Shown: one piece after another, positions 1 to 64,000 of the stretch
How the letters are laid out: the number at the start of each line of letters is the position of its first letter
Position numbering within the stretch: position 1 is the stretch's first letter
Assembly (NCBI GenBank): GCA_963841435.1
Contig: CAWJCS010000005.1
Span: 192,001-256,000, forward strand
Direction: 5' to 3'
DNA from: an uncultured delta proteobacterium
Lineage (GTDB): Bacteria > Myxococcota_A > Polyangia > Polyangiales > Polyangiaceae
DNA length: 64,000 nt
Notes under the pieces: generated by a model
Database searches by the model: none
What the model was told of the DNA's origin: nothing
The model's input: the letters and a program-made list of their open reading frames with translations, nothing else
Program-made: the position numbers and the translations under genes

Positions 1-316
1 CATCGCAGCAAAATGGCTGGTTGCCGGTGCACTTCGTGTCGTGCGCACAGACGCCTTCCGTGCTGCAGCTGTCGATCGTGCAGGGGTTTTGGTCGTCGCA
101 GTCAGCCGTGCCCGTGCAGAGCGTGGTGCCGCCACCCGCCGTGCCGCCCGTGCCGGCACCCACGGTACCGCTGTCGCCGCCCTCGCTCGGCGCGGTGCCG
201 CCCGTGCCGCCCGTGGGCCCTCCCGCCGTGAACTCCGGTGAGCCGCACGAAAGTGCGAAGGCTGCGGCCACGAGCGACCCTCCGAGCAGTCGCAACCAGA
301 AGGCGCGCAAAAGCAT
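1..316 (-). CDS. Lipoprotein with Gly-rich linker and Cys-rich (Dictyostelium CTDC-like) repeat; partial, runs off the window edge
   Basis: Hand translation from ATG at 316: MLLRAFWLRLLGGSLVAAAFALSCGSPEF...GGTGGTA...CTGTADCDDQNPCTIDSCSTEGVC. It has a lipobox-like ALSC and a CDDxNPCTxDxC motif. Not in the ORF track because it is truncated. Confidence 0.7.
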   Translation of the reverse strand, partial: MLLRAFWLRLLGGSLVAAAFALSCGSPEFTAGGPTGGTGGTAPSEGGDSGTVGAGTGGTAGGGTTLCTGTADCDDQNPCTIDSCSTEGVCAHDTKCTGNQPFCCD

Positions 317-320
317 GCCT

Positions 321-1244
321 TCAAAGATAGCCCGTTCGCTCCTCGGCAGCCACCCGCGTGCGCGCACGGGCTTGCATCGAATCCCAAAACACGCGCACTA
401 CGGCGACTTTCATCTTCCGACGCTCGGTGCAGACCCCAACCGAGAGGTCGCCGAGCTCGTCGTCGACGGAAAGCTCTCTGACGACGGCCCTGAGCGGGCT
501 CTTGTCGATGACGACCTTCGGCACGACACCGACGCCGCAGCCGAGACTCACGAGCGACAGGATCGCCTCGTTGCCCGGCACCTCGCCGTAAACCACGGGC
601 TTGATACGCCGCTTCTTGAGGAAGCGCTCGGCCGCGCTACGCCCTTGCCCGGTCTCCGGCAAAACGAGCGGCAAGCGCTGCCAGGGCACGGGACGCTCTG
701 CCGCGAGGCGGGTCACCTCCGAGTCGACGTTCGGCGCGACGAACACCAGAGGCGTGACGAGCAGCACGCGCGCGACCAGCCCGGGCGGCGTTTTCGCGGG
801 CAACGCCGCGACCGCGACGTCAACGGCACCCCGCGACAACATGCCGAGCGCATCCGCGGCGTAGCCGGTCTCCAGCCGGATGTGGATGTCGGGGTGGCGG
901 CTTCTGAAGTTGCCGAGCACCGCCGGCAAAAAGCTCTGACACGCCGTCACCGATGCGAACACGCTGATCGTCCCCGAGAGGCGCTCCTCGGCGCCGGAGG
1001 CGCGCTGCTTGAGCGCCTCGAAGCGCGAGAGGGTTTCCACCGCGTAGGCCTCGAGCAGCGCACCGGCGGGAGCGAGCTCGACGCTGCGGCGATCGCGCGT
1101 GAACAGCGGCTTTCCCACCTCGGCTTCGAGGCGATGGATAGTGCGCGACAGCGCCGAGGGGCTCACGTGGCATTCCCGGCTCGTGCGCCCGAAGTGGAGC
1201 GTGCCGCAGAGGTGCAAAAACAGCGAAAGCTCGTGCTGATCCAT
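321..1244 (-). CDS. ilvY: LysR-family activator IlvY
   Basis: LysR HTH (LHFGRTSRECHVSPSALSRTIHRLE), ASVTACQSFLP, GNEAILSLVSLGCGVGVVP; divergent from ilvC. Confidence 0.88.
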   Translation of the reverse strand: MDQHELSLFLHLCGTLHFGRTSRECHVSPSALSRTIHRLEAEVGKPLFTRDRRSVELAPAGALLEAYAVETLSRFEALKQRASGAEERLSGTISVFASVTACQSFLPAVLGNFRSRHPDIHIRLETGYAADALGMLSRGAVDVAVAALPAKTPPGLVARVLLVTPLVFVAPNVDSEVTRLAAERPVPWQRLPLVLPETGQGRSAAERFLKKRRIKPVVYGEVPGNEAILSLVSLGCGVGVVPKVVIDKSPLRAVVRELSVDDELGDLSVGVCTERRKMKVAVVRVFWDSMQARARTRVAAEERTGYL

Positions 1245-1251
1245 GGAAGGC

Positions 1252-4569
<3,318 letters not shown>

Positions 4570-4719
4570 GGCGGGCCGGAGTCTACCCCGACCTCATGGC
4601 CCCGCGCTGCGCGACGATCTTCCAGTAGGAGGAAAGCTCGTTCGATGGGTTGACGCGTGGACCCCCGAGTCGCGGCCGCCCCACGGACGCTGAACTTCAG
4701 ACCGGGCAGCTCGAAGAGC

Positions 4720-5542
4720 TCAAGACGTAAACCAGAAAAAGCTCGTGTAGTCGGGAGTGCCGGCGCTAAATTCGAAGTAGTAACCGCCGTCCATCTTCGC
4801 TGGTAAGGCACCGCCGCACATCGACGCCATGCCGTTGACCTTCACGGTGCGCGTGCCGATGTTCGAGCAAGCCCAGGTGTTGAACATCTCGTCGACGAAG
4901 TAGCAGACGGCGTTCGGCGTGTTGAAATTGCCGGAATTTCCGGTGGAGCTCGGCGTGCGCGGCATGTCACACGCGGCGCCGAGCGTGCCGCCACCCGTCG
5001 AGCCGCCCTTCCCCGCGCCGCCGCTCATACCGCCCGCCGCCCGGCCGCCGCTGCCGCTCATGCCGCCGGCTGCCTTGCCGCCGTTACCACCGCTCGAATC
5101 TGCCGCCCATGCCGGCCGCGCCGCCGTTGCCTCCACTCGTCATGCCGGCGGAGCCTCCGAAGGCGGTGCTGCCACCGCTACTCTTGCCCGCCCCACCGGA
5201 GCCCGAGCTTCCACCCTTGCCGCCCGCACCCGACCCGGCCGCACTGCCCGCCTCACCGCCGGTACCCGCGGTACCGCCGTTGCCGACACTTGCGCCACTC
5301 GCGCCACCGTTGCCCGCGGCGAGCGCACCCCCCGTACCGCTCACCGCTCCCGAGCTCCCGCCGAGCGAGCCGGCACTGCCGCCAAGCGCGAGCGCGCCGC
5401 CGCTCCCGCTGGTACCGGTCCCACCTCCGACGTTGCCGGGCTCCTCGGGCGGCGGCAACGTGTCCTCCACGGCCGTCGCGCACGCCACGGCCGAGAGCAG
5501 ACCGAGGCCAACGCCGAAGCGATGGTGAAGCGTTCGACGCAT
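4720..5542 (-). CDS. Gly-rich lipoprotein with a C-terminal Cys-containing domain; frameshift near 5100
   Basis: MRRTLHHRFGVGLGLLSAVAC lipobox and a G/S/A linker, continuing in ORF 4720-5136 (…LPAKMDGGYYFEFSAGTPDYTSFFWFTS). Confidence 0.7.
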
Positions 5543-5799
5543 CGGTAGGAGCGTAGCGCGAAGTCTGGGCGGCGCTGACCCCGAATTGGGATAATTCCCG
5601 CCGGTTCGTACACGCCCGCTGATATTTCGAAGCACGGGTACCTTGCCCGTGGTCGAGCGGCCCCGTGGGTGCCCGGAGGCACGGCCGTCGGCCGCCGCGC
5701 CGGGCGGTGAAGAATCACACCGTGCGCGAATCGCCGACGCGCGCTCCGGGCGGTGCGCTCGTACCGTGCGCGCATTGCCGACGCGCGCTCCGAGCGGCG

Positions 5800-6675
5800 T
5801 CAGAAGGTGTTGAACGAGGCGTAATCGGGCTGGCCCGCGCTCGCCTGGAAGCAGTAGCCGCCGTTGTGCTTCGCAGGAGGGGTCTGATTCTGGTAGTTGC
5901 ACGTCGCCATGGCGCCGTTGACCTCGAACGTGCGACTCATCATGTTGCCGCAGTTGTAACCAGCGATGGTCACGGTCGTCTCGTGGCACGTCGCGCTCGT
6001 GCCGAGGCTGCCCGGAGTGTAGCTCTGCATGGTGAACACCACCGGGTTGTCGCAGAGCCCGCCGCACGGTCCGCCGCCGCTCGACGTACCGGCGCTGCCG
6101 CTCGTGCCGCTGCTACCGGCGCTGCCGCTCGTCCCCGCGCTGCCACTCGCGCCGCTCGATCCCCCCTTGCCGGCGCTGCCGGAAGCACCGCTCGCACCCG
6201 ACGCGCCGCCGGAGCCTGCGCTGCCTCCCATCATGCCGGCGCTGCCGCCGAACGCCGTTGAACCGCCGCTGCCGCCACCGGCACCGCTCGTTCCCGAGCT
6301 ACCACCGGCACCCGATCCCGATCCGCCCTTGCCGCCGCCACCGGAGCTGCCACCAGCGCCCGCGCTACCGCCCGCGCCGCTCGTGCCGCCTGCACCGCTC
6401 GCGCTGCCGCCGCTGCCACCCGTGGTGCCACCGGTTCCGCTGGTGCCGCCTGCACCGCTCGCGCTGCCACCGCTCCCGCCGCTGCCCCCGGCACCGCCGA
6501 GCCCGCTGCCACCCGTACCGCTCGTGCCCGCGGTGCCCGCATCTGGAACCGCTCCCGTACCGACGGCGTCGTACGTCTCGGCAGGGTTGACGTCTTCCGC
6601 CGTGGCCGTCGCGCACGCGAGAGCCGACCACAGGAGTGCGAGCGCGCCGTATTGATTGCGAGTGAGCTGACTCAT
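5800..6675 (-). CDS. Gly-rich lipoprotein, paralog of the neighbouring gene
   Basis: SALAC-ATATAED N-terminus, about 160-aa G/S/T linker, C-terminal domain …PPAKHNGGYCFQASAGQPDYASFNTF. Confidence 0.8.
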   Translation of the reverse strand: MSQLTRNQYGALALLWSALACATATAEDVNPAETYDAVGTGAVPDAGTAGTSGTGGSGLGGAGGSGGSGGSASGAGGTSGTGGTTGGSGGSASGAGGTSGAGGSAGAGGSSGGGGKGGSGSGAGGSSGTSGAGGGSGGSTAFGGSAGMMGGSAGSGGASGASGASGSAGKGGSSGASGSAGTSGSAGSSGTSGSAGTSSGGGPCGGLCDNPVVFTMQSYTPGSLGTSATCHETTVTIAGYNCGNMMSRTFEVNGAMATCNYQNQTPPAKHNGGYCFQASAGQPDYASFNTF

Positions 6676-6858
6676 GAAAAAGATGGCTCCCGACTCTCAA
6701 GCGTAGGCCCTGTCCGGCAGCTGGGCAAACACCGCTTCGAAGGATCTTTCGACGCTTCGACGTTTCGTCTCGATGCGTCGTCGGCGCGACGTACCTTTGA
6801 CCACATTTCGTCATCGGGAACAGCGAGGTGCTGCACGCTGTCGTCTCGTGCGGTGACC

Positions 6859-7794
6859 ATGTCGGTTCTCAAACTCACGCTGGCCGTCTCCCTCGCGTTG
6901 CACGCGGCGCTCGGCGTGTGGGTGGAAGTGCGAGCCGTTCGCGCCCCCCCGCCGTCGCCGGAGACGGCACGCGACGCGTGGCGCGGCGGCGGCATCGAGG
7001 TCGACGCCGTCGCGACGCTGCCGAAGCCGGCGGGAGTCGACCCCACGCCGGCGGCCGTGCTCGGCGCGGCACCCACGCGCGCGGTCGGCGCCGTGGCGAG
7101 GCCCCGCGTTCCCAGCGGCACGGTCCGCGCGAAAGCGGTCGAGCGGGCGGGAACCCGTGGAGCCGTCGAGCCGACGCCGGCTCGGCCCGGCGTGGAACCC
7201 GGCCGGGATTCGGGAGCCGTTTCGACGCCCGGCGAGCGTGAAAGCGGGGGTGATGCGCTCGCCCGCGCGGCGGGAAGCGCGGCCTCGTTCGGCGCCGTCG
7301 GGTTGCCGGCCGGCGTCCGCCATCTGCCGACTGCCTTCGCCCGTGCGATCGCGCTCGCGAACCGCGGCGATGCGCGCTTTACGAGCCTGCCCGTGGGCGT
7401 CGTCGGCGAAGCAAGTGTCACGCTCGGTGTGAGCGAGGACGGCGAGCTCGGCGAGCTCGACCTCGGCGACGACGAGGCCGAGCGGCGCGTTGCGCCCGTG
7501 CTGAAGAAGCTACTCGACAACACCCGCCTCATGCTCGCCCACGGGCGCTACTCGGTGGACCGCACGCGCCTTACGCCGGGCGTGATGCGCGTCAGCGTGC
7601 GGCTCGTCATCGAGGAAGAGGATCGGAGCGCCGCCCCCGACCGTGACCCCGGGGAGCTGTTCGCCATCGACTTCGAGGCGCCCCGCCCGGGTAAGCCGGG
7701 GCACGGCGCGTTCCGCTTGAACTCGGGCCGGCGCGTCGTCGCCTGGGTTGCCCTCGAAGCGTCGCGTGGCGCGGGGCTTCCCGTTCCACTATGA
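6859..7794 (+). CDS. Hypothetical membrane-anchored Pro/Ala-rich protein (TonB/TolA-like N-anchor)
   Basis: N-terminal TM with SLALH motif, low-complexity linker, globular C-terminus. Confidence 0.5.
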   Translation: MSVLKLTLAVSLALHAALGVWVEVRAVRAPPPSPETARDAWRGGGIEVDAVATLPKPAGVDPTPAAVLGAAPTRAVGAVARPRVPSGTVRAKAVERAGTRGAVEPTPARPGVEPGRDSGAVSTPGERESGGDALARAAGSAASFGAVGLPAGVRHLPTAFARAIALANRGDARFTSLPVGVVGEASVTLGVSEDGELGELDLGDDEAERRVAPVLKKLLDNTRLMLAHGRYSVDRTRLTPGVMRVSVRLVIEEEDRSAAPDRDPGELFAIDFEAPRPGKPGHGAFRLNSGRRVVAWVALEASRGAGLPVPL

Positions 7795-7801
7795 TCGGGG
7801 G

Positions 7802-8725
7802 GTGGAAGGCTTCGACGACGCGGACGTGCGCACCCTCGCCGAGCGAGTCGCCAAGAGCGTGTGCGACCTGGATTTGCCAGCGGGAGAAGCCCTGCTCGTG
7901 TTGCCGAACGCGGAGTTCTTCCCCGATCGCTTCACGGGCGACGCGGCGAGCCTCGAGCGGCTCGCCGCGCGCATGCAGGGTTACGCCGGGCTCGAAGCGG
8001 TGACGGTCAACACGGTCCTCGCGGGCGAGCCCGCGATGGAGGAGGGCGCGGCGTGCGGGAGCGGCGGCTGCGGCTCGTGCGCGCCCGCCGGGGTCGATCA
8101 AGGGGGGCCCCGTCTCACGCGGACCGAGACCGGCTATCGCATCACCGTGCCGACCGCCGAGCTCGGCCATCCCATCGTCCTCTCGTCGCGACTCGCGACG
8201 GCGTTCGGCGCCGTGGCGCTCTTCGAAGCGGCGAGCGACGCCGAGGGTGCGGCGATCGCCACGGCAGACGCCGAGTGTGCCGCGACGGCTCTCGGTTTCG
8301 GCGTGCTCTTGCTCGAAGCCTCGTACCTCTACGCCAAGAGCTGCGGCGGGCCGCGTGTCGACCGCGCGACAGCGCTCGGCTGCGACGAGCTCGCGCTGCT
8401 CTTTGCTCTCTGCGTCGCGCGCGACGCCCAGCCGCGGAAGGCCGCCCTGGCTGAGCTCGGGACGACGCAGCGCGCGCTCGTCCGCACTGCGGTGAGCGTC
8501 GTCGATCAGAGCCCCGAGCTCGTGCGACTGCTCCGCGAGGACCCAGCGCGGGTCGCGCGGGGTCAGTTCCGCCTCGGCGAGGGTGGTTCGTGGCTCGGGC
8601 GCTTGCTGCGCCGCCCCGCCGCTCGACCGACCGCAGATGCCCGCCTCGAAGATGCGCTCGGCGCACTCGAGCGTGGCGCGAGCGTCGACGAGGTCGCCGC
8701 GCTGCTCGAGATCGACGGGCGCTGA
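7802..8725 (+). CDS. Hypothetical protein with CGSGGCGSC motif
   Basis: Long ORF with GC3-biased codons directly after the previous gene; start uncertain. Confidence 0.6.
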   Translation: MEGFDDADVRTLAERVAKSVCDLDLPAGEALLVLPNAEFFPDRFTGDAASLERLAARMQGYAGLEAVTVNTVLAGEPAMEEGAACGSGGCGSCAPAGVDQGGPRLTRTETGYRITVPTAELGHPIVLSSRLATAFGAVALFEAASDAEGAAIATADAECAATALGFGVLLLEASYLYAKSCGGPRVDRATALGCDELALLFALCVARDAQPRKAALAELGTTQRALVRTAVSVVDQSPELVRLLREDPARVARGQFRLGEGGSWLGRLLRRPAARPTADARLEDALGALERGASVDEVAALLEIDGR

Positions 8726-8740
8726 GCTTCACCACGCACC

Positions 8741-8769
8741 GGCACCGCCCTTCGCCGCGGGGCGGTGCG
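8741..8769. terminator. Stem-loop between convergent genes
   Basis: GCACCGCCC-ttcgccgcg-GGGCGGTGC. Confidence 0.4.
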
Positions 8770-8777
8770 GCGAGCGG

Positions 8778-9726
8778 TCAGAGCAGCGCGACGTTGGGGT
8801 CGCCACTCACGAGCAGCCCCTCGAACGCATCGTCCGGCGCCGCCTGACCCTCCTCGAGCACACGCACGAAGAACAGACCGCGTTCGGTGAGGCTCTTGGT
8901 GACGGCGACGCGCGCAGCCTGTCGCGCACGACGCCCGGCACCGCCCACGGCGACGGCGCCCGCGCCTTCGGCGGCGCCGGGACGCGCCGCAGCGGTCGGT
9001 GGAGCACCGAGCAGACTGGGCGTCACCGCTTTCGGCGCCATCCGCACGGGGGGCGAGCCAGAGGGTGCTTGGGCACCATTCGGCACCGAGGCGCGAGCAA
9101 CGAGTCTCGATGGCGAGCCGTTTGGCGGCGGCCGCGTCGGCGGCTGGCTCCTCGGGGAAGCGGGCGGGTGCGAGACCGGGCCGGGCGCGGCGCTCTTCGG
9201 CTTCGGCGGCTCGGTCTTGGCGAGCACGACGCGCGTCGTGGGCACGCCGCTGCTCTTCGCAGGCTCCGGCTTGGCGACGAGAATCCGCCTTCGCCGGGGC
9301 GGTCGGCGGTGCCGGGACGTCGCTCCCGGCGGCCGACGACCGGGCACGCGCGCTCGGTGGCGGCGGCCGCATGCTCGACACCACCGCCCGCGATTCGAGC
9401 AGGAACGGCGCCGCGTCTTCGTCTTCCTCTTCGGCGTCGCCCAGCGACGCCGCGGCGCTGCTCGGCGGCGGAGTCGGCAGGCGCTGGTCGGCGCCACCCT
9501 CGACGCGGCTCTTCAGCGAGGCCGCCGTTCGAGCGAGCGAAAGCGTGCGTCGATCGTCGCCGGTCTCACCGGCGGACTCGGCGGCGCGCTGCAACCAGCG
9601 CAGCGCTTCGGAAGCGTCGCCCTTGGCGCCGAACACGGCGGCGGTCTCCAGCGAGGCCACGACGGCATCGGAGTCGCCCGGCTCCGGCCCTGGAATGTCG
9701 AGGATCGAGTCCATCGCCGCCATCAT
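8778..9726 (-). CDS. Hypothetical Pro-rich protein; frameshift near 9290
   Basis: N-part (LETAAVFGAKGDASEALRWLQRAAESA) in ORF 8563-9897; C-part (RQAARVAVTKSLTERGLFFVRVL) in ORF 8778-9497. Confidence 0.55.
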
Positions 9727-10006
9727 GAGTTTTAGTGACGCCGGCGACGCGGGAGCAGTCACCTCAGCCGGGCCAACTTCGTATCCAGCGAAATTAGCAG
9801 GACATTTGTACGACGAAAGCGTGTCGGAAAGGGCCCAGCGGGTGAACGCCACGGCGAGGCCTCTTGCCCCCGGGCGCCGAAACCGGCCAGGCGTCACGCG
9901 GTGAGCTCACGAGTGCCACGAGACCCGAACGAACGCGCCGTACGGTTGGCGCCGCTCGCGGCACGTCCTCGGCGCTGCCGTCGGGTCTTGCTCGAAGGAG
10001 GTCCCA

Positions 10007-11061
10007 ATGGCGATGACGCTCGGTCAACGCGACTTTATCGGTGGGGTGCGGCGCTGCTCGCAGGATGCGACGAGGTGCCCCGCTCGGACGCCCACATCGC
10101 AGGCGCAGGCGCGACGTTCCCGGCGCCGCTCTACGAGCGCTGGGCGCTCGAATACGGACGGGAAACCGGGGTCAGTGTTGCGTACCGCGCGTCGGGCTCG
10201 TCCGACGGCATCCTCGCGATCACGACGGACCGCACCGACTTTGCCGGCACGGACGCGCCGATGACGGACGACCAGCTCGACCAGGCCGGCGACGTGCTGC
10301 ACGTGCCGATGACGCTCGGAGCCGTCGCGATCGCCTACAACGTCCCTGACGTCCCGAACGAGCTCAAGCTCGACGGCCCGACGCTCTCCGGTATCTTCCA
10401 GGGTGACGTTCGGCGCTGGAACGATCCGGCCATCCGGGCTCTCAACCCCGACGTGAAGCTGCCCGATCACGCGATCGTGCTCGTGACGCGCGCCGACGGC
10501 AGCGGAACGACCAAGGTCTTCACGGAGTTTCTGGCCGCGGCGAGCCCGAGCTGGAAAGAAAAGGTTGGGACCTCGCCGCTCGTCCGCTGGCCGAGCGGCT
10601 ACGCCGTGCAGCACAACGACGGCGTCGCCGACACCATCCGCAGGAAGCGGGGCGCAATTGGCTACCTCCAGTCCTCGTTCGCCATGTCGCGACGCCTCGA
10701 CGTCGCGCTCATCAAGAACGCCGCGGGCGAATTTTGTGCTCCGAGCGTCGAAGGCGCCAGGGCGGCCGCCGCCGGCGCCGCCCCGCGCATGCCCGGCGAT
10801 CTCCGGCTGTCGATCGTCAACGCCGACGGCAAGGACGCGTACCCCATCAGCGGATTTAGCTATCTCTTGATCCGCAAGGAGGCGCCCGAGCCGAAACAGT
10901 CGACAGAAGCGGTGCGTTTCGCGTGGTGGGGCCTTCACGACGGCCAGAAATACGGACCGGCGCTCGGCTACGCCGAGCTCCCGCCCGCCATCGTCCAGAA
11001 ATCGGAAGCGAAGCTCAAAGAGGTCCAGTTCCGCGGCAAGCAACTGTTCGCGGGATCCTGA
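10007..11061 (+). CDS. pstS: Phosphate ABC transporter substrate-binding protein; frameshift near 10045 in the signal peptide
   Basis: GAGATFPAPLYERW, GSSDGI, DFAGTDAPM, RADGSGTT, AYPISGFSYLL; lipobox LAGC. Confidence 0.9.
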
Positions 11062-11235
11062 CGGGCGACGACCGGGCTTGCCGACGCCGGTTCGGTCGCG
11101 CAACCGCCCCGACTTTCACGAGCGAGAAACGCACGCGGCGAGGCCGGCACCGGCGTCGACCAAGCGTTGTCCAAAGTTCACCCAGCTCGGTGGGAGGGTT
11201 CGGTACGAAGGGGCCCGTTCACAGGAGGCCTTCGC

Positions 11236-13083
11236 ATGGCATCGACCCGCTATCATTCGCACCAACTGCTCGTCCCGATCGCGCTCGCGGCGCTCGCCGC
11301 CGGCTGCGGCACCTCCCGCGGCGCCGGCCCGTCGGAGGAAACGGCGTCGGAGGCGCTCGCCATCGCCACGCCGACGTTCGCAGCCGAGGACTGCGTGGGT
11401 CACGACGACGAGGACGATTCGGCCACGCTTCGCGAGTTTGCTCGGAGGCCCGTGAGCTTCCACGGCAAGCGACGCCCCGAGGGCCGTCAGGTGCCCGTAA
11501 AGATCTTGGGCATCAACGACTTTCACGGACAGCTCTCGCCGAAGACCGTTTCGGGGCGCCCGGCCGGCGGCGCGGCCGTGCTGGCCTCGTACCTGAAGGC
11601 GGCCTCCGCGGACATCGAGGGGAGGACGGTCATCGTCCACGCGGGCGACCACGTCGGTGCGTCGCCGCCGAATTCGGCGCTCTTGCAGGACGAGCCGGCC
11701 ATCGAATTTTTGAACTCGCTCACGCGGCACTGCACCGGCCGCCGCAGGCCGAACCCCGACTGCAACGTGATCGGGACGCTCGGCAACCACGAGTTCGACG
11801 AGGGTAGGGACGAGCTGTTCCGGCTCATCGACGGCGGCAACCACGCATCCGGTCCGTTTCTCCAGGATCCCTGGAAGGGCGCCCGGTACGGCTACATTTC
11901 GTCGAACGTCGTCGACGCGAAGACCGGACGCACCATCCTGCCGCCGTACGCCGTGCGCCGCTTCCAGGGTGTCCCCGTGGGGTTCATCGGCGCCGTGCTC
12001 AAGGAGACGCCCACCATCGTGACGCCGACTGGCGTCGCTGGGCTCTCGTTCCTCGACGAAGCCGAGGCCATCAACGCGAACGTGAGGGCACTCCAGCGTC
12101 AGGGCGTGCATGCCATCGTGGTGCAAATCCACCAGGGCACGGGGCAAGCGAGCTACACGGGCCCGACCGATGCCGGTGCACCGCCCCCCACCGGGGCGCT
12201 CGCCACCATCATCGACGCTCTCGACGACGACGTCGACGTGATCGTCGCCGGCCACACGCATCAGTTCACGAACGCGCTCGTCCCGAATCGGAACGGCAAG
12301 GAAATGCTGGTGACGCAGGCGTTCTCGGCGAGCACGGCCTACGACGACATCGATCTCGTGCTCGACTCGAAGACGCGCGACATCGTGTCGATGACGGCCT
12401 CGATCGTCACGACCTGGGGCGACGACGGTCCGGGGTTGACGCCCGACCCGGCCATGACGGAGCTCGTGGCGCAGGCGGACGCCCTCGTCGCGCCGCTCGT
12501 GAGCCAGGTCATCGGTCAGGCAGCGACCGACATCACGCGCACGCAGTCGCCCGCCGGCGAGTCGGCGCTCGGCGACCTCATCGCCGAGGCCCAGCGCGTT
12601 TCGATCGGCGCTGATTTCGCGGTCATGAACCCGGGCGGGATCCGCGCCGATCTGACCGCCGGCACCGTCACCTGGGGTCAGCTCTTCACGATCCAGCCCT
12701 TCGGCAACACGGTGGTCGGGCTCACGCTCACGGGCCAGCAGATCGTCGATCTCTTGAACCAGCAGTGGGGCGCGCCGCAGCCAGTGGGCGGTCGTCTGCT
12801 GCAGATCGCCGGCTTCGGCTACACCTGGGATTCGTCGGTGCCCGAGGGTGGTCAGCGCATCGTCGAGGTCCACGATGCGGGCGGCAACCCACTCAGCCTG
12901 ACGACCGCCTACCGTGTCGCCGCCAACAACTTCATCGCGGCGGGTGGCGACAACTTCACGGTGCTGAGAAGCGGCACGAACCAGGTCGGCGGCCCTGTCG
13001 ACCTCGACGCGTTCATCGCCTACGTCAGCGGCCTGACGCAGCCGTTCTCCGCCGCGATCGACGGGCGCATCACGATGAACTGA
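11236..13083 (+). CDS. Bifunctional metallophosphatase/5'-nucleotidase lipoprotein
   Basis: INDFHG, HAGDHVGASP, GNHEFD, AGHTH, NPGGIRADL, QPFGN, FIAAGGDNF; RBS GGAGG. Confidence 0.92.
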   Translation: MASTRYHSHQLLVPIALAALAAGCGTSRGAGPSEETASEALAIATPTFAAEDCVGHDDEDDSATLREFARRPVSFHGKRRPEGRQVPVKILGINDFHGQLSPKTVSGRPAGGAAVLASYLKAASADIEGRTVIVHAGDHVGASPPNSALLQDEPAIEFLNSLTRHCTGRRRPNPDCNVIGTLGNHEFDEGRDELFRLIDGGNHASGPFLQDPWKGARYGYISSNVVDAKTGRTILPPYAVRRFQGVPVGFIGAVLKETPTIVTPTGVAGLSFLDEAEAINANVRALQRQGVHAIVVQIHQGTGQASYTGPTDAGAPPPTGALATIIDALDDDVDVIVAGHTHQFTNALVPNRNGKEMLVTQAFSASTAYDDIDLVLDSKTRDIVSMTASIVTTWGDDGPGLTPDPAMTELVAQADALVAPLVSQVIGQAATDITRTQSPAGESALGDLIAEAQRVSIGADFAVMNPGGIRADLTAGTVTWGQLFTIQPFGNTVVGLTLTGQQIVDLLNQQWGAPQPVGGRLLQIAGFGYTWDSSVPEGGQRIVEVHDAGGNPLSLTTAYRVAANNFIAAGGDNFTVLRSGTNQVGGPVDLDAFIAYVSGLTQPFSAAIDGRITMN

Positions 13084-13097
13084 GCACGCCTCGGTGA

Positions 13098-13129
13098 GGC
13101 TCGGGGCGGCAACCGTGTCGCCCCGAGCC
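13098..13129 (+). terminator. Stem-loop after the 5'-nucleotidase
   Basis: GGCTCGGGGCGGCA-accg-TGTCGCCCCGAGCC, a 14-bp stem with one G-U pair. Confidence 0.55.
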
Positions 13130-13263
13130 ACCCAGCGTTCATCGTTCGGTCAAAATGCCACGACGCTCCGCCCGAAATGCGGTCGAGCGCTCCTAACGCT
13201 CGAGGCGCATCGAGAAACTTCCGGACGTTCCCTTCCAATTGGATGAGGAGCGTGCTTGTCTAA

Positions 13264-14499
13264 GTGATCGTGCGATACGCGGTGTCAGGCGGGCTCACCG
13301 GGCTCGTGCTGGGATTGTTCTCGGCATGTGCGGGCCCGAGCCATCACGCGGCGCTGCCGGTGCCGCAGGCGACCGCCAGCGCGACACGGGCGGCCGAGAG
13401 CTCGGCTCCGCCGCCGGCCGCGTCACGGCTCACGCCGGAGCCGTTGGCCTCCGCGGTGGCCGCGCCCTCCCCGACGCCGAGCTGCGGCATGCCGGCCTCG
13501 CTCGTGGCAAGGGGCTGGCGCCGGGAGCTTTCGCCGACGAGCACCGAGGAAAGCCCGGCGTTCGTCGCCGGGTCGATCACGCTCGCCGTGCTGCCGGACA
13601 CCCAATACTACGTGGACTGCCGCTCGCCCCATCTCGAGGCCCAGGCGGCCTTCATCGCCCAGCAGGCGGCCGAGCGCACCATCGCCTGCGCCATCACCTT
13701 GGGCGATCTCACCGAGCACAACACGCCCGCGGAGTGGGATTTTTATCGTGAAAGAGTGAGCTCGCTCGCACAGCGTGTGCCGCTCTTGCTCGTCACGGGC
13801 AACCACGACGAGGGCGAAGGGGGCACCGCCAACCGCCGCGCGACGCTGCTCGGACGCTACTACCCGACCGCTCCAGGCAGGGCGAGCGAGGTGCTCACCG
13901 AAACGGAGCGGCCCGGCGATCTCGAGAACGCCTACTATCGTCTGGCGCTCCCCAAGGTGACGCTTGGCGTGCTCGCGCTCGGCTGGTCACCCAAGCGAAG
14001 CACGGTAGCATGGGCGAACGGCGTCCTCACCCGTCATCCGACCGACCGCGTGATCGTGGCGACGCACGCCTACCTCTACCAAGACGGCACGCGCTACGAC
14101 TACGCGAAGAAGGGCGCGGCGCAGGAATGGAATCCGCTGAGCTACGCGACAGCGCGAGTGCCCGACGGCGACGAAGCCGACGCCGCCTTCGACGGCGAGA
14201 TGCTCTGGAACGAGCTCGTCAAGCGCCACCGTGGGGTTTTCCTCGTGCTGAGCGGCCACGTGCTCGGCACCGGCACGAGCGTGCTCGAGAGTCGCGGCGA
14301 GCACAAAAACCTCGTCGAGCAGGTCCTCGTCAACTACCAGATGCTCCGCGAGGGCGGACTCGGTTACCTGCGTCTCTTCGAGGTCCTCCCCGACGGCAAG
14401 ACGCTCAGGATGAAGTCCTACTCACCGTCGCTCGGGCTGTTCGCCAGGGAGCCCGATCAGGTGGGCGACCTGACGATCGATCCGCCGCTTTGGCGGTGA
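13264..14499 (+). CDS. Calcineurin-like metallophosphoesterase lipoprotein
   Basis: PDTQYY, LGDLT, GNHD, THAY, SGH motifs; lipobox FSAC. Confidence 0.85.
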   Translation: MIVRYAVSGGLTGLVLGLFSACAGPSHHAALPVPQATASATRAAESSAPPPAASRLTPEPLASAVAAPSPTPSCGMPASLVARGWRRELSPTSTEESPAFVAGSITLAVLPDTQYYVDCRSPHLEAQAAFIAQQAAERTIACAITLGDLTEHNTPAEWDFYRERVSSLAQRVPLLLVTGNHDEGEGGTANRRATLLGRYYPTAPGRASEVLTETERPGDLENAYYRLALPKVTLGVLALGWSPKRSTVAWANGVLTRHPTDRVIVATHAYLYQDGTRYDYAKKGAAQEWNPLSYATARVPDGDEADAAFDGEMLWNELVKRHRGVFLVLSGHVLGTGTSVLESRGEHKNLVEQVLVNYQMLREGGLGYLRLFEVLPDGKTLRMKSYSPSLGLFAREPDQVGDLTIDPPLWR

Positions 14500-14503
14500 A
14501 GCG

Positions 14504-15949
14504 TCAGGGCAAGTAGCGGACGCCGGAATTGGTGAGGAGCGCTCCGTCGCGCCCGCCCCAGACGACGATCTCGCCCGCGGCCCGGCCCACCGCACCGAAC
14601 GCGTGGGACGCGCCGCTGGGCCAGGCCTCGATGTCGGACCACTGAGCGCGATCGGTGTCGTAGATGCCGCCGTCCGTCAGGTAATTCCCAGGCCCGCTCA
14701 AACCACCGAGCACCATGAAGAGGTGATCGTCGACGGCCCACGACCAGCCGGATTCGCCGCGTGACGCGTAGCGAGCGCTCGGCATGGTTTGGCCGGGCAT
14801 TTCGCGGAAGCGCAGTGAATCGTAGTACATGCCGTCGTCGAACACGTTGTCGATGTCACGGCCGCCCCAGACGTGGAAGCGCCCGTTCACGAACGCGCCG
14901 AACCCGCCCCAGCGCGGAGAGAGCGTCGGGTTCGAGCGCGCGCTCCACGAGTCGGAGCCGAGCGAATAGTACAGAGCGGCATCCGACGCGCCGGTGCCAC
15001 CCCTGCCGCCGAACACCCAGAAGGTACGATCGCCTGCCGCCCAGCTCGGATCGGTGCGACGCGAGGGCTCGGAGCGGTTGTCCGCGATCTCCCAGGTGTC
15101 GGCATCCGGGTCGTAGAGCTCGAGCCCGGCAAGCGTGTCGCCAGCTTCGTCGTTGCCTGCCCAGAACAGCACCACGGTCGAGGTCGCCACGCCGATGGCT
15201 GCGGCGCGCGGCGTGCTCGCGGGTGCCATCGGCTGCCAGGTGTCGTCGACGGGATCGTCAATCGCGCCGTCGGCATAGACGGTCGGGCCCGACGGTTCGA
15301 GCCCGCCGAGCACGATGACGACCGAGCCCGTCCACACGGCCGTGGCGTCACAACGCGGGCTCGGGCTGCCCTCTGTGCTCACCATGTGCCAGCTGTCGGT
15401 GCGCGGGTCGTAGAGCGCGCCGCTGCTGAGCGGCGTCCCGCTTTCGTTGAGGCCACCCCACACGAAAAGCTGGTTGCCGAGCGAGACCGACGCCGCCCGC
15501 TCGCGCGGAGAAAAGCCACCTGGGGGCGCGGCGGTCGACACCCACCCCGTCTGGCACTCGGTGTCGCAGACGCGCCCGGCGTTGCACTCGACCTGACACG
15601 GCGCACCCGCCGTGCCGGCGGTGCCCGCCGTACCCGCGCCGCCCGCGACGTTGCCCGTCCCCGCGCCCTCGCCCGCGAACCCTCCCGCGTCGATACCGCT
15701 CGTGCCGCCCAGGTCGGTGGCGTCACCCGCCATGGCACCGGACCCCGCGCTCGTTCCCAGAGAGCCCCCGGTTGCACCGGTGCTCACGCCCGCTCCACCG
15801 CTGCCCGAAGTCGACGGCGCAGCCTGAGCGTCCGGGCGGATGAAGTAGTCGTCCGTGGGCGGGCACGCCGTGAGCGCGCACCCGGAGCCGAGCGCGACGA
15901 CTCTGAGCGCCAGCGCGAACGGGCCGGGTCGCGACACCTTGCCGCTCAC
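14504..15949 (-). CDS. Kelch-repeat lipoprotein with Gly-rich linker
   Basis: Repeated xxVWGG…YDP…D.W…PR units; lipobox LTAC. Confidence 0.85.
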   Translation of the reverse strand: MSGKVSRPGPFALALRVVALGSGCALTACPPTDDYFIRPDAQAAPSTSGSGGAGVSTGATGGSLGTSAGSGAMAGDATDLGGTSGIDAGGFAGEGAGTGNVAGGAGTAGTAGTAGAPCQVECNAGRVCDTECQTGWVSTAAPPGGFSPRERAASVSLGNQLFVWGGLNESGTPLSSGALYDPRTDSWHMVSTEGSPSPRCDATAVWTGSVVIVLGGLEPSGPTVYADGAIDDPVDDTWQPMAPASTPRAAAIGVATSTVVLFWAGNDEAGDTLAGLELYDPDADTWEIADNRSEPSRRTDPSWAAGDRTFWVFGGRGGTGASDAALYYSLGSDSWSARSNPTLSPRWGGFGAFVNGRFHVWGGRDIDNVFDDGMYYDSLRFREMPGQTMPSARYASRGESGWSWAVDDHLFMVLGGLSGPGNYLTDGGIYDTDRAQWSDIEAWPSGASHAFGAVGRAAGEIVVWGGRDGALLTNSGVRYLP

Positions 15950-16925
15950 CTAAAAGCGTCCTTCCACGCGGAGCGCCGCTGGCGCCATGCGCACCGCGAC
16001 CTCGCCGTGCCGATCGGACGCCGAGAAGAGCAGGTACGAGCCGGCCGCAGCGCCGGCGATGCCGACGCCGAACCCGACGTAGCTGAGCGTCCGGTTGAGG
16101 CGGTAGGCGTCGAGCGTATCCCGCGAGCTTGCCGGGCAGCCGGTGTGGCACGTCGCGTCGAGATCCGACTTCTTGCCGAGCGCAACGACGCCGGTGATGG
16201 CGCCGAACACGACGCCGGCGCCACCCGCCGCGAAGGAAGCAATCACGGGGACGTTCGGCCCGCGCTCCGGCGCCGGTGGGGGCGCGAACGTCGCGGGCGG
16301 GGGCGGGGGGCGCGGAGGGGGCGCTGGTGGCGGCGCGAGATCGATCACGACCTCTTGTCGCTCGCCTTCCGCGACGGAAAGGTCCCGCTCGTCGAGCACC
16401 TTCGCGAAACGGCGCACGCTGACGTGGTGCGCTCCCGGGTCGAGCGGGGCGTCGACGCCCACGAGCGCGCGCGGCAGAACGCGATCGTCGAGCACGACTT
16501 CGGCTTCGTTGCTCTCTCCCGAGAGCACGATGCGCACCCGCGGCAGCCGTTGCATCAGCACGGCGAGCTCTTGCGCGGCGTCCGCGGAAGCCCGCTGGAA
16601 CGCCGGATTGTTGGGGTCCTCCGGGGCGCTCTGAATGGTGGCATAGCGATCGACCGCCTCGACCCAGCGCCCGAGCTCGACGAGTGTGCGCGCCTGCATG
16701 AGGGCGATCGTCGGCGCCGGAACGAGCGACGCCGCGCGCTCGAAAAGAATCGAGCGCGCGCTCGTAGTCCTTCTGTTCGAAGGCGTCGGTGCCTTCACTC
16801 GCAAGCGAACGGGCGGCCGTGCGCGTGTGCGAGTCGAGCTCCGGCGGCGGGTCGGCCGCGAGCGCCGGGCGCATCGAGAGCAGAAGCAGGCAGCACGAGC
16901 CAACCGGCAGGACGAGGCGTCTCAT
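15950..16925 (-). CDS. TPR + PEGA-like exported protein with C-terminal hydrophobic segments; frameshift near 16745
   Basis: Signal peptide, ARSLASEG…ARTLVELGRWVEA TPR-like helices, VVLDD…LDPGAHHVSV PEGA-like strand, C-terminus ending in VEGRF. Confidence 0.78.
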
Positions 16926-16927
16926 GG

Positions 16928-18419
16928 TCAGAAGCCGAAGTTCTTGATCGCCTTGGGCTGCACACGGGCGGAGCCGACTGCGCGGCGAGTGGGCTCCGGC
17001 GCCGCCGGCCTCTCGGCGCCGGGCTCGGCAGCCTGTGTCTCGGGCGCGGACAGCGCCCGCGGGGTGGTGACAGTGACGCTCGGCGGCGGCGCCACTCGGG
17101 GGGCCACGAGAAGGGCCTTCGTGGGCTCGGCGACCATCACCCCATCGGGCGCGCGCTCACTGGAGCTCGCCCGGCTCGTCACCATCAGCGTCACGACGAT
17201 GCCCGCAACCAGGCCCACGGCGGCGAGCACGAGCGGGGCGGGGCGCCGCGCCACGCGCCTGAGCGACAGGCGCACGCGGGCCGTCGCTCGTGCGAGCGAG
17301 CTCACCCCGGCGTCCTGCGTGGGGATGTCCGAGCGGTGCCGGGACGTCGAAGAGCCGCGAGGCGGCGCGTCGGTGGGTACCTCGGGGCGCACGCCCGAGA
17401 GGGCACCGTCGAGCCAGAGCGCGCGCACGGAGTTGCCGCAAATGTCCTCCTTGACGCCGTGCTCGTAGAGCCACAGCGCGAGCGCCTCGCCGAGCTCGGT
17501 CATGCTGCCCCAGCGATCTTCGAGCGACTTTTCCAGGCCCCGCGAGATGACCCGCCAGAGCTCGCGATCGCACGTGCCAAGCTCGGTGGCGGGCTTCGGG
17601 TCGTCGTTGACGATCGACTGGATGAGCGCGTTGTAGTTCGTCTTTTTGAACGGCAGCTCGCCCGTGATCATCTCGTACAGCATCACGCACATCGACCAGA
17701 ACGTCGGTGCGTGCGTCGATGTCCTGCGAGCCGAGCGCCTGCTCCGGTGACATGAACTCCGGGCTGCCCAGCACGGCACCCATCTGGGTGAGCCTGCCGT
17801 TAACGGGCTGCTGGTCCACCTTGGCAATGCCGAAGTCGAGGAGCTTGGGTTGCTGGCGCCCGAGTGGATCGGCCGCGATGAAGACGTTCTCGGGCTTGAT
17901 GTCGCGATGGACGATGCCCTTCTCGTGCGCACAACGGATGCCGTCCGCGAGCGGCAAGAGCAGCTGCACCGCGCGGATGGCGCCGATGCGTGCCTCGCGC
18001 TGCAGGAGCGTCGCCAGCGTCTCGCCCTGGGCGAGCTCCATGACGAGGAACGGGTCGCCGCGCGTCGTCCAGCCGAAGTCGAAGACGCGCACGAGCGCCG
18101 GATGCGCGAGGCGGGCCGCAGCGTGCGCCTCGCGAACCATGCGCGACGACTGCCCGGGGGCCGCTGCGCTCGCGCGAATCAGCTTGAGCGCGATGTCAAC
18201 GCCGAGCACGAGCGAGTGGGCAACCCAGACGACGCCCATGCCGCCCTGCCCGAGCTTGCGCACGAGTCGGTAGCGGTCGCCGATCACGTCACCCGCGAGG
18301 TACTGCACCTCGTCGGGCGAGTCGCGCCGTGGCAGAACGCTCTCAGGCTCTGGCGCAATCGGTTCGCGATATTGCGTCCCGACGAGGAACGGGGCTTTGC
18401 GCGAAACGGAGGTGGTCAT
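16928..18419 (-). CDS. Hanks-type Ser/Thr protein kinase with TM and Pro-rich tail; frameshift near 17700
   Basis: LGQGGMGVVW, ALK, HRDIKPENV, DFGIAK, GSPEFMSPEQ. An extra T breaks DVWSMC. Confidence 0.9.
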
Positions 18420-18641
18420 GCCTGGAGCGACGGGGAGTGGATCGGGGTGGGTCGAGCTTGGCGGTGCGCGGGGACGGCGTCAGACACAACGGCCCAGCGT
18501 GCCTCGTAGAGTACGTCATTTCCCGTCTCGTCGCCGTAGCGGCGAGACACGCCAGCGAAGAAAAACGAGTGCCCACATCGACCCGCATGTGGGTGACGAA
18601 CGCCGCTCTCGGCACCTTCGACCACCCGCGCGACGACGGCT

Positions 18642-19065
18642 ATGCTCCTCTCGCGTGCTCGTTCTCGGCCGGTTCGGAAACGCGAAAGGACGCGGGATCG
18701 TCGCGTCGCTGCTCTCGATCGCGGTACTCGGCCGCGGCACGGACGCCCCGAAGCCCGCGAACGTCAGCACGCGCCCGGAGGATCTCTACGACTCGACCCG
18801 CTGCTGGGGCTGCCACACGGATCACTACGAGGAATGGGCGAGCAGCATGCACGCGTACGCCGCGCGGGATCCGGTGTTCCTCGCCATGAACCGGCGCGCG
18901 CAGGTAGAGACGGACGGCGCGCTCGGCTCGCTGTGCGTCGGCTGCCACGCGCCCATGGCGCTCGGCGCGGAGGCGGTCAACGGCGACCACAACAACCCCT
19001 TGCGGCTCACGGGGGACACGACGCTGCGCGGCCGCAGCGCCGATCATCTCGGCGGCGGACCGTAA
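18642..19065 (+). pseudogene. Truncated multiheme cytochrome c (c554-like) remnant
   Basis: CWGCH…EEWASSMHAYA…CVGCHAP, then an abrupt end after about 100 aa; no clean in-frame start or signal peptide. Confidence 0.55.
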
Positions 19066-20528
19066 AGTGCGCGGGAGCGTCCGCGGGCGGTCCAACGAGC
19101 GACCACGAGCACGAGCCCCGCGCAGAAAAGCCACCTTGCGGCCGGCGGCGAGCGTCGCCCACCCACGCGACAGCCGCAACCCGTGCTCTTGGGCTCGACG
19201 GGTGGTGCGGAAGCGTCGACGCCCGCGTCGTCGTTCGGCGCGCCCGCTCCGCCAGTCGTGCAGTCCGCGTCGAGTGGCACACCGCCGGCGTCGAGTGGCA
19301 CGCCGCCGTCGGCATCGCAGCTGCCGAGCACCGTGCACGACACCGGCCACTCGAACCGGCACACGCCGCCGGAGGTGCACGAGGGACAGTCGAGCGGCGC
19401 CTTCACGTCCGTCAGCCTGAGCAGCGGCTTCAGCGGCTGTGGTGCATCGAAAGCGAAGTCGAGCGCCTGCGTGAAACCGAGCGCGTACGCTCGCTCCGCC
19501 TGCGACGTGCACACGTAGATTCCGTTCGGCGACCAGGTGAGGCACGACACCGAGCCCGGCAGGATGCGCGTGAAGGCGTTGTCGCCCGCGGGGCCGCGGT
19601 AAAGGCCCAGGGCGTCGAAATCGACCTGCCGTGACGCCTCGACCGGGTCGCCGTAGCCGAGCAGCACCTCGCTTTCGTCCGGCGAGAGCGCGAAGCCGAG
19701 TAGCTTCGCTTTGGCGCGAAAAATCTCGTGGAAGCTCGCGCCGCCGTCGTCGGAAAAGAGGAGCCCGTCGTTCGCCTCGACGACGGACTCCGCGTTGGTC
19801 TGCCAAAGGTTCGTGCGCAGATAGACGACGTCGGGATCCGTGGGGCTCACGGCCGCGATGTACGGCGTCTCTCCGGCGGGGAGCGGCAGGGACGTGACGG
19901 TCCAATGCGCGCCGGCGTCGTCCGAGCGCGCGAAGACCGAGGGGTCTTCGAGCCCGAGGCCCGAGACGTAGTAACGGTTCGCATCGCTCGGCGCCACGTC
20001 GAGCGTGATACCGAGCGTGAGCAGGTCGGCGGGCAGCGGGGCGCCCTGCACCTCGAACGTCTTGCCAGAATCGTGCGAAGCGTAGAGCTGGTTCACGCTG
20101 CCCGCATCGCCACGCTGGACCATGAGGGCAAGCACGTGCGACCGGTCGGCGCGATCGAGCGTGAGGTCGACGACCGAGTCGGTGCGACCGCCACCGAGCA
20201 CGGGAACGTAGTCGCAAAACGGCGGCTCCGAGCGATTCACGGAGTGGGACGTCCGCACGAGCAGCGCGCCGTCCGCCGGCAGCTCGATGAGCGGATCGAT
20301 GTCGTCGTAAGCGAAAGCGAAGCCGAGCTCGCACATGTGACGCCACTCGCCGCCGCGGTCATCGCTGAAAAGCAGGCCGTATGTGGCCGAAAGGACGAGC
20401 TCGTCGGGATCGCCGCCGCGCTCGAGCAGGCGCTGGGCGCGCGGGAAGCGCCCGTTGGCGCGGGCCGGCGGTGCAACGCTCGTCACGGCGAGCAGGGCGA
20501 CGAGCATCGAGCCGAACGCACCACGCAT
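19044..20528 (-). CDS. BNR/Asp-box beta-propeller surface protein with a MYXO-CTERM-like tail
   Basis: ANGRFP N-terminus, repeated S.D.G..W/F Asp boxes, C-terminal GCGCRVGG…TM…RR. Confidence 0.8.
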   Translation of the reverse strand: MRGAFGSMLVALLAVTSVAPPARANGRFPRAQRLLERGGDPDELVLSATYGLLFSDDRGGEWRHMCELGFAFAYDDIDPLIELPADGALLVRTSHSVNRSEPPFCDYVPVLGGGRTDSVVDLTLDRADRSHVLALMVQRGDAGSVNQLYASHDSGKTFEVQGAPLPADLLTLGITLDVAPSDANRYYVSGLGLEDPSVFARSDDAGAHWTVTSLPLPAGETPYIAAVSPTDPDVVYLRTNLWQTNAESVVEANDGLLFSDDGGASFHEIFRAKAKLLGFALSPDESEVLLGYGDPVEASRQVDFDALGLYRGPAGDNAFTRILPGSVSCLTWSPNGIYVCTSQAERAYALGFTQALDFAFDAPQPLKPLLRLTDVKAPLDCPSCTSGGVCRFEWPVSCTVLGSCDADGGVPLDAGGVPLDADCTTGGAGAPNDDAGVDASAPPVEPKSTGCGCRVGGRRSPPAARWLFCAGLVLVVARWTARGRSRALYGPPPR

Positions 20529-20604
20529 GGCTCTTGGCCGTACCACAAACCTCGACCTGGGCAGTCTTGGAAGGCAAGATCCCGAGCGGCGCGCGACGGC
20601 GCGC

Positions 20605-22245
20605 TCAGCCGGGTGGCGCGCCGTCGCCCTCGGCGAGCGCCACCTCGACGCTGAGCGCGAGCTCGCGCCGGAGCGACCCCTGCTCGAGGATCGAGCACAC
20701 CACCTCCATGAGCTTGCCGGGCAAAAACGGCTTCGGCAAAAAATGGGTCCGCTCGCCGAGCGCGAGCGCGAAGCGCGCCGCGTCCTCGGTGTAGCCCGAG
20801 ACGAACAGCACCAAGAGCTCGGGGCGCTCGCGCCGGAGCTCCGTCGCGAGATCGATGCCTCCGAGCTCCGGCATGACGACATCGGTCACGAGCAAGTGAA
20901 TCGCTCCCTCGTGCGCCTTTGCCACCTCGAGGGCGTGCCGTCCGTTCCGGGCCGAGAGCACTCGGTACGCGCGCAACCCGAGCACGCCCGCGAGCAACTC
21001 GCGCACGGCCTCGTCGTCGTCGCAGACGAGCACCGTCTCGAACGCGCCGCCGGCCGAGTGCTCGCCGCGGCCCGGGAGCGACGCGGGAACCGCGAGCGCC
21101 ACCGCGCGCGGCATGAACACCGTAAACGTCGTGCCTTCGCCGACGCGCGTCTCGAGGCGCACGGCGCCACCGCTCTGATTCACGAAGCCCTCGACCATGG
21201 AGAGCCCGAGCCCCGTGCCGTGACCGACACTCTTGGTCGTAAAAAACGGCTCGAAGACGTGGAGCATGACGTCGTCCGGAATGCCCGTGCCGGTGTCGAC
21301 CACGGCGAGTGTGACGTAGTCGCCCGCAGCGAGGCTGCCGTCGGGACGTTCGAGACGCACGTCGCGGGTTTCGAGGGTGAGCCGGCCGCCGCTGGGCATG
21401 GCGTCGCGCGCGTTGACGACGAGGTTCAGGATGGTCTGCTCGAGCTGGCCGGGATCGCAGTAGATGGAATGGCGCGCTCCGAGCATCGTCGAAAGCTCAA
21501 CGTCCTCGCCAATCAGACGCTCGAGCATGCGCCGCAAGCGGTCAACGGTGTGATTGAGGTCGAACACCTCGGGCGTCAGCACCTGCCGGCGGCCGTAGGC
21601 GAGCAACTGCCGCGTCAGCTCCGCGGCGCGTTGAGCGCTCGCGAGCACCGTCTCGGCGTGGTGGGCGAGCGGACCGTCGGCGGGCAGGCCCCGCCGCAAG
21701 AGCTCGGTATGCCCCATCACGATGAGCAGCCGATTGTTGAAGTCGTGGGCGACGCCGCCCGCTAGCTTACCGAGCGCTCCTAGCTTCTGAGCCTGACGCA
21801 ATTCCGTCTCGAGCCGTTCCGAGCGAGCGCTCTGCCTGCGGCTCTCGTCGATGTCGATGAAATAGACGACGATCGCGGTCATGCGCGCTTCCTCGTCGCG
21901 CTCGACGACGCAGTCCGCCACGACCCAGCGCGGCTCGCCGCCACGCCGAACGATGCGCTTCTCGGTCTGGAAGCGATCCACCTCGCCCCGGGCGGCGCGC
22001 TCGAGACCAGCGCGCTCGGCGGGAATGTCGTCGGGGTGCGTCACCTCGAGCCAGATCTCGTAGGCATCGCGCGCCATCAGCTCCTCGCGGGGAATCCCGA
22101 TGAGCTCGATGTACGCGTCGTTGGCGAACACGTAGCGCCCGCGGCGCGCCGAGACGCACATCGTGGGCAACGGCGACTGAAACAGAGCCACGCGCTCGAG
22201 CGCGGCCGGATCGGGGGGCGGAAGCGTGTCGCCGTTCATGGACAT
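20605..22245 (-). CDS. Hybrid sensor kinase (PAS-HisKA-HATPase-REC)
   Basis: THPDD PAS, AGGVAHDFNN, NLVVNARDAM, FEPFFTTK..G.GTGLGL, LLVTDVVMP, KPF. Confidence 0.93.
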   Translation of the reverse strand: MSMNGDTLPPPDPAALERVALFQSPLPTMCVSARRGRYVFANDAYIELIGIPREELMARDAYEIWLEVTHPDDIPAERAGLERAARGEVDRFQTEKRIVRRGGEPRWVVADCVVERDEEARMTAIVVYFIDIDESRRQSARSERLETELRQAQKLGALGKLAGGVAHDFNNRLLIVMGHTELLRRGLPADGPLAHHAETVLASAQRAAELTRQLLAYGRRQVLTPEVFDLNHTVDRLRRMLERLIGEDVELSTMLGARHSIYCDPGQLEQTILNLVVNARDAMPSGGRLTLETRDVRLERPDGSLAAGDYVTLAVVDTGTGIPDDVMLHVFEPFFTTKSVGHGTGLGLSMVEGFVNQSGGAVRLETRVGEGTTFTVFMPRAVALAVPASLPGRGEHSAGGAFETVLVCDDDEAVRELLAGVLGLRAYRVLSARNGRHALEVAKAHEGAIHLLVTDVVMPELGGIDLATELRRERPELLVLFVSGYTEDAARFALALGERTHFLPKPFLPGKLMEVVCSILEQGSLRRELALSVEVALAEGDGAPPG

Positions 22246-22404
22246 CGGGACGAAGGGCCGGACGAGGCACCTTCTCCCGGCGATTTGGGCGCTGTCAACT
22301 CGGGCCGGGCGGCGCTACGAATCACGTCCGGTCGCTCTCGAGGCGGCCTGGCGAAAGCACCCACCGGGGAGTCTCGGCGCGGGGCGTTGCTCGAACCCAT
22401 CGGC

Positions 22405-24711
22405 ATGGCTCACGTTTCGCACAAGCTCTCGGGCTCCTTCCAGGGCGCTCTCGCCGGCGGCGGCGACCCGGCAACTTCGCCGCTCTACGTTTTCGGCCCG
22501 TTCCTCAAGCTCATCGTCGCGGCGGGCGTCGCAAGGGTGACGTTCGGGGCGTCGATCTGGCTCGCGGTGCTCACGGTCGCAACCGTCAGCGCGATGTACC
22601 GCCTCGTGATGACCTGGGTCACCGACGGCAGCGGTGGCAGCGGGCTCAGCGAGGAGGAGTTCGGCTCGTGGGCTGTCAAGCTGAACGCGGGGATCACCGT
22701 CGTCGAGTACACGCTCACGTTCCTGGTGAGCATCGCCGCACTCGTGACGTTCGCGTCGGATCGCGTCCCGGCGCTCGCGGGGCACTTCGCGGGCCTCCCG
22801 ATGAGGACGCTGATCGCCGCGGCCTTGAGCCTCGGCACCGGCCTCGTCGTGAACCGCGGGCCCCGGATGGCGGCGCGGGCCTTCGGGCCCGCCACGGCCG
22901 GCGTGCTCTTGCTCCTTTGGGTGATGATCGGCGCGACCATCTGGCAGCGCGGTCTCGAGCTGCCGCGCCCCACTCTCGAGGCGTTTTCGGGGCGCTACCT
23001 GGGTTTCACGCTCGGCGGCTACGCGCACATCCTCGCGCTGATGACGGGCATCGAAATCTTCGCGAACCTCGTCGCCGCGTACGAGGGGCCCGCGCGCGCG
23101 CGGAGCCGCCAGGCGTTCGGCAGCCTGCTCATCGTCATGGGCACGACCTCGCTCACGATGCTCATCGTCGGACCCGCCATACGCGATCTCTCCGATCCGC
23201 TCGACGCGAAGGTATCGGTCTTCACCCAGACCATGGATCAACTGCTGCCGGCGCCGCTCGCGTACTTCGGTACCTTCGTGGGCATCGCCGTCCTGCTGTC
23301 GGCCGCCGCAGCGAGCGCCCAGGGCATCCAGAATCTCGCGCTCGGTTTGCGCTACCGGCAGTACATCCCGGCGTACCTCGGCCAGCGAAACCGTTTCGAC
23401 GTCGCCGACCGCCCCGTCTGGCTTCAGGTCGGCGTGTGCGTCGCGTGCTTCTTCGTCTTCGGAACCGCCGAGGAGACGTACCTCGCGCTCTATGCTGCCG
23501 GCGTCTTCATCTTGCTGAGCCTCACGGGCTGGGCTGCCGTCAAGCGGCTCACGCGCATGCTCAGGGCCGAGCGGAGCTTGTCGGGCGGGCTCACGCTGGC
23601 CGGGACGGCGCTCGCGGCACTGCTCACGACCGGCGCGACGGCCATCATCTTCGAGGATCGATTTCGCGAAGGCGCGTGGGCGTACTTCCTGCTCGTGCCC
23701 GCCATGTACGCGGCCTTCGGCTACTTCCGGCGGCGGCTCGGCGCGCCCTCGGCGGTCGAGGACAGGCTCGGTCAGCTCATGACATGGAGCTACCTCCCTC
23801 CGCTCACGAGCCAATCGCTGTACGCGACGAGCGGGCCGCAGCGCGTGCTCTGCCCGCTCGACGGCTCGCCCGATGCCGAGCACGCCCTGAGCATCGCCAG
23901 CCTGCTCGCGCGAGCGTACGGCTCGCGTCTGACGTTGCTCTCGGTCCTCGAGTCCGATCGGGCGGACGCTTCGAGCGACGATGCGCTCTCGCGCCGCTAC
24001 CTCGCCGACGTCGAGGAGCAGCTGAGCGTGAGCGGCCTGGTCGTCGACACGGTCGTGCGAACGGGCTCCGCACCGTCGGAGATCGGCAACGTGGCTCGCG
24101 AGCTGCCGGCTGACGTCGTCGTGATGACGACGCAGGGCCGAAGCCGGCTCCAGCGCTGGTGGGAGGGGAGCGTCACCACGGAGGTCATCTACCAGACGAC
24201 CCCGCCGCTGATCGTCATCCGCCCCACGGAGCATTTTCGCAGCACGCGCACGCGCTTCGCACGCCTGCTCGTGGCTCTCGACGGCTCCGACCTCGCCGAG
24301 CAGGTCTTGCCGCATGCGCGCCAGCTCGCCGAGCAGTTCCACAGCGAGCTCGTGTTGCTCTCGGTCCGCGAAGGCTCGGAATCGGAAGAATACGCGGACA
24401 CCGTGCAGCGCTACCTCGAGCGCATTCGCGAGCGGCTCAGCGGGGACGGCATCCAGGTGCGAGCCCTCGTGGAAGCGTCGGCACCGGCGCAAGCCATCCT
24501 GCGCGTCGCCGAGACCGAAGAGGTCGATCTGCTCATGCTCGTGAGCCACGGGCGCGGCGGCGTTGCGCGCCAGCAATACGTCAAGCTCGGCAGCGTCACC
24601 GATGCCGTGCTGCAGAAAACGCCTTGTCCCGTCTTCCTGGTCTCCGCCGTGCCGGCGGGCGCGGTGCTCGCCGCCCCGGAAGCCCCCCCGCCCGAGCCCG
24701 CGACGGCCTGA
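22405..24711 (+). CDS. APC-superfamily (KUP/KimA-like) transporter fused to two USP domains
   Basis: About 12 TM segments with GDPATSPLY, EYTLTFLVS and LMTGIEIFAN; then LCPLDGS…TTQGRS…GSVT and LVALDGS…SHGRGG…GSVTDAVL USP domains. Confidence 0.85.
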   Translation: MAHVSHKLSGSFQGALAGGGDPATSPLYVFGPFLKLIVAAGVARVTFGASIWLAVLTVATVSAMYRLVMTWVTDGSGGSGLSEEEFGSWAVKLNAGITVVEYTLTFLVSIAALVTFASDRVPALAGHFAGLPMRTLIAAALSLGTGLVVNRGPRMAARAFGPATAGVLLLLWVMIGATIWQRGLELPRPTLEAFSGRYLGFTLGGYAHILALMTGIEIFANLVAAYEGPARARSRQAFGSLLIVMGTTSLTMLIVGPAIRDLSDPLDAKVSVFTQTMDQLLPAPLAYFGTFVGIAVLLSAAAASAQGIQNLALGLRYRQYIPAYLGQRNRFDVADRPVWLQVGVCVACFFVFGTAEETYLALYAAGVFILLSLTGWAAVKRLTRMLRAERSLSGGLTLAGTALAALLTTGATAIIFEDRFREGAWAYFLLVPAMYAAFGYFRRRLGAPSAVEDRLGQLMTWSYLPPLTSQSLYATSGPQRVLCPLDGSPDAEHALSIASLLARAYGSRLTLLSVLESDRADASSDDALSRRYLADVEEQLSVSGLVVDTVVRTGSAPSEIGNVARELPADVVVMTTQGRSRLQRWWEGSVTTEVIYQTTPPLIVIRPTEHFRSTRTRFARLLVALDGSDLAEQVLPHARQLAEQFHSELVLLSVREGSESEEYADTVQRYLERIRERLSGDGIQVRALVEASAPAQAILRVAETEEVDLLMLVSHGRGGVARQQYVKLGSVTDAVLQKTPCPVFLVSAVPAGAVLAAPEAPPPEPATA

Positions 24712-24772
24712 GCCGCTTCGGCTCCGCGTGGGTCACACCGTGGTGTCCGGGCGCCGTGCCCGGCGCTCGGGG

Positions 24773-25708
24773 TCAGCCGGGGCTCGGCGCGCGAGCCGCC
24801 TCGCGGCGGCCAGCTGCGCGCAGCGGCTCGCCGTGCCGCACGAGCACGGCCGGAGGCTCGATGCCGTGCGCACGGAATGCGTCGAGCACGCGCAGGTGCA
24901 CGTCCGTCTCGAAGGCCTTCTCGTACCTCGTGTCGAGCACGTAGGGCCGCGCCTTGACGTGAACGGCCACGACGTCATTTAGCAGCACCTGCCGCGCGAG
25001 CACCGGCACCTCGCGCTCGAGGAACACGTAGCGGCTCGTGAGGCACGCTTCGAGAACGAGCTCGCGCGCGAGCGCGATGTTCTGATCGATGCCCACGTAG
25101 AAGTCCATGGGCACCTGCATCTCGAGCGCGCCGTAGTTGCCGCACGAGGTCACATCGGTCAAGATCTTGTTGTTGGGGATGGTGACCACGTTGTGGTCCA
25201 GCGTGTTCATGCGCACGCTGCGGAGGCCAATCTTGATGATGTCGCCGTATTCGCCGGCGTACTCCACGCGGTCGCCCACCTGAAAGGGGCGATCGAACAT
25301 GATGGTGACGCCCGCGATGAAGGCAGCGACGAGGTCGCGCATCGCGAAGCCGACGGCGAAGGCCAGGGCACCGCCGATCACCGTGAGCGCCGTCGAGTCG
25401 AGGCGCACGCTCAGACCGAGGCAGACGCCCGCCGTGACGATATAGGAGATGAAACGGATGAACGACTCGATCTTCTGGATCAGGAGGCGCCTGGACGTGA
25501 AGCTCTTGGTGATGCGATCGGCGACGCCGCTCACGAGCCTGAGCACCACCGCCGTGCCGACGATGACCGGTACCGACAGCAAGAGGCCTCCCCAGCGAAT
25601 GAAGCCGGCGAGCTTGCCCAGGTCGGGGGTTTCCTGCGCCTTCGCGACTCCCACGTACGCGAGCATCGAACAGAAGAGCGCGAGCGAGAAAAGCTGGTGT
25701 CGTCGCAT
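24773..25708 (-). CDS. MscS-family mechanosensitive channel
   Basis: GGALAFAVGFAMRDLVA, DRPFQVGDRV, IGLRSVR, TIPNN; RBS AAGGAG overlaps the upstream stop. Confidence 0.9.
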   Translation of the reverse strand: MRRHQLFSLALFCSMLAYVGVAKAQETPDLGKLAGFIRWGGLLLSVPVIVGTAVVLRLVSGVADRITKSFTSRRLLIQKIESFIRFISYIVTAGVCLGLSVRLDSTALTVIGGALAFAVGFAMRDLVAAFIAGVTIMFDRPFQVGDRVEYAGEYGDIIKIGLRSVRMNTLDHNVVTIPNNKILTDVTSCGNYGALEMQVPMDFYVGIDQNIALARELVLEACLTSRYVFLEREVPVLARQVLLNDVVAVHVKARPYVLDTRYEKAFETDVHLRVLDAFRAHGIEPPAVLVRHGEPLRAAGRREAARAPSPG

Positions 25709-25719
25709 GGAGATCTCCT

Positions 25720-28700
25720 TCACGGCGTCGCCAGGAGGTGGCGGCGCTGCAAAAACCGCGTGATGGGGCGGAACCAGGCCCAGGTGATCCGGTAGCGGTC
25801 GCCGACGAGCGCGAAGTAGCCTCGCAACAGACCGTAGCGGAGCGCGTCCTCCACCTCGTCGGGGCGCAACATCGTCACCGCTATCACGTCACCCGGGTGC
25901 GCGAGCTCGAGCTGGACCACGGCACGCAGCACGAACACCGCGCTGTCCGGTAGCCGCTCGAGCTCGTGCGAATCGGGCGCGTCGAACACCTTGACGGCGA
26001 CGCGGCCTCCCGTGAGCGAGCCGAGGCAAAGCCGCCATGCATGCAAGGCGACGCCGGGATTGCCGGCCGCGTAGTCCCAGATCAGTCGGTAGTAGCCCGC
26101 CGCCGTGCGATCGATGGCCTCCTGGACGTCGATCTCGTCGACATCGTCGGGCAGCTCGGTCAAGAGCTCGTCGAAGCTCGGAGACAGGCCCGCCTCCTTC
26201 GAGCGATTGAGCAGGAGCCGGACGATCCCCTCCTCGGTCCAGGGCTCGAGCCGGATGACGTCGTCGAACAGCGGATAGGCGCCGCGCGCTCGCTCCACGA
26301 AGCGCCAGATCGACTCGTCGAACGCGAAGACCCACGAGCAACGGCCGCTGCGGTGCCGCGCGACGCGGAGCACCTCGTCGAAGCCGGAAAGCCCACCGAT
26401 CTTGGGCAAGATCAGCCGGTGCGCGTCGTCGATCAAGAGGCCCGCGTCGCGACCGGCTTTGTCCATCTCGCGAGCCGAGTCGTCGATCGACGCCCCCGCG
26501 GGCGCGCCCACGGCCCGCGCGAGCGCCTCGGCGAACGCCGATTCAGCTCCCGCCGGACACTCCACCTTCTTCCCGTCCCGGCAGCGAGTGAGGATGCGAT
26601 CGAGCAGCGTGGACTTTCCGGCGCCCCGCTCACCCACGACGGCGAAAACGCCGCCGCCCTCGGCGTCGATGCGAGCGATCACGCGGTCGACTTGTTCGTC
26701 GGCGACGCTCGGGACGACCTCCCGAGACCGCGTGTTCGGCCCGAGCGCGTCGAAGTCCCGGTCGGGAAGGCGAGCGTACACGGTATGGATGGTCTCGGCA
26801 CGACGCGTCATGTCGCGACGGAACAGGTACGCGAGCACGCGGCGCGTGACGACGAAGCCGCTCGCCCATTGCCGCACGGTGCGCCCCGTACCGCTCGCGA
26901 GCAGCTCGACGCCCGCGAGCAGCGCCGCGGCCATGCTCGTCCAGCCCGATTCCTGGCGGATCACCCAGCGATCGAACGCGTTCTTCTTGCGCTTGAGCTC
27001 GACGCGCTCGAACACGATGCCGCGCCACCAGCGCACGAGCACGAGCGCGATGGGGATCGCCGCGAACCAGCAGGTCGAGAGCACCCAAGCGTAGATCGTG
27101 CCGCGGCCCACGAGCTTTTCGCTCAGCGAGAGCACGAGCGCGACGCCCACGACGACGCGACCGACGAGACGCAGCGAGCGCAGGCGGACGTGCGCGGTCT
27201 GCATCCGACTGCCGCGACGCCCGAGCTCACCGGCGTTGGCGATGGCATCGATGGCGGCGACGACCACGGCGCCCCCCAGCGTCCAGCCGAACACGGCGCG
27301 TGCCACGTCCACCTCGAGCAGCGATTGCGCCTCGCCGGGCAGGAGCGCCACCATTGCAAGCAAGAGCAACAGCCACTCGACGGGCGATCGCACGCGGATC
27401 ACGAACTCGAGCGCGCGTTCGACGGGGGAGCCCTCGACCTCGCGCGTGCGCCGCCTCTCGGTGCGCGCGTCGTCGCGCCAGGCGACGAGCACGGACTCGG
27501 CCCGCCGCCGCCACCACATGAAAAGGCCAATCGGCACGACCCACTTGAGCAGCACGACCCCCGCCATCACGGCGCTCCCCGTGCGCGCACCCCCGCGCAA
27601 GATCTTGCCGATGAAGATGCGCAACTCCACGACGTGGTGACGCAAGACCAGCACCACCTGGCGTGCTTCAGCCTGCGCCTGGTCGAGGCCGGCCGGCCCG
27701 AAGCTCACGATCTGGTTACGTCGGGTACCACTCAGAAACGGGTAGAGCGCCAGGCGATCCTGGTTCAGGGCCACGACGTGGTCGTAGTGAGCAACGAATG
27801 CGTCGTTGCGCAGCGATTGCTCGAGCGCGCCGAGACGCGCGGCGTCGCGCTCGACCAGGCGACGCTGCTTCGCCGGCGCGGCGCGATCCATGTCGGCGGG
27901 CAGGCTCAACAGGCGATCGTCGCCGGCCACGGGCACTTCGCTGTCGGCTCCCATCGCGCCGATGGCGTCCGCCAGGCGTTCCCGCGCGCCGCGCAGCTCC
28001 TTGCGCAGATCGGCGTACAGGTCGTCGACCTCTTGCGCCCCAGCCTCGCCCTGCTCGGCGTGCGCCACGGCCTCGCGAATGCGACGGTGCCAGCCGAGGA
28101 TGATCTCCTCGTGCGCGCGCAAGGCGGTGCGCTCTTCGACGATACGCTTCTCGAAGATCGCTTGCTTCTGCGACACGGCGAGCAGGCGCGCGTACTCCTC
28201 CGCGACGAGGCGCAGCGCTTCGTTGCGCGAGGTGCGAGCCATCTCGAGCGCCCGCTGCCGCTCCTCCTCGGCGGCCTGCGCGCGCTGCTCGGCCTCGTCG
28301 AGCTGACGCTCGGCCTGCGCGCCTTTGTCCCCCGCCTGACGAGTCTGGTGCACCTCGAGCAGACGCCGGCGCTCGGCGGCGGAAAGCGCGTAGAAGTCGC
28401 GGCGCGCGCGGTCGAGCTCGAGCCGCGCGGCGAGCTCCTCGGGCGTGAAGAGCGGCGGCCCGGCGTTGACTCCCGCGTCGAGCCCGCCGTCCACGCCGGC
28501 ATCGACGGTAGCCGCCGGCGCGCGCGGCAACCGTTTGCTCCGCTTCGCGCCCGCGTCCGGCGGCACCGCGCCGGCGTCGGTCGCGCCGAGCAGCTGGTCG
28601 AGCCGTTCGGCTTCGAGCGCGACGGCGCTCTCGACAGCGAGATCGACGTCGAAGAGCGACTTGGGATCGACGGACGGCGCCAGGCGCTCCGCCATGAGAT

Positions 28701-29172
28701 CGCGAATGCTCGCCGTGGTCTTCGCGAACGCGCCGACCACGGCGCTGACGGGGCCTGCGTCGGCATCGGCGGCCGCGTTGACGCCCGCATCGGACGGTGA
28801 CGACCCGGCGACGGGCGGCGCGGCGGTTCCGTCCGGCTTGGGCGCACGGGCCGCGACCGGCGTTTTCGAGACGGACTTCGCTGCCGGCGCGGCGGCCGGC
28901 GGCGTCGTCGCGGGCGGTTTCGCCGTGGTGCCGGCGGCCGCCGCCGTACTCGCGGGCTTCGCCGTGCCGGCGGCGGGCGGCGGGGCGCTCGCTGCTCCCG
29001 ACGGCGCCGGAGCGGCGAGCGCGAGCGCCGCGACCGTGATGACGCCGCCCAGGCCGAGCCCGGCGAGCACGCGAACGAGGGCCCGCTCAAACATCGACGC
29101 ATGGTTGCCAGTGTTCCGAGCAGCTGTCATCCCCGGCCACGGGAGCCGCCATGAGATCGCGGCTGGACGCAC
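25720..29172 (-). CDS. Large membrane protein: signal/Pro-rich region, coiled coil, multi-TM block, C-terminal P-loop (AAA-like) ATPase
   Basis: Walker A GERGAGKST, Walker B LLIDDAH, later GNPG; heptad-rich AERQLDEAEQRAQAAEEERQR. Start uncertain. Confidence 0.8.
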   Translation of the reverse strand: MRPAAISWRLPWPGMTAARNTGNHASMFERALVRVLAGLGLGGVITVAALALAAPAPSGAASAPPPAAGTAKPASTAAAAGTTAKPPATTPPAAAPAAKSVSKTPVAARAPKPDGTAAPPVAGSSPSDAGVNAAADADAGPVSAVVGAFAKTTASIRDLMAERLAPSVDPKSLFDVDLAVESAVALEAERLDQLLGATDAGAVPPDAGAKRSKRLPRAPAATVDAGVDGGLDAGVNAGPPLFTPEELAARLELDRARRDFYALSAAERRRLLEVHQTRQAGDKGAQAERQLDEAEQRAQAAEEERQRALEMARTSRNEALRLVAEEYARLLAVSQKQAIFEKRIVEERTALRAHEEIILGWHRRIREAVAHAEQGEAGAQEVDDLYADLRKELRGARERLADAIGAMGADSEVPVAGDDRLLSLPADMDRAAPAKQRRLVERDAARLGALEQSLRNDAFVAHYDHVVALNQDRLALYPFLSGTRRNQIVSFGPAGLDQAQAEARQVVLVLRHHVVELRIFIGKILRGGARTGSAVMAGVVLLKWVVPIGLFMWWRRRAESVLVAWRDDARTERRRTREVEGSPVERALEFVIRVRSPVEWLLLLLAMVALLPGEAQSLLEVDVARAVFGWTLGGAVVVAAIDAIANAGELGRRGSRMQTAHVRLRSLRLVGRVVVGVALVLSLSEKLVGRGTIYAWVLSTCWFAAIPIALVLVRWWRGIVFERVELKRKKNAFDRWVIRQESGWTSMAAALLAGVELLASGTGRTVRQWASGFVVTRRVLAYLFRRDMTRRAETIHTVYARLPDRDFDALGPNTRSREVVPSVADEQVDRVIARIDAEGGGVFAVVGERGAGKSTLLDRILTRCRDGKKVECPAGAESAFAEALARAVGAPAGASIDDSAREMDKAGRDAGLLIDDAHRLILPKIGGLSGFDEVLRVARHRSGRCSWVFAFDESIWRFVERARGAYPLFDDVIRLEPWTEEGIVRLLLNRSKEAGLSPSFDELLTELPDDVDEIDVQEAIDRTAAGYYRLIWDYAAGNPGVALHAWRLCLGSLTGGRVAVKVFDAPDSHELERLPDSAVFVLRAVVQLELAHPGDVIAVTMLRPDEVEDALRYGLLRGYFALVGDRYRITWAWFRPITRFLQRRHLLATP

Positions 29173-29221
29173 CCACGATTCGGGCTACCTTGCGCGAACG
29201 GCAGCGACCGGGAGGTGACGC

Positions 29222-30388
29222 GTGCTCTTTCGACGAACGAACGGGTGGCCCGTGGTGGGGCCGAGAAACTGCATCCTCGCGTTGGGCGTCTTCGCCATGG
29301 CGGTTGGGGCCTGCTCCGGCGACTCCAAATCCAATGCGTCGGGCGGCAGCGGTCAGGGGGGAAGCGCTGGTGTTGGCCCCCAGCCGGGCTCGGGCGGTAG
29401 CGCGGGCCGCGGCGGCAGCTCGGGAAGCTCCGGCGCCTCGCTCGGCGGCAGCTCGGGAAGCTCCGGCGCCTCGCTCGGCGGCAGCTCGGGAAGCTCCGGC
29501 GCCTCGCTCGGCGGCAGCTCGGGCGCCTCGCTCGGCGGCGGCGGCTCGGACGCGGGCAGCGCCGGCTCGGGAGAGGGCGGTTGCGCGCCCACCTCGTGCG
29601 AAGACGAGGGCGCGAGCTGCGGCCCCCTTTCCGACGGCTGCGGCAACATGCTCGACTGCGGTAGCTGCGCGAACGGCTGTAGCTGCGGCGACGACAACAC
29701 CTGCGAAGGCGCCACCACGAGCGACGAAGCGCGTCGCTACGGACAGCGCGGCCGAAGCTCCGGCTTCATGGGCACCGACACGCAGTACTACGAGCTTTAC
29801 GACATCGGCGCCTGCTTCAGCGTCAACGACTGCATCGATCCCTGTCTCCAGCGCGGCGGCACCCAGGAGATGTGTGCCGCGGGCGAGTGCATCCACTCGC
29901 TCGACGACTACTGCCTGCCGGCGACCATCTGGCAAAACCTCGGCAGCCTCAGCGCAGAGGGCGACGATCCGTACACCGAGGCGGCCGAGCTCGTGCTCGT
30001 CGGCACGCCGTACCACGACACGCTGCTCGTCAACGACTTCAAGCTCGAGGTGCCCGCCGCTGCCGAAATTCGCGGCATTACCGTCACCGTTCGCCGTGCC
30101 GCCGGTGGTGACGACGAAGCGGTTGACGCCGCCGTACGGCTCGTCAAGGGCGGTGTCGTCACGGATGCCGATCGCTCGAGCCCAATCCCGTGGAACGCCC
30201 CGCCCTTCGAAGACGTGGACTACGGCAGTGCCACGGATCTCTGGAACGAAAGCTGGACACCCGCCGACGTGAACGCCGCCGACTTCGGTGTGGCCCTGCG
30301 CACCGCGTACACGCAGACGGCGGGCAATGGTCGCGCCTACGTCGATATCGTCTACGTCACCGTGAGCTACGATATCGCCTGTCAGTAG
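29222..30388 (+). CDS. Gly-rich, Cys-rich lipoprotein with a beta-sandwich-like C-terminal domain
   Basis: VGAC lipobox, CGPLSDGCG..LDCGSC module, YGSATDLWNESWTPADVN domain; start uncertain. Confidence 0.75.
   Translation: MLFRRTNGWPVVGPRNCILALGVFAMAVGACSGDSKSNASGGSGQGGSAGVGPQPGSGGSAGRGGSSGSSGASLGGSSGSSGASLGGSSGSSGASLGGSSGASLGGGGSDAGSAGSGEGGCAPTSCEDEGASCGPLSDGCGNMLDCGSCANGCSCGDDNTCEGATTSDEARRYGQRGRSSGFMGTDTQYYELYDIGACFSVNDCIDPCLQRGGTQEMCAAGECIHSLDDYCLPATIWQNLGSLSAEGDDPYTEAAELVLVGTPYHDTLLVNDFKLEVPAAAEIRGITVTVRRAAGGDDEAVDAAVRLVKGGVVTDADRSSPIPWNAPPFEDVDYGSATDLWNESWTPADVNAADFGVALRTAYTQTAGNGRAYVDIVYVTVSYDIACQ
29411..29533 (+). repeat. Coding tandem repeat, 33 bp x3 plus a shortened copy
   Basis: GGCGGCAGCTCGGGAAGCTCCGGCGCCTCGCTC at 29411, 29444 and 29477, and a 24-bp variant at 29510; encodes GGSSGSSGASL. 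Confidence 0.9.
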
Positions 30389-30514
30389 CGCCAGGCTTCG
30401 GCGAAGCGCTGCGCGCGCGTCTCGGAATGGTGGGAGGGGGGTCGGCGACCGCCGTCACCCGTCGTGCGCGGCCGCGGTGCGCGCCGTTCCACCCGTGCGC
30501 TCCGGGCGGCGGCG

Positions 30515-31771
30515 TCAGTTGCAGGTCGCCGTCGTATCGTTGCCGCCGCAGCTACAGGGGCCGAACCGGTTGACGAGCCGATCGACCTCGCACTGGGGGA
30601 GCATCGGGTTGCTCGAGACGCTGAGCTGGCCGACGGACACGAGCGCGTCGAGATTGCCGAGTGTCGGGAGCACGACGTTGCCCGCGATGGCGAGCGCTCC
30701 GGCGTTCTCGAGCGCCGAGAGGTCGAGCGAGACGAGCGAGATATTTCCCGTGACCGAGAGCGAATCGGCACTCTTGAGGCCCGGCAGCGCGAAGCTTGCC
30801 AGGGCGGCATTGCTGGCGCCGGTGAAGTTTCCCACGTCCTCGAGATCGTCGAGGCCGTCGAGCGCCTCGAGCTTGGCGTTGCCGGCAAGCGTCACGCTAC
30901 TGGTGGCCCTGATGTGATGGACGCCCTGGAGCGAGGTGAGGGCGTCGTTGGCAACCACCACGAGGCTCACGAGCATTCGTTCGGTGCCGCCGAGCGCCGC
31001 AACGCTCGTCAGCGCTGCATTGCTCGAGATCACGAGCGACTTGGTCGCCGAGTTCGAGCCCAGGAGCCGCAAGGATTCGAGCCCCGCAAGGTCCACGAGC
31101 ACGGGGTTGTCCGTCAGGACGAACGAGCCGTCGATCTGCTCCAGGCCGGCGAGCCCTTCGATGCTCGTGAGCGCCGCGTTCTGATTGACCACGAGATCCG
31201 CGGTGATCACGCGAAGAGGGCTCGGTGCGAGCGCATCGAGATCGGCCAGGGTCAACAAATCGATCGCGAGCGTGCCGTTCAGGACCTCGCAACCGAGCAT
31301 CCGGAACGCCGCGAGGTCGGCTTCGGTCGCGATGGTGACGTCGTCGTCACAGGCGACGGCGCATCCAACACCGTCAACGCACGTCTCGCCCGTGGCGCAG
31401 TCGGCGCTCGTCGTGCACTCGCCCAGCGCTCCACCCGCGCCGGCCTCGGCCTCACCCGCCATGCCCATGCCGCTCGTGCCACCTCGCCCGCCCTGCCCCC
31501 CGCTACCGCCGCGCCCCCCGCTACCACCCGTGCCGCCCGTGGCGCCTCCACCCGTCCCGGACGTCGCACCGCCGGTGCCGACGGCGGCGCTGCCGCCCGT
31601 GCCGCCGGTGCTGCTGCCACCTGTGCCGACGCGACCCGCACCCGCCCCACCGGTGCCGGAGCTCGCTCGCCCACCCGCACCGGAGTCGCTCGCCGTGCTC
31701 TTGCCGCACGCAGCGAGCGCGGCCGCCACCCCAATCGAAACCCGCAGACCCACCTGAACCCGCGACACCAT
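30515..31771 (-). CDS. Receptor L-domain (leucine-rich) lipoprotein
   Basis: LAAC lipobox, Gly linker, repeated L.I..N..L..L.GL..L units, terminal NPMLPQC. Confidence 0.8.
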   Translation of the reverse strand: MVSRVQVGLRVSIGVAAALAACGKSTASDSGAGGRASSGTGGAGAGRVGTGGSSTGGTGGSAAVGTGGATSGTGGGATGGTGGSGGRGGSGGQGGRGGTSGMGMAGEAEAGAGGALGECTTSADCATGETCVDGVGCAVACDDDVTIATEADLAAFRMLGCEVLNGTLAIDLLTLADLDALAPSPLRVITADLVVNQNAALTSIEGLAGLEQIDGSFVLTDNPVLVDLAGLESLRLLGSNSATKSLVISSNAALTSVAALGGTERMLVSLVVVANDALTSLQGVHHIRATSSVTLAGNAKLEALDGLDDLEDVGNFTGASNAALASFALPGLKSADSLSVTGNISLVSLDLSALENAGALAIAGNVVLPTLGNLDALVSVGQLSVSSNPMLPQCEVDRLVNRFGPCSCGGNDTTATCN

Positions 31772-31880
31772 GGCGAAAGGGTGCAACCCCAAAACGCGCG
31801 TGTCAACGCGTGACACGCGGCCGCCGTCCTCGGCCCAGGAACCAGTTGACCCGGCGCGCGCCCGTGACCATGGTGAGGCC

Positions 31881-32768
31881 GTGCGTGTCCTCGCAGCGCT
31901 CGATTTCGGCGATTCGTCACTCGAAGGGCTACGTCAGGCGCGCACGCTCGCGCACGCCGTCAACGGGACGCTCGCCGTCGTGCACGTGCTGCCGACGGTC
32001 TACGACCTGTCGCTCCTGTTCCCCGAGCGCAGCCTGGAAGATGCGTCGGAGCTCACGGACGAGGCCGCACGCGTGCGGAGCGCGCTCTTCGAGCACGCGC
32101 GCAGCAAGATCGGCCTCGAGCTCACCGAGGTCTTCGTCGAGCGCGGCTCGCCCTACGCGGAGATCGTCCGTCGCGCCGAGAACTACGGCGCCGACTTCAT
32201 CGTGGTCGGCAGCCACGGGCGCGGCGGCCTTGCCCGGGCCATCCTCGGCAGCGTGGCCGAGCGCGTGTCGCGCCACGCCCACTGCTCGGTGCTCGTGGCG
32301 CGCCAGCCGCCCGCCACCGGCACCGTGCTCGTCGCCACCGACCTTTCCGACCCGTCGCTCCCGGCGCTCGAAGCGGGCGCGACCGCCGCAAAACGTCGTG
32401 ACGCCCGGCTCGTCGTGGTCTCCGTGCTCGAATGGGCCGGTATCGCGTCCACCGCGGCAGGCGGTCTCATCGGGGGCGTGCCGGTGCTCCCCCCCGTCGA
32501 GGTGCGTGAGGAGGTGCGGAGCACGCTGCGCGCCTCGCTCGAGCAAGCGCTCCTGCGCGTCGGCGCCACGGGTGAGGTGCGCGTGCTCGAGGGCTCTGCC
32601 GCGACCGAGATCGTGGCCTGCGCCGACGAGCTCGGCGCGGAGCTCGTCATCGTCGGGACACACGGTCGTACGGGCCTCGCACGGCTCGCGCTCGGTAGCG
32701 TCGCCGAGCGCGTGATTGCCGGCGCCGGCACGTCCGTGCTCGCCGTTCGTCACGATCCACGTCACTGA
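31881..32768 (+). CDS. Tandem-domain universal stress protein
   Basis: VLAALDF…VVGSHGRGG…LGSVAERV, and VLVATDLS…GTHGRTG…LGSVAERV. Confidence 0.9.
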   Translation: MRVLAALDFGDSSLEGLRQARTLAHAVNGTLAVVHVLPTVYDLSLLFPERSLEDASELTDEAARVRSALFEHARSKIGLELTEVFVERGSPYAEIVRRAENYGADFIVVGSHGRGGLARAILGSVAERVSRHAHCSVLVARQPPATGTVLVATDLSDPSLPALEAGATAAKRRDARLVVVSVLEWAGIASTAAGGLIGGVPVLPPVEVREEVRSTLRASLEQALLRVGATGEVRVLEGSAATEIVACADELGAELVIVGTHGRTGLARLALGSVAERVIAGAGTSVLAVRHDPRH

Positions 32769-32778
32769 TCAGGTCGCC

Positions 32779-34677
32779 ATGCGCTCGGCGAGATGGACCG
32801 CGATCCGCCGCGCCGTCGTCGTCGGTGCGGCGCCGCTCGTCGGCTGCGGCGGTCGAGCGACGCCGGCCCCCACGGCCGCTCCCCCGCCGGCCTCCACGGC
32901 CGCTCCCGCGCCCAGTCGCCCGACGGCCGCCGAGGCCGACGCCTTCGTCGCGAGCGTGAACACGGAGCTCCGGAAGCTCGTGGCCGAGGCGGATCGGACC
33001 GCGTGGGTCAAAGCAACCTACATCACGCCCGACACCGAGTACCTCGATGCCAAGCAGCGCGAAAAACTGCTCGAGTTCACGACGCGCACGGTGCGCGAGG
33101 CGCGTCGCTTCGAGGGCCTCGCGCTCGCACCGGACACCGCGCGCGCTCTCTATCTCTTGCGCTACTCCGCGGGCGTCCCCGCGCCGAGCGATCCCGATAA
33201 GCGCGCGCGCCTCGCCGCGATCGGCTCCGAGCTCGAGAGTCTCTACGGCACGGGCAAGTACTGCTCGAAAAGGCTACGTGGCCAGGGCGACGACAAAAAG
33301 AGCGAGTGCCTGAAGCTCGACGAGCTCGAGGAGATCCTCGAAAAGCGGCGTGACCCCGAGCTCTTGCTCGAGGCTTGGCGCGGCTGGCACTCCGTGGCCC
33401 CGCCGATGCGCCCGCTCTACACCGAGATGGTCGCAATCGGCAACGAGGGCGCGCGCGAGCTCGGCTTTGCGGATCTATCGGCCATCTGGCGAGGCGGCTA
33501 CGACATGAGCGCGGAGGCCTTCGAGAAGACGCTCGATCGCCTCTACGAGCAGGTGAAGCCCCTCTACGTGAAGCTTCACTGCTACGTGCGCGCTCGTCTC
33601 GCCAAGCGCTACGGCGAAAAGCTCGTCGACCCAAAAGGGCCGATCCCCGCGCACCTACTCGGCAACATGTGGGCACAGGAGTGGCAGGCGCTCTATCCGG
33701 AGCTCGAGCCTTACCCCGGCCGCGGCAGCGTCGATCTCACGCGCGCGCTCGTGAAGAAAAAATACGACGCCCTTCGCATGGTGAAGACCGGCGAAAAGTT
33801 CTTCGTCTCCCTCGGCATGCAGCCCCTGCCCGAGACGTTCTGGCAGAGAAGCCTGTTCCAAAAGCCCGCCAATCGCGACGTGGAGTGTCACGCCAGCGCG
33901 TGGGACGTGGGTCTTTCGGGTGATCTGCGCATCAAGATGTGCATCCGCGTCGAGGCTGACGACTTCGTGACGATCCATCACGAGCTCGGCCACGACTACT
34001 ACTACCAACAGTACGCCGCCCTCCCGCCGCTCTTTCAGGCCGGCGCCAACGACGGGTTCCACGAGGGCATCGGCGACACCCTCGCGCTCAGCGTGACGCC
34101 CGAGTACCTCGCGCGCATCGGCCTCATCGACCAGGCCCCCAACGACCCGCGCGCCGAGATCGACGAGCTCATGCGCCGCGCCCTCGACGGTGTCGCGTTC
34201 CTGCCGTTCGGCAAGCTCATCGACCAGTGGCGCTTTCGCGTCTTCGACGGTCGCACGCCTCCCTCGGACTACAACGCGAGCTACTGGCGGCTGCGGCGCG
34301 AATACCAGGGCGTCGCGCCGCCCGTCGCGCGCAGCGAAGCCGACTTCGACCCTGGCGCGAAGTACCACGTCGCGTCCAACGTCCCCTACACGCGCTACTT
34401 CATCGCGCGCATCCTGCAGTACCAGTTCCACCGCGCGCTCTGCCGCGCCGCCGGCTACGACGGGCCGCTACACCGCTGCTCGATCTACGGCAGCGCCGAG
34501 GCGGGCAAGAAGCTGATCGCCATGCTGCGACTCGGCGCGCAAAAGCCCTGGCCCGACGCGCTCGCGGCGCTCTCCGGCGAGCGCGAAATGGATGCCACCG
34601 CCATCCTCGACTACTACGCGCCGCTCGCCGCCTGGCTCGACGAACAGAACCGCGGTCAGACCTGCGGCTGGGACTGA
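32779..34677 (+). CDS. M2 family metallopeptidase (ACE-like peptidyl-dipeptidase), lipoprotein
   Basis: PAHLLGNMWAQ, CHASAWD, HHELGH, GANDGFHEGIGD, FDPGAKYHV. Confidence 0.93.
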   Translation: MRSARWTAIRRAVVVGAAPLVGCGGRATPAPTAAPPPASTAAPAPSRPTAAEADAFVASVNTELRKLVAEADRTAWVKATYITPDTEYLDAKQREKLLEFTTRTVREARRFEGLALAPDTARALYLLRYSAGVPAPSDPDKRARLAAIGSELESLYGTGKYCSKRLRGQGDDKKSECLKLDELEEILEKRRDPELLLEAWRGWHSVAPPMRPLYTEMVAIGNEGARELGFADLSAIWRGGYDMSAEAFEKTLDRLYEQVKPLYVKLHCYVRARLAKRYGEKLVDPKGPIPAHLLGNMWAQEWQALYPELEPYPGRGSVDLTRALVKKKYDALRMVKTGEKFFVSLGMQPLPETFWQRSLFQKPANRDVECHASAWDVGLSGDLRIKMCIRVEADDFVTIHHELGHDYYYQQYAALPPLFQAGANDGFHEGIGDTLALSVTPEYLARIGLIDQAPNDPRAEIDELMRRALDGVAFLPFGKLIDQWRFRVFDGRTPPSDYNASYWRLRREYQGVAPPVARSEADFDPGAKYHVASNVPYTRYFIARILQYQFHRALCRAAGYDGPLHRCSIYGSAEAGKKLIAMLRLGAQKPWPDALAALSGEREMDATAILDYYAPLAAWLDEQNRGQTCGWD

Positions 34678-34815
34678 AGCGCGGCACCGAGCCCGGAGCG
34701 GATGAACCGCGTGTCGCTTCATGGCACAATGCGGCACAGCTCGTGAACGGTGCGGCGGCGAGGCGCGTTGCACGCGGGGCCACGGAGGGGCATGCGACTT
34801 GCTCGGGAGACGGAC

Positions 34816-36721
34816 ATGACGCGGGTGACGGCGAGCCCAGGGTGCGTTTTCGCAGCGGTGCTCCTCTTGGGCTGCGGCTCGAGCCGCGCCACGACGGCGA
34901 GCGATCCGCTGGGAAGCGGCGGTAGCGCCGGCGCGAGTGGAACGGGCGGCGCCGGCTCCGGCGGCACGGCCGCGCACGGTGGCAGCAGTGGAAGCGGCGC
35001 TACGTCCGGCCTGGGCGGCACTGGGGGTTTTCTCGAAGTGGGCGGCACCGGGGGCAGCCAGAGTCCCAACCTGTCGGGCTGCTCCACGGATCGCCACAGC
35101 GTGCTCGGGAGCCAGGGCGAGGTCCTCGAGACCTGCCCGCCCGACGAGGCCTGCGAGGACTCGACGTGCGTGCCTGCTTGTGCGGCGTTCGCGTCGATCG
35201 CGAGCAGCGTCGGCTGCGATTTTCTCGCTGCGACGCCGTCGGTGATGTCGCTCTATCGTCCGGGCTGCTTCGCCGTGTTCGTCGCCAACGCCTGGAATCG
35301 CCCGACGACGGTGCGCATCGAGCGCGACGGCGTGACCTACGATGCCTCCGACATCGGACGCATCGTCGGCTCGGGCAGCGACGCCACGACGTGGGCGCCC
35401 GTGCCGGCCGAGGGCATCGCACCCGACGAGGTCGCCGTGTTGTTCCTCTCGCACGACCCGATGGCGAACAGCGGTGACGGCACCGACACACGCTGTCCCA
35501 TCCCTCCCGCCGTCGCGGACGTGGGCGGCGCGGCCGTGTTCGACAAGGCACTCGACGCGCCGAAGCTGGACCCCGCTCTGCAAACCGGGCGCGGCCACGC
35601 CTTCGGCATCCAGACCGACAGCCCCGTCAGCGTCTACAGCATGGTGCCGTACGGCGGGGCTCGCTCGGTCGATCCCGGTGCGTCGCTCCTTTATCCGACG
35701 GCCGTGTGGGGCAAAAACTACATCGCGGCGCTGCCCCCCGTGATGTACCCGGGCGAGGTCGGCACCGAGCCCTGGGCGCAGATCGTCGCGCTGGAGAACG
35801 ACACGACCGTGGAGCTTCTGCCAAGCTCGGATCTGCCCGGCGGCGGGGGCGTGCCGGCATCGCCGTCCGGCGCCGTCGCAAGCTTCACGCTCGGCGCGGG
35901 GGAGCTCATCCAGTGGCAGCCCACGCTCGACTTCTCGGGCACGGCGCTACTCGCCGATCGGCCTGTCGCGTTCTACGGCGGCCAGAGCTCGTTCCTGCGC
36001 AACAGCAGCCAGCCGGAATGCGAAAACGGCGCGAGCGACAACGCTCACCAGCAGGTGCCCCCGATCTCGGCGCTCGGCAGCGAGTACGTCGGAGCTCCCT
36101 ACCATTCTCGCATCGACATCCCCGAATCGGTGCCTTACCGCCTGGTCGGGCTCGCCGACGGCACGACGCTCACCTACGACCCGCCCCAGCCCGGCGCGCC
36201 AAGCCTGCTCGATGAGGGCATGGTGCGCGACTTCGAAGCCGTCCAAAGCTTCACCATCGACAGCCAGGATCGCGACCACCCCTTTTACGTCGCGCAGATC
36301 ATGCCCGGCTGCGGCATGGGCGACCCCACGGGCGACGAGGAATACGTGAACGTGATCCCGGCTCCGCAGTACCTCGACAAATACGTCTTCTTCACGGACC
36401 CGACGTACGGAACGACGAACCTCGTGCTCGTCCGCAGCAAGGGGCCGTCGGGATTCGCCGACGTGACGATCGACTGCCTGGGCACGGTTTCCGGCTTTCG
36501 TGACGTCGGCACGGCGGGTCGCTACCAGACGGTCAACGTCGATCTGGTGCGCGGCAACGTGCCGGTCGGCTCTTGCGGAAAATGGCCGCCACGTCGCCGA
36601 GAGCGACGTGCCGTTCGGGCTCGTGGTCTGGGGTCTCGACCACTTCGCGTCGTACGCGTACCCTGCGGGCAGCGGCGCCGCACGGCTCAACGAGGTCGTG
36701 GTGATCCCGGTCGTGAAGTGA
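34816..36721 (+). CDS. IgGFc-binding-domain lipoprotein; frameshift near 36580
   Basis: SSVGCDF, ASLLYPTAVWG, QQVPPISALGSEY, GDEEYVNVIP, terminal SYAYPAG in the shifted frame. Confidence 0.8.
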
Positions 36722-36734
36722 CCGCGGTCACGCC

Positions 36735-37460
36735 TCAGTGTTGATTGATCCGATCGAAGACGGGCTGAAACACCTCCTGCCCGGCCTTGCTCAGCCCCTC
36801 GGTAAAGCCGAAAGTGGCCGTCGTTTTCCCTTCTTCGAGCTGCGCGAAGACACTGTCGATGAAGTCCTTCACGGGCGGGGCGAAGTCGTGAATGCCCTTG
36901 CCGCCGAGATCGGTATTGAGGGCCGGAGGGACGAGCTCGACCACCTCGACGTTCTTGTCCCTAAGGAGGTGCCGGAGCGCGAGCGTGAAGGAGTGGAAAA
37001 ACGCCTTCGTGGGGGAGTAGACGGGCGTCTTCACGAGCGGCACGAAGGCAAGCCCCGAGGTGACGTTGACGACGGTGTCGAGCTTGGGAAGCTTCAAGAA
37101 GAGGTGCGTGAGATGAAGCGGCGCCTCGATGTTGATGGCGATTTCCGCGCGAGCGCGCTGCATGAAATCGTCGTCGGTCACGGCCATCCAACTCTGGATG
37201 CCGGCGTTGTTGACGAGCACGTTGGTGTCCGGGTGCTCGGCGGCGATGAAGCGGTAGAGCCCTTCGCGCCCTTCGTTCGTCGAAAGATCACAGGCGTGAG
37301 TCACGAGCGACGGCACTTTGCTCGACGCCTCTCGCAGCGCATCGGCGCGCCGCCCGCAAATGATCACCTGGTTTTGCTTCTGCGCGAAGCGCTCGGCGAG
37401 GCCGAAGCCGATGCCGGATGCGCCGCCCGTGATGAGGATCTTGTTGCCGCTGGTCTTCAT
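36735..37460 (-). CDS. SDR oxidoreductase (DltE-like)
   Basis: ILITGGASGIG, NNAGIQ, SGLAFVP, YSPTK. Confidence 0.88.
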   Translation of the reverse strand: MKTSGNKILITGGASGIGFGLAERFAQKQNQVIICGRRADALREASSKVPSLVTHACDLSTNEGREGLYRFIAAEHPDTNVLVNNAGIQSWMAVTDDDFMQRARAEIAINIEAPLHLTHLFLKLPKLDTVVNVTSGLAFVPLVKTPVYSPTKAFFHSFTLALRHLLRDKNVEVVELVPPALNTDLGGKGIHDFAPPVKDFIDSVFAQLEEGKTTATFGFTEGLSKAGQEVFQPVFDRINQH

Positions 37461-37596
37461 GCTGCCTCGCTCTCGCCGTCCGTGGCTGACGAGACATGGG
37501 GCCGCGCCACGCTGAGCGCAACCCTGCACCCTCAGCGAAGTTTCGCGCGGGCGCGGCGATTCGGTGCTACCGCGTGGAAAGCACGAGGGCGCGAGC

Positions 37597-39085
37597 ATGG
37601 CGAACGCGAAGAAGACGGACCCCGAGCTTCCCATCGTCGCGCCGCTCGATTTCTTTCCCGTCTCGAACGGCGAGTTTTGCCCGCGGCCGCCCGAAGCTCG
37701 CATGGTGAAAGCCGAGCGGCTGTTCTTCGACATCGTCGAGGACAAACATCGCCGCCTCGGCATGACACGGCGCGAGTTCGCCGAGAGCGCGTGCGGCATG
37801 GCGGCGGCCCTGCACGTCCTGAACCTCACGGCGTGTAGCTCCGGCCGCGACGGGTCGGCGTCCGCGCCCACGGGAACCGGCGGCTCCTCGGGTGGTGCCG
37901 GGCTCGGCGGAGGAGCCGGCTACGACATAGATGCGGGCATGATGGAGGACGCCGGGCACGCACGCGAGCGGCTCGACGGCGACGAGTTCGTGATGGACGT
38001 GCAGGTGCACGTGGCCGAGCCGCTCACGCCCTGGGCGGAGGCAACGCCGCCCGAGCTCGCGCTCGACTTCATCACGCAGATCTTCGTGCAGAGCGACACG
38101 GCGGTCGCCTGCGTCACGGGCATCCCCGCCATCCGGGAGCTCGGTCCACCGCACGTCGAGGCGCACGCCATGCTGCAAGCCGTCATCGAGCGCTTCGGTG
38201 GCCCGCGGCTCATCTTCCACGCCAATGCCGATCCGGAGCGCGGCGCCTCCGAGCTCGACTACATGGCGGATCTCAGCGAGCCGCTACACGCTCGGCGCGT
38301 TCAAGACGTTCCCGTTCGCCGGCGAATTCCGCCTCGACAGCGACGAGGTCGGCGCGCCGTTCATCGAGCAGGTGACGGCGCTCGGCGTCGGCACGATCGC
38401 GGCGCACCGCGGTCTCAGCGGCGGCGGCGGTTACGACGTGCCCGGCTCGCCCGTCGATCTCGTGCGCGCCGCCAAGAAATTCCCGGCCGTGAAGTTTCTC
38501 GTCTACCACTCGGGCTGGGAATCGGCCGAAGACGAGAACCATCCGTACGATCCGCAAAATCCGGACCCGCGCGGCGTCGATCGCTTCATCCGCGCGCTCA
38601 TCGAGAACGACATCGGCCCGGGCGGCAACGTCTACGCCGAGCTCGGCTCCACCTTCTACGGCCTGATGACGACCCCCGACGCGGCCGCCCACGTGCTCGG
38701 CAAGCTCATCAAACAGCTCGGCCCCGAGGGCGTGCTCTACGGCACGGACAGCGTGTTCGCGGGCGTTCCGCAGCCGCAAATCGTCGCGCTGCGCACGCTC
38801 GTGATCCCGGAATCGATGCAAGAAGCCCATGGCTACCCGGCGCTCACGAGCGACATGCGCGCGCGCATCCTCGGCCTCAACGGCGCGAGCGTGTACGGCA
38901 TCGACCCGCAAGCCGTGCGCTACGCCATCAGTGACGACGACGTTTCGTCGCTACGCCTCGCCTACCTCGACGACCCGCGCTCGATCCGCGTGCCGCACCG
39001 CCACCAGTACCGCGGCCCGAGCACGCGGCGAGAATTCTTGTCGATGCTCGCGCGCGGCCTCGGGCACGGCCCCGTCGCGGGGTGA
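37597..39085 (+). CDS. Amidohydrolase_2-family protein; frameshift near 38275
   Basis: DVQVH, AHRG, VYHSG, NVYAELGST, LYGTDS, ILGLN. Confidence 0.8.
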
Positions 39086-39119
39086 GTGCCCGAAGCCGCA
39101 GCGCCCGGCGACGCTCGCA

Positions 39120-40055
39120 TCAACCGAGGAACGGCGCGAGCGCGCTCTGGGTGCGCGCCTGCTGCTCGGGCGTGAGCATGCCGAAGAGGATCTCCGCAAA
39201 GCGCGTCTCCTTCACGCCCGAGGTGATGAACTGGAAACGATAGGCCGACAGGAACGCGGCCTCGAGCGCGACCCGCTCCTCGGGGCCGGCAGCGCGCTCC
39301 AATGAGGCGCAAAAATAGGCCGCATCCGCGCCGGCCTGGTCGATCAACAGCCCATCGACGGCAGCGACCAGATCGAGGAAATCGGAGAGTGCGGCGTCGC
39401 GTTCGCTCTCTTCGAGCTTGGCGTCGGCACGCCGCCACTCAATCTCGTCGAGCTGTGTGTGTTGGCTCTCCTCCTTGAAGTGGAAAAAGAGAGCGTCTTT
39501 GAAGACGGGTGAGAGGCGCGGATCCACCTCGATGCTCTTTCGGTAATGAGCCAGGGTGAAAAGCTCGATGTGGCAGGTGAGCGCGAGCACCGCCCAGCTC
39601 GACTTGCCGAGCACGACGCGAGCGACGGCGTCCGCGTCGTGTACCTGGCGGTACCCGGGGGGCATGATCTCGGCCGCCATGCTCTCGAGCCGTTCGAAGA
39701 GCCGCTGGTGCTTCAGCTCCTCGTCGCTGAAGCGCACCATGGCCTCGAGCGCCTGCTGATCACCGAGGGCGTGCCCGAGCCCGACCTCGAGCATCTTGGC
39801 GGCGATGAAGCGCTCGACCAGACCGAACATGGCAGCGTACGTGCGCCCCTGGACCTGGCTGAACAGGCGACGCTCGGCGCCGGAGAAGCCCTCGAGCGCC
39901 GCGACGAGCGTGAGCCCGTCGGGCAAGAGCTTGTCCTCGACGTTGAGCGTGCGCCCTCGCAGCACGTCGGCCTCGAGGTCCCAGCGCACGCGCTTCGACC
40001 GGGCGACGATGTCGGCATAGCTCTTCTTCGGTGTGGATTGGATGGGTGCATTCAT
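39120..40055 (-). CDS. Ferritin-like di-iron protein (AurF-like)
   Basis: E…DEELKH…HIE…EESQH carboxylate/His pattern; RBS AGGAG. Confidence 0.7.
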   Translation of the reverse strand: MNAPIQSTPKKSYADIVARSKRVRWDLEADVLRGRTLNVEDKLLPDGLTLVAALEGFSGAERRLFSQVQGRTYAAMFGLVERFIAAKMLEVGLGHALGDQQALEAMVRFSDEELKHQRLFERLESMAAEIMPPGYRQVHDADAVARVVLGKSSWAVLALTCHIELFTLAHYRKSIEVDPRLSPVFKDALFFHFKEESQHTQLDEIEWRRADAKLEESERDAALSDFLDLVAAVDGLLIDQAGADAAYFCASLERAAGPEERVALEAAFLSAYRFQFITSGVKETRFAEILFGMLTPEQQARTQSALAPFLG

Positions 40056-40225
40056 GGTTCGATTTCTCCTTTTTCTCGGAACGAAGGGGTTCGACGCGGC
40101 CGCGCACGATGGCGAAGGGCGCACGGCGGCCGCACGGCGCACGGCGGCCGCTGCGTCGAGGCGGCTCGACGCGAAGAATCAGTCGCGCCGCGACTGCACG
40201 GCTTGGAGGGCCGCGGGCGGAGCGT

Positions 40226-40849
40226 TCAGGAGCGCGCGGTACGTGGTCGGAGCTCCACGAGGTCGTCAGCGCAGCCGCAAGGCTCCGAAGCTCTCTCGCG
40301 CGGCTCGCACTCGCGAGCCCGCCCGCGAGCATCGACCGAGATCTCGCAGCACTCCTCGAACATGCGGCGGAGCCGCTCGCGCCCGCGCTGCACGCGCGAC
40401 TTGAGCCCGGAGAGCGACAGCCCGAGCATCTCGGCGGCGTCCTTCTGCGCGAGACCCTCGAGCTCGGTCAGCGTCACGGCGCTGCGGTACGGCTCCGGCA
40501 GCTGGCCGACGAAGGCCGCCACGCACGACGTGAGCTCCCCGCGGAGCTCCTCGTCGTCCGCCGACGGGTCGTCGCAGGGCGGCTCGAGCTCGCTGGTCAA
40601 GGCCACCAACGGGCGGCGAGCTTTCTTGCGCGCGCTATCGATCACGGCGTTGTGCGCGACGCGGTACACCCAGCCGCCGAATCGCTCGCCATCCTGCAGC
40701 CCGGCGGCGCGCTCGTGCAGCCTCACGAAGATCTCCTGGAGCAGATCGTCGACATCGGCGCTCGACGCAACCCGGCGCGCGAGGTACGGCCGCAGCCGAC
40801 TCTCGATCTCCTTCCAAGCACCACGGGCTTCTGCCGAGATCATCGTCAT
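40226..40849 (-). CDS. ECF RNA polymerase sigma factor, SigZ-like, with a Cys-rich C-terminus
   Basis: DVDDLLQEIFV, WVYRVAHN, LPEPYRSAV, LSLSGLKSRVQRGR; tail EECCEI…ECEP…PCGC. Confidence 0.88.
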   Translation of the reverse strand: MTMISAEARGAWKEIESRLRPYLARRVASSADVDDLLQEIFVRLHERAAGLQDGERFGGWVYRVAHNAVIDSARKKARRPLVALTSELEPPCDDPSADDEELRGELTSCVAAFVGQLPEPYRSAVTLTELEGLAQKDAAEMLGLSLSGLKSRVQRGRERLRRMFEECCEISVDARGRARECEPRERASEPCGCADDLVELRPRTARS

Positions 40850-40853
40850 CTCC

Positions 40854-41678
40854 TCAGGAGCAACACAGGGGAGCGCAGCACGACCCCTCCGTCTTGCCTT
40901 CGACGGCTGCCGAAGGCTTCCGACCTTCGATCACGGCCGAGACCGCGTAACCTTCGGCTCCGGGCATGCACTGTCCGATGATGGCCGCGGTTTCGGGCCG
41001 CGTCACGATCCGCACGTCCTCGAAGCCCGATTCCACGAGATACCCGCGGAGCTCCGCGACCGACGCGGCACCGGCCACGCACCCGGTCAACGCTTCGAGG
41101 CTCGCCGCGAGCGCCTCCGGCATCGCGCCGAGCGCCACCACGTCGGAGATCGCCAGGCGCCCGCCCGGTCGCAGCACGCGGAACGCCTCCCGGAAAACGC
41201 GCCGCTTGTCGGGCGCCAGATTGATCACGCAATTGGAGAGGATCACGTCGACCGACGCGTCGGCCACCGGCAAGTGCTCGATCTCACCCAGACGAAACTC
41301 GACGTGCGGCTCGTTCGCCTTCACGGCGTTGTCGCGCGCCTTCTCCACCATCTCCGGCGTCATATCGACGCCGATCACGCGGCCCCCGGGAGCGACGCGC
41401 CGCGCGGCGAGGAAACAATCGAAGCCCGCGCCCGAGCCGAGATCGAGCACCGTTTCGCCGGCGCGAAGCTCGGCGATCGCTTGGGGATTGCCGCACCCGA
41501 GGCCGAGGTCCGCGCCTTCTGGAGCGCTCGCGATCTCCTCGGGTGAGTAGCCGACCGCCATGCTGCCGACGCCCTCGGTGCCGCAGCAGCCCACACCACA
41601 ACCCGAAGCGCCCCGAGCGACCTTGGCGTACGCCGTGCGAACCTTCCCGCGAACTTCGTCCTCGTTTCTCTTTTCCAT
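40854..41678 (-). CDS. arsM: Arsenite S-adenosylmethionine methyltransferase
   Basis: GLGCGNP, VLDLGSGAGFD, GVDMTPEM, ILSNCVINLAPDK, GCVAGA; N-terminal GCC. Confidence 0.88.
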   Translation of the reverse strand: MEKRNEDEVRGKVRTAYAKVARGASGCGVGCCGTEGVGSMAVGYSPEEIASAPEGADLGLGCGNPQAIAELRAGETVLDLGSGAGFDCFLAARRVAPGGRVIGVDMTPEMVEKARDNAVKANEPHVEFRLGEIEHLPVADASVDVILSNCVINLAPDKRRVFREAFRVLRPGGRLAISDVVALGAMPEALAASLEALTGCVAGAASVAELRGYLVESGFEDVRIVTRPETAAIIGQCMPGAEGYAVSAVIEGRKPSAAVEGKTEGSCCAPLCCS

Positions 41679-41695
41679 GGTGTCTCCAACCATGA

Positions 41696-41722
41696 GGACG
41701 TTGACCCCCGGAAAAGGACGCA
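41696..41722 (-). promoter_or_regulatory. Candidate ECF-type promoter for arsM
   Basis: Minus strand reads TGCGTCCTTTT-N-CGTC just upstream of the arsM RBS; CGTC is a common ECF -10 element (inference). Confidence 0.35.
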
Positions 41723-41825
41723 GAGTTTCTTCAGCAAACCTGCAGCAAGAGCGGAAGACGCCTGAACACGGCGGGTCGAGGCACTATTCGCACGGTCCCG
41801 TCACCCCTTTTGCAAGGACGCTCGT

Positions 41826-43664
41826 TTGATCTTCGACAGACCCCGTGAGCTCTCACCGGCCGGGCGCGCCCGCCGCGTCGTCCGCGTCGTCCCCGTCGTC
41901 GCATCGCTCCTGTTCGTCCTGCCCGCGTGCGCGTCGAACCCCGATAGCCCCTTCAGCAACGCCGGCACCGGCGGAGCGCCCGCCTCGGGCGGCACCGGGG
42001 GCAGCGCCGGCACGTTGCCGGGCGGCGCGGGCGCGGGCGCAGGGGGGTCGAGCGGTGCCACGGCGGGCACCCCGGGAGTTGGCGGCTCGGCCGGAGTCGT
42101 CGAGACGGGCGGCACCGCCGGCGTGAGCGGCGGAACGGCGGGCGAAGGCGCCAGCGGCCTCACGGGGGGCAGTGCCGGCACGGCGGGCGAAATCGGAGCG
42201 GGCGGGCTGTCCGGCGCGGCGGGCGGCGCGGGTGATGCCGGAGCGGCGGGTCTCGGTGCAGGCGGCTCGGCGGGCGGCGGTGGCGTCAGTGCAGGCGGCT
42301 CGGCCGGCATGTCCGGCAGCGCCGGCACGGCGGGTGCGGCGGGCGGCGGCGCGCTCGGCCCCGATCTCACGGACGTGGGCCCCTTCACGCCCGCGACGTG
42401 CACCATCACCCCCACGGTGATGACGGCGAGCGCCATGCCGCTCGTCGGCGTCGCCACGTTCACCACGGACCTCGCGGGCGCCGAGCGCGCCATCGTCCAA
42501 TTCGGCAAAACGGCGACGTACACGCTCGAAGCGCCCGTCAACTGGGCCGAGGCTTCGCACCGCACGCTGATCCTCGGCATGCCCGCCAACACCGACGTGC
42601 ACTACCGCGTCGTCGTGTTCCAGGGGAGCACCGCCTGCATCGGCCCCGACGCCACGTACCACACGGGCGAAAACGTGAGCGGCGCCCCCGGAAACCAGAC
42701 ACCCACGAAGGGCACGAGCAGCGCGTCCCCCGCGCCCGGCTTCATCATCGCCGAGAACGGCAACTTCTCGTACATCATCGACAACCAGGGAGAGGTCGTG
42801 TGGGCGCACCGCTTCCCGATCAGCCTCACGCGCTCGCTCATGTCGTGGGACGGCATGTACATGTACGGTCGCGACGTGGGGCCGTTCAACGCATCGAGCG
42901 GCGGCAACGTCTACCGCGTCGCCATGGACGGCTCGGGCGAAACGAAGCTCAGCCTGAACGGCGGCACGCACCACGACCTCGTCGCCATCCCCACGGGCAT
43001 CGCCTACCCCGCGAAGCAAACGGCGGGCGCGTGTGACTGCATCTACACGGCGGGCCCCGACGGCTCGGGCTCGAAGTGCCTGGTAGACCTCGACATCGTG
43101 TTCGGCAAGTTCGCCATCGGCCCCGGCGGCCAGGCCATGGAAAAGTGCCACGTCAACGCGATCCGCTACTACAAGGACACGCAAAGCTACTCCGTCTCCG
43201 ACCGCGAAAAAGACGCCATCGCCTTCATCTCGAGCACGGGTGAGGTGCTCGGCTCCATCGGCGCCACACCGACCGGCACCACCCCGAACCACGCGAAGGC
43301 CGAAGGCGCCGACTCGACGACGAGCTCGACCTGGCGCGTCCAGCACGGCCACGACCAATACGAGCCCCACAAGATCGTGCTCTGGTCGAACGGCAACTTC
43401 AGCGGCGGCTCGTCGAAGGTGCTCCACTACACCATCAACGGCTCCACCGCGACGCTCGACTGGCAGTACACGGCCACCGGCAACTCACCCACCTTCAGCG
43501 ACGCCCAGCACCTACCGAACGGCAATTTTCTCGCAACGAACAGCGGAAGCGGCGCCGTCCACGAATTTGACGCCACCCAAAAGCTCGTCCAGTCCTTCAG
43601 CGCCCTGAGCCGCGGCTACTCCTGCCACCGCCCCACACTCTACGGCCCTCCGCCCGGTCGCTAA
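41826..43664 (+). CDS. Arylsulfotransferase-like beta-propeller lipoprotein
   Basis: LPAC lipobox, Gly linker, then THHD, CHVNAI, VQHGH and DAQHLPNGN motifs. Confidence 0.7.
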   Translation: MIFDRPRELSPAGRARRVVRVVPVVASLLFVLPACASNPDSPFSNAGTGGAPASGGTGGSAGTLPGGAGAGAGGSSGATAGTPGVGGSAGVVETGGTAGVSGGTAGEGASGLTGGSAGTAGEIGAGGLSGAAGGAGDAGAAGLGAGGSAGGGGVSAGGSAGMSGSAGTAGAAGGGALGPDLTDVGPFTPATCTITPTVMTASAMPLVGVATFTTDLAGAERAIVQFGKTATYTLEAPVNWAEASHRTLILGMPANTDVHYRVVVFQGSTACIGPDATYHTGENVSGAPGNQTPTKGTSSASPAPGFIIAENGNFSYIIDNQGEVVWAHRFPISLTRSLMSWDGMYMYGRDVGPFNASSGGNVYRVAMDGSGETKLSLNGGTHHDLVAIPTGIAYPAKQTAGACDCIYTAGPDGSGSKCLVDLDIVFGKFAIGPGGQAMEKCHVNAIRYYKDTQSYSVSDREKDAIAFISSTGEVLGSIGATPTGTTPNHAKAEGADSTTSSTWRVQHGHDQYEPHKIVLWSNGNFSGGSSKVLHYTINGSTATLDWQYTATGNSPTFSDAQHLPNGNFLATNSGSGAVHEFDATQKLVQSFSALSRGYSCHRPTLYGPPPGR

Positions 43665-43887
43665 GCGCGCCCCTTCGCCGCGTCGCAGTCTTCTTTGGAT
43701 TGAGGGGCGACCCCCGCGCGTCTCAGCAGCCGGCGCCGTCGCGCGCCGTTCCACCGCGCACTTGCGACGTCCCTGCACCCGTCGGTGGGCGATGGCGAAC
43801 TCGTGGACCGCGGCGACGGCTGGTTCACCTGACAAACGCGAGTGTTGCAGCCGACGTGGCCCACTTTCCCTCGGACCGTTCGGAGGT

Positions 43888-44541
43888 TCAGGGCTCGACG
43901 GGTGGCGTACGGTAGAACAGCAGCCCCAGCTGCGCCGCCGCAACCAAAAATACGCCAACGTAGCCGACGATCCCGATATTGCGCACCCGCATGTCGCCGA
44001 GCGCCACTCCCGCCAGTCCTGCCAGTGCGAGGGTGCCCGCAGTCAGAAGCGAGCGCCGAATCCATAGCGAGAGTCCGCTGCCCCGGAACGCCGGCGCCGC
44101 GAAAAACATGGCCAGCGGGAAGAACACGTCCCACCCCAGGATATCGACGGCATAGGCCAATGAAGGCCACTTGAAGCCGAACACCAACGCCTGCCAGGGT
44201 TGTGCAACGAAAGCGGGCTGGCGGCTCACGCTCAGGGTCACGAAATGCAGGCAAGAGGTGAGCCCTGCCAAAAGACTCATGAAGACCAGCGCCACGAGCG
44301 TCAGCGATTTTGCATCCACGGGTGCCCAGGCGTGGACTGCCACCATCAGCGATACCATCGCTGGCATCATCAACAGGATCAGCATCTCGAGTAGCGAAAA
44401 CATGGGGTCGCCGATCGGTTGCTGCGGCGACTCCAGAGACATGAAGCCGATCGTCAACGTGACCGCGTACGCGAGCCCCAGCGCGACGCAGGCTCCGGCA
44501 GAGGACATGCCAAGTCGGCGCGCTATCGGCGAAAAGGTCAT
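43888..44541 (-). CDS. Hypothetical 6-TM membrane protein
   Basis: Hydrophobic ORF with WPSLAYAVDILGWDVFF; less GC-biased codons than the flanks. Confidence 0.75.
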   Translation of the reverse strand: MTFSPIARRLGMSSAGACVALGLAYAVTLTIGFMSLESPQQPIGDPMFSLLEMLILLMMPAMVSLMVAVHAWAPVDAKSLTLVALVFMSLLAGLTSCLHFVTLSVSRQPAFVAQPWQALVFGFKWPSLAYAVDILGWDVFFPLAMFFAAPAFRGSGLSLWIRRSLLTAGTLALAGLAGVALGDMRVRNIGIVGYVGVFLVAAAQLGLLFYRTPPVEP

Positions 44542-44551
44542 CGACGTTGGA

Positions 44552-45517
44552 CTACGGTTGGGGCTGGGGCGAGGAGTGCACGACGGTCAGCAGCGGCAGC
44601 GTAGAAAACGGTAGGTTGAACACCTCGAACGCGCCGTGACCCAGGCTGCGACCCAAACGCGCGGCGGGCGACGGCCGGCCCGCGAGCGCTGCATCGAGCA
44701 CCGCTTGCAGGTCGAGCGTGACGCCAATCAGCACGCGCTGCTCGCGCCGCGCGACACTGTCGGACACCGGTGCGGGCTTGTAGTTGCGCGAGGCAAAGCC
44801 GAGAACTGGATTGACGAACTGGAGCCAATCTAGCGGCATTGGTGCCCTTCGAAGGGCTGCGATAGAGCGTGGCTTGTAGGCCAGCAGATAGGTCTGGCCC
44901 GAGTAGTCTTCGGCAAAGTCCGCGCTCGGCGTGCTTCTAAAGGCTCGGCTCGGGAACCACTCGACCCGAAGATCGATCGCGTCATCCAGCGCTTGCCAGT
45001 TGCTCATCGCCACGGCGGTGAGGGCACCGAAAGCATTCGCGGTCATGTCGCCTGGCGAAAACTCGGTGTAGTAGCCGTCGTTGACTTCGACCATCAGGAA
45101 CGCTCCGAGGCAAATGCCCGAAGCGATCAAGCTCGACGACCCGCGACTCCAACCGCCCAGCCGCAAGATCTCCGTGCCCAAGCGTGACAGCGCCAGGTTG
45201 GTCCACACGTGACCTAGCTTGTCGGCACCGCCCGCGTAGGTCTGAGCACCGAACCAGCCATCACCGCCGAAGCGCCACTCGGGGAGCTTCGGCTGGTCCT
45301 TGTACCAGGCGAACCACATCCAGGTGCCGAGCGTCACGTAGCCGCCCGCCAGTCCCAGCACCGAGACCAGCCGAAGGTCCGCGTTCGGGCGGCTAGCGGC
45401 GAGCATGGACGGGCCGATCGCCGCCGCGAGGGGTTGCCCGGTCGGAGCCGGCGGGGTGGTGGGTCCGCCGAGCGCCGCGCCGAGCGCCAGCACGGTGGCG
45501 CTCTGGAGCATGATCAT
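44552..45517 (-). CDS. DUF2279/YfiM-like exported protein
   Basis: GGADKLGH, VEVNDG…FSPGDMTANAFG, DYSGQTY. Confidence 0.72.
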   Translation of the reverse strand: MIMLQSATVLALGAALGGPTTPPAPTGQPLAAAIGPSMLAASRPNADLRLVSVLGLAGGYVTLGTWMWFAWYKDQPKLPEWRFGGDGWFGAQTYAGGADKLGHVWTNLALSRLGTEILRLGGWSRGSSSLIASGICLGAFLMVEVNDGYYTEFSPGDMTANAFGALTAVAMSNWQALDDAIDLRVEWFPSRAFRSTPSADFAEDYSGQTYLLAYKPRSIAALRRAPMPLDWLQFVNPVLGFASRNYKPAPVSDSVARREQRVLIGVTLDLQAVLDAALAGRPSPAARLGRSLGHGAFEVFNLPFSTLPLLTVVHSSPQPQP

Positions 45518-45590
45518 CCCTAACGCAGCGAACGGGGCCGTTCAACGGCGCGGATGCGGGCGCTGCCGAACGGCGGTACCTTGGGCACAC

Positions 45591-45935
45591 GTGACCCACA
45601 CGCTCGAAGACGAAATTCGCGAGGTCGAGCAACAGCTGCTGACGCCTTCCGTTCGAGCGTCCGCCGATACCCTCGATCGTCTGATCTCGGATCAATTCGT
45701 GGAATTCGGTAACTCGGGGCGCGTTTACACCAAGCCCGATGTCATCGCCCTCTTGTTGGCGGAGCCGACGGTCACGACGGTTGTCACTGATTTCCGCGTT
45801 CTCGCCGTCACCGCAGAGGTCGCCCTTGCGACGTATCGGACCCCGAGATCCCGCCGGAGCTCTCTCTGGCGACGCGAAGGGAAAGCCTGGCGAATCGTCT
45901 TTCACCAGGGCACACCGACAACCACCGAAATCTGA
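45591..45935 (+). CDS. DUF4440/NTF2-like protein
   Basis: LL.P.VR…FVEFGNSG…RSSLW…WRIVFHQGT. Confidence 0.8.
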   Translation: MTHTLEDEIREVEQQLLTPSVRASADTLDRLISDQFVEFGNSGRVYTKPDVIALLLAEPTVTTVVTDFRVLAVTAEVALATYRTPRSRRSSLWRREGKAWRIVFHQGTPTTTEI

Positions 45936-45959
45936 AACCGTCGGGTGAAGTGATACCGC

Positions 45960-46433
45960 ATGCTTGACCGCGAACCTCACCGCGCTGGTTCCGGCGAGTC
46001 GCCAACCCGGCAGGGCGCCCGCGAGCGGCTCGGCAGAGCGCTCCACTGGCTCGGGTTGGCAATGGTCTCCGCTCCGTTCGTCCTGACGCTCGTTTGGATT
46101 GTCGCCGAGCGTGTCCTCGGGTGGATACCGGGGGAGCTGCCGATCGCGGCGTTTGGCGTGGTACCGGTCCTGTTCGGCGCAATCGGCGCTCTGCCGTTTT
46201 TTCTCCTCGTCCCGTGGTTGAACGCCCGGATCCCGTGGTTCGATCGAAGTCTGTCGGGCGCGCTTGCCCTCTCGGTCCTACTCTCCATTCCGGCGGCACT
46301 GACCCCTCTGGTCGTCTGGAGAGGCTTTGCCCCGTTGGCGCCCGTGTGGATCGTCGCCCTCGGCTCGATCGCCGTGCCTCGCCTCGTTGCGAAGTCGCTG
46401 CGCCGCGGTGCATTCTCCGCAAGCCCGCAGTGA
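45960..46433 (+). CDS. Hypothetical membrane protein
   Basis: About four hydrophobic segments; stop overlaps the next ATG. Confidence 0.5.
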   Translation: MLDREPHRAGSGESPTRQGARERLGRALHWLGLAMVSAPFVLTLVWIVAERVLGWIPGELPIAAFGVVPVLFGAIGALPFFLLVPWLNARIPWFDRSLSGALALSVLLSIPAALTPLVVWRGFAPLAPVWIVALGSIAVPRLVAKSLRRGAFSASPQ

Positions 46434-47042
46434 TGGACGGCACCGCCTGGTCTCCGCTCGAGCGGCTCGGGGCCGCGGGCGGCACGCTCTACATCGGGGT
46501 CTGCCTCGGCGCAGCGATCTATGCTTTCCCACTCTCCGGAGGCTCCGCTCCGACTCTCGTCGGTAGGCAAGGCGGCTGGCTGCAGGGGCTCGAGGCGGAC
46601 GCCGACGCCGTCTACTGGGCGCACGATCCCACGCCGGGTTTGCTTCGGGGAGGCATCGAGCGTCGCGACGTGAGCGCTGGCCCGGAGGAGCTCATCGTCG
46701 CCGAGGGAACCATTTCTGGCCTCGCGCTCGATCGGGGAGAATTGTTCTGGACACGACGTGCGAGCGACGAGAGCGGAGCAATCCTCACCGCGACGACAAC
46801 AGGACAGAGCTTGCGCTTCCTCGCGAAGGTACCTGCCGTGGCCTTCGCCGTGGACGAGAGGCGAGAACGCCGTTTACTATCCGCGCGGGCGCGAGATCAT
46901 CGCCCGCCGCAACGAACGAGCGACGGTGCTCGGGCGCATCGAAGGCACGGTGGGCGGCATGGTCGAAGCCGACGGCTGGCTATACGTCGCCGACTTCAAC
47001 GAACGCACGATCTATCGCACACCCATCCCAGCGGTGCCGTGA
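46433..47042 (+). CDS. Beta-propeller-like fragment (AVYW/LFW repeats); frameshift near 46860, possibly a pseudogene
   Basis: ADADAVYW, LALDRGELFW, DGWLYVAD units; no signal peptide. Confidence 0.45.
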
Positions 47043-47320
47043 GCACGGCAACCGGTGCGGCGTCGTGAGCAACGACTCAGCCCCAGGACGACGCATGCGG
47101 GTCGCGGTCGCCGGCGTACGGGCTTCGGCGCTCGGAGTGACCAAATCTGGCGCTCAAAATTGCATCTTCGAGGCAACGGCGTCCGACAAACTGGGAAAAT
47201 GGGGGCCCGGCGCCAAAGCGGTGCGTGGGAGATCAACCGGGGCTCGCGCCGGAATATTATGCTGGGTCACCCGACGTACGATCCCGACCACTACGAACCC
47301 CGGAATCACAGAGAGCATCG

Positions 47321-48954
47321 ATGCGAGCATTCCTCAAAACCTTCGTCCCCATGAGCATCCTCTTCGCTGCGGTGGGTTGCGGCACTCAAAATGATCAGAG
47401 CCCCGGTTCGGGCGGGTCCGGCGCTGTCGGCAACATGGGTTCCGGCGGCACGACGAGCGGCGGCACGACGAGCGGCGGCACGTCAGCGGGCGGAGGCCAG
47501 ACGAGCGGTGGCGCGGGCGGCACGCTGATGACGGGAGGCTCGGCGGGCGTCGGCGGCTCGTCGGGAACAGGAGGCGCGATGACGGGTGGCACTTCGGGTG
47601 GCGGCAGCTCAGCGGGCGGCAGCGGCGCGGCAGGGCTCGGTGGCGGCGGCGCGTCGGGCGGCACGGACTCCGGGGGCGCCGGCCAGGGCGGCGCAGCGGG
47701 AAGCATGGCGGGTGCCGGCGGCGCCAGCGGCGGCGCAGCAGGCGCCACCGGCGGCGATGCGGGCATCGCCGGCATCGGCGGCGGCGCAGCGGGGACGCGG
47801 GGACCGCGGGGACCGGCGGCTCGGGCGCCACGAAGTGGGTCGCCACGTGGGGCGCCTCCCCCTACTACGACTCGGGCAACCAACCGCCCGCCTCGCTCTC
47901 GAACGCCGTGCTGCGTCAGGTCGTCCACGTATCGCTCGGCGGCAGCCAGCTCCGCGTGCAGTTCTCGAATCTACAGGGCAACGGCTCCGTCACCATCAAC
48001 TCCGCGCACATCGCGCTCTGCACGGCCACACCCGCCGTCGACAGCACCATCGACATGGCGACGGACAAGGCACTCGCGTTCAGCGGCATGCCCAACGTCA
48101 CCATCGCGCAGGGCATGGAAGTGTGGTCCGACGCCATCGACTTCACCGTCGCCCCGCTCGGCAACATCACGATCACCACGGCCTTCGGCAACGTCCCGAG
48201 CCAGGTCGTCGGCCACTCGGGGTCACGCACCACGTCGTACCTCCAAACCGGCAGCAGCAACGTCAGCGCGGCCAATATGTCGTCCGCGACGAAGTTCCAG
48301 CACTGGTACTACATCGCCGGCATGGAGGTCATGGCGCCCGAGTCGGCCGTCGTCGCCGTCGCCATCGGCGACTCCATCACGGACGGCCGCGGCACGGACG
48401 ACGACCACAACAACCGCTGGACGGACATCCTCGCCGCGCGCCTGCAGGCGAACGCCGCCACGAAAAACGTCGGCATGATCAATCAAGGCATCGGCGCCAC
48501 CAACCTGGTCGGCAACAGCGGCACCGCCGCCCAGGCCCGCTTCAACCGCGACGTGCTCGGCATGGCGGGCGTCAAATACGCCATCGTCCTCGACGGCGTG
48601 AACGACATCGCCGGCAACGCCTCCTACAACTCCCTGAAGGCCGCCTACGACGACCTGATCGCCAAAGCCCACGCCAAGAACGTCCTCATCTACGGCGGCA
48701 CCATCACCCCCTTCGGCGCCAACAGCTACTACAGCACCTCCCACGAAAGCGTCCGCCAGCAGGTCAACACGTACGTGAAGAGCGGCGCCTTCGACGGCTT
48801 CATCGACTTCGACGCCGCGGTCACCGACGGCGGCAACCCCCCGAAGCTGAAGGCCGAGTACGCGACGTGGGCGCAAGAAGACGGATTGCACCCGGGTCCG
48901 GCGGGGTACCAGGCGATGGGGGACGCTGCGGACCTCATGTTGTTCACGAAGTAG
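47321..48954 (+). CDS. SGNH/GDSL hydrolase lipoprotein; frameshift near 47800
   Basis: AVGC lipobox, Gly linker, KWVATWG, GDSITDG, GVNDI, DGLHP. Confidence 0.88.
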
Positions 48955-49144
48955 GTGCCTCCACTCGCTGGTGCTCGGCGGCAGTGCGTGCGGTGAGTGA
49001 ACGGCACTGAGCGGCGGGGCCGCCTGCGCGCCTGCGGTCTCCTCCAAGCGTCCGTCCTCGCGGAGCTGCGGGCGGCCGCGGAGGAGACGACGCGGGGTGC
49101 GGCGGGGTGACGCGACGTGTTCGGTGACGGGCGGCGGCGCGGGG

Positions 49145-49182
49145 TTGCAGGGGTGAGCAGCATGTGATTACATTGTGATCAC
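49145..49182 (+). promoter_or_regulatory. Sigma70 promoter with overlapping antitoxin operator
   Basis: TTGCAG-N18-TACATT; near-palindrome GTGATTACA-T-TGTGATCAC (49164-49182) just before the ATG. Confidence 0.7.
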
Positions 49183-49183
49183 C

Positions 49184-49429
49184 ATGAAGGCTCGGCTCGT
49201 TCGCATCGGCAATTCTCGCGGGGTTAGACTCCCAAAGGCCGTCATCGACCAGGCGGAGCTGGATGACGTTGTCGAGCTCGAGGTAGAGAACCAACGCGTC
49301 ATCATCTCCGCAAGCCACCCGCGGCGGCACGGTTGGACCGAGGCGGCTCGGGACCTCGCTGCTACCTCGCGTGGTCTTTTGGACCCGCTGACGCCGACGC
49401 GTTTTGATGAGTCAGAATGGCGTTGGTGA
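49184..49429 (+). CDS. mazE: AbrB/MazE-type antitoxin
   Basis: MKARLVRIGNSRGVRLPK. Confidence 0.88.
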   Translation: MKARLVRIGNSRGVRLPKAVIDQAELDDVVELEVENQRVIISASHPRRHGWTEAARDLAATSRGLLDPLTPTRFDESEWRW

Positions 49430-49758
49430 AGGCACGGTTTCCGAGGCGGGGCGACGTTCATCTGGTCGGCCTCGACCCGACGCGGGGTCGTGAGATCAAG
49501 AAGACGCGCCCGTGCGTCGTGGTCTCGCCCGACGAACTGAATGCACATCTCCAGACCGTCCTCGTTGCACCATTGACATCCGCGGGAGGGCCCTACCCGT
49601 TCCGCATTTCCTGTCGGTTCCAAGGCAAGTCCGGCTTCATCGTACTCGACCAGATTCGCACCGTCGATCGCGAGCGCCTCGCGCGTCGGCTGGGCTCCCT
49701 ATCGGAGCGCGAGTTCAACGGGGTCTTGGGCGTGCTTCGGGAGATGTTCGAGGCCTGA
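49417..49758 (+). CDS. mazF: PemK/MazF-type toxin
   Basis: RGDVHLVGLDPTRGREIKKTRPCVVVSPD, DQIRTVD; overlaps the antitoxin. Confidence 0.9.
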   Translation: MALVKARFPRRGDVHLVGLDPTRGREIKKTRPCVVVSPDELNAHLQTVLVAPLTSAGGPYPFRISCRFQGKSGFIVLDQIRTVDRERLARRLGSLSEREFNGVLGVLREMFEA

Positions 49759-49777
49759 GCTTCCCGCAGCGCACGCT

Positions 49778-49830
49778 GGCCAACAAGGCGTTGCAACTGA
49801 CGAGCTTGGTCGGTCGAGCTCCGGCGACCG
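49778..49830 (+). mobile_element. attC-like left half (remnant)
   Basis: GGCCAAC-AAGGCG-TTGCAACTGACG resembles the R''/L'' arm of integron attC sites; no matching right arm was found. Confidence 0.35.
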
Positions 49831-50100
49831 TTTCGGCGTGTACATCCATCCCTACAAATCGCGCGAGCTTGCACACAGGTGCCGACTTGTCATCGCGCTT
49901 ACGAATTCAGCCTGCAACGTGACGCGAGAACCAAAGCGGTACCCTGGCGCGAACCTCGCGTGGCAGCGGTTCGTGGAGTCCAACTCTGACTCGCGGGCCC
50001 GTTATCGGGGCAGTCCCTTTCTCGGCCCCTGAAACGCCTCGCCTTCTTGTCGGGCTCAGGGCATTGCGCGCTGGGCGCGCTTTTCGTAAAACCTCACGCC

Positions 50101-50655
50101 ATGGGCCTCCTCACCTTCGGTCTCAACGTGACCTTGGACGGGTGCATCGATCACACCCAGGCGATCGCGGACGACGAGCTGCACGACTATTGGACCAAGC
50201 TCATGGATCAGAGCGGGGCGATGCTCTTCGGGCGCAACACCTACGAGCTGATGGAGGGAGCCTGGCCCGCGGTGGCACGCGACGAAAAGGCGCCGCGCGC
50301 GATGCGCGAGTGGGCACAGAAGCTCGAGGCGAAGGCGAAGTACGTCGTGTCGGGCTCGCGGAGCGACTTTCCGTGGCAGAACACGATCAAGGTGGAGGGT
50401 GACCTTCGCGAGGCGGTCTCGGCGCTGAAAGCGAAGACCGAGCGGGGTGTCCTCGTCGGAGCGCCCAAGCTCTCGGCTGCGCTCGAGGAGTTGGGGCTCA
50501 TCGACGAGTACCGTATCGTCGTTCATCCCGTCATCAGTGGCCGCGGGCCGACGTTGTTTCATGGCCTGTCGAGTGCGCGGCATCTCGAGCTCCTATCGAC
50601 GCAGCGGTTCAAGTCCGGCGTGCAGGCGCTCCACTTCCGTCGCAAAGCGGGATGA
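50101..50655 (+). CDS. Dihydrofolate reductase/RibD C-terminal family protein
   Basis: NVTLDG, LFGRNTYELM, LIDEYRIVVHPVISGRGPTLF. Confidence 0.88.
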   Translation: MGLLTFGLNVTLDGCIDHTQAIADDELHDYWTKLMDQSGAMLFGRNTYELMEGAWPAVARDEKAPRAMREWAQKLEAKAKYVVSGSRSDFPWQNTIKVEGDLREAVSALKAKTERGVLVGAPKLSAALEELGLIDEYRIVVHPVISGRGPTLFHGLSSARHLELLSTQRFKSGVQALHFRRKAG

Positions 50656-50727
50656 GCTCGGGACCCGAGCGCTTAGTGGGTTGCAACGAGCACGGGGCCG
50701 GGCCGCGTGGCCGTCTGCCCGGTCACC

Positions 50728-51465
50728 CTACGGCACGGGGCCGCACACTGCGCAGGCCCAATTCTCGTGCGCGAGATCGAAACTACACGTCGCGCCGCCC
50801 GTGCAGTCCGAATCGTCGAGGCAGGTGTCGTTCGGCGTGTGACAATAGTAGGCGTGTCCGCAGCTGTCGCCGCACGCGCAGCTATCCGGCGGATCACAAG
50901 GCGAACCGACCGTTTCACAGTAGTCCACGCTCCTGCAGGCGCAGACCTCGCCGAGGTGGCTCGGCGAACAGTAGCCGCCTACGCCGCAGTCGGAGTCGAT
51001 GCGACAATTGCCGCTGGCGACGCAGCGATTGGCCCTGACGTCGGTCGGCGAGGCCCGGCACTCACAGGGTTCATCGTCGGGACAGTCGGCATCCGTCGCG
51101 CATTCGTCGTACGAGCAGGCGACGAGACATCCGACGCGAAAGCGCAGGCAGCGACCCTGCGTCCCGTCGGTGCAATCACCATCCTGCTCACACTCGCGTG
51201 TCGGACTCCCGGTGCACTCCTCGGGCGCGGGCTCGGAGCTGCCTCGCTCTTGGGGACAAGCATCGGGCGAAGCCGCGCGGTGATGCGCGGGGGCACGCCC
51301 GCTGCCGGCATTGCCGCCTCCTCCGGCTCCGGTACCCGCGCTCCCAACCGATCCTCCCGCGCCGGAACCGTCGCCCCGGATGGATCGCGACTCACCGCCG
51401 CAGGCGATCACGACGAGGAAGCCTGCACCCACGAAGACGAACCGCACCGTCTTCCAGGATACCAC
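50728..51465 (-). CDS. Cys-rich lipoprotein
   Basis: VIAC lipobox, Gly linker, repeated C..D.DC units. Confidence 0.7.
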   Translation of the reverse strand: MVSWKTVRFVFVGAGFLVVIACGGESRSIRGDGSGAGGSVGSAGTGAGGGGNAGSGRAPAHHRAASPDACPQERGSSEPAPEECTGSPTRECEQDGDCTDGTQGRCLRFRVGCLVACSYDECATDADCPDDEPCECRASPTDVRANRCVASGNCRIDSDCGVGGYCSPSHLGEVCACRSVDYCETVGSPCDPPDSCACGDSCGHAYYCHTPNDTCLDDSDCTGGATCSFDLAHENWACAVCGPVP

Positions 51466-51806
51466 TCCCGAAGCGGGCGGTCCGCCCCGCTCGAAGCACC
51501 GCCTCCGCCCGAAGAAGTGTGGGCGTTCCTGTCCCAGTTCTAGCGTCCCGAGTGCGGCATCCGCGCCGTTCCCGTCGTGTGCCGCTGCGCCTGACTGATG
51601 CTCGGGCCACGCAGCCGTAGGCAAGCCGACGATTGCCACGTCACCGAACAGAAGACGCTCGCGTTCGTGCTCGACCCTGCCACGGCGGATTGAGCGAGGT
51701 TTCCCGCACGTTCGGCGGGCTCGCGCTCCGGGCCGTTCGGGGGACTCACGCTCCGCGGCGACCTGTCGCCGTGCCGACACGAAGCCGCGCTATCCTCGGC
51801 GTTCTC

Positions 51807-53378
51807 TTGAGCCAGACCACGACGAAAGCACAGAGGGCACGCGTGCTGCTCGCGGCGACGCTCGGTTCGAGCCTTGCGTTCATGGATGGCTCGATCGTCA
51901 ATGTGGCGCTGCCCGCGCTGCAGAAGAGCCTCGGGGCGAGCGTCGTGGGCGTGCAGTGGGTCGTCGAGGCCTACGCGCTGTCGCTCTCGGCGCTGCTGCT
52001 CGTGGGGGGAGTGCTCGGGGATATTTTCGGGCGACGCGCGATGTTCGCCGTCGGCCTGATCGTGTTCACGGGGTCGTCGGCCTGGTGCGGGTTTTCGACC
52101 AGCATCACCTCGCTCATCCTCGCGCGCGGGCTGCAGGGCGTGGGCGGGGCGCTGCTCACGCCGGGCAGCCTCACGCTCATCACCGCCTCGTTTCCGGAGG
52201 ACGAGCGGGGAAAGGCGATCGGCACCTGGTCGGGCATGAGCGGCATCGCCGCCGCCATCGGGCCCGTGATCGGCGGGTTTTTCATCGACCGGTTGTCGTG
52301 GCGCTGGGCCTTCTTCATCAATCTGCCGCTCGCGGCGCTGGCGCTCTTCGTGCTCTTCACGGGCGTCCCCGAAAGCCGCGACGCCTCGCGTTCCCGCAAG
52401 ATCGACCTCGCCGGAGCGTTGCTCGGCACGCTCGGCTTGCTCGGCCTCGTTTATGGTCTGCTCGAGTCGTCTCGTCGGGGCTTCGGTGACTCCCTCGTCG
52501 TCGCGTCGCTTTTGCTCGGCGTGCTGACGCTCGCGGCGTTCGTCGCGGCGGAGGCGCGCGTCCGAGAGCCCATGGTGTCCCTCGCCCTGTTTCGCTCGAG
52601 AGCCTTCAGCGGCGCGAACCTGCTCACGCTGTTCTTGTACGGCGCGCTCGGCGGCGTGCTCTTCTTCATCCCGCTCAACCTGATCCAGGTTCAGGGCTAC
52701 TCGGCGACGGCGGCCGGTGCGGCGTTCGTGCCGTTCGTCATGATCGTCTTTTTGCTGTCGCGCTGGGCGGGCGGGCTCGTTGACCGGCATGGGTCGCGGG
52801 GACCGCTCGTCGTCGGGCCCTCGATCGCGGCGGCGGGCTTCGCGCTGCTCGCTTTTCCTGGCGTCGGGGGCTCGTATTTCGTGACCTTCCTGCCGGGTAT
52901 CGTCGTGCTGAGCCTCGGCATGGCCATGACGATCGCTCCGCTCACGACGACCGTGATGGGTGCCGTGGCCGACGAGCACGCGGGCGTGGCCTCGGGCGTC
53001 AACAATGCCGTGTCGCGGGCAGCGGGGCTCGTCGCCGTCGCCGCGCTCGGCATCGTGATGTTTCGCGTCTTCGCGAGCTCGCTCGACGACGCGCTCGCCG
53101 CCCTGAAACCGCCCGACGCGATCCGGCGCGCCATGCTGGAGCATCGCATCGAGCTCGCGGCGATGGAGCTTCCCGCGGGCGCCGACCCGTCGCTCCGCGC
53201 GGCGCTCGACCGGGCCGTGCGAAACGCTTTCGTTGACGGTTTTCGCGTGGTCGTGCTGATCGGTGCCGCGCTTTCGTTGCTCAGCGCCGGCTGCGCGGCG
53301 ATCTTCTTCGAGCCCAAGCGGCGCGCGGGTGGCGGCCCCGCGAGACCGCTCGTCGAGACGGGCCGCGCCACGGGCTAG
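51807..53378 (+). CDS. MFS transporter (DHA2-type, 14 TM)
   Basis: DGSIVNVALP, GGVLGDIFGRR, ARGLQGVG, SWRWAFFINLP, ASGVNNAVSR; start uncertain. Confidence 0.9.
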   Translation: MSQTTTKAQRARVLLAATLGSSLAFMDGSIVNVALPALQKSLGASVVGVQWVVEAYALSLSALLLVGGVLGDIFGRRAMFAVGLIVFTGSSAWCGFSTSITSLILARGLQGVGGALLTPGSLTLITASFPEDERGKAIGTWSGMSGIAAAIGPVIGGFFIDRLSWRWAFFINLPLAALALFVLFTGVPESRDASRSRKIDLAGALLGTLGLLGLVYGLLESSRRGFGDSLVVASLLLGVLTLAAFVAAEARVREPMVSLALFRSRAFSGANLLTLFLYGALGGVLFFIPLNLIQVQGYSATAAGAAFVPFVMIVFLLSRWAGGLVDRHGSRGPLVVGPSIAAAGFALLAFPGVGGSYFVTFLPGIVVLSLGMAMTIAPLTTTVMGAVADEHAGVASGVNNAVSRAAGLVAVAALGIVMFRVFASSLDDALAALKPPDAIRRAMLEHRIELAAMELPAGADPSLRAALDRAVRNAFVDGFRVVVLIGAALSLLSAGCAAIFFEPKRRAGGGPARPLVETGRATG

Positions 53379-53403
53379 TGTCGAGCCGAAAGCGAGGAGA
53401 GTC

Positions 53404-54750
53404 ATGAAGACGTTCGACTTGATCGTGTTGGGGACGGGCGCCGCAGCGAGCGGTGTGGCCCGCGACTGCCGCGCAGCCGGCATGAGCGTCGCCATCGTGG
53501 ATGCTCGACCGTACGGCGGCACCTGCGCGCTGCGCGGTTGCGATCCGAAGAAGGTGCTCGTCGGGGCGGCGGAGGCGCTCGGCTTCGCGCGGCGCATGGC
53601 CGTCGCCGGCGTCAGGACCCCGGGCGCCACGCTCGACTGGCCCACGCTCCACCGCTTCAAGCAGACGTTCGTCGATTCGACTTCCGAGCACATGGAAGCC
53701 GGCTTTCGCGAGGCCGGCATCGTCACGCTGCACGGTCGCGCGCGCTTCACGGGGCCGCACACGGTGCGTGTCGGCGACGAGGAGCTCGAGGGCCGGCAGA
53801 TCCACCTCGCCGTCGGCGCCGTGCCGAGAAGGCTCGGTATCGTGGGCGAGGAGCTCTTGATGACGAGCGACGGATTCCTCGACCTCGAGGAGCTGCCGAA
53901 GCGCATCGTGTTTCTCGGCGGGGGCTACATTGCGTTCGAGTTCGCGCACCTCTCGGCCGTGGCGGGTGCCGAGGTCACCGTGCTCGACCGCAACGAGCGG
54001 CCCCTCACGCTCTTCGACCCGGATCTCGTCGATTTGTTGGTCGAGCACACGCGGGCCGTCGGCATCCGGCTGGAGGCGAAAAACCAGGTGCTCGGCGTCG
54101 AGCGGAGCGAAAAGGGCTTCGTCGTGCGCGCCTCGGGGCCCGGCGGCGAGCAGCGCTACGAGGCGGACTTGGTGGTGCACGCCGCGGGGCGTGTTCCGGA
54201 CCTCGACGATCTCGACCTCGCGGCCGGCAACATCGAGCGCGTCGCGCGCGGTGTCAGCGTCAACGAGTTCTTGCAGAGCGTGTCGAATCCCGCCGTGTAC
54301 TCGGCCGGCGACTGCGCGGCGAGCGGGCCGCCGCTGACGCCCGTCGCTGGCTTCGAGAGCCGCGTCGTCACGGCGAACCTCTTGAAGGCCGGGAGCCGGA
54401 AGGTCGAGTACCCACCGGTGCCGGGCGTCGTGTTCACGATGCCACCGCTTGCCTCTGTGGGCCTCGGCGAGGCGGAGGCCAAGCGCCGCGGCCTCTCGAT
54501 CAGCACCCATTTCGCGCGCACCGAGGGCTGGTACTCGTCGCGACGCGTGAACGAGGGCGTCACGGGCTACAAAATCGTGCTCGAACAGGGGTCGGGGAAA
54601 ATCCTCGGTGCGCACCTGTTCGGCTGGCACGCCGAGGAGGTCATGAACGTCTTCGCGCTCGCGGTGCGCCAGGGCCTAACGGCCGACTACCTGAAGCAGT
54701 CGATCTGGACGTACCCGACGGCGACGTCCGACATCGCCTACATGCTGTGA
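53404..54750 (+). CDS. Class I pyridine nucleotide-disulfide oxidoreductase (glutathione reductase-like)
   Basis: GTG.AA, GGTCALRGCDPKK, GGGYIAFE, AGD, YPT. Confidence 0.88.
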   Translation: MKTFDLIVLGTGAAASGVARDCRAAGMSVAIVDARPYGGTCALRGCDPKKVLVGAAEALGFARRMAVAGVRTPGATLDWPTLHRFKQTFVDSTSEHMEAGFREAGIVTLHGRARFTGPHTVRVGDEELEGRQIHLAVGAVPRRLGIVGEELLMTSDGFLDLEELPKRIVFLGGGYIAFEFAHLSAVAGAEVTVLDRNERPLTLFDPDLVDLLVEHTRAVGIRLEAKNQVLGVERSEKGFVVRASGPGGEQRYEADLVVHAAGRVPDLDDLDLAAGNIERVARGVSVNEFLQSVSNPAVYSAGDCAASGPPLTPVAGFESRVVTANLLKAGSRKVEYPPVPGVVFTMPPLASVGLGEAEAKRRGLSISTHFARTEGWYSSRRVNEGVTGYKIVLEQGSGKILGAHLFGWHAEEVMNVFALAVRQGLTADYLKQSIWTYPTATSDIAYML

Positions 54751-54789
54751 TCCCTGCCCCGCTGGGCACGGCGCCCGCGCGCAAGAGCT

Positions 54790-55752
54790 TCAGCGCGCGA
54801 CCAGGAGTTGCTCGCTGAAACGCTGGGCGGAATCGGTGAAAACGCGCTCGACCTCGAAGCCGCTCGCGTGCGCGAGGTTTCGGAACTGGTCGAGATCATA
54901 CTTGTAGCAATGCTCGGTCACGATGTGCTCGCCGGGCTCGAAGCGAACGAGCGTGGTGTCAACGAGCACGCTCTGGCGGCGCTGGCTCACGAGGTGCATC
55001 TCGATGCGGCCCGCGCGCTCGTTCCAGACGGCGCGGTGACCGAACGATTCCAGCTGAAAGTGAGCGGCGTGATCGCGATTGAGAACGCCCAGCATGTTCA
55101 GGTTGAACGCCGCCGTGACGCCCTCGCGGTCGTCATAGGCGGCTTCGAGCACCTTTGGGTCCTTCTTCAAGTCGACACCGATGACGAGCTTGCCGCCCTG
55201 GCCGACGTTGTCGTGGACGCGACGCAAGAACTCGACGGCGGCGTCGGGCTCGAAATTTCCGATGGTGGAGCCGGGAAAGAACGCGGCCACGGGGGGGGTG
55301 TGAGCCACGGCCGGGAGATCGAGCGGGGCGGTATAGTCGGCGCAGACCGGGCGCACCGTGAGCGCCGGGTAAGCGGCGGAAAGCGCCATCGAGCTCGCGA
55401 GCAAGGCGGACTCGGAGATGTCGATGGGGACGTAGGCGCGGGGCGCCTCGAGCGCGTCGAGCAAGAGGCGGGTCTTGATGGAGGCGCCGCTGCCGAACTC
55501 GATGAGGGTTACGCCCGTGCCGAGCGCCCCCGCCATCTCCTCGGCGTGGGCTTCGAGAATGCCGAGCTCGGTGCGCGTCGGGTAATATTCCTCGAGCTCG
55601 CAGATGCGCTCGAAGAGCTCGGAGCCGCGCGCATCGTAAAAGAGCTTGCAGGGTAGCGCTTTTTGCCGCCGGCCGAGGCCGCGCAAGATCTCGAGGCGAA
55701 GCGTGTCTTGCTCCTTCACGCGCAGGCGGGCCGGCGAGGACGTGCCGTTCAC
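54790..55752 (-). CDS. egtD: L-histidine N-alpha-methyltransferase
   Basis: KLFYDARGSELFERICELEEYYPTRTE, EFGSG, FPGSTIGNF, AYDD..GVTAAFNLN, RIEMHL; GTG start overlaps the egtB stop. Confidence 0.93.
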   Translation of the reverse strand: MNGTSSPARLRVKEQDTLRLEILRGLGRRQKALPCKLFYDARGSELFERICELEEYYPTRTELGILEAHAEEMAGALGTGVTLIEFGSGASIKTRLLLDALEAPRAYVPIDISESALLASSMALSAAYPALTVRPVCADYTAPLDLPAVAHTPPVAAFFPGSTIGNFEPDAAVEFLRRVHDNVGQGGKLVIGVDLKKDPKVLEAAYDDREGVTAAFNLNMLGVLNRDHAAHFQLESFGHRAVWNERAGRIEMHLVSQRRQSVLVDTTLVRFEPGEHIVTEHCYKYDLDQFRNLAHASGFEVERVFTDSAQRFSEQLLVAR

Positions 55753-57011
55753 GGCGACCTCGCGAGGCGGATGCCGCTGAACTGCCAGCGTGCGTCCGGT
55801 GGGAAGAAGTTCCGATACGTCGCGCGCAGATGCCCCGCGGGGCTTGCGCACGAGCCTCCTCTCAACACCATCTGATTGGACATGAATTTGCCGTTGTACT
55901 CGCCGACTGCCCCCGCCGCCGGGCGAAAGCCCGGGTACGGAAGATAGGCACTTGCCGTCCATTCCCAAACGTCACCGAAGACCTGGAGCAGCGGGGCTCC
56001 CGCCGCAACTGCCCCGCGCGGGTGAAGCGCCCCGCTCTCGACGAAATTTCCGTTCATGCTCACGCCACGCGCGGCATGCTCCCACTCGGCCTCCGTCGGC
56101 AGACGCGCTCCGGCCCAGCGGGCGTACGCATCCGCCTCGTAAAAGCTCACGTGGCACACTGGCTCCCCGGCCGCAACGGACCGCAGGCCGGAGAGCGTGA
56201 ACAGCTCGGGCTCGGCGCCGCCCTCACCCCGAAGGTAGAGGGGCGCCGCCCAGCGCCGTTCGCCGACGACGCGGGCGCCGTCGGAAAGCCAGAGCTCGGG
56301 GCGGCGGTACCCGCCGTCGCGAATGAACTCGAGGTACTCGCCGTTGGTCACGAGGCGCGTCGCGAGCGCATACGGCTCGAGAAACACGCGATGACGCGGC
56401 AGCTCGTTGTCGAAAGCGAAGCCGTCCCCCGCGTGGCCGAGCTCCACGACACCGCCCGCGAACGCCTCGAAACCGAGCGCGGGCGCCGGGCGACGCGGCT
56501 CGGCGGGCGCCTCCCGGTACACGGGATAGAGCGGGTTCTTGCCGAACAGGTGCTTCACGTCCGTCAGCAACAGCTCCTGATGCTGCGCTTCGTGCTCGAG
56601 CCCGAGCTCGAGCAGCGTCGAAAGCTCCCCCAGATCCTCGCGCCGCGCCTCGATGAGCTCGACCACGCGCTCGGTCACGTGCGCACGATAGCGGAGCACG
56701 TCCGCAAGGCTCGGACGCGTCATGAGCCCGCGCTCGGCCCGCGGGTGACGCTCGCCGAGCGCTTCGTAGTACGAGTTGAACAGGTAGCCGTATTGGGGGT
56801 GGAACGGCACGTAGCCGGGCAGCCGGGCGAGGATGAACGTTTCGAAGAACCAGGTCGTGTGCGCGAGGTGCCACTTGGCCGGGCTCGCGTCCGGCATCGA
56901 TTGCACGACGGCGTCCTCGGGCGACAGCGGCTCGGCGAGGGACTCGGTCGCGCGTCGCACGCCCGAGAATCGCGTTGAAAAGCCGGGCGTGGGTTCCATC
57001 GAGCGCGCCAT
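55749..57011 (-). CDS. egtB: Ergothioneine sulfoxide synthase
   Basis: QSMPDASPAKWHLAHTTWFFE, FNSYY, HEAQHQE, RLPTEAEWE, GEYNGKFM, YRNFF. Confidence 0.93.
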   Translation of the reverse strand: MARSMEPTPGFSTRFSGVRRATESLAEPLSPEDAVVQSMPDASPAKWHLAHTTWFFETFILARLPGYVPFHPQYGYLFNSYYEALGERHPRAERGLMTRPSLADVLRYRAHVTERVVELIEARREDLGELSTLLELGLEHEAQHQELLLTDVKHLFGKNPLYPVYREAPAEPRRPAPALGFEAFAGGVVELGHAGDGFAFDNELPRHRVFLEPYALATRLVTNGEYLEFIRDGGYRRPELWLSDGARVVGERRWAAPLYLRGEGGAEPELFTLSGLRSVAAGEPVCHVSFYEADAYARWAGARLPTEAEWEHAARGVSMNGNFVESGALHPRGAVAAGAPLLQVFGDVWEWTASAYLPYPGFRPAAGAVGEYNGKFMSNQMVLRGGSCASPAGHLRATYRNFFPPDARWQFSGIRLARSP

Positions 57012-57048
57012 GACCCTTTCGCTCGGCCAGAGCCTACACCGGAGCGCG

Positions 57049-57837
57049 TCATCCGCCGAGGGGGCCCGACCAGATGACCCAGGCGTTCCAGGCGCCGTGC
57101 AACAGGATGCCGGGAAACAAGCTGCCGGAGCGCTTTCTCAGCCAGCCGAACGCGAGGCCCATCGCGAAATGCGTGACGAGGATGACGGGGCTCAGGTGCA
57201 CGGCGGAAAACAGCGCCGCCTGGACGATGAGCGCCTCGTTGGGCGAAATGATCTGCGCGAGCTTGGGCTGTATCAACCCGCGAAAGAGCGTCTCCTCCGA
57301 GAGCGGGGTGAGGCCGGCGACGCTCAGGTAGCCGACCCAGCGCGGCCAGCCGTCGTTCAGGTACGGCGTGAGGTACCCCGAATAGAACGTGAACCCGAGG
57401 TGCTCGAGACTCCAGAAGCCGAGCGAAAGCGCGGGCGCGACGACGAGCGCGACGAGCAGCGTCATCACTGCGTCGCGCGCAGCGGGAAGGCGAAAGGCAT
57501 CGGCGACGAGGCGTCGGTTCGAGAGTGCCCCACCGAGGGCGACGGCGGACACGGCGCCCCCGGCGACGAGATCCCCGAGCGCCGAGACGCCCAAAACGCG
57601 CACGCTGATCGCGTACACCACCGAGATCGCCACGGGCAGCACGCAGAGCCAGCCGAGCTCGCGGAGCAGGCGCTTTTCATCGGGGGCCGGCGGCTCGGAA
57701 GCCACGCTGCCGTCGGGGCTGCCCCCTGCCGCGGCGAAAGGCTCGATACCGGCGAGCGGGGCGCCACAATGCCGGCAAAAGCTCGCGTCGCCGCCGATCG
57801 TCTTCTGGCACGAGGGACAGCGGCGCGTGGCCGTCAA
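57049..57837 (-). CDS. CPBP/Abi intramembrane metalloprotease with N-terminal zinc ribbon
   Basis: CPSC…CRHC; EETLFRG, FSAVH, LLHGAWN; TTG start overlaps the upstream stop. Confidence 0.85.
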   Translation of the reverse strand: MTATRRCPSCQKTIGGDASFCRHCGAPLAGIEPFAAAGGSPDGSVASEPPAPDEKRLLRELGWLCVLPVAISVVYAISVRVLGVSALGDLVAGGAVSAVALGGALSNRRLVADAFRLPAARDAVMTLLVALVVAPALSLGFWSLEHLGFTFYSGYLTPYLNDGWPRWVGYLSVAGLTPLSEETLFRGLIQPKLAQIISPNEALIVQAALFSAVHLSPVILVTHFAMGLAFGWLRKRSGSLFPGILLHGAWNAWVIWSGPLGG

Positions 57838-58442
57838 CGCGCCGTCTCGAGCTTGCGTGCCGCGAGCGCCGATTGCACGCCGCGGACGAGCGCGACGATC
57901 ACGATGATCTTCAAGAAGATCCCCTGAACCAGCGTCGTGGGATCGTACAGCCCGCTCGCGACGATCACGGCGACGTAGATGCCGAGCGCGGTGATGATGG
58001 CGGGAACGACGGCGCGCTTCGACCAGATCCACAGACCGCACATGACCGCGGCGAGGAACAGATTGAGCCCGAGCACCTGCCACGGCTCTCGCTCGAGCAG
58101 CACGCGGAGCTCACCGACGGTGGCCACGCCCGCCACGCTCTCCGCGAGCGGCGCCGCATCGCTCGCTCCGCTGAGGTTCGCGAGCGCCTTGTCCGCCTGA
58201 GCCTGGGTCACGAAGAACATCACGACGGCGCTCAGCACGAACAAGATCGAAACCCCAGCGATGGTCACCTGCGCGTTCTTGAGCTGTTTGGTGTGCGCGG
58301 CAAAACCCGAGTGCGAGGCCTCGAGGCGAGCGCGCAACGCGGCTTTCAGCTCGTCCGTCACCTTGGCGCCGCACCCCTCGCAGAACTCGTCGCCGCCTCG
58401 AACCGCCCTCCCGCACGCCCCGCACGGCACCGACACATCCAT
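57834..58442 (-). CDS. Zinc-ribbon membrane protein
   Basis: CGAC…FCEGC followed by about four TM segments. Confidence 0.75.
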   Translation of the reverse strand: MDVSVPCGACGRAVRGGDEFCEGCGAKVTDELKAALRARLEASHSGFAAHTKQLKNAQVTIAGVSILFVLSAVVMFFVTQAQADKALANLSGASDAAPLAESVAGVATVGELRVLLEREPWQVLGLNLFLAAVMCGLWIWSKRAVVPAIITALGIYVAVIVASGLYDPTTLVQGIFLKIIVIVALVRGVQSALAARKLETAR

Positions 58443-58620
58443 GAAAACGAAGCCTACCGCACTTTCGGGCTCGCTCGGCGCCCGACGGCAAGGAGGCCGG
58501 GCGCCGCTTTTCGAGTCGCACGCATCTGCTGGCCGGAACGAGGAGCGCGACGCTGGACCGGCACGGGGAGCTCACGACGACCGTGAGCGCCACCGCGTGG
58601 AGGCCGCGGCCTCGCCCGCC

Positions 58621-59040
58621 TTACCAGGGCTGTCCGGTCCCTGTCTCGACGTACGACTTCAAGCTCGCGACGAAGTGATTCCAACCCTGAGCGACGGGCT
58701 CGGGTGCCGCTTCCTTCCAGCCATCGTGCTCGAAGAGCACTTGCGTCGAGCCGCCAGTCTGCTTGAGACGCCACGTGAGGGTCGTGCCGACCCAGGAAGA
58801 CATGTCGTGCGCGACGCACTGCCAGCGCACGAGCTCGTTCGGCTCGAGCTTTTCGATGCGGTAGCGCATGTTGATGGGGTTGCCGTCCTTGACGAATCGC
58901 AGCGTGGCCTCTCCGCCGACGGCGTCCGGCACCTCGGCGACGGCATTCCACCACCCGCGGTAGCCGGCCTGCGTGCTGAGCGCCGCGTACACCTTGCTCA
59001 CCGCCGCGTGGATCGTGACTTCGTTCTTGATCGAGCTCAT
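58621..59040 (-). CDS. SRPBCC/AHSA1-domain protein
   Basis: VYAALST..GYRGWW, WVGTTLTW, FEHDGW, SLKSYVETGTGQP. Confidence 0.85.
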   Translation of the reverse strand: MSSIKNEVTIHAAVSKVYAALSTQAGYRGWWNAVAEVPDAVGGEATLRFVKDGNPINMRYRIEKLEPNELVRWQCVAHDMSSWVGTTLTWRLKQTGGSTQVLFEHDGWKEAAPEPVAQGWNHFVASLKSYVETGTGQPW

Positions 59041-59492
59041 GGGATGCCTCCTTGTGCGTTGCTTGCCAGAAAACCTTCGAGCTGCCCGAGGCAACCCTGC
59101 CAGCCGCCCTCGTGCTCGCGCCGCAGGGTCTCGTCGGGCGGCAGATCGTGAGTCAAAACGAGCTCCGTCTGCTTGCCGTGGTCCGAAAGCTCCAACGTGA
59201 CGACGCTGTCCTCGACACAGAGATCGGGGCAGCTCCACGTGAAAACGAGCCGCGAAGCGGGGACGACCTCCCGGTATTCGCCGAACTGAAGGTGCGTCTT
59301 GCCCTCGGTGTCGATCATCCGAAGCTCGTAGCGGCCGCCCACACGAACGTCGGCCGTGACACGCGCGGACCAGCCGGCCATCGGATAAAACCAGCGCGCC
59401 ATCAGGTCCGGCCGCGTCCACGCTTCGAAGACGAGCGAGCGCGGTGCATCGAGCACTCGGCGCACGACGACGCCCGGCGCGACGCTCGTCAC
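59037..59492 (-). CDS. SRPBCC/AHSA1-domain protein
   Basis: APRSLVFEAWTRP, DVRVGGRY, RLVFTW, HEGGW. Confidence 0.88.
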   Translation of the reverse strand: MTSVAPGVVVRRVLDAPRSLVFEAWTRPDLMARWFYPMAGWSARVTADVRVGGRYELRMIDTEGKTHLQFGEYREVVPASRLVFTWSCPDLCVEDSVVTLELSDHGKQTELVLTHDLPPDETLRREHEGGWQGCLGQLEGFLASNAQGGIP

Positions 59493-59833
59493 GACGCCCC
59501 CTTGCCCTGCAGCTCGGCCAGCAGGCGCTCGAGCGAATCGAGCTCACGATTCCAGAGGCCCGTGAGCTCCGCGAGCACCTTCGCCGCGTCACGCGGGGGG
59601 GCCGCACCGAGCCGGCAGCGGTACTCGCGGCCCGAGCGCGCCCGCCGGAGCAGCCTCGCCCGCTCGAGCACCTGCACGTGCTTCGAAACGGCCTCGAGCG
59701 ACATGTCGAAGGGGGCCGCAAGCTCCGTCATCGTCCGCTCGCCGCGCGCGACGCGGCGCAGGATGCTGCGCCGCACGGGGTGTGCGAGAGCGCGAAACAC
59801 GCGATCGAGCTCGGCGGGATGATGCTCAACCAT
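59489..59833 (-). CDS. ArsR/SmtB-family transcriptional regulator
   Basis: FRALAHPVRRSIL, ELAAPFDMSLEAVSKHVQVLERARL. Confidence 0.88.
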   Translation of the reverse strand: MVEHHPAELDRVFRALAHPVRRSILRRVARGERTMTELAAPFDMSLEAVSKHVQVLERARLLRRARSGREYRCRLGAAPPRDAAKVLAELTGLWNRELDSLERLLAELQGKGAS

Positions 59834-59884
59834 TCGGTTGAACCTTCTAGCGGCACCGCGGACGACTGTCAACCATTTGGTTGA
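59826..59884. promoter_or_regulatory. Two palindromic ArsR operators
   Basis: TCAACCATTCGGTTGA (59826-59841, over the start codon) and TCAACCATTTGGTTGA (59869-59884). Confidence 0.75.
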
Positions 59885-59929
59885 ACGTTTTTGGTGGGGG
59901 TCGGCGACCGCCGTGCGGCGGCGCGACGA

Positions 59930-60740
59930 CACGGTGCCGCCCCGTTCCACCGCCCGTGCTCGTCGAAGGTCCCGTCGACGCCGACTTAGACGCTGTGTTC
60001 CAGCTCACGCTGCGAGACACCGTGGTCGAGGTGACGCCGCGGCTCGAAGCCCTCGTCGACGAGCGCTTTCCGGACCCTCGCGTGGCCGCCGAAACACTGC
60101 GTTCCACGCGCGACTCGGAAGCCGAGAGCGACGGGCTGCGCCTGCGCCGCGCGTCGCTCGGCGTCGACCTGGCGAGTGGGCAACGCGTCACCGCGCGCCT
60201 CGAGCTCGATGCCGCGAGGCTCCTGTACGAGGAGGAGCTTTACGAGACCGTGCGCGAAGCGTACGCGGAGCTCGCGCTCGGTGCGGCGGCGGCGCTGCGT
60301 GTCGGGGCTTTCGACGTGCCCTTCTCGCTGCTCGATCGGGCAAACAATCCGAGCTTTGAGTTTGCCGATTCGCCGCGCGTGCACGGTCTCGTCGATCACT
60401 TGCGCTTCGCCGGGCGTCAGGTCGGGGCGGGTGCGGTTATCGCGCCCCTCGAGGAGCGGGACCGATTCGAGCTGCAAGTCGGCTTTCGAGGAGCTCCGCT
60501 TCCGCTACCGCGAGCACGAGCGTGGCGTTGCCTACTCCCTCGCGAGCGAGGTCGAGCTGACGCAGCTGGTCACCCGGGTCGAATGGCTCTCGGGTGATCG
60601 CACCGACAACGACGTTGCCGCTCCGGCCCTCCTGCGACGCGGCGACGCTCGGAGCTTTCGCGGGCTGTGGGGCATACGTCATCCGCCGCTACGCAGCCGA
60701 CTCGACGAGCGGCCTCGTCAACCTGCAGATCGAGCTCTGA
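59930..60740 (+). pseudogene. Degenerate porin-like (OprO/OprP-style) gene remnant
   Basis: GLRLRRASLGV…VREAYAEL…LRVGAFDVPFS.LD resemble porin strands; no clear start and the frame is broken near 60490. Confidence 0.4.
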
Positions 60741-60805
60741 CGAACGCCATGAGCGTCCGAGGGTCCCCCTCCGCCTCTCTTCGGGCTTGCCGACTCGCTC
60801 GCGCC

Positions 60806-61246
60806 ATGTTTGGCTCGTGTCGCTTGCGGATTCGAGCGAATCGAGCACCGATTGGCGCGGCTGGCTTCGCCGCAAGGGTGGCGAGCGCCCTGTTTTCGTG
60901 GCTGATCACGACGGCGCACGTCGCGGCCGTGCTGCATTTCGCGCTGGTCGCTCACCACGTTTGCCCGGAGCACGGTGAGCTCGTTCACGACGACGCGATC
61001 CACAGCGCTCCCTCTGCGCGCCACTCGAGCAAGCCGACGGCTACGTCCGGCGCTCCCGAGCCGGGGCACGAGCATTGCTCTCTCGTAGCGCGGCCGCGCG
61101 AGCAGGCGGCGCCCGCCGGGGCCGCGCGCGTCGAGCTCGCTGCCAATCCCCCTGCGATCACTCTCGCCGTCGCTTTTCGCGCCCCCGGGCGGACCGGGCC
61201 TGATCTGCTCTTGATCGCGCCGAAGTGCTCGCCCCCCGTCGCGTGA
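60806..61246 (+). CDS. His/Cys-rich small protein upstream of the TonB receptor (DUF2946-like leader)
   Basis: Hydrophobic segment, HHVCPEHGELVH, HEHC, C-terminal LLLIAPKCSPP; start uncertain (60749, 60806 or 60878). Confidence 0.65.
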   Translation: MFGSCRLRIRANRAPIGAAGFAARVASALFSWLITTAHVAAVLHFALVAHHVCPEHGELVHDDAIHSAPSARHSSKPTATSGAPEPGHEHCSLVARPREQAAPAGAARVELAANPPAITLAVAFRAPGRTGPDLLLIAPKCSPPVA

Positions 61247-61459
61247 CGCTCTGCTCGTTGCCCGTCGTCTGACGCTCGGCAACGTCGACCATCACCTGCT
61301 CGCTCCTCCGATCCGCGCTTAGCGCGCGCCTCAGCTCGAGAGCGACGCCATTTCCTTGCCCCCACCGCGCCAGCGGCCGCGCCCGACCGGCGCACCGTGA
61401 AGGCGCCCTGCCCCCGTCGCCGCGTCGGCGTCTGCGCCGCCGCGCTCGACCGCCGTCCC

Positions 61460-64000
61460 ATGCGTGCATCCATGCGTCGTCCCTTTCACGCAACGTTCGT
61501 TCTCGCTGCGCTCGCGCTGAGCGCAACCATGCTCTTCGATCCGCGGCCCGTCTTCGCGCAGGGCGTCAGACCTCCGACTCTCGTCGAGGAAGTGGACGCC
61601 ACGTGGCCCGGAGAGGCTCGTCCGGACGACCTCACCGTCCCGGTCATTGTGACCATCACGAAGGAGGGCAGCGTGTCGGCGGTGGAGGTCACCGCGAGCG
61701 CCGGGGCGGACCTCGACCAGGCCGTCGTCGCAGCGGCGCGGCGCTGGCGCTTCGAGCCGGCGCGGCGCGGCGACGAACCGGTCGCCGCTCGCGTGCGCGC
61801 CCTCGTGCGCTTTCCGGGCAAACCTCCCGCTCCGCCGCCGGCAGCGCCGACCCATTGGCCTGCTCGCGCACCGGGTACGGGGGTGTCGCCGGCTGCGCCG
61901 TCGACAACAGCACCTCGGGAAGCGACGGTGCCCGACTCGGCGACGCCCGTCGGGGCAGCGACGTCGACCCCCGCAGCGGAAGCTGCCGCGTCCACCACCC
62001 CCACGGCGCCACCCGAGGCCGAGGCCAGCCCCGAGGAGGTCGTCGTGACGGGCCGCGCGCACGCGCCGCTGCGTGGCGCATCCGACTACGTCCTGCCGAT
62101 CCGCGAGCTGTCGCGCGTGCCACGCAAGAACGCGTCCGAGCTGCTCGAGCTCGCGCCGGGCATTTTCTTGACGAACGAAGGCGGCGAGGGCCACGCCGAG
62201 CGCGTCTACTTGCGGGGCTTCGACGCTCGCGAGGGCCAGGACGTCGAGCTGTCGCTCGACGGCGTGCCAGTCAACGAGAGCGGCAACCTGCACGGCAACG
62301 GTTTCGCGGACCTGCACTTCATCATCCCCGAGCTCGTGCACACGCTCCGGGTGCTCGAGGGTCCGTTCGATCCACACCAGGGTAACTACGCGGTCGCTGG
62401 TAGCGCCGACTACCAGCTCGGGCTCGAGCAGCGCGGCCTTACCCTGAAGTACGGGCGCGGATCGTTCGGTGCGGAACGCCTGCTCGTCACGTTCGGCCCG
62501 CCCGGCGCGAGTGTCCACACGCTGGCGGGCGCCGAACTCTACCGCACCGGCGGCTTCGGCCAGAACCGCAGCGCGCGGCGCGCGAGCAGCATGGCAGAGT
62601 ACGAGGGCACGCTCGGGCGCTCGACGAGCTTCCGGCTCGCAGGCACTGGCTACGCGACCAGCTACCACGAGGCGGGCCTGCTGCGCGCCGACGATGTCGC
62701 GAGCGGCCGCGAGGGTTTCTTCGATACCTACGACCCGCACCAGGGCGGCAACGCCACGCGCTTTCAAGCAATGGCGGACCTCGAGAGCCGCGCCGGAAAC
62801 TTCGTGCTCTACCAGCAGCTCTTCGCGATCCGGCGCACGATGCGCCTGCGCGAGAACTTCACGGGCTTCTTGCTCGACACACAGGAGGCGATCCAGGAGC
62901 CACACGGCCAACGTGGCGACCTGTTCGATCTTGCCGTCGGCGAAACGACGTACGGCCTGCGCGGTCACGCGCGCAGCCAGATCGACGCTTTTGGCCGCCC
63001 CCAGGAGCTCGAGCTCGGCTACTTCGCCCGCGGCGACCACGTGGACGGGACGCGCCAGCGCATCGACGCGGCGAGCAACCACCCATACGAGACCGACACC
63101 GATCTCCACTCTGAGCTAGCGGACATCGGCCTTTACGCCGACGTCGCGCTCCGCCCGTTCGAGAAGGTGACATTGCGCGGCGGTGCCCGCTCAGACCTCT
63201 TTTCCTACGACGTGCTCGACGCCTGCGCCGTCCAGGGCGTGTCGCTCCCCGACCCCGATCACCCGCCGGGCGACGCGAGCTGCCTCGACCAGGAGCGCGG
63301 CGGCGAGCACCGCGAGCCGACCCAGCGCTCGTCGACCGCGGCGACCAAGCTGATGCCGCGCGCGGCGGCCCAGATCGGCCCTTTCAGTCACTTCACGCTC
63401 TCGCTCGCCTGGGGCCAGGGCGTGCGCTCGATCGATCCTAGCTACGTGACGGACGACGTCCAAACGCCGTTCGCGAGCATCGAAGCGGAAGAAGGCGGCG
63501 TCAGCTTCGCAAAGAGCTTCGAAACGCTCGCCATGACGGCGCGCTCCGTGTTCTTCCGCACGCACGTCGACCGCGATCTGATTTTCAGCGAAACGGAAGG
63601 TCGCACGATTCTCGGCGGTGGCACCACGCGCCTCGGCTGGACGGGAGCGCTGCGCCTCACGGCACCCTTCATCGACGAGAACGCCAACGTCACGCTGGTG
63701 CGCTCGGCTTTCGACGACAACGGGTTGCTCGTTCCGTACGTTCCCGACGCCGTGGTTCGCTCCGACACGGCGCTCACGGCCGATCTGCCGGTTTCAGTGG
63801 ACGGCACACCGCCGCGCGGCTCGCTGGCCGCGGGCGTGAGCTACATCGGTCGCCGCGCGCTGCCGTACGGGCAGCGCAGCCAGACCATCTTCACGGTAGA
63901 CGGCTCCGCTGCGGTTCGTTTCCGGGCCTTCGAGCTCACGCTCGAAATCACGAACGTCTTCGACACGCGCTACCGCCTCGCCGAATACGACTACGTCTCG
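61460..64000 (+). CDS. TonB-dependent receptor with fused N-terminal TonB_C domain; partial
   Basis: Hand translation: signal peptide, …AAARRWRFEPARRGDEPV (TonB_C), Pro linker, EEVVVTG, plug GGEGHAERVYLRGFDAREGQD…NLHGNGFADLHFIIPE, then beta-barrel; runs off the window. Confidence 0.9.
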   Translation, partial: MRASMRRPFHATFVLAALALSATMLFDPRPVFAQGVRPPTLVEEVDATWPGEARPDDLTVPVIVTITKEGSVSAVEVTASAGADLDQAVVAAARRWRFEPARRGDEPVAARVRALVRFPGKPPAPPPAAPTHWPARAPGTGVSPAAPSTTAPREATVPDSATPVGAATSTPAAEAAASTTPTAPPEAEASPEEVVVTGRAHAPLRGASDYVLPIRELSRVPRKNASELLELAPGIFLTNEGGEGHAERVYLRGFDAREGQDVELSLDGVPVNESGNLHGNGFADLHFIIPELVHTLRVLEGPFDPHQGNYAVAGSADYQLGLEQRGLTLKYGRGSFGAERLLVTFGPPGASVHTLAGAELYRTGGFGQNRSARRASSMAEYEGTLGRSTSFRLAGTGYATSYHEAGLLRADDVASGREGFFDTYDPHQGGNATRFQAMADLESRAGNFVLYQQLFAIRRTMRLRENFTGFLLDTQEAIQEPHGQRGDLFDLAVGETTYGLRGHARSQIDAFGRPQELELGYFARGDHVDGTRQRIDAASNHPYETDTDLHSELADIGLYADVALRPFEKVTLRGGARSDLFSYDVLDACAVQGVSLPDPDHPPGDASCLDQERGGEHREPTQRSSTAATKLMPRAAAQIGPFSHFTLSLAWGQGVRSIDPSYVTDDVQTPFASIEAEEGGVSFAKSFETLAMTARSVFFRTHVDRDLIFSETEGRTILGGGTTRLGWTGALRLTAPFIDENANVTLVRSAFDDNGLLVPYVPDAVVRSDTALTADLPVSVDGTPPRGSLAAGVSYIGRRALPYGQRSQTIFTVDGSAAVRFRAFELTLEITNVFDTRYRLAEYDYVS

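Follow-up and report, generated by a model that had tools for sequence, protein, structure and literature searches.

The DNA analyzed here, called the window below, is a 64-kb stretch from an uncultured delta proteobacterium of the Polyangiaceae (assembly GCA_963841435.1, contig CAWJCS010000005.1, positions 192,001 to 256,000). Toward its right end lie, on the forward strand, a candidate leader gene (bp 60806–61246), a 213 nt spacer (bp 61247–61459), and a gene for a TonB-dependent receptor (bp 61460–64000). The candidate leader gene is a small ORF of 146 codons plus TGA, kept across the genus and belonging to a family of 3963 representative proteins (E ≤ 0.001). Its layout is an Arg-rich N-terminus, one helix, HHVCPEHGELVH (residues 50–61), HEHC (residues 88–91), and a tail reading ...LLLIAPKCSPPVA-stop. 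The frame is open upstream as far as bp 60035, and ATG 60750 is another possible start, which would lengthen the protein by 19 residues; with ATG 60806 the length is typical of the family. The initial annotation had described a small ORF with a terminal Pro-Pro motif. All of the strings it quoted are present in the translation, but the Pro-Pro is not terminal, as the two residues Val-Ala precede the TGA at bp 61244–61246.

The signal-anchor helix, residues 18–47 (bp 60857–60946), is supported by both AlphaFold2 and the sequence, and the 10-residue blocks spanning residues 21–50 have mean pLDDT values of 91–98. Four Arg residues lie ahead of the helix, in residues 6–13, and acidic residues lie behind it; therefore, an N-in/C-out topology is predicted. 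Ligand cluster 1 comprises residues 44–61 (LHFALVAHHVCPEHGELVH, bp 60935–60988), and ligand cluster 2 is the HEHC segment (bp 61067–61078). AlphaFold2 places a small hairpin, 50–52/59–61, in cluster 1 and predicts residues 62–130 to be coil, without secondary structure. The linker, residues 92–133 (bp 61079–61204), is conserved in length but not in sequence. The C-terminal block, LLLIAPKCSPP, residues 134–144 (bp 61205–61237), is a putative arrest motif. Because the predicted structure amounts to one helix, a small hairpin, and coil, the leader is not expected to be a globular domain.

An ORF of this kind might arise by chance in G+C-rich DNA, where long spurious ORFs are common, or might shadow a true gene on the opposite strand, where two ORFs, one of 197 and one of 162 aa, overlap the leader region. 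Either origin has a negligible probability here. The DNA pattern made of the three motifs is expected 0.00 times per shuffled window, and relatives with the same motifs, at 22–45% identity, are found in 20 of 24 further genomes from the genus. The motifs are likewise kept across the phylum while the codons vary. The motif conservation in relatives, the family of 3963 proteins, and the alignment of 150 members refute the chance-ORF reading, and on these sequence comparisons the candidate leader gene is judged to be real, far beyond a chance ORF.

The family is large, unnamed, and centered on the Myxococcota, being present in 64 of 201 genomes sampled from the phylum (about a third). Members are carried by the cultured species Corallococcus coralloides, Myxococcus eversor, and Archangium gephyra, and the leader idea is therefore directly testable. 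Conservation is limited to three blocks, as follows: H50, C53, H56, and G57 in cluster 1; C91, with H88, in cluster 2; and A138-P139-K140-x-x-P143-P144 in the C-terminal block. All of these residues are invariant in the 150 aligned members except H88, which, like H44, is at least 90% conserved. Position 61 is His in 175 of 234 members, and cluster 2 has the form H-[D/E]-H-C in 122 of 135. Cluster 1, with four potential ligands (H50, C53, H56, H61), is the best conserved part of the protein, an observation that speaks against a leader function. The initial annotation had singled out APKxSPP and HxxCPEHG as motifs whose conservation mattered; both are conserved, the former as APKx(S/A)PP in all 151 proteins examined and the latter as an HxxCxEHG cluster invariant at H, C, H, and G.

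The C-terminal motif stands 1–11 residues ahead of the stop in all 151 proteins, and exactly 1 residue ahead in 87. Among 234 members, [S/A]PP is preceded by T in 73, Q in 41, L in 36, N in 36, and S in 29, and its own first position is S in 201 and A in 30; the window protein has Cys before its SPP. C91 and A138 are 46 residues apart in the window protein, and the Cys-to-APK distance is 45–47 in 128 of 135 members, whereas the distance between the two Cys residues is variable (37–51 in all but 2 of the 135, which have 56 and 68). In sequence terms, the fixed Cys-to-APK spacing over an unconserved linker is a ruler, as reported for CruR. The Pro-Pro codons differ among loci, with 15 codon pairs (CCC CCC in the window), and this variation indicates that selection acts on the peptide. 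CCT accounts for 42 of 188 codons at Pro-Pro versus 62 of 691 at the other Pro codons of the same ORFs, and CCTCC is present in 25 of 94 loci; as the loci are related, the significance of this enrichment is overstated. Family loci were collected with a degenerate three-motif DNA pattern that is biased to high-GC codons, E-H-G, and A-P-K. Eight of 82 pattern instances were dropped before the locus counts (upstream 8-mers, skew, structure, spacer length, codons, neighbors, and C-terminal residue frequencies), among them six with out-of-frame tails (L071, L084, L087, L088, L091, and L121); L098 and L099 overlap, and each is counted.

The relationship to DUF2946 (PF11162), the family of the copper leader CruR, is as follows. 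The window protein has no PF11162 match at E ≤ 1 (gathering score 23.7 bits), a point against the leader reading, and running the model over the whole genome gives no match at the leader locus at E ≤ 10. Two relatives of the same motif type exceed the 23.7-bit cut-off, with 28.5 and 27.8 bits, aligning over model positions 9–111 and 6–113. PF11162 is matched at E ≤ 1 by 35 of 150 members (best, 4e-4), and any other family by at most two; the Atlas cluster carries DUF2946 on 15% of members (score 0.93). A profile–profile comparison (hhalign) with classic DUF2946 covers only 13–21 columns, at probabilities of 1.7% and 6.3%, and profile–profile homology was accordingly rejected. At this low probability, hhalign sets C91 on the first Cys of the classic CxxC. 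In classic DUF2946 proteins, 46–50 residues separate that Cys from the Arg of RAPP in 37 of 37 cases; on the common register, the family has 48–50 residues from its Cys to the position just ahead of [S/A]PP. The initial annotation called the ORF an analogue of the DUF2946 leaders. The layout does mirror that of CruR, but the sequence features suggest more than analogy: the family is probably a distant relative of DUF2946.

The receptor gene continues beyond the window as far as window-equivalent position 64111. Its start, ATG 61460, is followed by a signal-peptide-like sequence, an N-terminal TonB_C domain (residues 59–118, E 5.3e-10), a Pro/Ala-rich linker, a Plug domain (residues 211–314, E 1.3e-11), and the barrel; the two domain matches bear out the TonB-dependent receptor previously proposed. 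Plug matches among solved structures are to BtuB and CirA only and are therefore uninformative on receptor specificity. The gene that follows overlaps the receptor gene by 4 nt, versus the long spacer between leader and receptor. Of 82 instances across the family, 32 are followed by a gene for a receptor of the window type, 13 by one for a porin-like barrel, and 32 by a gene of another kind. The proteins encoded downstream include TonB_C-type and CarboxypepD_reg-type receptors, porin-like barrels, ZnuA, ZnuB, ZnuC, an ABC ATPase, ExbB, and OEP. That is, the link to TonB receptors is conserved but not specific, so that the linkage expected in the initial annotation holds for outer-membrane uptake genes at large, with the window-type receptor accounting for only 32 of the 82. 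The three comparisons that the initial annotation called for (both motifs and the linkage) are therefore all positive, and the lack of a conserved C-terminal motif or synteny that it named as refuting is not seen. Since unrelated proteins are encoded behind the same C-terminal block, a specific protein partner is unlikely, and the ribosome is the common factor. The occurrence of ZnuABC, ExbB, receptors, and porin-like barrels points to zinc, in support of the earlier suggestion that a metal other than copper is sensed.

In 85 loci, the upstream neighbor is divergent in 27, on the same strand in 36, and not called in 22. Crude ORF calls put the end of a same-strand ORF no more than 80 nt from the estimated leader start in 13 of the 85, and therefore the leader is not always clearly first in its operon, which weighs against the leader reading. 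A search for a Zur box or shared operator upstream, by 8-mer enrichment, turned up only blocks confined to subgroups, and one of these blocks belongs to the coding sequence of a divergent gene. The divergent gene in locus L020 encodes an FHA-histidine kinase, not a metal regulator.

The spacer contains 100 C and 60 G and is unstructured. Its length is 213 nt when the receptor starts at ATG 61460 and 150 nt when it starts at GTG 61397. The count of 27 C versus 13 G given in the initial annotation for bp 61261–61320 is exact, and only 1.7% of 213-nt windows across the 64 kb are as C-skewed as the whole spacer. The C-skew extends from about bp 60946 to 61543, with a minimum of −0.33. No intrinsic terminator was found within the spacer; terminator-like matches at bp 60336 and 60875, both outside it, are no more than shuffled sequences give. 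The RNA of bp 61200–61500 folds no better than shuffled sequence (z +0.35). It was also considered that the stall codons might mask the receptor start, an idea rejected for the window: pairing between the stall region and the receptor start scores −28.7 kcal/mol, whereas shuffled sequences average −27.4 and other ORF segments −30.8, so that it is no better than these controls.

Not every member has a C-rich spacer. Of 91 family loci, just 59 show C-skew over the 120 nt that directly follow the stop codon, with skew below −0.15 in 20, and in a separate set of 17 loci the skew is positive in 5. Family spacers fold significantly better than shuffles in 24 of 91 cases (mean z −1.09). Lower bounds on spacer length have a median of 103 nt; they reach 50 nt or more in 56 of 67 loci and stay under 30 nt in 8 of 67. 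These short bounds, like the uneven C-richness and the structured spacers, are observations against the leader reading.

We propose, with a probability of about one half, that the small ORF encodes an arrest leader which senses metal, acts in cis, carries a new motif without arginine, and controls the TonB-dependent receptor operon; it would be of the CruR/CutF, DUF2946-like kind. What is observed in this proposal is the gene, how it is conserved, its geometry, and the genomic contexts in which it occurs. The N-terminal helix would anchor the nascent chain in the membrane, and the ribosome would pause at the ...APKxSPP block, two codons ahead of the stop. At the pause, H-x-H-C would be about 52 residues from the peptidyl-transferase center, just beyond the exit tunnel, and the HxxCxxHG cluster would adjoin the membrane anchor. 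When metal is low, the stalled ribosome would cover the end of the ORF and shield the unstructured C-rich spacer from Rho, and the receptor operon would be transcribed. When metal, most likely zinc, is sufficient, both His/Cys clusters would bind it and the nascent chain would compact; the pull of the compacted chain would end the arrest, the ribosome would terminate, and Rho would halt transcription within the spacer of 213 nt. By analogy we infer the stalling, the direction of the switch, the part played by Rho, and which metal is sensed. As the Arg of RAPP is absent and the R139A change kills CruR arrest, arrest by the leader would need a new mechanism or be weak. A more specific version, which we hold tentatively, is that APKx(S/A)PP is an arginine-free arrest motif of Myxococcota sensors in which zinc bridges HxxCxxHG and HxHC, ends the arrest, and shuts outer-membrane zinc import through TonB receptors, porin-like barrels, and ZnuABC.

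The ORF may instead encode a stable protein that acts in trans, a membrane-anchored periplasmic metal-binding protein such as a zinc chaperone or an accessory of outer-membrane uptake, with APKxSPP as a docking or turnover signal. We regard this as less likely. In its favor, cluster 1 alone offers four ligands (H-x2-C-x2-H-x4-H) on the predicted hairpin beside the anchor, an arrangement that a stable zinc-binding membrane protein could equally have; the gene sits with uptake machinery (ZnuABC, receptors, ExbB), as genes for accessory proteins do; the Arg required for RAPP-type arrest is missing; and spacer composition and structure vary across the family. However, residues 62–130 are predicted coil and the linker sequence is unconserved, yet the linker length is fixed within 3 residues, and in no protein does the motif lie more than 11 residues from the stop. 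The same tail before unrelated downstream proteins implies that there is no common partner, and the spacers are long where other operon junctions are tight. In addition, the closest known relatives are reported to act in cis, their mature proteins being undetected in cells (PMC9426467, PMC9973294).

An arrest leader of the opposite polarity, working on translation like CutF, is considerably less probable still. Here the stall would last longer with metal bound, and the stalled ribosome would unfold an RNA structure that conceals the downstream start, as CutF is described to do (bioRxiv 2025.02.05.636593; PMC9973294). The significantly structured quarter or so of family spacers (24/91) and the enrichment of CCT, which gives CCUCC, at Pro-Pro codons of these related loci are consistent with such a device. 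Against it, the window spacer is unstructured, its stall region pairs with the receptor start no better than controls do, its Pro codons are CCC CCC, and induction by metal is an odd logic for uptake genes.

To our knowledge, copper, sensed by CruR and CutF, is the only metal for which an arrest leader of the metal-sensing kind has been demonstrated by experiment. If the family works as these do, the cis-acting leader principle would reach a second metal, probably zinc, and would reach the Myxococcota, a phylum in which the CruR and CutF literature, so far as covered here, does not describe it. It would provide ribosome biochemists with a new sequence, an arrest motif without the arginine held essential for RAPP-type arrest. 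It would also give a function to thousands of "hypothetical" small proteins and account for the long untranslated spacers before myxobacterial receptor, porin, and znuABC operons. If zinc bridges the two clusters as suggested, a translational zinc switch would exist beside, or in place of, Zur.

Among known systems, diprolyl motifs stall ribosomes depending on context (PMC4176338), and the RAPP-like ("RQH") arrest peptides, including ApdA, ApdP, SecM, and others (PMC10987492), combine a C-terminal motif of the form x-[A/G/S]-P-P with an N-terminal localization signal, as the window leader does. The RQH stall is reported with the third motif residue in the P site, and QAPP and RSPP are among the variants given (PMC10987492); Q precedes S-P-P in 41 of 234 window-family members. 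The RQH pattern, (R/Q/H)-(A/G/D)-(P/G/S)-(P/G), is nevertheless not that of the window protein, C-S-P-P, or of a family with mostly T, Q, L, N, or S first. The invariant residues of the window family, A-P-K, sit three to five positions further upstream, and its downstream genes are not sec or yidC.

Close known systems also include CutF of Rhodobacter capsulatus and 29 clusters of "CutF-like" proteins (PMC9973294; bioRxiv 2025.02.05.636593). These share with the window leader small size, export, a Cys and/or His metal motif, Pro-Pro in the last 15 residues, and a same-strand metal-homeostasis gene downstream, and for some of the clusters their authors think it probable that a metal other than copper is sensed (PMC9973294). 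The window family may be one of the 29; the comparison was with the main text of PMC9973294, as distinct from its Fig. S6 logos, and in that text "Myxococc-", zinc, and ZnuA are absent. CutF itself differs in having CxxxC, a PPP stretch, a cleavable Sec signal, and a short spacer in which a stem-loop covers the Shine-Dalgarno site, and in inducing a detoxifying oxidase.

The closest comparison is with CruR (Bp2923) of Bordetella pertussis, a DUF2946/PF11162 protein and the leader of cruR-bfrG-bp2921 (PMC9426467). Its arrest at RAPP was demonstrated in vitro and is abolished by R139A (PMC12992588). Its metal and arrest motifs have a spacing of 45, and a 5-residue addition strongly weakened the response to copper, whereas C51S, in a semi-conserved upstream Cys, kept regulation; its rut site is C-rich and unstructured (PMC9426467). 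Several features distinguish the window protein. It fails the PF11162 model. The CxxC of CruR is replaced by H-x-H-C, with a single Cys, and R-A-P-P is replaced by C-S-P-P-V-A-stop within A-P-K-x-S-P-P, without Arg and Ala; the putative arrest motif is thus different in sequence terms, as the initial annotation had it. Cluster 1 (HxxCxxHG) is the best conserved block of the window family, whereas CruR C51 is dispensable. The gene contexts indicate zinc rather than copper, and the family is centered on the Myxococcota, which are not among the DUF2946 hosts named in the CruR literature (PMC9426467). The likenesses are extensive. The two proteins have 145 (CruR) and 146 aa, with an N-terminal export or anchor segment in the N-in/C-out orientation (here the high-confidence predicted helix and its four Arg), a semi-conserved upstream Cys (C51 and C53), a metal motif at residues 90–93 and 88–91, and Pro-Pro 3 and 2 residues before the C-terminus. 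Both are predicted to be poorly structured. A spacer of 162 nt in CruR and 213 nt in the window, with C exceeding G, leads in each case to a TonB-dependent receptor. Both have a fixed spacing of about 45–50 residues, held within 1–2 residues in the window family, with Cys some 49 residues ahead of the position just before Pro-Pro. The leader family thus looks like a zinc-flavored cousin of CruR and CutF, the leaders that sense copper and stall ribosomes.

The small gene occupies window positions 60806–61246 on the forward strand and encodes a 146-residue protein. The strings and coordinates that the initial annotation reported for it are correct, apart from the terminal Pro-Pro: the motif is present, but two further residues precede the stop, as the protein ends in DLLLIAPKCSPPVA-stop. 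The N-terminus is Arg-rich (R6, R8, R10 and R13) and is followed by a hydrophobic stretch that AlphaFold2 predicts as one confident helix, residues 18–47. Residues 44–61 are LHFALVAHHVCPEHGELVH, which includes metal-ligand cluster 1 (HxxCxxHG) and runs into a Ser/Pro/Ala-rich stretch. Cluster 2, HEHC, is at residues 88–91 and is followed by an unremarkable stretch. Beyond the helix, the AlphaFold2 model, made with the family alignment (mean pLDDT 75), has a small hairpin (50–52/59–61), coil (62–130), a short helix (131–136) and no globular domain. Neither Pfam nor NCBIfam gives the window protein a family name. The frame is open 5′ as far as 60035, and translation could also begin at ATG 60750; starting at ATG 60806 gives a length typical for the family.

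Just 5′ of the small gene is a 238-residue ORF (59881–60597, forward strand). Its match to the Porin_O_P model (E 9.5e-8) is limited to positions 20–130 out of 370, so that it resembles a porin gene that has been truncated or has decayed; no counterpart is found among the related loci. The reverse strand at 59037–59950, divergent from the leader region, encodes an ArsR-type HTH regulator (HTH_20, E 1.3e-12) and an AHSA1/SRPBCC protein (E 2.4e-26), with a 4-nt overlap between the two.

A 213-nt spacer separates the small-gene stop from ATG 61460, which begins a signal-peptide-like sequence, MRASMRRPFHATFVLAALALSATMLFDPRPVFA-QG, leading into a TonB-dependent receptor. The spacer was described as C-rich, with 27 C versus 13 G in 61261–61320; these counts are exact on recount, and the whole spacer has 100 C and 60 G. 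Its C-skew falls at the 1.7th percentile among 213-nt windows of the 64-kb stretch, and C exceeds G over about 60946–61543. The receptor gene (61460–64000 and beyond; 3461–6112 in L043, a locus of the same genome) encodes a protein in which a TonB_C domain at the N-terminus is joined to Plug and barrel. This architecture resembles that of the myxochelin receptor, whose model matches the window receptor weakly and in the N-terminal part only. The receptor gene overlaps by 4 nt a gene for a 258-residue lipoprotein without a Pfam family (L043:6109–6885), and this lipoprotein also lies behind the receptor in four related loci (L014, L017, L019 and L023; 46–55% identity).

That the small gene belongs to a real and large family is well supported. 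A single-protein query of a word-indexed database returned one relative, and a six-frame search found the gene in 24 of 41 related genomes, among them 20 of the 24 that share the genus with the window’s genome. When 1.84 billion representative proteins were searched with a profile built from 21 sequences, 3963 matched at E ≤ 0.001, and 2328 of these reached E ≤ 1e-10. In an even draw from the phylum, 64 of 201 genomes (42 of 143 genera) carry the gene at E ≤ 1e-5, mostly in single copy. A degenerate three-motif DNA pattern matched more than 121 contigs of a species-representative genome collection, labeled Myxococcota in nearly all cases. The groups include Polyangiales, Myxococcaceae, Haliangium, Kofleriaceae and Sandaracinaceae, with Corallococcus coralloides, Myxococcus eversor, Archangium gephyra, Vitiosangium and Pyxidicoccus as cultured carriers; one Planctomycetota MAG and a few MAGs labeled Proteobacteria also match. 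Because the pattern is biased to high-GC codons, this taxonomic range is a lower bound. In the ESM Atlas, the nearest clusters consist of Myxococcota proteins annotated as hypothetical, with no Pfam family in common.

The window’s genome has a second copy outside the window (G000:C5:1105407–1105817; L013:4086–4415), with 42% identity and the tail FAPKQSPPA. On one contig (L098/L099), two copies stand in tandem before a single receptor gene, their ORFs ending 259 and 1477 nt ahead of the receptor match with tails RHRLAPKHGPPV and RYRLAPKTSPPA. On another, two copies (L115 and L116) are about 4 kb apart.

Conservation is confined to the motifs. Among 150 aligned members, H50, C53, H56, G57, C91, A138, P139, K140, P143 and P144 are invariant and H44 and H88 at least 90% conserved; outside the conserved columns there is no conservation, and mean column identity is 12%. 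The HxxCPEHG motif of the initial annotation is thus borne out at its invariant positions, the consensus being HxxC[A/P]EHG. In a pool of 234 non-redundant sequences anchored on the motifs, some of them chosen via the DNA pattern, cluster 1 reads Q-x5-H-[F/L]-x-L-V-x-H-x-x-C-[A/P]-E-H-G-E-L-x-H, cluster 2 reads H-[D/E]-H-C, and the C-terminus reads [L/V/I]-[L/Y/F]-x-[L/Y/F]-A-P-K-x-[S/A]-P-P-[A/V], mostly followed by the stop. The proposed C-terminal motif also holds in a set selected independently of it, the best of the 3963 profile matches plus the query: APKxxPP is present in all 151 proteins, with 1 residue past Pro-Pro in 87, 2–6 in 57 and 8–11 in 7. From the cluster 2 Cys to the Ala of APK the distance is 45 (23 proteins), 46 (59) or 47 (46) among 135 scorable proteins, and the Cys-to-Cys distance between clusters is 37–51 in all but 2 of the 135. 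A linker free in sequence and fixed in length has the appearance of a molecular ruler. The Pro-Pro codons vary freely among loci (15 codon pairs), so the constraint acts on the peptide.

The initial annotation placed a TonB receptor under the leader’s control, and across the family the linkage is not confined to such receptors: within 1.5 kb downstream, a receptor of the window’s type lies in 32 of 82 pattern instances, a barrel-like protein (described below) in 13 and another gene in 32, with the downstream gene unassessable in 5. A window-type receptor follows in 8 fetched loci of the genus and order; of the seven scanned, five have TonB_C and two Plug alone. A conserved barrel-like protein of about 430 residues follows in nine of the fetched loci, including the paralogue in the window’s genome; it has no Pfam family, gave one weak BBP2 match and ends in Phe in the L016 sequence. 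Domain scans covered 19 of the 32 other contexts. They revealed CarboxypepD_reg-Plug receptors (in all four long ORFs scanned), a complete ZnuABC operon (ZnuA, then ABC ATPase and ABC-3 permease; L082), ABC ATPases with a barrel farther downstream (L094, L103 and L106), ExbB and then a receptor (L079), an outer-membrane efflux protein (L119) and a WD40 protein (L074). Uncharacterized proteins precede ZnuA in L089, ExbB-ExbD in L116 and a TonB_C-Plug receptor in L083, and one of about 220 residues follows in all five Myxococcaceae loci scanned. The shared theme of these genes is envelope metal traffic with a zinc flavor, with which the His/Cys/Glu ligand set agrees. That one kind of tail stands before proteins unrelated to each other speaks against a protein partner dedicated to it. 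Measured from the stop to the first possible start codon, spacers have a median lower bound of 103 nt; among 67 loci, this bound reaches 50 nt or more in 56 and stays below 30 nt in 8; 16 more loci, without an ORF call, lie outside this count.

The reading we favor, plausible by analogy with CruR, is that the small gene is a cis-acting leader on which ribosomes would arrest at S-P-P, with the invariant A-P-K and hydrophobic residues contributing the context. The stalled ribosome would cover the end of the ORF and keep Rho off the C-rich, unstructured spacer; binding of metal by both clusters would relieve the arrest, and Rho would terminate. Uptake genes would thus be off at high metal supply. 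For a ribosome halted at P143/P144, cluster 2 would be 52–56 residues from the peptidyl-transferase center, just outside the tunnel, or already across the translocon should the chain be exported as CutF is reported to be (bioRxiv 2025.02.05.636593; PMC9973294). Cluster 1 would be tethered to the anchor, and a metal bridge between the clusters would make the tether shorter and so exert a pull on the nascent chain. We infer this mechanism as a whole, and several observations count against it. R139A is reported to abolish CruR arrest (PMC12992588), and the small protein lacks an Arg at the corresponding position. Spacers differ across the family in both composition and structure: of 91 loci, 59 have negative skew, while in a set of 17 loci the skew is positive in 5, and the fold z averages −1.09, falling below −2 in 24 of 91. 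A crude upstream analysis does not place the small gene consistently first in its operon.

Also against the mechanism, the four ligands of cluster 1 could make up a zinc site by themselves, within a stable protein. In some family members, the read-out may instead be translational, as in CutF. CCT, which these ORFs otherwise use less for Pro, is over-represented at the Pro-Pro codons (42 of 188, versus 62 of 691 other Pro codons of the same ORFs in 94 loci, a statistic overstated because the loci are related), and CCTCC occurs there in 25 of the 94; this enrichment could reflect slow decoding or an anti-Shine-Dalgarno element. However, the window’s stall region, with CCC CCC at 61232–61237, pairs with the receptor start no better than controls. 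Loci of a subgroup with the tail RF(R)[V/I]APKNSPPA (L020, L044, L053, L057, L077, L085, L093, L100, L102, L114 and L120) have in common a non-coding block some 206 nt 5′ of the HxxC codons, TCCTAGC-N(about 17)-GGTGTAGCCC-N(about 6)-GGGTGA. This block, a possible promoter or operator, is absent from the window.

CruR and CutF are both characterized leaders, and the leader principle is already in print. CutF-like proteins, which combine a C-terminal Pro-Pro with motifs made of Cys, of His or of both, have been catalogued in 29 clusters, with nickel or cobalt sensing suggested for the His-only ones (PMC9973294), and RAPP/RGPP leaders ahead of TonB receptors have been surveyed (PMC12992588). The present family may overlap with one of the 29 clusters. 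The APKxSPP motif set, its Myxococcota carriers and the zinc-uptake contexts were not found in the accessible parts of the literature on DUF2946, CruR, CutF and zinc arrest peptides. CruR is described as an exported protein of 145 residues, and copper relieves its arrest, triggering Rho-dependent termination (PMC9426467). Its semi-conserved Cys51, CXXC (90–93) and RAPP (139–142, three residues from the end) correspond to Cys53, HEHC (88–91) and SPP (142–144, two residues from the end) in the window protein, in which 46 residues intervene up to APK. The spacer is 162 bp in cruR, with a C>G bubble, and 213 nt here, with C likewise exceeding G.

The DUF2946 model, PF11162, does not match the window protein, which by the Pfam test is outside DUF2946. 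In the 201 genomes of the phylum, PF11162 finds classic CxxC...RAPP proteins (L036, L037, L039 and L042) and also APKxxPP-type proteins, two above the cut-off (L034 and L035) and one slightly under it (L040). It is matched by 35 of 150 family members at E ≤ 1, and any other family by at most two. Alignment by hhalign with 6 or 37 classic DUF2946 sequences covers only the HEHC/CxxC neighborhood, at probabilities of 1.7% and 6.3%, and in this low-probability alignment the family’s single Cys falls on the first Cys of CxxC. The link in sequence is marginal. In the 37 classic sequences, that Cys lies 46–50 residues ahead of the RAPP Arg; in the small-gene family, the Cys lies 48–50 residues ahead of the residue before [S/A]PP. 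In our reading, the family is a sister clade distantly related to DUF2946 or, at a minimum, has arrived at the DUF2946 geometry by convergence.
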